Positions 1 through 64,000 of a stretch of DNA of 64,000 nt are shown here, one piece after another. The notes beneath the pieces are model-generated. The model searched no databases and was not told the origin of the DNA. It worked only from the letters and a program-made list of their open reading frames with translations. The first letter of the stretch is position 1. Each line of letters opens with the position of its first letter. The DNA comes from Eledone cirrhosa (taxonomy: Eukaryota). Both the position numbers and the translations under genes were made by a program. The DNA is taken from positions 411,370,001-411,434,000 of the forward strand of contig OZ024740.1 of assembly GCA_964016885.1 (NCBI GenBank). The letters run 5' to 3'.

Positions 1-1497
1 CAATGATGTTTAGTTGTAATAATATATCTCAGAATCAGTCTCTCCATTGATGGCAGAAATAAAGTATAAATCACTGTAAACTAGGAATAGAGAACGTCAC
101 ATTTCATACGATTACAAAGTCAGTCAGTTTCAATCCATCGTCCGTTGGAAACATTGGCATCAAAAGCTTTCAACAGATACAAAGCATAATTGTAAACCCG
201 AGGAAGCTAATACCAAGGAGAAGATCTCTTGGTTTTGATAATAATGTATAAAATAAAAGAGAACACAATCAAATTGCAATTCTTTCTTGTAATTTTCAGT
301 TAGAATGCACACCTAATGGCTATAATTGAAATTCCTTACGTAATCATAAAAAAAATACACGTAAAGAAACAATTTCCAAGGGTTAAGCATTAAAAATCAA
401 TAGCAAACGTATTGATTATTTGTTAAAGTTAACATGCTAAAGGAAATATATTTACCGTAAATTGATATTAAATAAGAAATAAAAAGCCTTCTGTAGGCAG
501 TGAAGTAGTTTCTCATTAATAGAAAAAAAAAGCTACTACACCCACGCACAAACAACATATACGTTCATATATATTCCCATATACACATCTGATTCTCAAA
601 GCAAAGAGAATGGTGTCAATTCTACTTCTAAAGTTTGAAAAATTTGTGTTGAACAAATCACTGTGTCTTCTTACTGTGTAAATTTAATATAGGAAAAACT
701 CAATCCAGCTGAATTTCACGATCAATTAACTGTATAGTTTCCCATCACATGTTGTAGAGCTATTTTAATTGAGGTACTAAAGCAAAAAAAAATACGACTT
801 GCTAATTAATAGCACTACTTTCCACTTAATTACTTCTATAAATTATCAGCATCAGATTTCTTATATTATTGTTTATATTTTTCTTATGTGGTTTTGGTTT
901 CAACTTGTTTATTTTCGCTTTGACAATTTCGTTTTATTTTTTGAATGACAAATCGTGTAAAATCGTTGATGTATAACAACAATAGCAATAATATTCATGA
1001 CGGCAATGATACTATACGGAAGACAAGATACGTCAATAATCCTGTATTGTAATGCTACATGAAATACAGATAAACAAAAAGGATTTCCTAAGGTATGATT
1101 GACTGATATTTTAGTTGCGATGGAAACCAAATGTATAAACAATAAATCAATAATTTACAGAGTCTTTGATGGTGAGTAGGATGTGATTGAATGATTGATT
1201 GTCTGAGCGTTTCTATGATTCTAAACTGAACAGGACCCACATAAGTGATTGATTAGGTGGGAATATACGGAGACTAATTTAATTTAAAGGAAAGACTATA
1301 ATACAATAAACTAATGATATATTGTGACACCTGCATTTTCCTTTCAGGAAAACAGTATACACTCTTCATTACCTGACTCTACAGAAAAAGAAAATCGACA
1401 AAGGAATGTTTACCAAGTTATATACAATAAAACAAGTTAAAAATAGATTTATGTTGATTAAACTACGTTTTCAAACTTTACATTTTTCATAACACAC

Positions 1498-1790
1498 TGG
1501 CATAACCATGGGTTTGAGAAATTCACTTCATAACCACATAGCTCTGGGTTTGATTATCATATGTGGAAACTAAATGAGTTGGCTTGTATTGTAACCTCCG
1601 TTGACCAAAATTTGGGCGTTGAATTTTAGAAACGGAAACTGAGTCATTGTTCATCTCGTTTAGTTGCATCTGCGCTTGTGTTTACCGCTGTAAAAGCCAT
1701 TGCCATGTCAAAAGAGGGAAAGGTGCGGTTCATATCGATATATAAGACCAACAATCCTTTATTACTATTTACCAGCATTTTTCAGATATA
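1498..1790 (+). mobile_element. Degenerate tRNA-derived SINE remnant
   Basis: Weak resemblance to common cephalopod SINE bodies (AACCACATAGCTCTGGGTT...AACGGAAACTGA); heavily decayed. Confidence 0.4.
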
Positions 1791-1833
1791 AACAAATGTT
1801 TATGTATATTTCATGTGTATACACACACACACA

Positions 1834-2776
<943 letters not shown>

Positions 2777-2845
2777 TATATATATATATATATATAGTAA
2801 GAATATTTTCGAAACAGTGAGCGGGTTTGAAATTATTATAAATGA

Positions 2846-3306
<461 letters not shown>

Positions 3307-3519
3307 CTTTGAAATTACTAACATATTTGATGAAATAATTTAAAACGTTGCCAATGTTGTTCAAGAAATGTTTCTTTTGAAATATTACAGAGTAAAGATG
3401 TACCTTTAAGCAAACGACCCAAATATATGGACACTCGGGATCCACAAGATATCTTCAAGGACCTTGTTTATCTAACTTTGCAGCAGGTAAGCTATTTTAT
3501 CTTCATTAATAGTAAATAA

Positions 3520-3677
3520 GGCCGGTGAATTGGCAGTATTGGGAGAAGGTCGGACATGCTTTCCAGCGTAGTTACGTCCATTTACGATCTGAGTACAATC
3601 CCGCCGGGGTTGATAAGATAAAGTACCAGTAATGTACTGGGTAATGCTGGCCTTGTGCCAAAAGTAGAAATAATTAA
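3520..3677 (+). mobile_element. tRNA-derived SINE, family S1
   Basis: A-box TGGCAGTATTGG, decayed B-box, shared tail GTACCAGTAATG...GGCCTTGTGCCAAAAGTAGAAA found in many copies in this window. Confidence 0.8.
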
Positions 3678-3738
3678 TACTAAATAACAGACCAGTAATA
3701 AAAGTTGTAATTAGCACACTGCTCCATCAAATTACTGC

Positions 3739-4356
3739 GATTCCATTTGTTTTGAGCGAAGTCACTTTGAGCGGAGTTATTTTGAGTGAAACATTAAGAG
3801 CGAAATGTAATTTCAGCGAAGATTAATTTTAATCGAATTATACACTATCTAGTTTTAAACAAGATATATACTATCTATAAAAGCACGAAATATTTTGGAA
3901 TTTGTTCAGGAGAACCTGCACAAAAGAAGAGAAAATACGTGAACTTAGAAAGAAGAATTAAAGGCATTGTTGAATCAAGAGAAGATTTAGAAATTACAAA
4001 TTATCTTAAACACCTTGTCTACAACATTATCTTTTGAATCTTTATTCTCTCTAGAATTAGTTTTTTTTTTCAATTTTAAAAGTTGTGAACTGTTAGTTCT
4101 TTCTACCATAAAATATGTCGATTTTTAATATTTGTTTATTTACCCGTTGTGGAGGTTTACTTATAGATTTCTAGTATATATATATATATATATATATATT
4201 TCTTTTTTATCAGTTTCGCTCAAGGCGTCTTTCAAAAAACAGTTTGTGGTTCGCTCAAACTGACATCGCTCGATCGGTATCGCTGAAAATATACATAATT
4301 TTAACTTCGCTCACAATCACCTCGTTCAAAATAACTTCGCTCAAACGACTGGACAC
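3739..4356 (+). mobile_element. Mutator-like (MULE) DNA transposon, internally deleted
   Basis: 10-bp TSD AAATTACTGC (3729-3738, 4357-4366); imperfect TIRs built of GAGCGAA/TTCGCTC subrepeats; 3909-4037 encodes GEPAQKKRKYVNLERRIKGIVESREDLEITNYLKHLVYNIIF*, resembling MULE transposase C-termini. Confidence 0.75.
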
Positions 4357-4806
4357 AAATTACTGCAGCTAAGCATGTTCAACTTTCTTAATAAACATTT
4401 CCGAGACACTTTTGTTAAATTTATTATAAAACATTTTTTAAATATATTCGCCTCCCAGATAATATTCTCATGTCTGTTTGTTTTTAACAGATCCTCTTTG
4501 AAGCTTCTGTTGTCTTTTGAAAATAAAAGTATTTTTTTCCTTTTCTTATTATTAAATTAAACAATTTAGCAGATTAATATAATAAGTGATTGGGTACTTG
4601 AGTTTTCACAAATCGAATACACACATACGTCCACACATACATACATACATTCATTCATGCACACACACACACACACACACACATACACACACACATACAT
4701 ACACACACACATACACACACACACACAGAAACAGAAATAACAATACTATCCGTACAGTATATGGAAGGAATATATTAGTTTAACGCATGATATAGCAGGA
4801 AGAGGG

Positions 4807-4843
4807 TCTTAAGGTTTCGGGCGTTAGTCCTTCATCAGTCAGA
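4807..4843 (-). ncRNA. Minimal hammerhead ribozyme, degenerate, in a short repeat at ~4727-4915
   Basis: Minus strand UCUGA-CUGAUGA-AGGACUAACGCCC-GAAA-CCUUA-AGA; same family as 9264-9299. Confidence 0.55.
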
Positions 4844-5397
4844 AGAAAGAGTGAGATATTAGAAAGATTGAAGGGACAGTCAGGGTGGAATCGGAAAAAA
4901 TGTTTTTAGAGAAAAATAACAGGCCCATTTATGTTGCCATCTCTTGTATATACATACATACAGAAATGTGCAACCATATACATATTTAGGCTTAGTGGGT
5001 GATGGTAATGTTTCTCATAATTAGTGCTATTCATATGAAATTTGACTAGCATATATCTATTGCTATCAAACGTGTAAATTACAATCTTCATAAAGTAGAA
5101 TAAGTTAATAGGCTGTGTGGAAGAAGAGTCTTACATTTCGGGCAGTAGTCTTACTCATAGGAATAGATTTACTTATTGAATGAAATCGGTTAAATAATTG
5201 TGTGATTGTTGCCTTCTGCTGCCTCAAGCCACAACATATTGAATATCATTTGATTTATGCAAACTATATAATGACTTCTCCAGACTACTTAACTATATCT
5301 AGCTATCTGTCATACTCTCTCCTTTCTCTTTATATATATGTGTGTGTGTATGTATATATATATATCAATTTATATCCATCTATATACATTCACACAT

Positions 5398-5462
<65 letters not shown>

Positions 5463-5493
5463 AACAAACACACACGCTCACACATGCGCGCGT

Positions 5494-5599
<106 letters not shown>

Positions 5600-6073
5600 C
5601 ATGTATATTACTATTGGTAAAATATAATGCATCCTACAAAAACTTTGTTCAATGTTCAGTAATCATAGATGGCCTAATTGATGACGCTGTGCCTTAATAC
5701 ACATGAAATCATTTATGAGCCATAGGACATGTAGATTTACTGTTTCTCATACAATATTTTATTGATATTGTTTCTAAAAATATAGGCTTATTCCCTTTAC
5801 TCTTACGTATAGTCTCTCTCTCCCTCTCTGATTGAAATGTCGTGCTTCCTTACAGGTTATGACACATATAGTTAAAATATATGGGAGTTCAGTTATGTGT
5901 TCGACGCTATTCAGATTTTAATTTATTACTTTTAAACGGATACCACCACGAAACTCTGATTGCCGGCGAAAACCTATGCATAGGCACCCTGTAATTTCAG
6001 AAATACAAATGACAAATATATTTACATATCGAGGGTTCATTCTTTCGTAATTATAATCCGCACCCAGAAAAGG

Positions 6074-6130
<57 letters not shown>

Positions 6131-6732
6131 CACAAAGAATGCGTGCTGTTATACATATGCTCGCCCACATACATTAATATTCGTGTGTCTGTAGAAGATG
6201 CAGTGATTTATGTATGGCCAGAAATGAACTTGAACCTCATACAATTCTGTTTGTCCTCAGATATTTTACGAAGTTAATGTTCCCGAATGTTGAGGTTATA
6301 TATTCACCTCATTAGTTGATATGTTCAAGACCTGTTTAAGATCGATTCACTCAACTACATACTTCGAACCTTTTCTTAATATAATCGGCTTGTACATCAA
6401 ATAACTAAACGTAGCAAATAAGTTCCTTCACTTGATTCGGCAAAAAATATTAATGCCGTTCTAGGTGTGCTCAAAGGTCAACACCTATGCTTTTGCGAAA
6501 GTATTGAGAAATGAAAGTGTTATCTCCTTTGACTGTCTAGACCATAACAAATGCATTGCAGGGCGAACTACTTTCTAATTGATGTGCTTAATTTGCTAAA
6601 CGTGACATAATTATTCTTTCAAAACAGCTTGCATTATTTTAATTTTATCATTATCTATTTCATTTCGCATATTTCAATGGCACATTCCGAGGTGAAAGAG
6701 CAGCGCCCAAGAAATATTCCAGTAGAGCTAAT

Positions 6733-6885
6733 TGCTTTCCAGCATAGTTACGTCCCTTTACGGTCTGAGTTCAAATCCCGTAGAGGTTAACTTTGCCTTT
6801 CATCCTTACCGGGTCGATAAAATAAAGTACCAGTAATGAACTGGGTAATTGCTGGCCTTGTGCCAAAAGTAGAAACAATTATTAT
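6733..6885 (+). mobile_element. SINE S1, 5'-truncated
   Basis: B-box GAGTTCAAATCC and full S1 body and tail. Confidence 0.8.
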
Positions 6886-7432
6886 TTCATATGTCAAAAG
6901 AATGTTGCATTAGAAGATTCAGGAGAGCGTCAGACAGAATGCTTAACATATTTTTTCAGGCTCTTTACGTTCTGAGCTCAAATATCTCATTGGTCAGTTT
7001 TGCATTATATCATTTCGGGGTTTATAGTAGTCAACCACTGGATGCGTTGTAGTCAATTTTCTCCTTTCTCAAAAATACCTGGCCTTGTAGCTATATTAGA
7101 AACTCTTATTACATATGTCAATATTATCTTCTGTGATTTTTATTATTGCTTACAATATTATAAAAATAATTTTGAAGTAGTGTAATGTTTTTTGACATTA
7201 CTCTGTGCTATTGCTTTTATATTAAATTCTCATTAGTAAACGAAATGATCATAAAATAGATGTCCTCAGTATGAGAGACGGTTAATGTTTATGAATATAT
7301 AAATCACCAGTAAGTTTTTTACGTTGGTGTTTAGCGATATATGGCTATTTAAATTTTCTGGTTTTCTTTTATTATTGTGTCTAAATATGCATATATGTGA
7401 TACGGTATTATCACTATTATTTTATTTTTCAG

Positions 7433-7571
7433 CTGGTGTCGGAGGGTAAGGTCACTCCAGACGTAGTGACCGGCGCTGACATTGGTGTTCCAGGCAAGAG
7501 AGGTCACCAGGGACTGTGTCTTAGACGTACCGCTAGCCAGAGATTTATCGCATATCCCTGCTGGCAGTCCG
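7433..7571 (+). CDS. SPTR: Coding exon of an SPTR-family (ERYM-like) neuropeptide precursor
   Basis: Acceptor TTTTTCAG, donor GTATGT, raised GC; translates LVSEGKVTPDVVTGADIGVPG-KR-GHQGLCLRRTASQRFIAYPCWQS, a dibasic site followed by a two-Cys peptide resembling (from memory) the Lymnaea ERYM peptide GICMKK...FIPFPCLRSG. Confidence 0.75.
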
Positions 7572-7840
7572 GTATGTACAATATATAATTCTACCATTCC
7601 AGAACGGTTAAAACTGCATCGCATGGTTAAATTTATTGTCAAACCTAAACTGAGACCTTTTCTATATTTCATTGTGATTGTTTCGCTTATCTCTAATGCG
7701 CACTGGAAACTTGTAAAAACAAACAGGAACCAACTAAATCCTGTATTATTAGGCCAAGTCTGTAAAATGTGTCGACTACATTTTTAGATTTTCCTGATCA
7801 TAAAAGGTCATGAAATTGTTACTGTTTGCCGCAAGAGAGC

Positions 7841-7887
<47 letters not shown>

Positions 7888-7889
<2 letters not shown>

Positions 7890-7975
7890 GGGCGTCCCCA
7901 CAAAATGTATACACACTTTGATTACAATGCTGTTGTAGTGTGTATAGGTTTTCTGGGGGGGGGGGGCAATGTGTA
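7888..7975. mobile_element. Small Tc1/mariner-like MITE remnant
   Basis: Starts CAGGGCGTCCCCACAAAATGTATACACACT, with a decayed inverted copy AGTGTGTATAGGTTTTCTGGGG. Confidence 0.4.
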
Positions 7976-8961
7976 TATAGAGAGCCTGTTTACCCTTTAA
8001 CAGTAAATGTTTAAAATAGGGAATAAAAGCATTAGTTAATAATGAATTTCGTTAGAAGACTACACTTTAATAAAAGTAAAAGTCCAGTACAAATAGTAAA
8101 CACATCCAGTGCAAATACATCCTACACATATAATATACAAAATGGATTTAATTCTTCATATTTATAGAATCGATGAACATGTCATTAAATATCTTAAAAC
8201 AGAGCATCACCTGCATCGGAGAGATCTAAATTCACTGTTTCACTTCATTGTCCATTCAATGTAACTTGCATCGATATAATTTTATAGGAAGCTAAATTTT
8301 TTAAAACTCAATTCGGAGTTTCGCGTTGGCGATTGTTCCAACGACTCATTTAATGAAATATTGATTAAACAGCAACATACTTTATTTATTCTAAACATTT
8401 TATGCTTTCATATTTTATAAAACCAAACACATCGTATTCATAAAAGCAAAATAGTAACCGTCCGATACAATATTACACCACTCAAAAAGAATTAAACAAC
8501 ATGAAAAACGTCGAACGAAAATTAGTTTAATGTTACAGACTTAATTGGAAATACGAGAGAAAAACGATTTTAACCGGGCCAATGCAAACTCCAAACAAAA
8601 ACTGCGTATTGTCAACTAAAACTAAAACATCTCTAACGAACAGACGATGTCACATATTGTATCTATATCTTTCACAGGAATTTATATAAAAAAGACAACT
8701 GGAGAACTCGAAAGGAAACTAATATATCAGTTTCTATTTTGTCTCTGGTCTCAAGAAATATATTCTACAATATTAAGGATATGTTAATCAACACCACAGA
8801 AAAGACTGAGGAATTAGTAGCCATCAGATATTAGACAAATATGCAACAAAACCTTTGTTTTCCTTCTGAATTTACACTGACTAACTTGATGACTTCACAC
8901 AACAAATATATCTTGAATTGTGGTATAGTCACAGAATCTAATATATTTGTATATGTGTGTG

Positions 8962-8994
<33 letters not shown>

Positions 8995-8995
8995 C

Positions 8996-9166
<171 letters not shown>

Positions 9167-9263
9167 CAGTGTGTATGTAAAAACTAAACAGAAATAACAA
9201 CACAATCGGTACAGTATATGGAAGGGATATATTAGGTTAACGCTTGATATAGGAAGAAGATGG

Positions 9264-9299
9264 TCTTAATGTTTCGGACGCTAGTTCTTCATCAGAAGA
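9264..9299 (-). ncRNA. Minimal hammerhead ribozyme in a short repeat at ~9185-9395 (intronic, antisense)
   Basis: Minus strand UCUU-CUGAUGA-AGAACUAGCGUCC-GAAA-CAUU-AAGA; stem I UCUU/AAGA intact, stem II weak. Confidence 0.6.
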
Positions 9300-9607
9300 A
9301 AGAATGAGAAATAAGATAGATTGCGGGGACGGGAGGGATGGAATTGGAAAAAATGTATATGTGCAAGAAAATTGGCGTCCGTAGGTGGTATACCATATAT
9401 ATATATATATGTATATGTGTGTGTGTGGGGGGGGGGGGGGGGTATGTATGTATACATGGTTGTTTGTTTGTGAGTGTGTGTAGAGACACATTTTCAGCAC
9501 GTTGCACCCTTATGTCTAATGTGTGTTCGTTTCATTGTTTAAAATATCAATGTGTGTTCTCTTTTTCTATTCACCGATTTACGTTTCGTTTTATTTTACT
9601 TTTACAG

Positions 9608-9618
9608 GAAGCAAATAA
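9608..9618 (+). CDS. SPTR: Probable terminal coding exon of the SPTR-like precursor (G-S-K-stop), followed by 3' UTR
   Basis: Long polypyrimidine tract plus TTTTACAG acceptor; the phase-1 join gives ...CWQS-GGA-AGC-AAA-TAA; candidate AATAAA near 10374. Confidence 0.6.
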
Positions 9619-10568
9619 ATGCTCGGCAATCGGAAACGAATGAGCCAGGAAGACACAGCCCCTCTCCTCATCGCAATGACGTTATCGTCTATCTTTCACC
9701 AATAGTCTGATCTCCATTATACTCTCAGGCTACAGAAAGTCATACATTGGCTCTTTCTCTCCCTCCCTATATCTTTCTCTCTATTTCTCTATAAATCTCG
9801 ACCTATATCGTCACATCTATCTCTATATATCTATTTTCTCTCACCCATCTTTCTATCACATATAACTACCTTTTTCATTTTCTCTCATTTTTTTTTGTCA
9901 CGCTCTTAATATTTTTGACCAACTCACCCCAGGAGGCATAGAAAACAGACACACACGCAATCACATTATCAGATACACACACACACATAAACAGACAAAC
10001 GCATTCTATCTTTCAACATTCCAACTTTCTTTCATTTTGCCATTTCTATGGTAATTCTCCTAACCTTTTCTTCTTTCCACATTTTTCGCTCTTTCTTCTA
10101 AAATTACAGCCCTCGTTTTTCATTATTTCTTCGCTTTACTTTCCATGCCTCAGTTCAAATATTCAGATCGTACCTTCTTTCTATTTCCAACTCTTTCTAC
10201 ATGGTTACCATTTAACTGTTGGTGTACTCTGTTGTAACATAGTTTTAAATTTAATCGCCGCCGCTTCTTCAATGCCTGAGCGTAATATCAGATATATTTT
10301 CGGATCTACCGAAAATTAACTCACTTTTTGAATATTCTTTTTCTTTTTCTCTTTCTCTCTCTATTTTTTCTGGAATAAACATATTGAAGAGAAAAAAAAC
10401 AACAATCATTCAATGTTGTTGATTTTAGTAATTTTCAATGTAATTTAATTTCAACTATTCCACACAGACACACACCTCACGTAAACACATATAAGCAAAT
10501 AAGAATATATATATATGCACATATATATAAATATATATATATATATACACACATATATATATAAATAT

Positions 10569-10676
<108 letters not shown>

Positions 10677-10725
10677 ATATATATACATATGTGTGTGTGT
10701 TCCTGTGTGTGTCTGTGTATACATT

Positions 10726-10761
<36 letters not shown>

Positions 10762-11090
10762 AACACTTACTTGCTTTGCAAAGGTGTATATATATTTTAC
10801 TCCACTCAATATATGAGATACGAAACAGAAAACTGTAAAACGTCATTGAATTAAATAATTTTATCCCAAATAAATTTATAAATATATAAATATATATTAT
10901 ATCTATATATATCTGTTGACATTGACAAAAGAATGATTAAATATATTCGAAAATAAAACCAATATTATTATATTTGTATATTATTAATTAAGCATTATTG
11001 CTTACTGAGATAATTGCAAAAAGATTATATATATACATATATATCTGACAAGAACACAGCAATAACAACTGAAAAAATAATCATGGTTTG

Positions 11091-11198
<108 letters not shown>

Positions 11199-11521
11199 GT
11201 TTCATATATAGGCACAAGACCAGTAAATAGGGGGGAGGGGAAAGAATAATAATAAATAAGGTGTCAGGAAGACACTCGGCATATATCTCAGAAACAATAA
11301 TGAAAGAAAATAAAAACAATAATAATAATGAAAACAACAACAACAACAACAACAATGTATATATATATAAGAAAATAAAAATACATGCCACTCTATTATA
11401 TATGTATATAATATGTATGATCTACATTGTGGTTATTATGTTACTCATTAATAATCATATTTAAACATTTGATCATAAAAGTGTTAAATACTAATCTCCT
11501 AGAAATGGTCTTCCTCACATT

Positions 11522-11599
<78 letters not shown>

Positions 11600-11668
11600 A
11601 AAGAAGATGAAATCGAAAATACAACTAGAGTCTTATTTAAAAAATATATATATATATTTATTTAGTTC

Positions 11669-11750
<82 letters not shown>

Positions 11751-11921
11751 ATTAAATAAATGGAAAACTATATTTATAAAACCATATTTATTTCATTATA
11801 TATATTTCGGGGATATCATATTAACAATATGTTATGCCTTCATCAGACAAAATACAATATAAACAGTTTTATAGATAAATATATTCGACATACCGTAATA
11901 AACATCAACTTTATAATATAT

Positions 11922-12018
<97 letters not shown>

Positions 12019-12486
12019 TAATATTGAGCAATGAAAGGTGGTAAGGTACATAATGAATCCATCGTTTTTACGAAGGTTTTAAATTGCGAAAATAAATAAA
12101 AGCTTTTATCAATATACTGACTAACTGGTAGCAGTTATGCAACTCTATATAATTAACCTCAAAATACATCCAATATGGTTTTTATCTACAGAAACAATGA
12201 GAATATATGCCTTCGATTAGTCAGTATATCGATATTTTAAAATATTATTTGTGCTCTGAAACGATCGTGAAACATTGGATGTATTATCAACTATACTTAC
12301 CCTCATTTGTTTTCATTGTTCAACATGATACATCTGACCCTCTAGTTGTTTAATATACAATGACTTGTAATAAGACAACATTTTCCCAAAAACAAATATT
12401 GCTTGTCTTAGATGGGATAAAGCATATTATCACTACAATTAGTTCTCTTAGATTTATAAGTCCAAACTTTATTGACTAGAATATAA

Positions 12487-12651
<165 letters not shown>

Positions 12652-13196
12652 TGTATGTCTGAATATATATATATATATATATATGTATGTATATATATAC
12701 ATACATATATGTGTACACATATATATACATATATATATTTACACATACACACGCATACACATACATACATATACATATACAGAAATAGATAGATATTGGT
12801 ATGGATTTAGATATATTGAGATATGTTTTTATGTATTCCAGAATGTGAATTTCGAAAGTTACTGATTGTTACTTATTACATCTTAAAAGAGAAAATGAAA
12901 ATACTCTGTGAAAGCACTAATCATAAATGGTGAAAGATATGCAATTACCTCGCCTTCCTATTTATACGAGATCCGTCAAACGACTTATGTATTTTGGCTT
13001 GCTGAAGTAGAACAACCAATTTTTGGCGTAGTGTGTAGTTTCAAGCATAGTGATATTGTTTAGATATTATTTGGAATATATAGATGGATTTATTATTATT
13101 TGCTTAATTAGAGCCATGCTCCGCTATTATTATTATTATTATTATTACTATTACTATTACTATTACTATTATTATTATTATTATTATTATTATTGG

Positions 13197-13240
<44 letters not shown>

Positions 13241-13985
13241 AATAGTATTAATAATAATAACATCATCAAACATATCGTTGTTATACTTCTATTAACAATA
13301 TTATTATTTTTTTTCGTTTTGTTATAACATTTTCTCGTTATTATTATTATTATTGTTATCAAGTTATGATTAAAGTTGTACCAAAGCTTATACAGTATTG
13401 CCTGATGTAGTTATACGTGCATTTGAATCGAAATGAACTAAACATTTCATTTTAAAAAAATATATATTGCATGCATCGACACTGAAACAATAAATAATAT
13501 ACAGATTAGGTGAACACTTTCAACAAATTAAATACCTAAGTCAGATTTACGTCTGCTCAATATCTCAGACGACGTCGACATTTGTAGGTGAATGTTTAAC
13601 TAAATGATGTGGTCTGGAATATATAATGACTCACTGTGGAACTATATTGTGTGAGATCTGTGAAATGGCAGAAATACGAGTAAGCCATGTATTAGTTGGT
13701 TCTTGGTGTAATGTTTTTATTTTATTTTCAATTTAAGTAGGCTGATGCAAGGACTGAGAGAGGAAACCATCAGAATAAACCTCATATCTGTGATCTAGTA
13801 ATAGTAGGCCCAAAGGTTAAATTTAACTGTAACAGTATTTGGAATATAGCCGCGGGCATTTGTGAGAATTGCCGTATCTGGATTCCTCATATGAGAACAG
13901 TACAACGGTTGATTGTTTGGTATGTCAGATTTACAAATTTGACACTTTTGACTGTACAAGTCTGTTGTGTTCATGGTGCACTGAT

Positions 13986-14297
<312 letters not shown>

Positions 14298-14999
14298 TAT
14301 GTGTGTGTGTGTATGTGTGTGTGTGTGTATCTCTGTGTTTGTGTAACCTGCTTTAAAAGCGAACCTGGTGGAATCTAACCCTCTTTCCAATTTCATATGG
14401 ACGATTCTGGTCAAAGCATCTCCATAACGCCACGGGTGGTAGACAGGTAAATCTACCTACACAAGGTGGTTTATATACTGCCAGAACATGCGATAAGCAT
14501 CAACAACATAATTGACCCAATGAATACTGCTACGTGATAAGCACTTTTACGCAAACTTCTAAACACTGGCCCCTACAAATACAACCTTGAACAAAAACGC
14601 GCACCCTGACAACACTAATATGAGATCCTCCATAGTCATATATTTTTAATTGAAAATCCAGATCATTCAGGGGAATTAGTTAAACAGAGCAGAAGTGATA
14701 CGTGATGCAATGGTGACGCCAGAACGTTCATAATATCACATACTGGATATCTCTGCATTCCACTTAAATTAACGATGATCCCACTGCGCAAATTTCCATG
14801 TTCTGTCACATATTTCTCAACACTATCACGTGCATAGATTACATATCTATTCAAGTGACATAGCGCCCTCTAACACCTTGGCGGCTCGCACAATTTTACA
14901 TTATGTTATATATATATAATATATTAATTAACTGTAGAGTTAACACTGTGCAATTTATACTAGAGGTTTTTACGAAAGTAGAGGCAACATATTTATGTA

Positions 15000-15188
15000 T
15001 TATTGTCTCTACTTTAGACACAAGGCCAGCAATTACCCAGTGCATTACTGGTACTTTATTTTATCGACCCCGTAAGGATGAAAGGCAAAGTCAACCTCGG
15101 CGGGATTTGAACTCAGATCGTAAAGGGACGTAACTATGCTGGAAAGCATGGCATCCGACCCTCTACTGATACTGCCAATCCAACGCCC
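15000..15188 (-). mobile_element. SINE S1, full length
   Basis: Minus strand has A-box TGGCAGTATCAG and B-box GAGTTCAAATCC plus the S1 tail. Confidence 0.85.
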
Positions 15189-15386
15189 TTATGTATAATG
15201 AATATACATATGCTTCGTTGGGTGTACGTGAAACACTGACCAATTGGTTTTGGACTTTTCACACGACTATTGCGATATCTCTAAAGTGATCATAGTTCCA
15301 AATGACTGGAGTGAAACTACCTCATGTATATCAAAATGAAAAATATTGTAACTGCTATCGTACAGGTAATTACCCCCTTTCTCTCT

Positions 15387-15455
<69 letters not shown>

Positions 15456-15561
15456 TTGTAATAAAATGAAAACGGAATTTCATTTCTCACTCTTAATACG
15501 GCACTTACTTAAAAGGAAAGAATATACTTTCGAACGTTCAACTATCTGGCAGATGGGTATA

Positions 15562-15602
15562 CGGTGCTGATGATAGCTAACAAGCTTGAAACTAGTACAT
15601 CG
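15562..15602 (+). ncRNA. Type I minimal hammerhead ribozyme, intact core
   Basis: CGGUG-CUGAUGA-U-AGCU(AACA)AGCU-U-GAAA-CUAG-UA^CAUCG; 5-bp stem I, palindromic stem III ACUAGU, GUA cleavage site. Confidence 0.9.
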
Positions 15603-15751
15603 TTCCTGTGTCAGTGTTGAACAAAAAGGTGACGTGGTTGCCTTAACACCGTGCGGCATAAATTCAGGCTGTTCAGTTTGTTTACAAACGAACAAAGCGG
15701 GCGCTATAATAAGCGTCCGCTAAACTGATGCGTACATATATGTATGTGTAC

Positions 15752-15816
<65 letters not shown>

Positions 15817-15970
15817 TGCTACTGAAAGTCTGTATACATATATGTATGTACGTATACATACATACTTACATTTAAGTAAGTGCCGTACTAAGAGTGAGAA
15901 ATGAAATTTCGTTTTCATTTTATTACAACTCATCGTTTTCGGTGCGGCTGACCGATTTAACTCACTCGAT

Positions 15971-16018
15971 ATGCAAATTAGGCTGCTCAGCCGTTAATTT
16001 TCATAAGGAAAGCATATA
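15971..16018 (+). promoter_or_regulatory. Octamer plus PSE-like/TATA-like block upstream of the HHR
   Basis: ATGCAAAT at 15971, then TAATTTTCATA-AGGAAAGCATATA; the same block occurs at 36889-36936 (-) in an otherwise divergent family. Confidence 0.5.
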
Positions 16019-16053
16019 CTTTCGAACGTTCAGCTATCTGGCAGATGGGTATA

Positions 16054-16094
16054 CGGTGCAGATGATAGCTAACAAGCTTGAAACTAGTACATCG
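16054..16094 (+). ncRNA. Second R1 hammerhead with core mutation (CAGAUGA)
   Basis: Identical to 15562-15602 except U4>A. Confidence 0.8.
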
Positions 16095-16246
16095 TTCCTG
16101 TGTCAGTGTTGAACAAAAAGGTAACGTGGTTGCCTTAACACCGTGCGGCATAAATTCAGGCTGTTCAGTTTGTTTACAAACGAACAAAGCGGGCGCTATA
16201 ATAAGCGTCCGCTAAACTGATGCGTACATATATGTATGTGTACCTG

Positions 16247-16318
<72 letters not shown>

Positions 16319-16371
16319 TGCTACTGTACGTCTGTATACATATATGTATGTACGTATACATACATACTTAC

Positions 16372-16404
<33 letters not shown>

Positions 16405-16426
16405 CTTATATATATATATATGTGTG

Positions 16427-16506
<80 letters not shown>

Positions 16507-16526
16507 CATATATATATATATGTGTG

Positions 16527-16572
<46 letters not shown>

Positions 16573-16577
16573 TATAT

Positions 16578-16610
<33 letters not shown>

Positions 16611-16631
16611 CGTACATATATATACATATAT

Positions 16632-16806
<175 letters not shown>

Positions 16807-16859
16807 AATGTATATGCACATATTAATATATATATATATATATATATATTGTTATACTT

Positions 16860-17248
16860 TGGGAGCGATCATGCTGTCAATAAAAACACACGCATCTGTT
16901 CGTTTTCACTTCAATTTATTATAAATTTCCGCTTGGTTGGCTCGATAACCGGATGGTTGCTCATATATTGTCAAATACCTTTCGCCACACATTATGTGAC
17001 TTCCTCAGTGACAGGGATTTTATTGTGTGGCTCTCCTACATCTTCGTTTTGTGTGTTGTGTAAGACAGAGCAGAGGGGATACACAAAATAAAACACCAGT
17101 CACTAAGGAAGTCAGAGAATATGTGATGAAAGAGCTTTGAAAATATATAAACAATTATCCGGTTATCAAACCACCCAACCGGAAATTGATAATAAATCCA
17201 AATGAAAACCATTAGGTGCGTGTGTTTTTACTGGTAGCATGTTCCTTA
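16860..17248. mobile_element. Old fold-back element with a hammerhead in each arm
   Basis: Diverged inverted arms of ~175 bp between TA tracts. Confidence 0.8.
16970..17012 (-). ncRNA. Type I hammerhead ribozyme (degenerate mirror copy 17099-17141 +)
   Basis: GUCA-CUGAGGA-A-GUCAC(AUAAUGU)GUGGC-GAAA-GGUA-UU^UGAC. Confidence 0.8.
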
Positions 17249-17268
17249 AAAAAAATTCAAAAATTAAG

Positions 17269-17399
<131 letters not shown>

Positions 17400-17413
17400 A
17401 AATATATATATAT

Positions 17414-17485
<72 letters not shown>

Positions 17486-17491
17486 TCATGT

Positions 17492-17535
<44 letters not shown>

Positions 17536-17925
17536 AAACGCACACATATATACATAAGTGTGTAACGAATCTCTTATCATGTAATATATTTCTATAGCAG
17601 AAAAGAAGTATTTAAGAACAACGCAACCCCCTTTCTAAGGATCACATTATAGATAAACAAATACATTACTCCGTGACACTCCAAATATATATAAAATCCC
17701 ACATACACCGAAATGGTTAGTAATTCATACCTTGCTAATCTACGTATGGTCCCCTCACTCCTGATAAAGTCGTAGAAGCGCCGTATTAATATACATCCTT
17801 TCTTGGGCAATTTTGAAACTTGCCGGAGCCGATCGCCTCTCCGGGCCAGAACACAGTAGATTTCTTCCAGAGAAAGATAGAAAGTGGGAGAGAGAAAGGA
17901 AATAAGAAAGAGATATAGAGAAAGA

Positions 17926-18086
17926 ATCGACCCAAGTACTAGAGTGGTACTTTTTTTTTATCGACCTTGAAAGGATGAAAGGCAAAATTTACCTCGGCGA
18001 GATTTGACCTCAGGCAGCAGATAGTAGAAATGAATACCGCAAAGCATTCTATCCGACGTTCTAATGACCCTACTACTTCACCGCCT
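17926..18086 (-). mobile_element. SINE related to S1
   Basis: TATCGACC..GGATGAAAGGCAAA..ACCTCGGCG core. Confidence 0.7.
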
Positions 18087-18501
18087 TATCTTGCTAATAT
18101 CAAATATAAAAGATAATGATTGATGTATATGTAAACAACTATGAAGTTTATAAGGTCTTAAACGATGAATAATTACATCATATCACATTGAAACTACCAC
18201 TTATAATTCCTTCTGGCCACTCCAAAAGACGCAAGCAATAATATTCTACAAGTACAATAATGCTTATTTTGTATGGGGAGTTGTGATGACTTGGAAACGT
18301 GAATAGACTTCTTGGTAGGAACGACAGTGTTCCAAACCAGACATTAAAGAAATACAATAAAATATGAAAAATCCATAATAAAAATGTTCGACATTGAACA
18401 AAGTGGTTTTTTTCATTTACGATGCTTGAAAGAAAGTTTGTCCCATATTTACACACGCACACACATATTCATATACACACATTAGACAGACAGGCAGACA
18501 G

Positions 18502-18603
<102 letters not shown>

Positions 18604-18821
18604 GCATATACATATGTATATAAAAGTATATATATATACACAAAATCATATATATAGGAATTTCTCTGTTCGGATTCTAACAGTTCCTATATATGTGTGT
18701 GTGTGTGTGTGTGTGAGTTCAGTAGAGGTTGTTTTGGTGAAAACAGGAGCAAGCAGAAGAAAGCTCTCTACATTCAATAGTGTGTAGTTACGATGGAGAT
18801 TCGGTAAAATAGTAAAATTAA

Positions 18822-19135
18822 GAAAGTTGGTGATGTCACATAAATCGTTTATTCATAACAATTATTTCAACGCTTCTCCCACGCAATCAATATGTAATTC
18901 ATGTATTTGTTGCTGTTTTGAGAACGGTATCCTCAGATGAAATTCGATATTATGATATGCCGCAGGCAGAAATACACGTTCTCCTGTTCGTGCGCCCGGT
19001 AGAAATATGTAGCCATGTAAGAATACCGTTCTCATAACAACAACAAATGCATGAGTTACAACTTGGATTGTATGTGAGAACCGTGGAAATAATTATTATG
19101 AGTAAACGATTTATGTAACATCAGCATCTTTTTTA
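18822..19135. mobile_element. Fold-back element with a long-stem-II hammerhead
   Basis: ~18822-18932 is inverted at ~19020-19135; arms diverged. Confidence 0.75.
18852..18941 (-). ncRNA. Type I hammerhead with extended stem/loop II
   Basis: UUCAU-CUGAGGA-UACCGUUCUC...GAGAAGCGUU-GAAA-UAAUUG-UU^AUGAA; perfect 5-bp stem I. Confidence 0.7.
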
Positions 19136-19143
19136 ATGTTATT

Positions 19144-19204
<61 letters not shown>

Positions 19205-19463
19205 AACGAAGCTCACTTGGCTTTCACCATTCATTTTCTCTTTCCGCCAATTCCAACGGAACGCCCACAAAGCTTTTATTATATATATTCAATTTATATA
19301 TTAATCTACACCTTTGTAGGATTCAATTAATATTCATCATAGTTTTAGCTTTTATTACATAATACCTTTTACAATGAGTTTTACACCAGCTCAGTATATT
19401 AGGCTCAATGTTTTACATAAATGCTCGTCAAAATATTTCAAAAGTCTGGCACCAGCTATATAC

Positions 19464-19536
<73 letters not shown>

Positions 19537-20091
19537 GTCTGAAAACAGACTAAATAAAGATGGCGTAGAAAATACAAAATACAATGTAACGGGAGGAAAC
19601 AATAGCACCACTGACGATGTTGCAGATGTGCAACGAAAGAACTTTGATAAACTATATATATATGTGTTTGTGTCTATATTGTATCTGTATTATTTTTGAC
19701 CGTTGGTCAGTCAATGGCAACATTGAGGACCGAATAAATTAGATTACCGATATAAAAGACACAGGAGCGAAAACCAACCAAACAGTGAGTGTGTTCTGTT
19801 ATTAATTCTGGCAATATTACACAAATATGACCCTCCCCAAGTATAACAATATTTGTTTCGACACACGATTTCATATAAAAAACCTCGCAAAACTAATTCA
19901 TCGCCGTTATATATATATATAGGAAAATGTTTAACCCGACGGCAGACCTCAAGCCGTTTCGACGACCCGTCGAAACGGCTTGGGCTCTCCCGTCGGGGTT
20001 AAAAATGTTCCTATTACTCACTTAACTACTCTAAGTATTGAGTACTCTGGTGCGTTATGGTCCATCTGGTTCCTTACCACACCTCTTTCGT

Positions 20092-20127
<36 letters not shown>

Positions 20128-20312
20128 CTGGTGTAAAACACATTGTAAAAGGTAGTATGTAATAAAAGTTAACGCTATCATGAATATTAAGTGAATCCTA
20201 AAAAGGTGTGGATTAATATATGAATTGAATATATATAATAAAAGCTTTGTGGGCGTTCCGGTAGAATTGGAGGAAAGAGAAAATTAATGGTGAAAGCCAA
20301 GTGAGCTTCGTT
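19205..20312. repeat. Inverted repeat pair (19205-19389 / 20128-20312) enclosing later insertions
   Basis: ~185-bp reverse-complement arms; the ORF track shows the mirrored peptide NEAHLAFTI..ERPQSFYY on both strands. Confidence 0.85.
19533..19909 (+). mobile_element. Solo pseudo-LTR of PLE family B, with HHR-like motif at 19607-19648
   Basis: Matches ~46521-46890; short inverted cap TTTAGTCTG; TA flanks. Confidence 0.9.
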
Positions 20313-20327
20313 CCAAATTGTATCATA

Positions 20328-20682
20328 ATAATTGTTTCTACTTTTGGCACAAGGCCAACAAATACCCCAGTGCATTACTGGTATTTTATGTTATCGACCC
20401 CGTGAGAATGAAAGGTAAAGTTAACCTCCGTGGGATTTGAACTCAGACCGTAAAGGGATGTAACTCTATGCTGGAAAGCATGGTCATCATAATAATTGTT
20501 TCTAGTTTTGGCACAAGGCCAGCAATTACCCAGTGCATTACGGGTACTTCATTTTATCGACCCCGTATGCATGAAAGGCAAAGTTAACCTCGGCGGGATT
20601 CGAACTCAGAATAGCAAGGGCCGTAACTCTATACGTCAAAGCACGGCGTCCGACCTCTACCAATACTGCTAATCCACCGCCC
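20328..20682 (-). mobile_element. Two tandem SINE S1 copies
   Basis: 20328-20482 and 20493-20682; ATGGTCATCATAATAAT recurs at 20480 and 20683 (possible TSD). Confidence 0.85.
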
Positions 20683-22718
20683 ATGGTCATCATAATAATG
20701 GATTCAAAATATGTTTACAACTTCAAACTTTCGTGATGAGAAGGGAAATATGAAGGTCCTGCTAAATATAAAAAACTACGAAGTACACATGGTTTTCCAT
20801 TTACTGGCTGCAATTTCTAATTGTGAATTATAATTTCCCCAACGAAAGTTTCATTTTCAGGAAATGTTTCAGTAAATGCGTTACTCTAGTACCACAAATT
20901 AAATGGCATAATAACCGTTTCTATTTGATATTGAATATAAAACTGAAGCATTTCTATTATTTGCGTAACGTATATGGGTTTTCAAAAGAACAAAAACAAA
21001 GACATATAACAAATAGATAAACACACGTAAAATATTTAAGATTAGAATTTCATCGCGGAAACATGTAAGAAAACAACTTTGAATAAAATTACAATCTACG
21101 ACTAGAAATATAATTACGACTCAATCGTTGATGATAGAATGGAACCTCCTAGACCTAAATTGCTGCAATGATAGGTTTTCATACCCAACAAAATTTGGTA
21201 TAATTATTTAAATATTTTAGGCAAATCCCCCGATTAACGAGTTTTTTTAACTTTACCATTATAGTGCTACAACAACAATAGATGTTATAAACTGGTTCTA
21301 ATCAGGTCTTGATGAATAGAATTACTTCAATATGAAGGAATATTATGGCTCTATCAGTAAACACGAATTAATTAGGCCCTAAAGTTGAATAAATCTCGTA
21401 TATTACTGGAGTTGAAATATCTATCATAATGCAGTTTCGAAACATGATATGGACGACCTTCAGCCTATTAAGAATGTATATTCACATATATATTAGTGTT
21501 ACAATTTGTCAATGACTCCGCCGGCCGTAACGATAATATCATCAATGTTTCATTTTAACACAGACAATTATATTTCCCTACATAAAGAGTTGCCTCTACT
21601 GAAAAGATGCCGTTCTAACTCTTCAGAACTATAACCGTCGATTTACAGATGAGCCAAGAAATATTTGATTCTTTTAGAATGTCACCGCCTAATGACACTA
21701 CTATTTCATTAGGGTTAATGAAATTCTGAATTATATACATATACATAACTCAAACTTCTTGAAATATTTCAGAAAACTTAATTTAAAATATTTAATTTAG
21801 ATTATCTACACATTCTGTCAACATATTCAGCAAATCCTAGGTTTTTTTTATAAAAGAGATTAAAACAAAAACCATCCATATGAATAATTTATATAATTTA
21901 TAATTAAACATAAAGACAGAAAGCAAACTAAATAAAACGTAGCTACAATCAATTTAAATAGATTAAAGCTTATCCCCAACATGCGTATTATAGAATTTTA
22001 CATATGAGTATTATTTATATTCCATATTCTACTAAATGAATAATTAGCTAAAATCTTGTTTCTTCTAGTTTCGTTAGATTAAAGTAAATCAGCTCTGCTA
22101 CTATCAACTATAACTGTAACTGCAAAATCAGAAAGCTTGAGCCTTCAATAATACCTGTTTAATAAATATATAGTAAACAGAAAACAATGTTCTTAATAAC
22201 AATAGAAAAGTAAGCAGGTGCTTCCTTTAGACATAGTCTTTCAAAAAGACAGGTAAAGAGATAACATAACTACATCTAGGATATACGTGACCTTAAAAAG
22301 GATTTCATATTCGGTAAACTTCATTACTAGATCATGCATTGCATTGTCCAAAACAACTACATTTGTGTAAAAACGGAATACTACGCACTACAATATAAAG
22401 TACAAAGGCAAACGTTAATAAGGTGTGCAGAAAACTATTGAAAGCATCGTATTTTGTGTAATTGTAAATGTTTAGTGAGACAATGACGAGAGAAATCTTG
22501 AAAAACCTAATGGATAGTTTTTAATGACAGGGTAATGTTTATCTTAATCATGTTAACATATGTCTCAGCAGATTTTACTTATATGTGAGTGCGTACGCGT
22601 GTGTGTTTGGGGTGTGTGTATTTGATACTAACGTGATTTGCAGCCTTTATTTTGATTAATGCGAGTCTTGTATTTTTTAAGAAATATCACTATGTATTAT
22701 ATATATGTATGTAGGTAT

Positions 22719-22753
<35 letters not shown>

Positions 22754-22781
22754 CGTTTATACATACATATGTTTATAAATA

Positions 22782-22887
<106 letters not shown>

Positions 22888-22889
22888 TA

Positions 22890-23090
22890 AAGGTAGAACG
22901 CCGGAAAGTAATATCCGTAGTAGTAGAGTAATCAGACCATGGGACGAGTTTGGTACAAGTAGTAACACAACAGTTAGTTCACCATACCGAGAACAATTGT
23001 TTCACCTCATGCGGATCTTCAGCCCGAAGATCCGCATGAGGTGAAACAATTGTTCTCGCTATGGTGAACTAACTGCTGTGTTGCTACTTC
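22890..23090. mobile_element. Fold-back insert (64-bp arms 22957-23020 / 23026-23089) containing a hammerhead
   Basis: Near-perfect hairpin with a 5-nt loop AGCCC; TA flanks. Confidence 0.9.
22989..23025 (-). ncRNA. Minimal hammerhead ribozyme at the fold-back apex
   Basis: GGG-CUGAAGA-U-CC(GCAUGA)GG-U-GAAA-CAAUUG-UU^CUC; palindromic stem III ACAAUUGU. Confidence 0.7.
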
Positions 23091-23105
23091 TATATATATA
23101 TATAT

Positions 23106-25572
23106 AGCAAATACATGATGGGAGAGAGGAAAATCTTCAACGCTCACATGATGATGTGGACCGACATCCTAAAGCCAAGCAGACGCACTGCCAACAACTT
23201 CCAGGCGTCTAATAATGGCATACCACCCTTGTAATACAGTCGACGACTCGACAACAGGACAAGCAACAATACCTGTATGCGGAGCAAATATAGCTAGCAA
23301 CTACAGGATCTCCTACTTCACTCAATGGTTATACGCCCCATAATCAAGATGTCCCCAGATGTATGTGACAGTACAGAGGACCTCCTCATCAGAATCAGTG
23401 AGTGCAACAAAAATAAAAACCTATCCAACTGCATAATAGGCAGTATGGATGTGGTATCACTGTACCCATCCATTAACATTGATTTTGCTGTGGGAAAATG
23501 TGTGGAGATGATCATTGAGAGTGAGGTGGAGTTCTGCGACGTCGACACAGACGAACTAGGCCTCCTACTTAGACTTACCTATGACACTGACTACCTAGAC
23601 AGCCATTACGTTTCTGTCCCAGTAGACCCATAAGACGTAGACCCCCACCGTAACCTCAATGGCAAAAAAGACTCCCATGGGAAGGTGGATTGGGTGGACC
23701 AAAGCTATACGGACCTCTCAAAACAATGATCAGGTAAGAAAAATGGCCGCACATGCAATATGGGCTAGTATCAAAACTACCCTAAAGGGCCACATATTCA
23801 AGTTCAACGAGAAGATCTACACCCAAAATGAGGGAGCAGCCATTGGCGTCAGCATAGCTGGTGACGTTGCCAACCTTTTTATGGTATGGTGGGAAAGGAG
23901 ACTTAAAGATCTCCTTAATGAGAGCTCCATAGACCTTATTATGTACTCTCGTTATGTAGGCGACATCAATATAGAAATAAAGACATCCCCACAAGAGAGT
24001 ACTAACAAGTTTGATTTAGAACGTAGCACAATGGAAAGCATCCAGCAGATAGCTAATTCCATACACCAGAGTATAACTGTAACTATCGACTACCCTTCCA
24101 AACACCCTAACAATGGACTACCTGTATTAGACACGGAACTCTGGATTAACACTATAGACGAGAGACGCCAAATTCTCCACTCACACTATGCTAAACCCAT
24201 GGCCTCCAAATACCTGATACTCAAAAACTCAGCAATGTCCAGTAGTGCTAAGTTTAATATTCTGATCGCAGACTTGGTACGAGTGATGAAGAATGTGTCC
24301 CGCATGTGCGACCCAACAGAAATGGAAAGACACATCCAACACTTCATCAACCGCATGCAGTTCTCTGGCTACAAACAAAGAGACAGAATCAGAGTATACG
24401 AAGGAGCCACGGAGAAGTAGAAGACCCTCATAGAACTGGACATGAAAGGAATTTGCCCATTATACAGGAGAAAATCATGGAATAGCTTAGATAGGGCTAG
24501 ACATAAGATAGGGAAAGCCACCTCATGGTACGACAACCAGAGATACCAGATTGTCATCTTTATGGACGCTACCCCTGGAGGGAAATTAGCTAAACCAGTG
24601 TAGTAAGGTCCTGAGAAAGACCCACTTAAAGATTAAGGTGGTAGAAAATCCAGGAACCACCATAAAATCCCTGATCAGCAAAACCTACCCTTTTAAGAAA
24701 ACCCACTGTACTAATAGGAAATGTATCATATGTAAAGTAAACCTCCGGATAAACTGTAAAACTAGAAACGTAGTCTATAGCATAAGATGTACAGAGGGTA
24801 CTTGCAGAAACATGACAACAACATAATAGGCGAGACAGCTCGTAGCATAGGTGAAAGGATAGACCAACACTGGGGGGAACTAAAAGGACAAAAAACGGTT
24901 CAGTACTACACGACCATGCCAGACAACAATACGACGGTAAAATAGACAACATAGAAATTAGAATAATATCTAAACATAGAAATGACCCAGCAGATAGGCA
25001 AATCAGAGAAGCAAGCGAAATAGAACTTAGAAGACCAAGGCTAAACAGAAAAATTGAATGGAATAACAACAACACCCAAACAAACAATACTGACCTAAGA
25101 GAAGTATAAATAAATAAATAAATAAATACATACACAAGCACAATAACAGCAAACACATATAAACACACACTAGTAAACTAAGCCAGAATACAATAACCAA
25201 TACACAGTCACCCAAACACGAACACACATCAAACACTACACACACGCGCAAACGCATGCGCAGAGAAGACAAAAAAAATAAATAAATAAACAGACTAAAT
25301 AAAGATGGTGTAGGCATACAATACAACGGGAGGAAACATAATAGCACCACTGACGATGTTGCAGATGTGCAACGAAAGAACTCTGTTAGACTATATATAT
25401 GTGTTTGTGTCTATATTGTATCTGTATTTTTGACCGTTAGTCAGTCAATGGTAATATTGAGGTCCGAATATATTAAATTAACCGATATAAAAGACAGAGA
25501 AGCGAAAACTAACCAATGTTATTAATTCTAGCAATATTATTACACACATATGACCCTCCCCAAGTATAACAA
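23106..25572 (+). mobile_element. PLE family B, 5'-truncated defective copy (RT plus GIY-YIG)
   Basis: RT motifs SMDVVSLYPSI, GAAIGVSIAGDVANLFM, RYVGD; Zn/EN region NCKTRNVVYSIRC..GETARS; highly similar to ~48523-51093; HHR-like motif at 25346-25387. Confidence 0.92.
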
Positions 25573-25606
25573 TATATATATATATATATATATAAAGAAT
25601 ATAAAC

Positions 25607-25695
<89 letters not shown>

Positions 25696-26422
25696 AAGAT
25701 TTGAATGGATACAGTTTAGTTGAAAGGAATTTATTGACACGTGTTTCTATAACAGTTACATAACCTAAAACAGCTGCTATCTACAAACTTTTAGTTATGC
25801 AGACATTCAATATTTCAATGTTATTATTTACTGTCATTTCATCAGAATAATATTACTGAGGACCTATTTAGTTTTTATAGAGAATATTAGGAGGGAGGGG
25901 TGAAGTTGTTAGAAGAATAGTTGAAGGAGTGGTTTTTCGATAGCAGTGAGAATTCTTGGTGGCAGTGAGTAATTAGATTCCCATCTGTTGTTTTGACATT
26001 TTTTATAGAATATATTATTGGTTATTTTTCTAAATCTATAGAAGGATTAGAGATAGTAAAGATATGCGTGGTTGGTTTTGTGTTTGCACTTAATTAACAT
26101 TCAGACTTAAATTTTTCTTTCAAGTGCACGTATCCTTTCACCCACGCATTCACACACAAATATATTTGCACACCTCTACAAAATACATATACTCACAATT
26201 CACATATTCATACTTACATATATATACACATGCATACACATATATGTACACACATGTATTCATGTACATACTTACGCGCTCATGTGTATACATTTTCATA
26301 CTCAACTTATCTTTATATACACACGTATAGACACACACATATATACATACTTACTCTAGTCCATGTGTACACACATACACATACATACACATCTATATAC
26401 ACATATATACATACATATATAC

Positions 26423-26517
<95 letters not shown>

Positions 26518-27245
26518 TACACATACATACACATATACATATACATATATATATACATATATATAAGCACTTTAATACATGAATACACTTACATCTAACT
26601 ATACACATCAAACATATATATATATTTACTTATTTATATACATTTTCACATATATATACATACTTATGGACGTTTTTAGACACATTCATTATCGCATATT
26701 TGCACCTATTCTCATCAGCATATCTTTCCATTATTAGTGTGGTAATTTAAGGTTATTAATATATGTTGAGAAGAGATTGTTTTTATATTTTTCTAACTAG
26801 ATTAAGGTTTATATAGTTGGGGGATGTCCTTCTTTTATGTAATATTCGGCTTGTAGTGGGAAAAAAGGGTTTTAGTTCTGTGACGGCAGAATAATGTTCG
26901 TTCAATTCTGTTATTCAGCAGTTTCTTCTTGTGTGTGATTATGTAATAAATCTCAAGATTACACAATTTGCAGAAATTTTGGCTCCTGGAAAAGCTTTGG
27001 GTTTTAGCTAATTTCTCCCATTTTAGGGTAAACTTTTGATCGCTATCCCTGAGCGTCCAAGCTTTTTCTGCTAAAGTTGTTACATTTCTTTGGCTCTGGT
27101 GTTTTATTGAGTAAGAATGCCTATACAATCGAGATTTAAACGATAATCTACTGTGTGTAATATTTATATTACAACACAACGGAAAATACTGTATATTTAC
27201 CTCCTGTAAAGTCGAGCAACCCACACAGCAAACGCAACCACAACA

Positions 27246-29581
27246 ATGGAAAAACACTACCTGGATATGTCACTCAAAAACATACCAACCCAAGGTAGAA
27301 AGGAATATTTATTGAGTATGATTCAAAAAACTAATGAATTCATTCGACGTGTCAGGTGGAAAACGCTCCACTATGATAGAAGCCGTATGAACTCAACATT
27401 AGAAAGTGGTGTAAACAACAAATTCGGTTTTAGGACTTGTAAAAACCCACCCACCAACCCACTATTAGATGCATTTGAGCAGGACCTTATGAACTTAATC
27501 CTTAAAATTAAATTCAAAGGACGCAACACCAACAGCAAATTACAGAAAGATATAAAAAAACTACTGGACGACCTTAAAAACACCAAAGGAATTGTAGTAA
27601 AAGCGGACAAAACATCAAACCTGTACACTATGGATTGCACTGCATACAACAACTTCATTCGAAAAGAATTACATAAAAAATATAGAAAAACGAGTGAAGT
27701 AACCCTTAAGCACATCAATGATGAGGCATGCGAAATAGTGAAAAATCTCGGAATCGAAGATAGGACAGGACCACTCTTACCGGCGGTAGCCACCTTCAAT
27801 CTTAAGGACCACAAGGTAAACTTTGATAATGACCCTAAAATTAGATTAATCTGCCCCTCTAAATCAGATATAGGTAAAATAAGCAAATATATCTTAGATA
27901 GAATCATCCCCCAAATTAAGGCTAAGGTTAACATTAAACTCTGGGGGAAGACCCAAGAAGCAATAAGATGGTTTAATAGCATTAGCAATAAGAATAAATC
28001 TAAGTTTATCTAATAAATCTAAGTTTGATATCGATGAATATTACTCATCGATATCACCTGAAACTTTGAATAGAGCCATTAAGTTTGCTAAGGATAACTC
28101 TGACCTTACAAACGATGAAATTAAGATTATATTAGAAGCTAGGAAAACTATAGTCAAATTTGAGAACAGTTATTGGGTACGTAAAGATAGACCCTCTAAC
28201 TTTGACATAACAATGGGCTCTAACGATTCGGCGGAAATAACTGATATTGTGGGGTTATTTATCGCCTTTAGACTCCAGGAAAAATTCAGCAATCTCCACG
28301 GCGGAATATACCGCGACGATGTTCTCCTCCTAGCTAAAAACCTTAATAACCAAAAACTAGAAAAACTACGCAAAGATATAAGAAAACTACTACTCGAAAT
28401 AGGACTAACTATAACATATGAATACAACCTTAAAGTAGTTAACTTCCTGGATGTCACACTCAATTTAAACTCTGGTTTGATTAAACCGTTTCATAAATTG
28501 AATGAAAATCTCAAATACGTAAATGTTGGGTCTAACCACCCCATCTCTATAATTAAATCTATCCCTAAAAATATTTCCCTTAGAATCTCGGGTCTATCTT
28601 CTAACATACAAGTTTTTAAGGAACACGCCGAGTACTACGATAACGCCCTTAGTAAAGCAGGCTACCTCAACAAAATAGAGTACATAGATGGGAACAATCA
28701 AAACACCCAAAATAAATCCCACATAGGTAGATATAATAACACAACACCAAACCACACTTACTACCATAGTATGCACACCAGTAAACCAACAAACAAAACT
28801 AATAGAAAGCGATGCAAAGAGTACTTATGGTATAACCCCGAATACAATAGTTCCATTAGTACAAATTTACCAGTACTCTTCTTTAAAATAATTAAAAGAC
28901 ATTTTCCCACATCACACAAATACCACAAAATCCTAAACCCTACCACTATAAGACTGTCATACTCTACAGCGTTAAACCTTGAACAACACATAAAAAAGAT
29001 CAATACTAGAAGGTTAAACGAAAACACTAAGAACTTAAGTACAAAGAACACAAAAAAAAACAGTAGACAATACACTACAGAACATAAATAAACCACACCT
29101 AAGTTCGTCCGCAATACTACTCCAGAGAAAACCCAACGTACACAACTGTAACTGCACCTATCCTGACAACTGCCCCCTCGGCAATAACTGCCTGGAAAAA
29201 AAAAAAATTATTTATAAGTGTACCATTAAATCCGGAGGCAACGAGTGGTATTACGTGGGATCAACGGCAACATCGTTTAAATCTCGATTGTATAGGCATT
29301 CTTACTCAATAAAACACCAGAGCCAAAGAAATGTAACAACTTTAGCAGAAAAAGCTTGGACGCTCAGGGATAGCGATCAAAAGTTTACCCTAAAATGGGA
29401 GAAATTAGCTAAAACCCAAAGCTTTTCCAGGAGCCAAAATTTCTGCAAATTGTGTAATCTTGAGATTTATTACATAATCACACACAAGAAGAAACTGCTG
29501 AATAACAGAATTGAACGAACATTATTCTGCCGTCACAGAACTAAAACCCTTTTTTCCCACTACAAGCCGAATATTACATAA
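27246..29581 (+). pseudogene. PLE-A ORF: reverse transcriptase plus C-terminal GIY-YIG endonuclease, frameshifted
   Basis: KADKT, FDIDEYYSSI, TMGSNDSAEI, GIYRDD, VNFLDVT, CNC-x5-CPLGNNCL, IIYKC...YYVGST..FKSR..H, CKLCNLE; breaks at ~28010 (15-bp duplication), ~29060 and ~29200 (A-runs). Confidence 0.92.
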
Positions 29582-29690
29582 AAGAAGGACATCCCCCAAC
29601 TATATAAACCTTAATCTAGTTAGAAAAATATAAAAACAATCTCTTCTCAACATATATTAATAACCTTAAATTACCACACTAATAATGGAA

Positions 29691-29738
29691 AGATATGCTG
29701 ATGAGAATAGGTGCAAATATGCGATAATGAATGTGTCT
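29691..29738 (+). ncRNA. Degenerate hammerhead-like motif in the PLE-A 3' UTR
   Basis: AGAUAUG-CUGAUGA-GAAUA..UAUGC-GAUA..UGUGUCU; the GAAA box is mutated. Confidence 0.35.
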
Positions 29739-29898
29739 AAAAACGTCCATAAGTATGTATATATATGTGAAAATGTATATAAATAAGTAAATATATATAT
29801 ATGTTTGATGTGTATAGTTAGATGTAAGTGTATTCATGTATTAAAGTGCTTATATATATGTATATATATATGTATATGTATATGTGTATGTATGTGTA

Positions 29899-29997
<99 letters not shown>

Positions 29998-30571
29998 GTA
30001 TATATATGTATGTATATATGTGTATATAGATGTGTATGTATGTGTATGTGTGTACACATGGACTAGAGTAAGTATGTATATATGTGTGTGTCTATACGTG
30101 TGTATATAAAGATAAGTTGAGTATGAAAATGTATACACATGAGCGCGTAAGTATGTACATGAATACATGTGTGTACATATATGTGTATGCATGTGTATGT
30201 ATATGTAAGTATGAATATGTGAATTGTGAGTATATGTATTTTGTAGAGGTGTGCAAATATATTTGTGTGTGAATGCGTGGGTGAAAGGATACGTACACTT
30301 GAAAGAAAAATTTAAGTCTGAATGTTAATTAAGTGCAAACACAAAACCAACCACGCATATCTTTACTATCTCTAATCCTTCTATAGATTTAGAAAAATAA
30401 CCAATAATATATTCTATAAAAAATGTCAAAACAACAGATGGGAATCTAATTACTCACTGCCACCAAGAATTCTCACTGCTATCGAAAAACCACTCCTTCA
30501 ACTATTCTTCTAACAACTTCACCCCTCCCTCCTAATATTCTCTATAAAAACTAAATAGGTCCTCAGTAATA

Positions 30572-30627
30572 TTATTCTGATGAAATGACAGTAAATAATA
30601 ACATTGAAATATTGAATGTCTGCATAA
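30572..30627 (+). ncRNA. Hammerhead-like motif in the PLE-A pLTR
   Basis: CUGAUGA-AAUG...CAUU-GAAA-UAUU(G)AAUG-UC^; stems II and III good, GUC site, stem I poorly paired. Confidence 0.55.
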
Positions 30628-30838
30628 CTAAAAGTTTGTAGATAGCAGCTGTTTTAGGTTATGTAACTGTTATAGAAACACGTGTCAATAAATTCCTTTC
30701 AACTAAACTATATCCATTCAAATCTTTCTATTTTTCTCCGGATTACTTTTGGAACTACAACTGGAACCGTCGAGCAAACTCTACGTGAGCTGATAATCTA
30801 CTGTGTGTAATATTTATATTACAACACAACGGAAAATA

Positions 30839-30881
<43 letters not shown>

Positions 30882-30932
30882 TATATATATATACACATAT
30901 ATATATATATATATATATACATATACATAGAA

Positions 30933-31050
30933 ATAATTGTTTCTACTTTTGGCACAAGGCTAGCAATTGCCCAGTGTATTACTGGTACTTTATTTTATCG
31001 ACCCCGTAAGGATGAAAGGCAAAGTTAACCTCGGCGGGATTTGAACTCAG
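30933..31050 (-). mobile_element. SINE S1, partial
   Basis: S1 tail through B-box. Confidence 0.8.
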
Positions 31051-31885
31051 AGAAATAATGAAATCTAAGGATATCCTATTAAATAAGCGACAAGTATTAA
31101 TTATATCGTGCAATCATAAAATTAGAAGAATTTTCAAATATTATAAACCTAATTAATATACACCTTACACTTATATTTTACAAATTATTTAAAATTGCTT
31201 TTTTTATTTTTTATTTAGTTAACCTATAATTAGTATTTTACTACTGAGAACTTCATAATTTTATTTCCTTCTTACAGCTCTCTTTTCCTAAAATTAATAC
31301 CTATAACTATACATATAAACTATTTTAATTTCTTGTTATGAATCTAAATTCCTTGTAGTCTATATAATTTTGTTATTTCTCACTAATACATTTATCCCCC
31401 CTATTTTTTTTCCTTCGTTTTTAACATTCTTTAATAACATCTAACTCTTATTTAGCACATCTATATGAATTAATATAAATTTATCCCTATAAGTATCTAT
31501 TAAATTAATTTAATTTCTTGTTATAGATCTAAATTCCTCGTGTTTTAAATAAGATTGGTATTTCTCACTAACACATTTACCCTAATATGTTATTCTCCTT
31601 CGATTTTAACATTAGCATTATTCTTTAATAACACCTATTTTCGTGTACCTTTCACCGGCTTCACCTCTTTTCATCCCCAAAGTAATCCTTTCATTCAAAG
31701 TATTCTTTCCATTCAAAACTGAAGTTTGCATTCCTCTACCCCTAAATTGAATTTCTCCTACAACTATTCTATCAACTTGACCACTTACTAATTTTCTATT
31801 GGTCAATTCAAAACCTGTTCCAAACAGACCTATTATATTAAATCTTTGTTAGTTTTTTTCAATAAACAAATATCATTATTTCTGA

Positions 31886-32052
31886 TGGATTGGCAGTATC
31901 GGTAGAGGGTCGGACGCCATGCTTTCCAGCATAGTTACGTCCCTTTACGATCTGAGTTGACTTTGCCTTTCATCCTTACGGGGTCGATAAAATAAAGTAC
32001 CAGTAATGCACTGGGTAATTGCTGGCCTTGTGCCTAAAGTAGAAACAATTAT
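31886..32052 (+). mobile_element. SINE S1 with internal deletion
   Basis: A-box TGGCAGTATCGG and S1 tail. Confidence 0.85.
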
Positions 32053-32175
32053 TTCTGAAGAGAGCATATATATGTGTAGGTATGTATATTCCCTCTGATA
32101 GTTTTTAAAATATTTACATAGATCTATATGATATACATACCAACACACACACATATATATATATATATATGTGTG

Positions 32176-32295
<120 letters not shown>

Positions 32296-33218
32296 GTGTG
32301 TGTATAATTGAATATTACGAATGCAATTTCACAGAAGAACCCTTTCTATAATGTACACTTATGCGTTATCAAATATTTTTTTCAATTGAAAAAGGTCACT
32401 TTTCGCAAAACTGATTCCTCATATTTTGCATCTTGTCACTTTCTTAAAGGAAAACTATTTTTAAGCTAGCTGAACGAATATGTGCAATAGTAGCAGGCCC
32501 CATAAAACATGATCATTGACTAGACGAATTGAAAGAATCCTTCTTCAAAAACTTCTCTGTTTGGTGCTATCAAAAATAGAATGGAAATTCAAAATATACA
32601 TATTCAGGAATAAGAAAAGAAAAGGCCGAACTTAGAAAAGATTATTTCCTTATATGCCCTCTTTTTACCCCAGATATGTAGAACTATTTGTCTACCTAGA
32701 CAAACACTTTTTCGCGCTATAGGAAGATCAAATAATGGAAAAATAGTGTAGAAAAACGACGACTCGATAAACGTAATTCGAAGCACAAAACATTACAACA
32801 TACTGGAATAAAAGCTCAAAATCCATAAACCCATTGTTCCAAAATACGTAAGTTCTAGTTTATACATAATTGAGGGATTATCGTTCAAATTTTAGGATGG
32901 ATATATCTCCAGAGTAAAAGAAAAGTTCAATTGCAATTCTCAAACATTAATCTATTTGATAACATAATGATCGTTTATGAAACATTACATAGGCCACATC
33001 GGATTGTTTTTACACAAACAACTAACATTCACGGCCAAAAAATCAGTGGGGAAAACAAAGAAGAATCCCTTTATATAACCACATTACAATACATGCGGTA
33101 ATTAACTTATCTAGTTTTAAAATTTAAAATATCATCACATTTCTAAAATATTTTCATTTCAGAGACAGTATAAAATACGTACAATATTTACGACTGGAAG
33201 TTTGAGAGTTTCATAAGT

Positions 33219-33300
<82 letters not shown>

Positions 33301-35932
33301 AGGGGAATCAGATATACTATAATCATATGTGAAAGATTTGGTGAAATAATAGAACTCAATTTGTTAAATTATATTAGTTATTATTCGAAAAGTCGTTCTT
33401 AATCAATCGAAAATAAGACGAATGTCGGTAACCCCTAAATCGACTTGATGTACCAAATATAGAAATATTTGTTTTGACCAATTAGAGAAAATGAGTTACT
33501 TTAAATACATTTGTGACTATTTTCCTCTATTTGTTTCCTCATCAATCTGTATATAATCTTACACCTTTTCTGGAAATTTAACTAAGATTTGAAAGTTTAA
33601 AAAAATTGTAACTGTATTAATATAGAAATATAATAAAACATGTGTCAGAACGTTTACGTAAACGATAACTTTCTGGCTGGTACGAATCAGAGTCCATTGG
33701 CCCAAGTCTTTTTTCAGATATTATACAAAGTGTTTGAATAGAATCTGACAAGATAATTCTGAATTGCGCCCCTCCAGTCAATAGTTCAGCCGTTGATATA
33801 TACAGCTGACCAAGGATCTTACATGAAGTAACTCCATTTATTATATTCTTTCATGGGATAACCTTATATTAACACATATGTTGTATCTCGCCAGTCATTG
33901 TATTCATGATTTTGTTTTGATAACACATATAGGGTGTTTAATTTAAGAGTGGCTCTAATTATTATCTTAGATATTCATATGTTTTCAAAAACTTTAAACT
34001 GTGAATTCTGGTGTGACAGACGCTAACTCCATCCTTTATAACGAACACAATTCTCTATTTGTCTATAGTATGCTAATGACTGATTTTAGCACTAGGTTAT
34101 TTCTAGAGAAGCGAGTATTTTATTAGTGTTCTAATATGGCATTAGATTTCTAAAATGACAGTAGCCAGAATGAGGATATGTAACTAGCTCTTTGAATATG
34201 AAGGCCAATCACATATTTCTTACTCTGCCGTGTCAAGTTCTCTGTACATTTAGTACTATTCAATAGAGAAATGTACACGTGCTTGCTTTAACATCTTTCT
34301 GTTGGATATAATCTGACACGAAAACAAGTAACAGACAAAAAAATCATTGCAACCATCAACGATGTGACATTTAAAAAAGGATTTACATTCTATGAATTTC
34401 GTTAACAAAGCATGCATCACGTTGCATGAAACAAAGCGAAATGCCAACATAAAACCAATACGTTTTTAACAATGTAAAGTATCTTGCTTTCAACACTGTT
34501 TATTCGTGGTCAGACTGATATTTAGTGAAAAAGTGAATCTGGGGGGAAAAAAAAAAGAGAAAAAGTATAAAAGCTTTCATTAAATGTACTTAATGGGTTC
34601 TTTTAGAATTAGTTTTTACTTTTTTGCTTTATAGCTACTAGAAAACAAATTTCCAATTTGAACATTGTATTCTGCATAAAGGTATTAGTTTACTTCATAT
34701 TTTATAGAAAGCTATTATAGAAGTTTTCAAGTGATAAATGTTAATTAGATATTGAATAAGTTGAGATGAGTATAAAGATGCAATAATGTTTAGTTCGGCT
34801 GTATCAAGAAGGACTGTTCAGTTACAACCTAAGTTCACAAATTCACTACACTTAACATATCTTTTCATAGGCAATAATATACAGGGACGGTCACCAGCTC
34901 TAAGCAATCTACACAAAACCAAATTCATCAGTCATCATATAAGCATCTTTAATAAATCTTACAAAATTGTGAGCTGTGACAGTGCAATATTTGTAATTGA
35001 TATCAAATTCATTATAGCTGAGTGTAGGGTGATCTATATTCAAAACTATATTCCCTGTATAATTATGGGTTCTGTTCTCTAGTTAAATTCAATCCTGTGA
35101 TAGTAGACATATCAGAACGGTTTATCAGCTATCACAATCCAACTGAATTTTCGTGATACCTAATACTAAATTATCTAAATCGTTATCACATTATAGAAGA
35201 CAATATGGTATCTCTTTATTAATAACTTGCTGCTGTTTCTAGCAGATAAACTGTTCACGTATATTTCACTAAACGTATTCACTGCAGTGGAAGCTTACAA
35301 TATACAGGAAAAACCAACAACAACCTTCTGAACAGTCTTCGTATAATTTTGAGTCACATCCATCACGCTTTCTCGGATTATTCTCCATCTCCTCTTTTTC
35401 GTTCTATTTCCCTTTCTCTCCTTCTCATCCTTGCTTAACTACATTATGTACCTTATTCAACCCATTCTGGACTCAGCTTGCTACATTCACCTCATGTCGT
35501 CGTCCTTCTGAGGATTTACCGCGTTTTCAATGTCTGACTATAAAAAAGCTAAGAGAGCATACCTATTATTTTCTGCACGTACATCTACGATTTTTACAAT
35601 ATTTTCTGTCTTGGCGAATGTTATATTCTCTAGGGTAATTCATCTAATTCGAAAGAGTTATTCTTTAATTGTTGAGTGTTTCTTGTTTATCCATCATCCG
35701 GTCAAATTATTATTTTCCTAATATTTTTCGTCGTATGGCGTTCCGCTATTCACAAGAATTGTTGTCCCTGGTGACGAATTTAAAATTCTCTAGGATCAGA
35801 AGATGAGCAGGTCTGTTGTTTAGAATTTACAAAACTGCTTTGAGCTTCATAAACAACAGTTTTAAAGATAATTACTTTTCAATATTATGGTTAGGCATTG
35901 ATTTCACCTACGCAAGGCAGATATAATCCTGA

Positions 35933-35972
<40 letters not shown>

Positions 35973-36449
35973 GATTCAGGACCCCGACGGCTGAGCTTCG
36001 GCCGTTCCGACAGATAGATTCGAACTCTGCTACTCCAAGTATCGAGTACTCTGGTGGATTATGGTATAGTCGGTTTTTACCACATCCTATCTGAAAACAA
36101 GAACAGAATAGGAATACAAATTCCTAATATAACATTTACTGCTTCCACACCAACTGCGAAGTCCCTAACGACTCTCCACGTGAAAGCTAAAATATAGGCT
36201 TAACGCAGACACCGCAAAACACACACACGCACACACACTCATTCACACATGTTCACACAAACGCACAAATATATATAAATGCATATATATATATATATAA
36301 CAACTAGAAATTGATTAACATAAATAAACATGAATAATCACAGAAATATATATATAACACATGTTTATATCTATCTAGGGCGGGTAAAATTCCTGAGATA
36401 ATTTAATATAGAAATATATATATATACACATATACATACACACACACAA

Positions 36450-36508
<59 letters not shown>

Positions 36509-36799
36509 CAAATAACGAAACGAAATTAAATTTCGTTTCGTTTGTAACTCACTTTTGTATGACTGACGCTTAAACAATTAAGTTAAAAATGTACATCTAC
36601 ATATGCATACTGAAATACTAGTGTGTATATGAATACACACACGTATACATATGTAGGTGTACCAAGTCTTTCACTGGTCGCTTTACAGTGAGCGGCCCAG
36701 CTATTCTGTATGTAAACACACAGACAAACCGGTTTTTAGAGTCATACTGGTTTTTCGGGGGAACACCTTCCCCCTATTCTCCAGAAAGCTAGACAAGGA

Positions 36800-36842
36800 A
36801 TATTGAACTAGTTTCGTTGTTGTTACAACTCATCAGCAATAT
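36800..36842 (-). ncRNA. Type I minimal hammerhead ribozyme, intact core
   Basis: AUAUUG-CUGAUGA-GUUG(UAACAA)CAAC-GAAA-CUAG-UU^CAAUAU; perfect 6-bp stem I, 4-bp stem II, palindromic ACUAGU. Confidence 0.93.
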
Positions 36843-36888
36843 TTACCTATCTACCGGCCTTTCTGGAGAATTGTAAAAGCACATATCG

Positions 36889-36936
36889 TTATATGCTTTT
36901 TCTATGAAAATTAGTAGTGGGCAGATTAATTTGCAT
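36889..36936 (-). promoter_or_regulatory. Octamer plus PSE-like/TATA-like block upstream of the R2 HHR
   Basis: Minus strand ATGCAAAT-N15-TAATTTTCATA-GAAAAAGCATATAA. Confidence 0.5.
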
Positions 36937-37511
36937 AGAGTGTGAGTACGCACCGGTTCAGCGGAGACGATAAAAACAAATAACGAAACGAAATTAAATT
37001 TCGTTTCGTTTGTAACTCACTTTTGTATGACTGACGCTTAAACAATTAAGTTAAAAATGTACATCTACATATGCATACTGAAATACTAGTGTGTATATGA
37101 ATACACACACGTATACATATGTACGTGTACCAAGTCTTTCACTGGTCGCTTTACAGTGAGCGGCCCAGCTATTCTGTATGTAAACACACAGACAAACCGG
37201 TTTTTAGAGTCATACTGGTTTTTCGGGGGAACACCTTCCCCCTATTCTCCAGAAAGCCAGACAAGGAATATTGAACTAGAGAATAGGGGGAAGGTGTTCC
37301 CCCGAAAAACCAGTATGACTCTAAAAACCGGTTTGTCTGTGTGTTTACATACAGAATAGCTGGGCCGCTCACTGTAAAGCGACCAGTGAAAGACTTGGTA
37401 CACGTACATATGTATACGTGTGTGTATTCATATACACACTAGTATTTCAGTATGCATATGTAGATGTACATTTTTAACTTAATTGTTTATATATATATAT
37501 ATATATATATG

Positions 37512-37624
<113 letters not shown>

Positions 37625-38315
37625 GTATATGTATATATATATATTTCTATATTAAATTATCTCGGGAATTGTATCCCCCCCCCCAGATAGATATTAAATT
37701 TGTTATATATATATTTATATATATATATGCATTTATATATATTTGTGCGTTTGTGTGGACATGTGAATGAGTGCGTTTGTGTGCGTGCGTGTGTTTTGCG
37801 GTGTCTGCGTTAAGCCTATACTTTAGCGTTCACGTGGAAAGTGGTTAGGGACTTCGCAGTTGGTGGAAGCAGTAAATGTTATAATAGGAATTTGTATTCC
37901 TATTCTGTTCTTGTTTGCAAGATTTTCGAATGGATTTCGCGAGTAAGAGATATTTGGTTATATTACTTGCCTTGGCTTTCCGTCTGTCCCCCTTGTGTCA
38001 CCACTTCTATACGAAAATGCACCATTCTAGAGTGAACCGCTGGTCAACATTGTGACATATATTCTATCGACGTGGATGTATCACGACACTATGTAATCTT
38101 TCATATTCTTCTTTCGCCAATCATTTTTGTCTGCGTCTATATTTCCTGGAATTTGCTCGAGGTTATATATGAATATTTTCTGCATATATTCTGAACGACA
38201 ATTGCAGGAAGGGAGAAAAGCATCTTTCTGTGATTATTTTTAACTAATGGGATCGGGAAGGGGGTCAGAATGAGAATAACGATTATACAACGAGGAATAT
38301 AATGACGAGGTCGTA

Positions 38316-38366
<51 letters not shown>

Positions 38367-38428
38367 GGTGGTGGTGGTGGTGGTGGTGGTGGTGGTGGTG
38401 GTGGTGGTGATGGTGGTGGTGGTGGTGA

Positions 38429-38462
<34 letters not shown>

Positions 38463-38592
38463 GGTGGTGGTGGTGGTGGTGATGATGATGATGGTGGTGG
38501 TGGTGGTGGTGGTGGTGGTGGTGGTGGTGATGGTGATGATGATGGTGGTGGTGGTGGTGGTGGTGGTGGTGGTGGTGGTGGTGGTGGTGGTG

Positions 38593-38629
<37 letters not shown>

Positions 38630-38645
38630 TGATGATGATGATGAT
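38316..38645 (+). repeat. Compound (GAT)/(GGT)/(GAC) trinucleotide microsatellite
   Basis: Direct reading. Confidence 0.95.
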
Positions 38646-39008
38646 AGGGATAATGATGCTTATGGTGGCCATTATGGCTCGTTTTCTCGCTATATTAATT
38701 GCTATTGCTCTCATCAATCATTACTGTTACAACTGCGCTTATCACTACCAACAGTGGCAGCAATATCATCCTTCCCATACTATTACCACAAACGCTTCTC
38801 TTCATTATTTCAATCACCAATAATTATACTACCATTACCACCAGCTGAATCAATCTTACAAAAATTACCCGTGTCACCACTGCTGTCTCTGCCACTAATA
38901 ACATCACCATCTCCACCAGCAGCTACGATCGTACCAAATACAAAAGATCAACATTGCCATAAGCATTCTTGATTTCTTTTATAAGAAAATTAACCAGAGG
39001 GAATATGG

Positions 39009-39385
39009 AATAATAATAATAATAATAATGAAATTATTGTGTACAGTGCTCAGGTGCACTACAACTCATCAAATGTGCATATATAGTACATAGAATAATA
39101 TACAAATGTCAGGGAAGTGAATTGTGTGTGAGACATGATATACATGTGCGCGTATGGAAGGGGGATATTAGGTGTAGTGTTGGCGAATCTGAGGAAGCAT
39201 GGAGGTTTTAAAGGATGCAGTGTCTCGACAGCTAACAACTGATGCAGGTAGTTTGTTCCATACTTCAGCAACTCTGAGCGTGAAAAAATGTTTCCGAAAG
39301 TCATGGGAGCTGTGCTGTTTTCTGACTTTGTTGGCACGCCCACGTGTGTTAGACACATGGATATCAAGAGATTCGTCATATTTCA
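39009..39385 (-). mobile_element. CR1/L2-group LINE 3' fragment
   Basis: NTRG..K....RKHFFTLRVAEVWNKLPASVV...ASFK C-terminal signature, followed by a 3' UTR and (ATT)n tail. Confidence 0.85.
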
Positions 39386-41324
39386 TTATTTTCTAGCCCC
39401 GTGTTAATTACTATACTAGTTGATTTACGACTATTGAAACTTGTGTTCATTTGTCAATAAATGTGGCTATAGACGCTGACGATTTAACGGTAGCAATCTT
39501 TGTTAAATAACATTTGTATAGTCCGTGTAGGTGACGCATCTGTTTATAGCATAGTAGCTATCACCTATGAAGTTCTGTCATGCACCGTTATAACAGATCG
39601 AGCTTCTGGCATGAAAAGTAAAAGATACAGCTTTAATTTGCTATATAAATCAGTTTACTTCACTGTTCTGATCCCTGAAGAAAAGCCAGTCAACGACGTA
39701 ATCACTATGCAATCGCTCTATCTGTTAAAAGTATGATTTAAATTTAAGTCACACCACGCTTAAACAAAGACAAGATTTACTATATATCTGAGATATATAC
39801 AGAATGTATATATGGCTTGAGTGTTTTTGGCCATAAGTTTGATCAATGAGTATTGATCCGGGACTAAACAACAGCCGCATCTAAAATGCATAAAACCTAC
39901 CATTGGGGAGAATAATGTAGAATGACATGCATATCTTTATTGTGTGAAAGGAGAGCTAATGGTAACATGCAATTTCGTTTAAAAGGCGATTAATTTGAAG
40001 GAGCTATTAGAGCCACCGATGAAATAATATTTTGGGGTATTTGTTCCAGCATTCCGACTTCAAATATCACTGAGATCAACTTTTTTTTTTTTATCAGGAA
40101 CTGACTTTGAAGATAATCTCTCTTTTTTCTCTCCACATCTTTCGCCCTCACAATTGGAATAGGTTGTGTAAAGGATCAATCATATTTTACCGGCGACGGA
40201 GACCCTTCCATAAAGAGGGTCCAGGCAAAGTTCTAGCAAACTCCTCCTGTGGAATGGGCATTTGCTACAGAATCAAAGGACAACAATATGCTAAACATAT
40301 ACATTAGTTCATGTACATGGTAATGTTAATAGATTCTACTTGTATTTGACTGTCATTTAATTAAGATCCGGATATATTCGTAGACACTTTCATGTTATCA
40401 AATTTTGTAATAAATGTGTACTGCTCTGTATCAGCCTTTCTGTGTATATCTATGACATGGTCACGGGTATGCTAAAATATCTATCTTTGAAACTCAATTG
40501 TTATCCGATTGTTTAATCACTTCAGTATTTATTCATATAAACTGCTTTTACAACATTTGTTATTGGCCAGATTGTTGTCCGTTCTATACAGTCCACCCAG
40601 GTGGATATATTATGGAAGGTAAAACATCAATGAGGAAAATTCTACGAGGTCACCCGATCATCAATGCTTAAAAAACAAAGACAATTGGAACGACGTATAA
40701 ATGAAAGAAACGTTTTATATGTATACTCGATCAGTATTGATCCAAATTCAAATAATAAACTATAATGGATAAAATAACAAATTATGTATTTTTGTGTTTA
40801 TTGATCGAATTTGCAACGTGAGTTAACATTTGAAGGAAAAGAGTATGCATCTAAGACTTGCCTAGAAGATAATTCTATTGATTGCAGAGATATGAAAAGA
40901 GAAGGTGATTCCAGTAAAAATATAGGCTGAGAAATTAAATATTTTACAGTGTGTTAGAGGCTACCGTTTCCATCAACCGATACATAATTTGCTTAGATAT
41001 TAATGTGTGGGTAATATTAATATAGGAATAACATGAAGGTATTAGAAGCTACAAAGTCTCCAGCTTCTTCTGTAAAATAAGAGATATAGCTCGTGTGAAA
41101 TGAAATTGTTTCTTCAAAACAACATACATGGAGGATATGGGGTTCACTTCTTCATAGTCGCCTTTGGTAACATCTTTTTCCGTCTTTTCAGGGTCTTCAC
41201 CCTATATTATAAACTATATTTCTGCGCATAACCGAGGATATATATAATGAACGTCATTTAAACCGTGACAATCCTAAATCTCTATGCAGAATTACTGTAC
41301 CCCAAATATTGTGTTCTTATATGG

Positions 41325-41510
41325 GCACACACGGCCAACAATGTTTGATTAAATCGACCCCAGTGCGTGACTGGTACTTTATTTTATCGAACTCGTAAGG
41401 ATGAAAGGCAAAGTTAACCTTGGGGGGATTTGAACTCAGATCATAAAGGGCCGTAACTCTATGCTGCAAAGCATGGCGTGGCCCTCTATCGATACTGCCA
41501 ATCCACCGCC
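41325..41510 (-). mobile_element. SINE S1-related copy
   Basis: S1 head and body; CTACTGTACCCCAAATATT-like flanking repeat at ~41293 and ~41511 (probable TSD). Confidence 0.8.
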
Positions 41511-42054
41511 TACTGTACCCCAAATATTATTATCCAATATCATTTCATATCTGTTTGGCAAGATAATTGACTGTTACCTCTAGCATATCGAAAGAGCACA
41601 CAGAGCTGTAACAACATTTCTGAAATTAGAATAAACCCACCAGAGTACAAATACTATGCTTGGAGCTGGTAAAAATAACAACCAAATGAACATCAATTTA
41701 CACACCTGATGTTTTGTGTAAAGCTTTATATAAATACATTTAGTGTTTCATAGAGAGAAGCAAGGGTTGGCCTTAGCTGGAAAGGCGCAAATAATAGATC
41801 TACATTTTCAATAGTAATCCGAGGAATACTACTACATTAAATCATCGATAATTGTGAAAGGATATACAAATCAATTTTCCATGTTAGCGAAAATTCACTT
41901 AACATTCCCATGGTAAAACAGATTTACGGCTTCATGCACTCAGAAATTGCTAATACCTCACCAACGAAAAGAGAGGCAGTTATACATAAAACAAATAATT
42001 AGAACAGCTTTATTTCTCTCCCTCTCTCTCTCTCTCTCCCCCTCTCTCTCTCTC

Positions 42055-42167
<113 letters not shown>

Positions 42168-42276
42168 GTTTTTTTCTCCTCTCTCTCAAATAATCTACCG
42201 CTCACCATATCAATCACACAACGAACAATATACAAACTTTGTTATATATTGATGATTCACAATATATATATATATA

Positions 42277-44200
42277 GGAAAATGTATGACACCGACGGCA
42301 GAGCTGAAGCCGTTTCGACAGCTATTTCTGGACTAAATTAGAATTTTTAGCGTGGTAAATAAATAGCCGAAATTTTCAAGGGGTAATTCCTTATATGGGA
42401 AGATTGTAATGATCAAGAGGATTCGTCAACATTTCTTGTAAACACCATTAAGTCTTTCATGGCAGTTGGTGGGAGGTAGGGTGGCTGAACTTGCCTGTAG
42501 AACAATGAGGGAGTTGGTGGAGCCTGTCAAGCGTTGAAAGTGAATTCTATACAGCGAATTCTAAGGATTGTGTATGAAAATAGGCTAGTTAGGAAACAGG
42601 CGAAAAAGGATTCTGGAGAAAATAGAGAGGGACGTTATAGAATAGGCTAACAAATTGAGATTAGGAGATAATATATAAATAAGAAAATATATAAAAAAAT
42701 ATAAAAGTTGATAGTAAGAAGTAATAAGAAATCTCTAGAGTCTAAATCAGCTGCTATATTTAGTTGGTATTGAGTTTTCGGCCAATGCTATATATAGTTT
42801 ACTGGGGTGGGCTTACTGGGGCTACAATAGCCCGGTGGACTGCCTCGGGGTAGGCAAAGGGGAAAAAGGATAAGGAAGAGGATAGGGAGTGGAAGGAAGT
42901 GATAAGAAGAGATAAAGGGAAGAAGAAAATAACATGGAAAAGAAAAGAAGTAGCTGGCGTTTCCCCTATCTTGTTCGGAAAGTGAGGAAAAGGAGGATGT
43001 TGCAGCCATTGTCTACCCACCCGGGTCATGAGGGGGTTTGAGGGCGAGGTAAGTCCTATGCAATTGGTGTTTGCATCTAGTTACAAGTTCGTCTCTTTTG
43101 TTTAGGAGTTAGTCCTTCGTAAACAGCATTTGTAATGTTTCCTCCGCGTAGGAGTTAGCCCTGGACAGTAAGCTCCAAAAGTAAGATTGTATGTTATCTT
43201 ATTATCTTGGAGGTCCCAGATGAGGCCCGAAAGTGTAGTGGCATGTCACCGGGCCCGGTTTCAGAGCGTATGTCGGTGTTGGTAGAGCCGTGTCTTAAAG
43301 TCACAAGCGGGTAAACCTATATAGGCTTTGTTGGAGGTTTCCGTTCTCACGTTGCATTGGTAGATCACATTACGTTCTCGGCATCTGTTGTTGAGGGGGA
43401 ACGTAGATCTATCAGGGCAGTTACACCTCCTGGTCGGCTCTCCACTAATGTCTACGTTGTTTCTACCATGGGGTTGAGTTTCTTGTTGTTTGAGGAGGCG
43501 ATGTTTTGTGCGAAGTTGGGTGTGGTGCTGTAGGAGAGTTTGATAGTGTTTTTGTTGATTATGTTGTGGTAGCGGTGTTGTGGTGGGAGTGTTTTTCGAG
43601 AGCCTAAAGAAAATGTTCCCGATAGGTGTTGCCAACTCGGGAATGTGGGGAGGTTTGAACCACGTTACGTTGCGTTGAGGGGAAGTATGTGTTTAATAAT
43701 ATGTTGAAGTAGACGGATTGCACGTGACCAAGCTTTAAGTGGATTTTAAAGTTGTTGCCAACATCATTTGTACAATGTAAATAGAATATTTTCCACATCA
43801 TAAAATGATGTAGCACTCATGGTGGCATTGGAAAGAGAAGAGTTAGAGCTTTTCTAATCGACTCCAATAGTCAAGGCATACGATGCCGTCTATCGTTTTT
43901 TAATTGACCTTTGGATTGCTTCAATGTTCAGAATATCTTGTTTCATATGGGGGTGGGGTACACACCACAGTGTTCAACATTATCCATGGCAGGGTTGGGT
44001 AAAAGTAGAGCAGAGAAGGATAATAGTGTGAATATCTATATATCGGAAAGTTCTAAGAATCCAGGAACAAATTCTACTGTCTATGTACCCTTTGTTGTTT
44101 ATGTGCGTGCCCCAGTTGAAATTGTTATAGACAATTACTCCATGGTATCTTTTGTTGTTGAATGACACGAAGGTTTCACCCGAGGAAAGGGAATATATTA
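42277..44200 (-). mobile_element. PLE family C, decayed (GIY-YIG plus 3' UTR)
   Basis: 43261-43635 (-) encodes RCNCPDRSTFPLNNRCRERNVIYQC...AYIGL..DFKTRLYQH; the 3' end abuts (TA)n; the 5' boundary is uncertain. Confidence 0.75.
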
Positions 44201-44834
44201 ACTTAAGTGCAACCTATTTTCAAAGGTGGATTAAATAAAATGTATACTCGTTTAGCAGCCTATTGCTTTTTTCGACCATTGAATAAGAGAAAGGAAATCC
44301 GATTAAAGGTATTTCCAGTCTCTGACTCGGTTGATAAACCAGTGCATCAGTTTGGTCATTTTTATCAAATATATCCACATTTGTTCTTTATACGTAGTTT
44401 GTAAATGTAGTTTACATGTATATACTTGTGCAATAACGTTTGAAAGAATGTGCGTTGCCTATTTGAAGTTTCGTGGGCTACATCGTTAGAATCAGCATTG
44501 TTATCCTTGTGCAGAATGACAATATACATATATACTATACGGAATGGTAGTATAACTGTTATGCTTCAACTGTTGAGAAATGTTTAATCAAGTGTCCATA
44601 ATTTCGTATAATGACTATTATCCATTATAAACACATTTAGGTATTTGTACAATACGTCACGAGCATAAACACTCTGAGAAGAATTCGAAACATTAACATA
44701 TACCCATGCACACGTACACACATACACAGACAAAAATAACCAGGTAACTTACTTTTCGTTACTTCATCTTACAGTCCATTTTGCATTATTTAACCTTCTA
44801 TCGCTTCCACGTTATATATATATATATATATATC

Positions 44835-45197
44835 ACCTTGATCACCTTGACCGACCAGTCTGTCGGGCGCCATTCAGCGCCGCTGGTCACAGCATGTTGC
44901 TGTTTTAGTCATACAATGACGCCATCCCACTGGCTGGGCGGGCAGGCTGTAAGTCTAAAGTCTGTCTTAAGCCAGAGGGCTCATTTGGCTGGTGCTTATC
45001 CCGGCTTCATGGCGTTAAACGACTGAGAGCACAAGACTCCCCACATCGCAGGGTTACACCTCCAGCTATTGCTGGTACTCATTTTCAGCTGAGTAAACTG
45101 GAGTAACGGGAAATAATGTGTCTTGCTCAAGGAAACAACACATCACCCGGTCCGAGAATTGAAGACAATGCTCTAACCACTAAGCCATGCGCCTTCA
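44835..45197 (-). mobile_element. tRNA-derived SINE, second family
   Basis: Minus strand GGCGCATGGCTTAGTGGTTAGAGC A-box head followed by GTGTTGTTTCCTTGAGCAAGACAC. Confidence 0.8.
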
Positions 45198-45289
45198 CAC
45201 AGACACGCACACCCACACACATACGCACGCACACACACATATATATATATATATATTTAAAAAATAGAGGTGTAACACACGAGTTGTGA

Positions 45290-45489
45290 TATATTAGTAA
45301 AAGGAAAAGAAAATGGTGACAAATTTTTCCCAGTGAAAAATAGTTTAATTAGGAATAACTTAAAACTAAAACGGTAAAAACTTAAAACTAAAACTGAATA
45401 CTAACCAATACTTATTACTAATTTATACTTATTCCTAATTAAACTATTTTTCACTGGGAAAAGTTTGTCGGCATTTTCTTTTCCTTTTA

Positions 45490-45498
<9 letters not shown>
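45290..45498. repeat. Fold-back element (~70-bp arms) between TA tracts
   Basis: TATTAGTAAAAGGAAAAGAAAATG...TAATTAGGAATAA is mirrored at ~45428-45497. Confidence 0.85.
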
Positions 45499-45539
<41 letters not shown>

Positions 45540-45542
<3 letters not shown>

Positions 45543-48500
45543 TTGGGGAGGGTCATATTGGAGTAATATTGCCAGAATTAATAACAGAACACACTCACTG
45601 TTTGGTTGGTTTTCGCTTTTCGATTCTATGTCTTTTATATCGGTTAATTTAATTGAATTTATTCGGTCCTCAATGTTGCCAAAATTACAGATACAATATA
45701 GACACAAATACATATATATAGTCTATCAAAGTTCTTTCGTTGCACATCTGCAACATCGTCAGTGGTGCTATTGTTTCCTCCCGTTGCATTGTATTTTCTA
45801 CGCCATCCTTATTTAGTCTGTTTATATGTTTATTTATTTTTTTTTTTTTCTTCTTTGCGCATACGTTTGCGCGTGTGTGTATAGTATTTTGTTTGATGTG
45901 TGTTCGTGATTGGGTGACTGTGTATTGGTTAATGTATTCTATCTTTACTAGTGTGTGTTTATATGTGTTTGTTGTTATTGTGCTTGTGTATGTATTTATT
46001 TATTTATCTATATATTTATTTATTTATTTATTTTTTAATTTATACTTCTCTTAGGTCAGTGTTGTTTGGTTGGGTGTTGTTGTTATTCCATTCATTTTTT
46101 CTGTTTAGCCTTGACCTTCTAAGTTCTATTTCACTGGCCTCTCTGATTTGCCTATCTGCTGGGTCATTTCTATGTTTATATATTATTCTAATTTCTATGT
46201 TGTCTATGTTACCGTCGTATTGTTGTCTGGCATGTTCGTATAGTACTGAACCGTTTTTTCGTCCTTTTAGTTCCCCTCCCCCAGTGTTGGTCTATCCTTT
46301 CACCTATGCTACGAGCTGTCTCGCCTATGTATGTTGTTGTCATGTTTCTGCAAGTACCCTCTGTACATCTTATGCTATAGACTACGTTTCTAGTTTTACA
46401 GTTTATCCGGGGGTTTACCTTACATATGATAATTTCCTATTAATAGGAAATGTATCATAACACTATACACACACGCAAACGCATGCGCAAAGAAGACAAA
46501 CAAAAAAATAAATAAACATATAAACAGACTAAATAAAGATGGCGTAGAAAATACGATGCAACGGGAGGAAACAATAGCACCACTGACAATGTTGCAGATG
46601 TGCAACGAAAGAACTTTGATATACTATATATATGTGTTTGTGTCTATATTGTATCTGTATTTGTGACCGTTGGTCAGTCAATGGCAACATTGAGGACCGA
46701 ATAAATTAAATTAAATTAACCGATATAAAAGACATAGAAGCGAAAGGCGAAAACCAACCAAACAGTGAGTGTGTTCTGTTATTAATTCTGGCAATATTAC
46801 ACAAATATGACCCTCCCCAAGTATAACAATATTTGTTTCGACACACGATTTCATATAAAAAAAACTCGCAAAACTAATGCATCGCCGTTATGGCATTAGC
46901 TTGTGCCAAGCTGAAAGGTTATTGAAAGACACTGTTTTCTGTTATATAAAAACTACAATAACAGCAGAACAAATCCGCTTCTTAAAACACTGTGTTTCCT
47001 CCAAAATCTACACAACAAACATATCAAAACATGTAAATAATTTATTATTGAACAAAACACAAGCTGAACGACTAAAACACACAATAACAGTTAATATGAA
47101 AAGAACAACATACACAAAAGTTAACGAACTTTACAGACAGAAACGCATTAACGGTAAGGAAGTCCGAAATCTCACCACAACAAACGAGAGGAATGACTTC
47201 ATGAGCGTCATCCGACGTGAAACGAAATACGCCCGAAACGAATGCAATAGGCATATCAATAAGAAATTAGAATGGATGAATAAGAATAAACTAGAAGAAA
47301 GAAAAATAGAATATTCTCAAAAATACCCAGATGAAATCAACAATATCCGTATGACTGATGTAAAACTACCGGAAGAATTTACCAATGACCACACAGTAAA
47401 TATGTATGGGAACACTTTAATCAGTGAACAAGAACAACAAATCCTGCAGCTACCACCAAAATTTGCTATCTACAAAAAGATTAACCCTATTGAGTGCAAA
47501 ACGGAGCTGGAAAAGTGTTTCACAAAAATACGTTAGAATGCAAAAGTAAACAACAACAACAACTATACGGACAACAACAACAATAATAACGGTAGTAGTA
47601 ATATAAACAATAACTCTGAGTATAGAAATAACAGCTATAATAGTAATAGTTATAAAAATAACAATAACAGGAGAGTGAGAAATAGTAATAATGGTAATAA
47701 TATTAACGATAGACAGAACAACAACAACAACCACAATAATAATAATAATAGAAACATTAACTACAGACACAGCAGCAGCGACCACAGTAGTAATAACGGT
47801 AACAATACAAATAACAACAACAACCACACTGGTAATAATAGAAATAATACATGTAGCAACATTAATGATAGACACAACAAAAACAAGAAAGATAATAAAA
47901 TTAACAACCACAATGGTAGAAATAACAGTAACAACAACAATAACAGTGGAGAAAACAACAACAATACATCTAACAATCACAGCAACAATACATCTAGCAA
48001 TCATAACGACAATACATCTAACAATCACAGCAAGAATACATCTAGCAATCATAACAATAATAATAATGCTAATGATAGGAACAACAACAACCACCATAAT
48101 AACAATAATAGCAACACACACAACTATGACGATAGATATAATGACAACGCCTTAGAGAAACTATTCTTCAACCCAGCTGACAAAACATATAAGATGGGTA
48201 ATATCTATCCTACGAGGTCACCCTTTAATAAAAGAGTTTGCATACCACAACACATAGATGACGAGACAGAGGCACAGTTCACCATAGCTAGAAATAAGAT
48301 TAGACAAATAGTAGACCGGTATACTAAGAGACAGAGCAGACCAGAGGTCCAACATCTTGGGAGGAAACCTGTATAAGGCTTGGTTAGCCTCAAGCAGCGC
48401 ACAAGGGATGGTGAGGTAGTATGTCTACCCACGGATAAGTCTGGTAGGATGTCAATAGACAGCATGCCGAACAACATCAAGGCTATGCAACCCCACATCA

Positions 48501-51137
48501 CCAACACGAGCGAAATTGCACAGCAAATACATGATGGGAGAGAGAAAATCCTCAACACTCACATGGTGATGTGGATTGACATCCTAAAGCCAAGTAGAGG
48601 CACTGCCAACAACTTCCAGGCGTCCAACAATAGCATACCACCCTTGTATGGGCTCCGCAAAGACCACAAGACAGACGACGACCCGACAACAGAACCACCA
48701 ACAAGACCCGTATGCGGAGCAAATATAGTTAGCAACTACAGGAACTCCTACTTCACTCAATGGTTATACGCCCCATAATCAAGATGTCCCCAGATGTATG
48801 TGACAGTACAGAGGACCTCCTCAGCAGATTCAGTGAGTGCAACAAAAACAGGAACCTATCCAACTGCATAATAGGCAGCATGGATGTGGTATCACTGTAC
48901 CCATCCATTAACATTGATTTTGCTGTAGAAAAAATGTGTGGAGATGATCATTGAGAGTGAAGTGGAATTCTGTGACGTCAATACAGACGAACTGGGCCTC
49001 CTACTTAGACTTCGTACGACACTGACTACCTAGACAGCCATGACCTTAGACGTTTCTGCCCCAGTAGACCCATAAGAGGTAGACCCCCCAACCATAACCT
49101 CAATCGCTAAAAAGACTCCCATGGGAAGGTAGATTGGGTGGACCAAAGCTATACGGACACCCCAAAATAATGATCAGGTAAGAAAAATTGTCGCACATGC
49201 AATAGGGGCTAGTATCAAAACTACCCTAAAGTGCCACATATTCAAGTTCAACGAGAAGATCTACACCCAAAATGAGGGAGCAGCCATTGGCGTCAGCATA
49301 GCTGGTGACGTTGCCAACCTTTTTATGGTATGGTGGGAAAGGAGACTTAAAGATCTCCTTAATGAGAGCTCCATAGACCTCATCATGTACTCTGGTTACG
49401 TAGACGATATCAATATAGTTATAAGAACATCCCCACAAGAGAGCACTAAAAGTTTGATTTAGAACGTAGCACAATGGAAAGCATCCAGCAGATAGCTAAT
49501 TCCATACACCAGAGTATAACTGTAACTATGAACTACCCTTCCAAACACCCTAACAATGGACTACCTGTATTAGACACGGAACTCTGGATTAACACTATAG
49601 ACGAGAGAGCCCAAATTCTCCACTCGCACTATGCTAAACCCATGGCCTCCAAATACCTGATACTCAAAAACTCAGCAATGTCCAGTAGTGCTAAGTTTAA
49701 TATTCTGATCGCACACTTGGTACGAGTGATTAAGAATGTGTCCCACATGTGAGACCCAACAGAAATGGAAAGACACATCCAACACTTCATCAACCGCATG
49801 CAGTTCTCTGGCTACAAACAAAGAGACAGAATCAGAGTATACGAAGGAGCCACGGAGAAGTAGAAGACCCTCATAGAACTGGACATGAAAGGAATTTGCC
49901 CATTATACAGGAGCAAATCATGGAATAGCTTAGATAGGGCTAGACATAAGATAGGGAAAGCCACCTCATGGTACGACAACCAGAGATACCAGAGTGTCAT
50001 CTTTATGGACGCTACCCCTGGAGGGAAATTAGCTAAACCAGTGTAGTAAGGTCCTGAGAAAGACCCACTTAAAGATTAAGGTGGTAGAAAATCCAGGAAC
50101 CACCATAAAATCCCTGATCAGCAAAACCTACCCTTTTAAGAAAACCCACTGTACTAATAGGAAATGTATCATATGTAAAGTAAACCTCCGGATAAACTGT
50201 AAAACTAGAAACGTAGTCTATAGCATAAGATGTACAGAGGGTACTTGCAGAAACATGACAACAACATAATAGGCGAGACAGCTCGTAGCATAGGTGAAAG
50301 GATAGACCAACACTGGGGGGAACTAAAAGGAAGAAAAAACGGTTCAGTACTATGCAAACATGCCAGACAACAACACGATGGTAACATAGACAAAATAGAA
50401 ATTAGAATAATATCTAAACATAGAAATGACCCAGTAGATAGGCAAATCAGGGAGGCCAGTGAGATAGAACTTAGAAGGCCAATGCTAAACAGAAAAAAAT
50501 GAATGGAATAACAACAACACCCACACAAACAACACTGATCTAAGAGTAGTATAAATAAAAATAAAAAAAAAAATAAATAAATAAATAGATAAATAAATAA
50601 ATACATACACAAGCACAATAACAACAAACACATATAAACACACACTAGTAAAGATAGAATACATTAACCAAATCACAGTCACCCAATCACAAACACACAT
50701 CAAACAAAACACTATACACACACGCAAACGCATGCGCAAAGAAGACAAAAATATAAATAAATAAATAAACAAATAAATAAACATATAAACAGACTAAATA
50801 AAGATGGCGTAGAAAATACAATGCAACGGGAGGAAACAATAGCACCACCGACGTGGTTGCAGATGTGCAACGAAAGAACTTTGATAGACTATATATATGT
50901 GTTTGTGTCTATATTGTATCTGTATTTTTGACCGTTGGTCAGTCAATGGCAACATTGAGGACCGAATAAATTAAATTAAATTAACCGATATAAAAGATAT
51001 AGAAGCGAAAAGCGAAAACCAACCAAACAGTGAGTGTGTTCTATTATTAATTCTGGCAATATTACACAAATATGACCCTCCCCAAGTATAACAATATTTG
51101 TTTCGACACACGATTTCATATCAAAAACCTCGCAAAA
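45540..51137 (+). mobile_element. PLE family B, full-length structure: inverted arm (45540-46444), 5' pLTR (46459-46873), ORF, 3' pLTR
   Basis: Direct repeat at 46459-46873 / 50708-51137; inverted copy of ~50155-51088; small palindromic junction at 46426-46458; TA flanks. Confidence 0.95.
46877..50502 (+). pseudogene. PLE-B ORF (N-terminal domain, Asn-rich insert, RT, GIY-YIG) with multiple stops and frameshifts
   Basis: LQLPPKFA, PTDKSGR, LYGLRKDHK, RPVCGA, DVVSLYPSI, YVDDI, LPVLD, VVY..IGETARS..R..QH, RQIREA, LNRK. Confidence 0.92.
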
Positions 51138-51226
51138 GTATGTATATATATATATATAAATATATATATATATAAATATATATATATATAGCCAATCTAG
51201 TCCCTTACGATATGAACACATATATG

Positions 51227-51271
<45 letters not shown>

Positions 51272-51633
51272 GTGTGTGTCGGTGTGTCCGTGTGTATATA
51301 TATATATATAAATGTATGTATATATACTTGTTTGTATGTACATTACATATGTATGCGTTGCTTTTCGTTTAAACGTAACCATGCCAGAACGGATATATTT
51401 TAAAGTAGCTACCGCATATAAATGAACACTATTCATTCAAATTCACGCATATATGAAATCATTCACAGACAAACACATACACTTCGACACACACTGATAG
51501 AAAAGGAAAAAATCGTCCATGCACAGAAAGCACATTTCCGATCATGGTGTGTTTTTTATTCAACTATAAGTTAATGTTCGTTTCTTCATACAATAAGAAT
51601 ACTTATAATATATTATATATATATATATATGTA

Positions 51634-51676
<43 letters not shown>

Positions 51677-51791
51677 ATACATATATATATATACATATAT
51701 ATACATATATATATGTATATATATATGTATGTATATATATATAAATATATGCAAGTGTGTGTGTGCGCGCGCGCCGTGTGTCTATATATAT

Positions 51792-51827
<36 letters not shown>

Positions 51828-51831
<4 letters not shown>

Positions 51832-52030
51832 GGAAAAAATGAAACGAAATTTCATTTCCCACTCTTAGTATGGCTGTTACTTAAATATAAGTATGTATAC
51901 GTACATACATATATGTATAGTATACAGACGTACAGTAGTATGTATATATATATACATACATGCACACATATATATATGTACGTATGGATTCACCGAACAT
52001 TTATTATAATGCTCGGTGTGTTTGTCCCAT
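51828..52030 (-). mobile_element. Diverged 3' fragment of the R1 family
   Basis: AAATGAAACGAAATTTCATTTCCCACTCTTAGTATGGC...ACTTAAAT matches 15462-15512 and continues into the R1 body. Confidence 0.75.
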
Positions 52031-52077
52031 AAGAAAATTTATTCTTAAAGCTTGCTAGATTTGATCTTGTATATGGT

Positions 52078-52145
<68 letters not shown>

Positions 52146-52518
52146 CGCGCCCACTCATGCACACATATATTTTATACTTTGGCGTATGTATGTGTATGAG
52201 GGAATCCCTACAATATGAAAACCTGCAAATGTTCAATGAGAAGAATAACGCTATAATTGAAGGTGATTGTCGATCAAGTGATTTCAAACTACTTTTGAAG
52301 AAGAAAATAAATCTTTTAAATACCAAGCAATTGCAATTTAGTTTAATTCTTTTACGTTAAAGCGAACAACATAAGCTCATTTAATTAGGATAAAGCTATC
52401 ACAATAAAATGTCAACCATAATTCTATTTTATGAACACGTCAATATATACATGCGCATACATATAATTTCAAACATACATACACACACACACACAAACAC
52501 ACCCACTCACCCACCTCC

Positions 52519-52597
<79 letters not shown>

Positions 52598-52598
52598 T

Positions 52599-52629
<31 letters not shown>

Positions 52630-53036
52630 AGACATTCAGACATAGATAAATACATTCATACGTACGCACGCATGTACATACATACATATATATACGTACG
52701 TTCATACATACACGTATGCACATATGTCATGAAGCATGCAATTAGCCCAGAGTATTATCAGTTTGGTAGTAAAGTCAGAGAGAGAGAGAGAGAAAGAGAG
52801 AGAGAGGGAGAGAGAGAAAGAGAGAGAGAGAGAAAGAGAGGTGGGGCTATATGACTGAATGCTAGAGTGCGAGTGTACACGTGCGTGTCTGTGACTACAC
52901 CCATTAGCTGAGCGCTTTTTGTGTAGATATAATCCGGAATACTTTTGAGTGTAGCAGAATCACCATCTGAGATAGCAATGCCGGAGTATGAGACTCACTT
53001 GAGATTTTAGCAGGTCTGCAAGTGATGGGGTGAGAT

Positions 53037-53099
53037 GTTTGGATCTAGGCGTAGTTTTGTTGCATTCTCGATGCAACAAAACTACGCCTAGATCCAAAC
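53037..53099. repeat. Perfect 29-bp hairpin with a 5-nt loop
   Basis: GTTTGGATCTAGGCGTAGTTTTGTTGCAT-TCTCG-ATGCAACAAAACTACGCCTAGATCCAAAC. Confidence 0.95.
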
Positions 53100-54183
53100 T
53101 GCAATACTAGCTATTTTAAGGATGTTAGCTCACTACGAAGTATCATTAGAGATTGTGAAGTCAAACATTTAGAGCCATCACGAAAAGTCTATCTGCGATC
53201 TGCCTAGGTTTAATGAAACTGGGGTGTGATGATATTCTATTGGTACTAGCAGATCTTTGGTTTGTTTTTTTGTATTTCTAACTGTGGAATGTTGGCACTT
53301 GCTGCCGCTGTCTCATGGAGTAAGTGACTGCTCAGTGTGTGATTTCGTGACTGCATGTGACTCATAAAAGATTGAAGGGTGGAATCTTCTGCATAAATTC
53401 TTTTGCTTTGTAAAATTATACGTTGTTTAAAATGAATATCGAGGTTTTGTAAAAATTGAGAATCTCAAACCTGGCTTTCCTAAGACTGCCTAATATTAAT
53501 GTAGAACTAGAATTGACGAAAATCCTTTCTCTAACAAGAATCGCCGTAGACAACTGCTCAGTAAGCACATTATACGCATGTGAGTCCTTCTCATAAAAGC
53601 TATCTATTTTTCGTCACAATTTCGTTGTGTCTTTTTTTTTTTATTAATCTTATAACATGTCTTGTCCCTAACATTTGTGAGGTAAGTAAATCGTCTAACA
53701 ATACAGTTTTATGAAAGTATACAATCACTCGTTTGTATGGAAAACAATCGTTATAAGTCCATCGAAACGATTTGGCGTTTATGTAACTAGCGGTAATTAT
53801 ATACAAAAATTATTGTATTATGTCGGCTTCTATCGAGTACAGGTAAATTTTACGAAACATTTTAGTGACATTACGAAGCTCAGGATATGTAAATGTAATA
53901 TGTTTATAACTCAGATATATTAGTATTTTTTAAATCATTATTACGTCTATTTTCTGTATGTTTTTTTTTATTCACACATTGCAAGATATTTCTCTCTCTT
54001 TAAAATCTGAAGGTAACTGATAACTTTTACGATTTCAGTCAATAAAATTAGCGACATGAACGTTGCCTTCAGATATATATATATAGTATGAGTGTATGGC
54101 TACTCTTTTGATTTCTGATTTCTCTTGAATAGAGTCATATGTTGTCCTGACAACTCAATATCCAATCATCTTAATTATACACA

Positions 54184-54229
<46 letters not shown>

Positions 54230-54310
54230 CATACACACCCACACCCACACAGACACACACCCACACACCCACACAGACACACACACGCGCGCGCGGACAC
54301 ACACACACAG

Positions 54311-54342
<32 letters not shown>

Positions 54343-54467
54343 GAATGTATGTATAGTATATTTGGCAATTGCCGTATATTTAATTAAAACATTTAGAAGA
54401 CTATACGCTATCAGTTTTAAAGTAGTGACTATGTCACTTACTTCTTTTCGGCGAAAGAAGGGAGAGC

Positions 54468-54509
54468 AGCTGACAGTCTGTTTCACGCTGGTTGGCGTTC
54501 ATCAGAGCC
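54468..54509 (-). ncRNA. Type I hammerhead ribozyme, intact core
   Basis: GGCU-CUGAUGA-ACGC(CAACCA)GCGU-GAAA-CAG(A)CUG-UC^AGCU; GUC cleavage site. Confidence 0.9.
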
Positions 54510-54902
54510 ACGTACTCCCCTGACTTCGCCGATGTATATGTATACATATGCATATATGAGGGCCGGCCTACTAGAGGTTAACATGCTGTTGTCGGTCCTC
54601 CTTTCGATAAACTATAGTCGCTGCTTGTCTTTATCTCTACAAATTCTATCTGAAGATTTCGGGCGGATGGCAACGGCGTGGTGATTACATCACCTAAAGA
54701 TCGACCCTAGAAAAATATGTATACTAGCTTATTGGAGTACATTTATGAAGAACTTATGGTCTTCGCTATTATCTACTGTATGTTTATAGATATATATAAT
54801 CAATGAAAAAAGAGTTCGTTGATTTGTAGTAAACTGATTATTATGTATAACAGCTGCCATGCACTCTACGGTATGAATTTATCCGGAGTTATTATATATA
54901 TA

Positions 54903-55010
54903 ATCCCGCCGAGGTTAACTTTGCCTTTCATCCTTACGGGGTCGATAAAATAAAGCATCAGTAATACACTGGGGTAATTGCTGGCCTTGTGCCAAAAGTA
55001 GAAACAATTA
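54903..55010 (+). mobile_element. SINE S1, 5'-truncated
   Basis: S1 body and tail. Confidence 0.8.
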
Positions 55011-55518
55011 TATAATAAAGTAAGGAGTGCGGGATTGCGTCCTGAATATATTTTCATACCCCCGTTTGTAAAATAAGTTGGATTACATTGAATAAATAAT
55101 GAATGATTATTACATAATTGATGTACTAAATTGTGTAACTCTTGATTAAATATAAATAATTTTATTGCTTATTTCAAGATTCACTACTTTTAACATTTTC
55201 AAATGTTAATACATCCGGTTATGTTATAATGGTCGCTATATCACATCGCATATATATCCGTCTCTAATTTTCTCCTTTTTCGTTTTCATAAAATATTGAC
55301 GTGATGCAGTTTATATATGATATTTTTAAATGTATCATGGATTACTTTACTGATTACAGAAGAGAGTGTAACACAATCTCTCTAAAATTTCTCTGCATAT
55401 TGTCAATCACGATTATATTTTCGATATCATATCTACATGCATATATATTTTTGCATATAATATCAATATGCACATCACACATACTAGCAGAAAACCACCT
55501 GAAGGATGGTTTTTCTGC

Positions 55519-55590
<72 letters not shown>

Positions 55591-55591
<1 letters not shown>

Positions 55592-55720
55592 TAAACACTA
55601 AAGATGCATGTGTGAGTATGTATGTTCTTTCTTGAACATGGCGGACCTTGTTGTCTCCTGAGGTCACTGGTTGTGACTTGGTGATAACTCGTATGAACAT
55701 AAAGCAAGATAAATGCAACT

Positions 55721-55770
<50 letters not shown>
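55591..55770 (+). mobile_element. Probable short 3' end of an R4/Dong-like element inserted in (TAA)n
   Basis: CCTGAGGTCACTGGTTGTGACTTG resembles the post-stop sequence at 60296 (CTGAGGCTGCAGGTAGTGGCTTG); TAA tracts on both sides. Confidence 0.5.
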
Positions 55771-55771
<1 letters not shown>

Positions 55772-56603
55772 GAGGAAGGCATCAAAATATATAGATAGAC
55801 CCAAAAGAAAAAAGAAAAAACAAACAACAAAACCAAAGCAGCACAGCAACAACAGCAAAAAACGAGAAAAACAAACAGAGAAAAACAAAAACAAAAAAAA
55901 GAAACCCCAAAAACGTAAAGAAAATATATTGTTATAAGGCTCAAAACGTAAAGAAAATATATTGTTATAAGGCTCAAAACGTAAAGAAAATATATTGTTA
56001 TAAGGCTCAAATATTCAAATATTCAACTTTGTATTGTACACTGTATATCCAAAAAAAAAAAAATGGCTATAAATGGAAGAAGAACCCCTCCCCTCCTCTC
56101 CTCTGGCTACACTATATAGGACAGCTAAACTCACCAACACCAGAAACTAGATACACCACCCACCCCATCATCTGTGTACACTAAATACAACAGCCAGATA
56201 ACGACACATTTTCACCTTCACCGCCACCGCTCACTACGGCCATCATTACCACCACTATCCCAGCACCGCCGCCACCACCCCTTGACTCCGCTACAGCACC
56301 ATCACTACAGTAATACGGTCACATCACCGCCACCACTGCCTCGGTATCGACATCACCACCACCACTGTCTCAGTATCGCTAACGCCGCCAGTCTCCCACT
56401 TCCCTGCTGGCTGCTACTTCCACATTATAGAATTCCTACTACTAACAAAGAGGAAGGCATCAAAATATATAGATAGACCCAAAAGAAAAAAGAAAAAACA
56501 AACAACAAAACCAAAGCAGCACAGCAACAACAGCAAAAAACGAGAAAAACAAACAGAGAAAAACAAAAACAAAAAAAGAAACCCCAAAAACGTAAAGAAA
56601 ATA
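55771..56603 (+). repeat. ~155-bp direct duplication (55771-55925 / 56449-56603) and a 3x33-bp tandem repeat (55910-56008)
   Basis: Direct reading. Confidence 0.9.
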
Positions 56604-56905
56604 AGAATGAAGAGAGAAGCAGGCGGACGGACAGAGAAGAGGGGGGAAAAAGTAAAACTTAAAAAACTAAAACTAAGTCAGACATTCGAACACTACATTA
56701 CAATGAAACTTATGCTTATTCATTTCTGGGGCCCTTTCTGCCTGTGTGTTTGTTTGTTTATGTGTGTTCGTATACAGCGTGGTGATAATGCCACACAAGG
56801 GCCAAGTGGGATGGCGGATCCACAGATGGCTATGTAAACATACATTCGCCAATCCTCGATAAGAGTGTTTAAATATCGAACATAAACAGTTCGAATAACG
56901 GTGAA

Positions 56906-59900
56906 ATGGAGACTAGAACGTCATGTGACAGACTCTCACCCAACAGGTGCCCCCTGGCTCAGCAGCAGGAACCTGACTGTCAACCAAATACTGCTGATGT
57001 TGGAGGAAGGAGAAGAAGGAAAGGGGCCAGAACCAACTGGACGAAAGAATTGAATATAACTGTTATGCAATGCTACCTGAAAAGTAACCCCAAGGAGAGG
57101 GGCTACAGGAGACGGATGCATAACATCTGGAACGAGATTGGTTTATTTAAATTAGATGAACAAAAATTGGCCGGGCAGGCTCGGGTAATAAGAACTAATG
57201 GGTGGATAAGCGAGCTGGAACTGGAGGAACTGAGCAGAGAGAATGGCTTGGAGATGGCGGGTGTAGTATGCCAGACAAGCGAGCCGGTGGGAAATGAAGG
57301 TGAGGAGGTCCTGAGAACGGAGGAACCACCCGAAGCAGACAATGATCTGAGTACTGAGATAAATAATACCTGGAACAGAGATACGGCCACTGAGGAGATG
57401 AATGCTGACGGGCTAGGACAAGATTCGGTTGACATCCTAAATTTAGTGGTAGATGAATTGAACAATGATAGTGGGAGACCTATGAACCTAAGATTTGTAG
57501 ACAGGAAAAAGTTAAAAGAAACAACAGCTAAGGTAAACAAAGTCATCCCATACCTTGAGGCGAGGAGCCTTCACCAGTGCAACAATATCCTCAGAGCAAC
57601 AGCAAATACGGTGAGGAAACTACTTGGTATAAAAGCGAGAGGAAACAACAGACAAGAAAGAGCAGAGCCGTGGTGGAAGAAGCGACTGAGTGGGCAAATC
57701 GGGGAAATGAGAAATGACATAGGAAAGCTTGAGTCACTACTGAATGGGACACTAAAAAACATAGGCACTAAAAATAGACTGGAAATAAAATACAAAACTA
57801 GGAGTAAAAAGCTAAATATTATCATAGAGGAATTGAAGCAACGCATTGTAGCAAAGAGTGCAAAAATCAGGCGATACGAGAACAGAGTCAGTCAGTATAA
57901 ACAGAACCGCATGTTCGACAACAACCAGAAGATGCTGTTTGGACAGCTTGAGGGCAAAGAAAGAGGCAACGACTTGATCCCTGGGGCGGAGCAAACTAAA
58001 ACATTCTGGAGAGGAATATGGGAGCAGGATGTTAGACACAATGCCCAGGCAGGGTGGATTGAGACAGTACAGAGGGAGATCGGTGAGCAGGCACAGCAAC
58101 AGACTGATTTGAGTATCACAGTTGAAACTCTTAAGGGACAAGCCAAAAAACTAACCAACTGGAAATCGCCAGGCCCAGATGGTGTGCAGGGGTATTGGAT
58201 TAAACATCTAACATCCCTCCACCCGAAGCTGACGGCCATGTTCAATGACTGCTTGGTGTCGGGTGAGGTGCCAGAGTGGTTGACAAAAGGTACCACAGTT
58301 CTGATAATGAAAGACCGAATCAAGGGTAATGATGCTACCAACTATAGACCTATCACATGTCTGCCCGTAATGTGGAAACTGTTGACGAGCATTGTGTCTG
58401 AGGAAATCTACCATCACCTCCACACAAACAACTTGTTACCGGACGAACAGAAAGGATGCCGAAAGAAGTCACGTGGTACAAAGGACCAGTTGCTTATTGA
58501 TAAGATGGTAATGGGGAATTGCAGGAGGAGACACACTGATCTTGCCATGGGATGGATAGACTACAGAAAGGCATTTGACATGGTGCCTCATTCCTGGATC
58601 ACCAAAAGCCTGGAGATCTTCAGGGTGGCGGATAACATCAGACAGTTGCTAGGCAGGAGTATGGGGTCCTGGGAGACAGAGTTGACATCAACTGGAGTAT
58701 CCTTGGGAAGCGTGAAGATCAAGAGAGGTATCTTCCAGGGAGATAGCCTGTCCCCTCTGTTGTTTGTCCTTGCCCTGATGCCCTTGACCATTATGCTGCG
58801 AAAAGTGAGAGCAGGATACAAGTTGGGAAGGGGAGAGCTTACCATCAATCACCTCCTCTTCATGGACGATCTTAAGCGCTTCGGGAAAAGTGAGAAGGAG
58901 TTGGATGTGCTTGTTGACACTGTCCGTATTTTCAGCAGTGATATATGTATGCAGTTTGGTATTGGTAAATGTGGAGTCATTGTGATGAAGAGGGGTAGGT
59001 TGAGCAGAAGTAACGGGATCCAGATACCAACAGGTGAGATGATAAAGGAAATTGACTCTGAGGAAGGATACAAGTATTTGGGCGTTCTGGAGGCTGATGG
59101 CATAAAGAACAAAAAAATGAAGGAATTGTTAAGAACTGAATACATTCGGAGAGTAAGGAGCGTATTGAAGTCACATCTGAACAGCAGAAATGCCATAAGC
59201 GCAGTAAATTCCCGAGCTGTGTCTATTATTAGGTACAGTGCGGGAATTCTGAGATGGAATGTTGCTGAACAGAAAGAAATGGATAGGAAGACTAGGAAGC
59301 TATTGACTATCTACAACATGTTCCACAAGAGGAGTGATGTCGATAGACTCTACCTAAGGAGATCTGAGGGTGGAAGAGGTCTTATCAGCATAGAGGACTG
59401 TGTTCAGATGGAGAAAAACAACCTATACAAATACGTGACCTATAGTAAGGAGCCAATGTTCAGAGCTGTACTGAAGGAGGGGACAGTAGGCCAGGGGATG
59501 TCCAGGGAGGAAATAACATCAAGGAGGAAGAGCAGCCTTAAGGGAAAACCCCTTCATAGTACCTTCTTTGAGAAAACTAAATTTAGAGATCCACAGACAT
59601 GGAACTGGTTGAGAAGAGGAGACCTCAAAAAGGCTACAGAAGGAATGCTAATGGCTGCGCAGGAGCAGGCCCTCAAAACGAAGTGGTTGAAGCACCATAT
59701 CTACAAGGAGGAGGCCAGCCCACTGTGCAGGATCTGTGGAGAGAGAGAGGAGACTGTGGCTCACATTGTGTCCGAGTGTAAACACCTAGCCCAGACCCAC
59801 TATAAGGGCTGGAGACACGATGTGATGGGCAGGGTGATCCACTGGCACCTGTGCAAAGTAAACAATCTACCACATTCTGAGAAATGGTATGAGCATAGGC

Positions 59901-60299
59901 CAGAGGCGGTGATGGAGAACAATCAGGTGAAGGTGCTGTGGGATTTTAGGATACAGACGGACAAAAAAATTGGAACACAATAGACCTGACCTGGTGGTTG
60001 TGGACAAAGAAAAAAGATCGTGCCTGATTGTGGATGTGGCCTGCCCGTTCGACACGAGAGTGCAAGAGAAGGAGAGGGAGAAAATTAACCGATACCAGGA
60101 CCTAAAGTGGGAGGTGAAAAGGATTTGGAACTGCCATGAAGTCAAAGTGATCCCGATTGTCATAGGCGCACTGGGGACTATCTCCAAAAGTTTCCAGGGA
60201 TGGTTAAAGAAAATCGGCCCCTTCACGCTTTTTGGAACGCTTCAAAAGGCATGCTTGCTTGGAACAGCAAGAACCCTCCGATACGTCCTGAATATCTGA
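56906..60299 (+). CDS. R4/Dong-like non-LTR retrotransposon ORF (RT, CCHC knuckle, restriction-like endonuclease) with one frameshift
   Basis: WKSPGPDG, NYRPITCL, IDYRKAFD, GIFQGDSLSP, FMDDLK, YKYLG, CRICG..ETVAHIVSEC, RHD, RPD..VDV..K; frameshift in the A7 run at 59963-59969; (TAA)n tail to ~60431. Confidence 0.95.
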
Positions 60300-60385
60300 G
60301 GCTGCAGGTAGTGGCTTGATATTCAATCCAACGGACTTTCCAGTTAACCAACATCAATGACTGAGATTCAAGGAATAACAATAGC

Positions 60386-60437
<52 letters not shown>

Positions 60438-61093
60438 AAAATATATATTAAACATACGAACACAAACTCATAGATACTATATCAATAACCACAACACCAC
60501 CGCTGCCACCACCCCACCACATCCATCATCGCTGCCACCACTCATTCAATGCTACTGACACTATTCCCCTGTTAACTTGAGAGAGAAAAGGGAAGGTGGT
60601 GGTAGCACTAGACAAGAGAGAGGCTAGCAAAAGATATGAATAGATTGACTTGGTGACCTTGCCACGGACAAACGTCTACATCAACAATTATGGGACTGCT
60701 GGCTCACCCCTTCCTCACCAACAATATAAAAAGCCCCGGCACCACCACCGACATAGTCAGCAGCAATAACAGCCAACTACAACAAAAAGTATATTATATT
60801 ATTGTAATGCACTGGGTGATTGCTGGCCTGGAGTGGAGACAATTATTAATAATTTCATTCTTAAGCCACGCAATGCTCACATTAAGGAACCACTCATGAT
60901 AATAACAATTTAAAAAAAACAACAAAAAGAAAACCCCGTGACCAAGAAATACCGGGATGGCGGCCGGCGGGGAATAGCCATGTCTCTGGGGGAGAACGAC
61001 CCCTCTAGTCTTGGTTGACACTCGTTCTAGAAGTGGTAACACGAAAAGATTACCCCTTGGCGGATAAGGATAAAACGCGACAAAATAAAGTAG

Positions 61094-64000
61094 ATGTCTA
61101 ATGATGAAATCTCATACCGGATCGGCCGTCACCCGGGTAAAAAAGGGCCGCGTCCCTCAGAGAGGAACCAGACTGGGGTCGAAAAATCAGCTAATGGTTC
61201 AAACCTTCCCATCACTTCGGAGCTGGAGACCTCCCATAACCGGAATACTCCTACTGTTGGCCCTCCATGCTCACCACCAAGAAATCCAAAGAAAAAGAGA
61301 GAAAAATGGTCAAGGGAAGATAATAAAGAAGTCCTTGAGGCTTTCTACACTGCCATGTACTACCCATCAAATACATCGAATACAGAGCAAACATATATCA
61401 ACTGGAAAAAGAAACATCCCGAAAACAGAGGCTATATTGACAGTAACAAACTAGCCAATATACGAAGAAATATTGTAAGAAAAAAGTTACTAACTGATAT
61501 AGAAATTGATCAGATCAAGCTAGTAGCACAAAGTCAGCGAAGGGAAAATGAAGCATGTGTCAGTGAAAACGAGGTAAACTGTAACACTTCGAATCCCAGA
61601 GTTGGGGCGGAATCACTGGCAACAGAACAAATTAAAGAAAGGAGCGAAAAAGTGGAGGGAGTGCATGCTCAGGATGAAACTCCAAATGAAAATAATGAGA
61701 TCGTAAATGATAAAGAAATGAATGAGAATGAACTTGCCAACTTGAAGGATGAAATTATGATCGAATGGATGAAAATGAAAGAATCTGACATGGGGGAACG
61801 AGACACCCTCCCTAAGATCCAGAACTCCAAACAGAACCAAAAGATAATACACAAGACTAACATAATTCTCAAAAACATTATCATCACAAACAAACTAAGC
61901 ATTACTGACTTAAATCATCTCTATTATGCATCGGCTAAAGTCACCACTCACTTATGTGGAGTGAAGATGAAAAAACAAAGGAATTCCCACAAGAAATCTA
62001 CTTGGCAAGATAACATCAATCGCCAAATAAACCTTCTCCGATCTGACATAGAAATTTTAACAAACTATAAAGTAGGGGAACATGTTAAACAAACTAAACT
62101 TAGAAAATTGAAAAAAAAGTACAGTATAAGATCAACATGTGACATAGACATGCTGATAGAAACAACCAAGCAAAAAGTGTCGGCCAAAGCTGCTCGTATA
62201 AGGCGCTTTGAAAAACGATCTAGATTCTATAAGGACAATAATATGTTCAAAAACAACCAAAGAAACTTCTACAGAAAAATTGGTAAGTCAGCAATAACTG
62301 CTAAATCAATACCACCCAAGGAGGAAGTGCAAGAATTCTGGGAAAAGATCTGGGCCGAAGAAAAAGTTCATAACATACATGCCCCATGGATAGACAGACA
62401 AATAAAAGAAACAGCTTACCTTGAAGAACAAACATGGGAAAATATAACAGTTGAACAGCTGCGCTTGGCTCTAAGAAAAACCAGCAAATGGAAATCCCCA
62501 GGAAAAGACAAAATACAAAACTTTTGGATAAATGCCTTCACAGAGTCTCATGAGCTGTTAGCCCAACTTTACAATGAAATAGTTAAGGAGCCAGAAAAGA
62601 TACCATCATGGCTAGTTAACGGCATCACATTCCTGCTACCGAAGAATGATGAGACAAACAATCCCAAAAATTACAGACCGATAACCTGCTTGACCACAAT
62701 GTATAAAATTTTAACATCAGTCCTAACTGAATACACATATGACCACCTGATAACAAATGACCTATTTCCCATTGAGCAGAAAGGGTGTAAACGAGGCTCA
62801 TATGGCTGTAAGGATCAGCTTCTGGTTAACAAAATGATACTGGAAGATTGTCATAATAGACACAAAAATCTATCGATTGCTTGGACAGATTATAAAAAAG
62901 CATTTGATAGTTTGCCACACAGTTGGATTGAAAAATGTTTAGAGATTTTCAAAATATCCCCCGTTATCAGGAGGTTTTTGTCATTCAGTATGAGGACATG
63001 GAGAACGACACTCCTTTTGAATAGTGAAACAAAATCACTGGAAGCTGGAGAAGTTAACATTAATTGTGGAATTTTTCAGGGTGACTCTTTATCACCGCTT
63101 TTATTCTGCATCGCACTTATACCATTAAGTAAAATGCTCAATGAAACAAAACATGGATATAGAGTCTATGACAAAACCATTAATCACCTGTTCTACATGG
63201 ATGACCTGAAACTATTTGCAAAAAATGATGAACAATTGCAAGGGCTATTATCCACTGTGAAGCAGTTCAGTGATGACATTAAAATGGAGTTTGGACTGGA
63301 TAAATGCGCCAAAGCAACGTTCACCAGAGGAAAGCTGCTGAAGAGTTCAGACATTAATCTTGATCGGGAGAACGTGATAAGAGAGCTTGATCAAGAACAA
63401 ACTTACAAATATCTAGGTGTTTGTGAAGGAGACGGAATCAAGCACTCGACAATGAGGGAAAGGATAAGGAAGGAATGTTACCGCAGAGTCAGAGCAATCT
63501 TAAGAACGGAATTGAATGCAAGGAATAGGATCGATGCCATAAACACGCTTGCCATACCAGTAGTAACCTACAGTTACAATGTCATCAACTGGTCAAGCAC
63601 AGAGATCCGTAGGCTCGATACAAAAATTAGGAAATTCTTAACCATGCACAGAATGCATCACCCTAAGGCAGACATAGATAGAATATATCTCCCTAGGAAA
63701 GAAGGAGGACGTGGGTTAATCCAGTTAGACATTGCGTTGAAAACTGCAACAATTGGATTATCCACATATCTAAGGGAATCACATGATTGGATGATCAAAC
63801 TCGTTTTGAAACACGAAAGCACCAAAAGATCATATTCCATTACAAAAGATGCACAAAGATACAGTAATGGACTACAAATTTCAGAAGTCCCATTTACTGC
63901 TGAAATGGAAAACACAGAAAAAGCAAAGCAGGTAAAAGTAACTGCAAAGAAAGAACTGCTACAGAAACTGGCTAAGAAATGGCAAGAAAAGCCTCTGTAT
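61094..64000 (+). CDS. Second, distinct R4/Dong-like retrotransposon ORF, open to the window edge (absent from the ORF track)
   Basis: ATG at 61094 (MSNDEISY..KREKWSRED..); in-frame WKSPGKD, NYRPITCL, DYKKAFD, GIFQGDSLSP, FYMDDLK (63191), YKYLG. Confidence 0.92.
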   Translation, partial: MSNDEISYRIGRHPGKKGPRPSERNQTGVEKSANGSNLPITSELETSHNRNTPTVGPPCSPPRNPKKKREKWSREDNKEVLEAFYTAMYYPSNTSNTEQTYINWKKKHPENRGYIDSNKLANIRRNIVRKKLLTDIEIDQIKLVAQSQRRENEACVSENEVNCNTSNPRVGAESLATEQIKERSEKVEGVHAQDETPNENNEIVNDKEMNENELANLKDEIMIEWMKMKESDMGERDTLPKIQNSKQNQKIIHKTNIILKNIIITNKLSITDLNHLYYASAKVTTHLCGVKMKKQRNSHKKSTWQDNINRQINLLRSDIEILTNYKVGEHVKQTKLRKLKKKYSIRSTCDIDMLIETTKQKVSAKAARIRRFEKRSRFYKDNNMFKNNQRNFYRKIGKSAITAKSIPPKEEVQEFWEKIWAEEKVHNIHAPWIDRQIKETAYLEEQTWENITVEQLRLALRKTSKWKSPGKDKIQNFWINAFTESHELLAQLYNEIVKEPEKIPSWLVNGITFLLPKNDETNNPKNYRPITCLTTMYKILTSVLTEYTYDHLITNDLFPIEQKGCKRGSYGCKDQLLVNKMILEDCHNRHKNLSIAWTDYKKAFDSLPHSWIEKCLEIFKISPVIRRFLSFSMRTWRTTLLLNSETKSLEAGEVNINCGIFQGDSLSPLLFCIALIPLSKMLNETKHGYRVYDKTINHLFYMDDLKLFAKNDEQLQGLLSTVKQFSDDIKMEFGLDKCAKATFTRGKLLKSSDINLDRENVIRELDQEQTYKYLGVCEGDGIKHSTMRERIRKECYRRVRAILRTELNARNRIDAINTLAIPVVTYSYNVINWSSTEIRRLDTKIRKFLTMHRMHHPKADIDRIYLPRKEGGRGLIQLDIALKTATIGLSTYLRESHDWMIKLVLKHESTKRSYSITKDAQRYSNGLQISEVPFTAEMENTEKAKQVKVTAKKELLQKLAKKWQEKPLY

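Follow-up and report, generated by a model that had tools for sequence, protein, structure and literature searches.

A shared block upstream of two hammerhead ribozymes

How animal retrozymes are transcribed is unsettled, and two hammerhead repeats, R1 and R2, in a 64,000-nt window of the Eledone cirrhosa genome (the window being the whole stretch of DNA that was analysed) raise the question for one lineage: do they carry a promoter, to which class does it belong and how is it kept from copy to copy? The analysis names an element, a spacing and a predicted start base. A preliminary description had claimed that the two repeats have different bodies and yet share an octamer and a PSE-like element ahead of the ribozyme. 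A common block is indeed present at the positions claimed, 15970-16018 (+) in R1 and 36937-36889 (-) in R2, and its TAATT lies, as described, 64 and 77 nt 5' of the ribozyme cores at 16059 and 36836. By blastn, the block is the sole notable non-microsatellite similarity between the two elements (78% over 59 nt, E = 2e-6). Its octamer is TATGCAAAT, and the 12-base element that matches the host is TATGCAAATKAG.

The R1 insertion (locus L001) begins with an inverted 5' piece (15454..15513, -), whose outer end is the second fixed 3' end of the family (unit offset 427) and lies in (TA)n. It is followed on the plus strand by a 5'-truncated unit 1 (15513..15969), which begins at offset 34, lacks the octamer and has an intact HHR core at 15567-15597. 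The octamer-type element TATGCAAATTAG (15970..15981) is identical to the -78 element of one host U6 and two tRNA-Sec genes. Downstream of it come a PSE-like core, CTCAG, scored with a matrix of host PSEs and located 27 bp 5' of the family's TATA (15986..15990), the 11-mer TAATTTTCATA (15995..16005) and a TATA-like box (16013..16019), which reads CATATAC in the window copy and TATATAC in 27/30 family copies. The transcription start is predicted at 16043, at a C|AG placed by TATA+30, and the type I hammerhead spans 16044..16105 (core 16059-16089, palindromic ACTAGT stem III, GTA cleavage triplet). The body of unit 2 (16106..16373) runs to the first fixed 3' end (offset ~368), after which (TA)n begins. 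The window copy is a variant: its catalytic core is mutated to CAGATGA, the sequence being CTGATGA in 25/30 distinct copies, and it reads GCATATAC where 27/30 copies have the family form GTATATAC.

R2 (locus L031) lies on the minus strand. Its inverted 5' piece (37280..37489, +) stops in (TA)n at the fixed end at offset 365, and unit 1 (36938..37279) is truncated at offset 125, close to the cleavage site. The octamer-type element (36926..36937) reads TATGCAAATTAA in the window, the family form being TATGCAAATTAG in 29/30 copies. CCCAC occupies the core position (36917..36921), at an offset equal to that of R1, and fails the host-PSE matrix; TAATTTTCATA (36903..36913) and a weak TATA-like box, CATATAAC (36888..36895), follow. 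The start is predicted at 36864, a C|AG at offset 72 as in R1. The type I hammerhead (36776..36871, core 36836-36806, GTT triplet) has a long stem I that reaches 7 nt 5' of the predicted start (z = -4.9, 0/200 shuffles); apparent compensatory change across that start was discounted, being mostly one-sided C-G to U-G. The body of unit 2 (36502..36775) extends to the fixed 3' end at offset 434, past a T5 run, and again gives way to (TA)n.

An Rfam search of the window at the gathering score returned no family, so the HHR assignment rests on the core pattern, stems I-III and conservation within the families. With fewer than two intact ribozymes following a block, each of the window copies is probably inert as a source element.

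R1 and R2 families across the genome

In the 3.0-Gb genome that contains the window, an exact pattern of octamer, TAATTTTCATA and CTGANGA had 16,970 matches, and the reversed pattern had none. Full-length matches to the window copies were 97-98% identical for R1 and ~99% for R2. R1 and R2 are young, high-copy families of type I hammerhead repeats with units of ~468 bp, dispersed as dimers to multimers, one array on contig C1 having at least 30 units. Tandem units overall measure 461-522 bp, mostly 466-468 bp in R2 (22/25 distinct units) and ~468-522 bp in R1, which has a variable (TA)n inside. Each unit carries a type I hammerhead, whose stem III is short and palindromic, and the hammerhead core is intact in 25/30 R1 and 26/30 R2 exact-type copies. 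The 15 longest open reading frames in 90 loci were microsatellite frames and one flanking frame, and internal A and B boxes were found in 0/19 R1 and 0/25 R2 units. Metazoan non-LTR retrozymes are described as short, non-coding, Penelope-linked tandem units with a type I HHR (PMC7229834; preprint 10.64898/2026.07.22.740005), and by sequence criteria R1 and R2 belong with them. One R2 unit is covered by four unlabelled contig runs, which cannot show start, strand or level.

The bodies of R1 and R2 have diverged, as described, without being unrelated: the units align at 61% identity, compared with a mean of 51% and a maximum of 54% in 100 shuffles. By region, identity is 100% in the octamer and TAATTTTCATA, 75% in the HHR core and 46-62% in the other parts. 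Judged from this alignment, the two families are distant homologues, and for that reason their agreement alone is not independent evidence for the block. The octamer has the fewest variants among 11 regions in both families, with 0.003 per site per copy against 0.021 and 0.040 in the bodies (30 distinct copies each of R1 and R2). The expectation that the block is better conserved than the body holds for the octamer and does not extend to the R1 TATA box (0.019 vs 0.021).

The shared element in host promoters

Rfam searches of the genome gave loci for U1, U2, U3, U4, U5, U6, U6atac, U11, U12, MRP, RNase P, 7SK, SRP and tRNA-Sec. The element TATG[CG][AT]AAT[GT]AG occurs at -76 to -79, together with a TATA at -30/-31, in three U6 promoter types and likewise in the best U6atac, MRP and both best tRNA-Sec loci, after 13/19 U6 loci that lacked a motif in promoter orientation 5' of the start, two further U6 loci with the motif at about -270, 5/6 U6atac and 2/4 tRNA-Sec loci had been set aside as probable pseudogenes. 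A C-rich motif lies at +15 to +18 from the octamer in these promoters too. No 12-mer was found near the start of U1 (0/7), U2 (0/5) or U5 (0/6), and it is absent from 7SK, RNase P and SRP. In one U6 array on contig C19 (L084), a SINE-like insertion splits the TATA region of one copy and displaces its octamer to -270.

The U1, U2, U5, U4, U11, U12 and U3 loci have an ATCAGT/ACCAGC-type core at -56 to -59 (ATCAGT at -57 on U1, U2 and U5), usually a TATA-like box near -30, and AATTA at about -85. The distance from core to TATA is 26-29 bp in 18/21 of these Pol II loci and 31-34 bp in host Pol III-class genes. At -109, one of the U4 loci carries ATGGAAAT, and one U3 gene (L287) ends in a T7 run, yet its promoter has Pol II spacing. 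Both classes share a distal element, TTACYTCCC or a close variant, at -255 to -288. RNase P and 7SK are presumed Pol III genes. Their loci (L202 and L277) carry ATCAGT at -67 and -64, respectively; the spacing is longer and the octamer is missing, which makes two kinds of type-3 promoter in this host. A by-product is a host promoter map of practical use for the design of guide-RNA promoters, with the octamer at -78 (U6 class), ATCAGT at -57 (U1/U2/U5) and a distal TTACYTCCC common to both classes.

The similarity to host snRNA promoters anticipated for the block is thus found, in the proximal element of U6, U6atac, MRP and tRNA-Sec, and R1 and R2 carry this U6-type proximal element, TATGSWAATKAG. 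The positions of the 12-mer and of TTACYTCCC in host promoters identify the octamer as the proximal element of the U6 class (-78) and not as the distal snRNA enhancer. We rejected the distal assignment, for in host promoters the distal place, at about -260, is taken by TTACYTCCC, which 0/52 of the element copies examined below have. The AATTA of the Pol II genes is missing from the elements as well.

Further hammerhead families with the element

A search pattern that avoids the R1/R2 majority and requires the motif with an HHR at 60-95 nt spacing gave 880 matches, compared with 9 in an equal window shifted by 65 nt and none for the reversed pattern. The 52 copies examined (30 loci returned, 20 picked from the first 100 listed of the 880 and the two window copies) fall into seven families, R1-R7, five of them beyond R1 and R2 and barely alignable. 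Identity between families downstream of the motif is 52-58%, with a mean of 50% and a maximum of 57% in shuffles; one singleton at 61% was merged into R5.

Features that were not part of the search pattern recur at fixed positions. A strict TATAWA lies at offset 38-52 in 28/52 copies and elsewhere in the region in 1/52, although in none of the four R2 copies; C occupies +17 in 94% and A +18 in 85% (family-weighted). The TATA lies at offset 40-44 in R1, R2, R3, R4 and R7. A Y|AG follows exactly 30 nt 3' of the TATA in R1, R3 and R7, and R2 has it at that offset too, so that the predicted starts of these four families resemble those of host U1 and U4; predicted starts in R4 are scattered. R5 and R6 have the TATA at 46-48 and often a predicted Y|GTGG start, as in host U6-class genes. 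On this geometry, R5 and R6 are candidates for true Pol III hammerhead elements (loci L158, L173, L177, L223, L227-L230 and L242). Several R5 copies have a T run ~50-70 nt past the HHR core. A combined geometry pattern had 2,376 matches, and all 100 matches listed are R2. A 3'-box-like pattern was found in 1/44 units.

HHR families without the motif also exist: it is carried by 0/18 Rfam matches and is missing from 12/14 window sites. HHR-like cores of several other families, with no octamer-type element upstream, lie in the window at 19611 (+), 25350 (+), 45762 (-), 9295 (-), 4838 (-), 54505 (-), 23022 (-) and 17008 (-). A further family, separate from these and present in many copies (loci L253-L270), has a canonical type I HHR that scores above the Rfam Hammerhead_1 cut-off and lacks the octamer-type element.

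Putative promoter core and choice of polymerase

At +15 from the octamer, R1 has CTCAG and R2 has CCCAC, and the YCA of these pentamers, just 5' of TAATTTTCATA, is the PSE-like core. A PSE matrix trained on host Pol II genes only, with 2000 spacer shuffles for each of the seven families tested, peaks at +15 in 10/10 R1 copies, 11/14 R4 copies and the one R7 copy. For R1, 12/2000 shuffles reach the observed score (one of seven tests); R4 is not significant at fixed spacing (257/2000), and the matrix is failed by R2 (802/2000) and also by R3, R5 and R6. The same matrix detects no PSE in U6-class host genes, where we infer that the +15 offset may be the position of the PSE core.

Taking these elements together, it is likely that the block is an upstream promoter of the host snRNA type, whichever polymerase uses it. 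We lean, with some reserve, towards its use by Pol II, in which case TATGCAAATKAG, the PSE-like core and the TATA-like box would direct a start ahead of the hammerhead, ~16 (R1) or 28 (R2) bases 5' of its core. Three points speak for Pol II: the spacing, the C|A start and the T runs that have to be read through. Pol III is favoured by the octamer, which in the host belongs to genes of that class. R1 and R2 have a core-to-TATA spacing of 26-28 bp, as host Pol II genes do, and a Y|A start, as predicted from TATA+30; their octamer-to-TATA distance is 41-43 bp, compared with 46-48 bp in host octamer genes, and none of the host genes examined combines the octamer with Pol II spacing. Judged by its parts, the putative promoter is a hybrid and a full member of neither host class. 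In Drosophila, the spacing of promoter elements differs according to the polymerase (PMC1761439), and by analogy we infer that this rule may apply to R1 and R2.

The alternative that survives best, which we nevertheless regard as rather unlikely, is a type-3 Pol III promoter as in U6, in which octamer and TATA recruit Pol III and leaky T4/T5 runs now and then let transcripts extend into the next hammerhead. In the host, the 12-mer is indeed confined to genes of Pol III classes, and the sister families R5 and R6 have U6 spacing and Y|G starts. R2 arrays end at or shortly past the two T5 runs of the unit, host terminators being mostly T6 or longer. The first T4 run lies 275 nt (R2) and >300 nt (R1) past the predicted start, which is matched by 14/468 and 45/444 start positions; however, a T4-free stretch is not unusual for this composition, as 377 and 288 of 500 shuffles also lack T4, and we rejected it as proof of Pol III. 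The spacing of R1 and R2 falls 4-6 bp below that of the U6 class, their predicted start is C|A and not T|G, and four or five T4-T5 runs would have to be crossed before the unit RNA included the promoter. The spacing of 46-48 bp with a G start is instead found in R5 and R6.

A tentative history, which we hold to be possible rather than probable, is that a radiation of ribozyme repeats mobilized by Penelope captured the compact U6-class promoter of the host and maintains it through tandem read-through, that a core-to-TATA spacing ~5 bp shorter switched R1-R4 and R7 from Pol III to Pol II, and that R5 and R6 kept the Pol III geometry. If true, the families, with >17,000 promoter copies between them, would be a natural series of polymerase switching, and spacing would set the choice of snRNA polymerase in this lineage.

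The TAATTTTCATA hairpin

The preliminary description had taken TAATTTTCATA for the PSE. This assignment fails: the host Pol II core is ATCAGT/ACCAGC, and the 11-mer is missing from R3 and R5-R7, R4 retaining at most TTTCATA. TATGCAAATTA and TAATTTTCATA form an inverted repeat, and TAATTTTCATA, identical in R1 and R2 only, pairs with the octamer as the 3' arm of a hairpin. Hairpins that include the motif were equalled by 1, 3, 6 and 0 of 200 shuffles in R1, R2, R3 and R6 and are weak in R4, R5 and R7 (35, 27 and 87 of 200). The partner arm follows the motif, TGAG being matched by CTCA in R3 and TTAG by CTAA in R2. In host promoters, 0-6 of the 12 bases are paired. The simplest reading is that the DNA element is fixed in sequence and that the RNA partner strand adapts to it.

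The hairpin could instead mean that the block is an inherited RNA element, either a structural hairpin or a binding site for the reverse transcriptase in circular RNA, with transcription by read-through from flanking DNA. The pairing in four families, the co-variation of the partner arm with the TTAG/TGAG variant and the common ancestry of R1 and R2 agree with this idea, which we consider improbable all the same. It leaves unexplained why the motif is identical to host promoter DNA, down to the TTAG/TGAG and TATGCTAAT variants, and why a TATA and an initiator lie at fixed distances in families that cannot be aligned; moreover, the motif is constant while its partner varies, and three families have only a weak hairpin.

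Insertion anatomy and the proposed Penelope link

Arrays end and (TA)n follows at 31/32 distinct R2 ends and 26/38 R1 ends. The ends are clustered, at offsets 360-365 and 430-434 in R2 (31/32) and at 358-372 and 418-430 in R1 (36/38), in loci picked by similarity or pattern and mapped by an ungapped walk, so that some R1 values may reflect indels. Both clusters lie 34-110 nt 5' of the next octamer, and a copy therefore has the block only if it spans a unit junction. The earlier proposal that the tandem arrangement regenerates the promoter is borne out in this respect, since the block occurs at unit junctions only, past the fixed 3' ends at which insertions stop; the start site that it presupposes is a prediction. 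Arrays often have an inverted, 5'-truncated part. In such two-armed insertions, the outer ends are usually one of each fixed type (e.g. 365 and 434) and lie 59-69 nt apart across a hairpin, which suggests two distinct priming sites. The 5' truncation points spread over the unit without a clear peak, and we rejected the idea that they mark the start site.

Partial tandems, an inverted 5'-truncated copy, a one-ended extension and a (TA)n target are hallmarks of Penelope elements (10.1101/2021.04.23.441226), and R1 and R2 insertions show all four. Elements with RT and GIY-YIG domains are present in the genome. An autonomous Penelope partner that shares the promoter or the tail was found in none of 40 loci drawn from at least 150 GIY-YIG matches; the motif was paired with an HHR in 0/40, and matches to R1 and R2 there were separate insertions only. 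A conventional mRNA-type Pol II promoter taken from a Penelope pseudo-LTR (POU site and TATA, of the immunoglobulin type, without SNAPc) is very improbable, for although pLTR promoters of Penelope are described as driving the downstream copy (PMC6765202) and the PSE score fails in 4/7 families, this reading is opposed by that absence from the GIY-YIG loci, by a pLTR family that has CCAAT boxes and a TATA instead and by the U6 geometry of R5 and R6.

Under the preferred reading, an snRNA-type promoter used by Pol II, the polymerase would start at offset 72 and read through the T4/T5 runs and the promoter of the next unit. Such read-through RNA would be needed, since in R2 the pairing of stem I includes bases 5' of the predicted start. 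Cleavage at two hammerheads in succession, which probably act as dimers given the palindromic stem III, would release a unit-length RNA with the promoter near its 3' end. A Penelope-type RT/GIY-YIG enzyme would then copy this RNA, as a circle or a multimer, from one of the two fixed sites into (TA)n, and the promoter would be regained only by copies that cross a unit junction. TAATTTTCATA may be kept because it pairs with the octamer in the unit RNA.

Comparison with known systems

Like metazoan non-LTR retrozymes, R1 and R2 range from dimers to long multimers, have a short palindromic stem III and are proposed to be mobilized in a Penelope-like manner; their units, at 461-522 bp, exceed the range of 150-450 bp given in the published accounts consulted. 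The main texts of the two sources cited above for these elements describe no element promoter: in PMC7229834 the word occurs twice, both times for T7, and in the preprint 0 times. With host U6, U6atac, MRP and tRNA-Sec promoters, R1 and R2 have in common the 12-mer, the C-rich motif (+15 to +18) and a TATA placed 30 bp ahead of the predicted start; they differ in a spacing 4-6 bp shorter, a predicted start at A and not G, and the lack of a distal TTACYTCCC.

The promoter of newt satellite 2 combines an octamer and a PSE. In satellite 2, each unit of an HHR tandem repeat contains an snRNA-type promoter, and transcription is by Pol II (Coats, Zhang and Epstein 1994, cited in PMC2220036). R1 and R2 share this arrangement of an snRNA-type promoter within a hammerhead tandem unit, but their octamer-type element adjoins the core, at -73, and equals a Pol III-class element of the host, and here there are also a TATA-like box, seven families and two geometries.

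SM-alpha, a SINE-like HHR repeat of Schistosoma, has a tRNA-type internal promoter. This promoter lies at the 3' end of the cleaved monomer (PMC6765202), so that tandem copies are needed. It is a Pol III promoter, in contrast to R1 and R2, which have neither an A nor a B box. The logic of a tandem promoter is already known from newt satellite 2, Schistosoma and Penelope. For a U6-class element in HHR repeats, we found no account in the open-access literature searched; supplements on bioRxiv could bear on it. The arrangement offers a retroelement a way to keep an external promoter, which ordinary SINEs cannot do, and suggests that the solution of newt satellite 2 has recurred in a distant animal. 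R1-R7 provide a natural series for the choice between Pol II and Pol III at snRNA promoters.

Penelope-like elements resemble R1 and R2 in their partial tandems, inverted 5'-truncated copies, one-ended extensions and (TA)n targets, and in having the start site supplied by an upstream partner in the pLTR arrangement. R1 and R2 differ in lacking an ORF and in an extension of 59-69 nt compared with 30-40 in Penelope, and the 40 host GIY-YIG loci, a small sample, showed no pLTR homology to them.

The window holds two further structures with possible coding remnants. An 875-nt inverted repeat (25691-26565 / 29857-30731, 98% identity), whose two arms each hold an HHR-like core (25845, -; 30577, +), lies on either side of broken frames at 27210-29578; one of these frames weakly resembles a host Penelope protein (E = 0.003) and has no Pfam match, and the structure is probably a decayed Penelope-like element. 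An open frame of 1036 aa at 56873-59983 (+) has an RVT_1 domain (E = 5e-22) and is probably a LINE.

Follow-up and report, generated by a model that had tools for sequence, protein, structure and literature searches.

We find that the insert at 36503-37489 of the 64-kb window, the whole stretch of DNA analysed here, has the layout that is the published signature of Penelope-like elements (PLEs), for which self-priming has already been proposed, and that by its sequence it appears to be a hammerhead-bearing member of that architecture. A Penelope-type enzyme likely placed the insert in a TA run, and we give a probability of about 0.5 to a course in which an uncut multi-unit RNA would be copied from one end of the unit (terminus A), with a stop in the folded second ribozyme, a fold-back of the cDNA and resolution at a second end (terminus B). 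The sequence-only reading had placed the turn of the reverse transcriptase (RT) at the ribozyme's own cleavage site; we find a turn directed by the cut to be unsupported, and the nearness of the junction to the cut is likely due to chance or to stalling on folded RNA, not to a cut RNA end.

Anatomy of the insert

The insert is composed of one and two-thirds copies of a short unit plus an inverted copy, set between (TA)n runs, with the following features.

36406..36502, no strand: left (TA)n-rich target flank, from the sequence and a TRF period-2 array at 36406-36504
36503..36970, minus strand: unit 1, the complete, full-length 468-nt monomer, with no overlapping ORF of at least 150 aa
36503..36570, minus strand: 68-nt 'tail', unit positions 1-68, bounded on the left by terminus A (36503) and on the right by terminus B; missing from the inverted arm and so present at one end only
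36514-36542: 13-bp hairpin in the tail (z -3.2)
36776..36871, minus strand: extended stem I, a 13-bp perfect inverted repeat, 36776-36788 / 36859-36871
36799..36843, minus strand: predicted minimal type I hammerhead ribozyme, from motif scan and fold
36971..37279, minus strand: unit 2, 5′-truncated (positions 1-309), with a second predicted cut at 37273/37274
37250..37278, no strand: palindrome spacer, 29 nt between the exact arms, 23 nt counting two pairs past a mismatch
37279..37489, plus strand: inverted 5′-truncated copy, unit positions 279 down to 69, ending at terminus B
37488..37652, no strand: right (TA)n-rich target flank, from the sequence and tandem repeats

Unit 2 (309 nt) differs from unit 1 at 2 of 309 sites, unit positions 154 and 288, so that the two near-identical units described by the sequence-only reading stand, coordinates included, and its view of the insert as fairly young is supported. 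The inverted arm (211 nt) is the reverse complement of unit positions 69-279, with no differences from unit 2 and one from unit 1. Its outer end at terminus B shares TA microhomology with the flank, and no target-site duplication is discernible at the insert flanks. Unit 2 ends 6 nt beyond the second predicted cut, within the ribozyme core, and is thus left without a complete ribozyme. The 468-nt unit is non-coding and low in GC (0.33 in its 2-kb bin), and the ORF list, which covers frames of at least 150 aa, holds no RT plus GIY-YIG ORF of an autonomous PLE within it.

The window as a whole is AT-rich and dense in microsatellites. The insert occupies the TA-rich centre of an older inverted repeat (36092-36414 / 37644-37919, 92% over 190 nt), which is perhaps an earlier fold-back insert and whose left extension, 35937-36084, resembles 13998-14145.

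Predicted hammerhead and cut site

The hammerhead lies on the minus strand, so the RNA would correspond to the minus strand and the plus strand to the predicted cDNA. It combines a perfect 7-bp stem I, CUGAUGA, a 5-bp stem II, GAAA and GUU^ with a minimal, palindromic stem III of two pairs, i.e., a type I hammerhead with the conserved core and short palindromic helix III found in retrozymes. The predicted GUU^ cut falls between plus-strand positions 36805/36806 in unit 1 and 37273/37274 in unit 2, corresponding to unit position 303/304. The ribozyme call has three bases, namely a motif scan, the fold, and a match to what has been published on metazoan minimal hammerheads (PMC4209133); an Rfam scan of the window at the gathering threshold returns no matches. 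Metazoan minimal hammerheads are described as requiring a dimer and cleaving weakly (PMC4209133), and the palindromic stem III appears suited to dimer cleavage, with ribozyme activity itself a prediction. The ribozyme is enclosed in a hairpin domain of ~96 nt that the extended stem I closes and whose predicted RNA fold has -38.4 kcal/mol (z -3.15). With a single complete ribozyme, the insert differs from the retrozyme definition of an 'active' locus, which has two consecutive complete ribozymes (bioRxiv 10.64898/2026.07.22.740005), a statement that holds for this copy and passes no judgement on the family.

The inversion junction and the template

The forward arm does continue beyond the second predicted cut, as the sequence-only reading had noticed, and within the 2-6 nt that it allowed, a switch 5-6 nt past the cut is the simplest, because the A at 37278 fits the forward arm only; a switch at 2-4 nt needs an extra mutation. 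The inverted copy into which the sequence switches is likewise real, but the CTAG/CTGG microhomology proposed for the switch reduces to one exact base (G) or to three matches in four. Fold-back sites of three in four, with a loop of up to 30 nt, exist at 349 of 468 unit positions, and we reject this microhomology as the sign of a special site because such sites are common. A forced CTAG/CCAG snap-back costs +4.6 kcal/mol, and the best fold of the nascent end is at -0.1.

If the template had been a self-cleaved RNA and its 5′ end the turning point of the RT, the cDNA should stop at 37273. It runs 5-6 templated nt further, into RNA sequence upstream of the cut, and passes the first cut site at 36805/6 seamlessly. 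This indicates that the template was uncut, circular or rejoined at both sites, and that something other than a free RNA 5′ end stopped the cDNA. A circular RNA, the other template put forward for the turn, offers no end to turn at. The more general part of the proposal fares better: the architecture points to a retrozyme-like hammerhead unit inserted by reverse transcription, and the arm may well be a self-primed fold-back, as a derived base is common to the arm and unit 2.

Both breakpoints (positions 279 and 309) fall inside the ~96-nt hairpin domain of the extended stem I. Among perfect fold-back sites in the unit, the outer 13 bp of this stem (positions 274-286/357-369) rank first, level with the 13-bp tail hairpin, and they share the register observed at the junction.

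Distance of junctions from the cut

One breakpoint is expected within 6 nt of the cut by chance in 13/468 or 2.8% of cases, and simple arithmetic on the 468-nt scale gives ~16% for one such junction among six, and 20% for eight. Other inversion junctions do not cluster at cuts: five more that bear a ribozyme could be placed, and 0 of 5 lies within 50 nt of the cut, in a comparison across units of different length, in which copies recognised by their core are preselected for having passed the cut, distances in one family are taken from the core, and four short fold-back inserts without a ribozyme (1966-2778, 2797-3054, 22893-23092 and 53037-53099) are excluded from the count. The junction of the sister insert at 15451-16376 is 85 nt past its predicted cut, the coding element at 25691-30845 turns ~178 nt short of a predicted cut whose position is less certain, and in a third PLE-like family the turns at 46458 and at the 19534 mini-hairpin lie upstream of the core by ~125 and ~68 nt, respectively, as measured from the core and not from the cut. 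The sole opposite-strand joint among the matches listed for public run X23 connects position 245 of the unit, 58 nt from the cut, with position 468, 165 nt from it; the joint is backed by 5 reads with 3 starts and ends exactly at terminus A.

The family in public sequencing runs

Four public runs (X1, X2, X5 and X23) out of 24 listed were compared with unit 1; their contigs drop rare variants, the runs may be from other individuals, and summed contig depth is not taken as copy number. The family is abundant, with 968 X1 contigs matching unit 1, and the tandem joint 36970>36503 is present in three of the four runs (X1, X2 and X23). An X2 contig spanning 36765-36925 crosses the cut unbroken at a depth of 166, compared with 168 for the tandem joint, and X1 depth shows no step at the cut (409k, 373k and 432k in the bins around it). 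The matches listed for the four runs include neither a loose end nor a joint nor an end peak at 36805-36811, and the 36503-37489 insert's own junction is likewise absent from those listed in X1, X2, X5 and X23.

Unit position 69 emerges as a recurrent family terminus, exactly where the inverted arm ends: in five X1 contigs a loose (TA)n end precedes 36571 (position 69), which is terminus B. In an alignment with the sister family, this terminus falls within ~3 nt of the end that lacks the tail (16376), and the tail stands at one end, between two recurrent termini, as in PLE derivatives.

Begin and end peaks in X23 at 36527-36529, 36579, 36909-36912 and 36928 coincide with AATT sites of the RAD library and were set aside as library ends. 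A further X23 peak, at 36710, is not at the cut and is not assigned to AATT. A metagenome scan with a 22-nt primer adjoining the cut gave 0 matches.

Informative alleles

Unit 1 carries G at position 154, and unit 2 and the inverted arm both carry C. Contigs identical to unit 1 across this position are found in X1 (record 4, depth 2385) and X2 (record 13), and no G>C change at 154 is found in X2 or X5, from which we take G as ancestral and the C common to unit 2 and the arm as derived. The arm was therefore copied from the cDNA of unit 2 or from the same RNA unit, or was later corrected against unit 2. At position 288, the T of unit 1 is private, as all depth in the four runs reads C. Unit alleles that differ in this way are easier to reconcile with a linear transcript of several units, made from a donor array that was slightly mixed, than with one circular monomer, unless the changes arose after insertion.

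Possible routes to the insert

From the observed anatomy (unit, ribozyme motif, one-end tail and TA target), the recurrent terminus B and the allele pattern, we infer all of the enzymatic steps of the favoured course. Target-primed reverse transcription would start at terminus A (36503) and proceed for 468 + 309 nt on the plus strand, passing the first cut site without a scar, which would make that site uncut or rejoined. The enzyme would then stop 5-6 nt into the second ribozyme core, within the ~96-nt hairpin domain, and the cDNA end would re-prime ~30 nt back on unit 2 and copy 211 nt; in a last step the arm would be resolved and connected with the TA run at terminus B, where other family copies also end. 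Closeness to the cut would then reflect stalling on structure, or chance, and not a free RNA 5′ end. A fold-back is favoured by other palindromic inserts of the window whose spacers are short (0, 5 and 5 nt); against it stand the poor energetics of a direct CTAG/CCAG snap-back, the spacers of 357, 2127 and 3706 nt in three further inserts of the window, ill-suited to a local snap-back, and the end of the arm at terminus B, for which a second priming event is the simpler explanation. The shared base, moreover, is one site, and a heterogeneous donor array or later correction of the arm could account for it.

Such a second priming event is the core of a possible but rather unlikely alternative, twin priming, in which both target strands would be nicked and one cDNA from terminus A (777 nt) and another from terminus B (211 nt), templated by the same RNA unit or a sibling transcript, would stall at positions 309 and 279 in the hairpin domain and be joined end to end by microhomology. 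Precedent comes from the Penelope enzyme PAc, which is described as cleaving and extending both target strands, with starts at two tail-bounding sites (PMC11167929). The arm ends exactly at terminus B, the inverted piece of the sister insert at 15451-16376 is exactly the tail, position 279 sits 5 nt inside the extended stem, and the long spacers of the other inserts in the window are also in its favour. It requires, however, that both cDNAs copied a unit with the rare C154, and the two arms overlap fully here, unlike in classical twin priming. Twin priming thus explains the outer end of the arm better than a fold-back does, and the shared allele less well.

An amended form of the cut model is unlikely. 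It supposes that a self-cleaved RNA was held together by the long stem I, or was circularised, and that the RT crossed the first nick; at the second nick it would jump to the adjacent 3′ end, copy 5-6 nt, fall off and re-prime, so that the cut sets the breakpoint. The other five placeable junctions (0/5 within 50 nt of the cut) and the interval 36805-36811, where the matches listed show neither loose ends nor joints nor end peaks, both argue against it, one circle would not yield units with different alleles, minimal PLE hammerheads cleave weakly (PMC4209133), and for PAc it is reported that no RNA reads ended at the cut (PMC11167929). Doubtful to the same degree is the broader idea that hammerhead cleavage acts in vivo in Penelope-type integration, with an RT that crosses a nicked, paired ribozyme, often falls off a few bases further on and self-primes, and breakpoints that record the cut.

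Still less probable is a deletion within the core, whereby the cDNA would have reached position 369, the 13-bp inverted repeat would have primed the fold-back, and positions 310-364 would have been skipped or later deleted, with the loss between CTAG and CTGG and the junction near the cut as the deletion edge. The pairing 274-286/357-369 does offer the best perfect fold-back site (13 bp) in the exact register observed, the hairpin of a cDNA ending at 369 folds at -17.4 kcal/mol vs -0.1 for the direct end, and the six bases after the junction read equally well as forward positions 364-369. Two events are required, however, the chance of landing in a 13-nt window is ~1 in 4 by arithmetic with loops up to 60 nt, and we have seen no undeleted example.

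An assembly or library chimera arising from a fold-back read is very unlikely, as the mirror symmetry ends at a TA run and at a terminus that recurs in other family copies, the flanking sequence further out matches its mirror image at only 82-92%, and several other inserts in the window share the layout; such repeats are admittedly hard to assemble (PMC8557442), and the junction is not among the matches listed in X1, X2, X5 and X23, runs whose contigs drop rare variants and which may come from other individuals.

Comparison with known systems

PLE insertions are described as partial tandems, often with an inverted 5′-truncated copy, a 30-40 bp tail at one end and a (TA)n bias, and the same source calls the formation of tandem and inverted insertions and the function of the hammerhead unresolved (PMC8557442); self-priming has been inferred from palindromes at inverted PLE junctions (PMC3846280). 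The insert resembles endonuclease-positive PLEs in its partial tandem, adjacent inverted truncated copy and one-end extension (PMC8557442, Fig. 2 text; PMC3846280; PMC11167929), as well as in the hammerhead within the repeat, the TA-microsatellite target and the palindrome at the junction, and differs from them in having no ORF and a tail of 68 nt vs 30-40. In vitro, a PLE enzyme is reported to prefer unprocessed RNA and not to need hammerhead cleavage (PMC11167929).

Animal retrozymes have been defined and circular templates proposed for them (PMC7229834), and retrozymes are considered to derive from PLE pseudo-LTRs (bioRxiv 10.64898/2026.07.22.740005). The insert shares with the animal non-LTR retrozymes a tandem unit of a few hundred nt, low GC, a type I hammerhead, a palindromic stem III, the lack of coding capacity and high abundance (PMC7229834). 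The word 'inverted' is absent from the accessible text of PMC7229834. An AT-rich, (TA)n target and a partial tandem with an adjacent inverted 5′-truncated copy, as found here, are characteristic of PLE derivatives, and the unit gave no significant match to the repeats of either coding element of the window.

Classical L1 twin priming yields an inverted 5′ segment with short microhomology, and the insert resembles such 5′ inversions in having an inverted 5′ segment and a short microhomology joint. Unlike L1, the arm duplicates sequence of the forward arm, and there is neither a poly(A) tail nor a visible target-site duplication.

The insert is an ordinary example of a described architecture, with some value as test material: a young, abundant and short family with diagnostic alleles would make both open PLE questions testable with a single long-read genome. 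If breakpoints really did accumulate at the cut, this would contradict the in vitro preference for uncleaved RNA (PMC11167929), and a role for cleavage in vivo, if true, would supply a function for the PLE hammerhead, long unexplained, and account for the inverted ends of PLEs. Our search, with most subscription papers and supplements (e.g., Fig. S2 of PMC11167929) outside its scope, found no published plot of PLE or retrozyme breakpoints against the hammerhead cut.

Other elements in the window

A PLE-like coding element at 25691-30845 lies between (TA)n flanks; three frames over 27210-29581 contain RT-like and GIY-YIG-like pieces, and the element also carries a ~115-nt tail and, at 30577, a hammerhead core. 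Its ~1.45-kb inverted arm, 25691-27144, mirrors 29272-30731 with 4 mismatches and 18 gap positions, GAT microhomology is found at the junction, and the element looks young. The GIY-YIG-like stretch is preceded by a Cys-rich linker, a feature assigned to Neptune/Nematis in PMC8557442. Pfam returns 0 families for five ORF pieces of the two PLE-like coding elements and RVT_1 for a sixth ORF unrelated to them, and the Atlas gives RT-like clusters for one PLE-like ORF piece, a lead only.

The sister family of the unit (15451-16376 and 51826-52082) is 78% identical over 59 nt and has a homologous ribozyme and tail; in the 15451 insert the inverted piece is exactly the 62-nt tail, and the core of the second unit is mutated (CAGATGA). 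A third PLE-like family (45538-51140, 23106-25575 and 19534-19910) has five hammerhead-like cores without an obvious stem I partner, a 16-nt snap-back palindrome in the 46425-46459 junction, and a 9-bp mini-hairpin at the start of the 19534 copy. Further hammerhead-like cores on the minus strand, at 4838, 9295, 11846, 17008 and 54505, lie in short microsatellite-flanked segments; the 64-kb window holds 13 core-pattern matches in all, some of them duplicates or due to chance.

Among the four short fold-back inserts, for which spacers are 0, 5 and 5 nt, those at 2797-3054, 22893-23092 and 1966-2778 are TA-flanked with a one-sided tail, and the junction of 1966-2778 contains a duplication of 162 nt, which looks like the result of two turns. 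A 1036-aa stop-free frame at 56873-59983, with RVT_1 (E 5e-22) and a weak zf-RVT match, is a near-intact non-LTR retrotransposon ORF.
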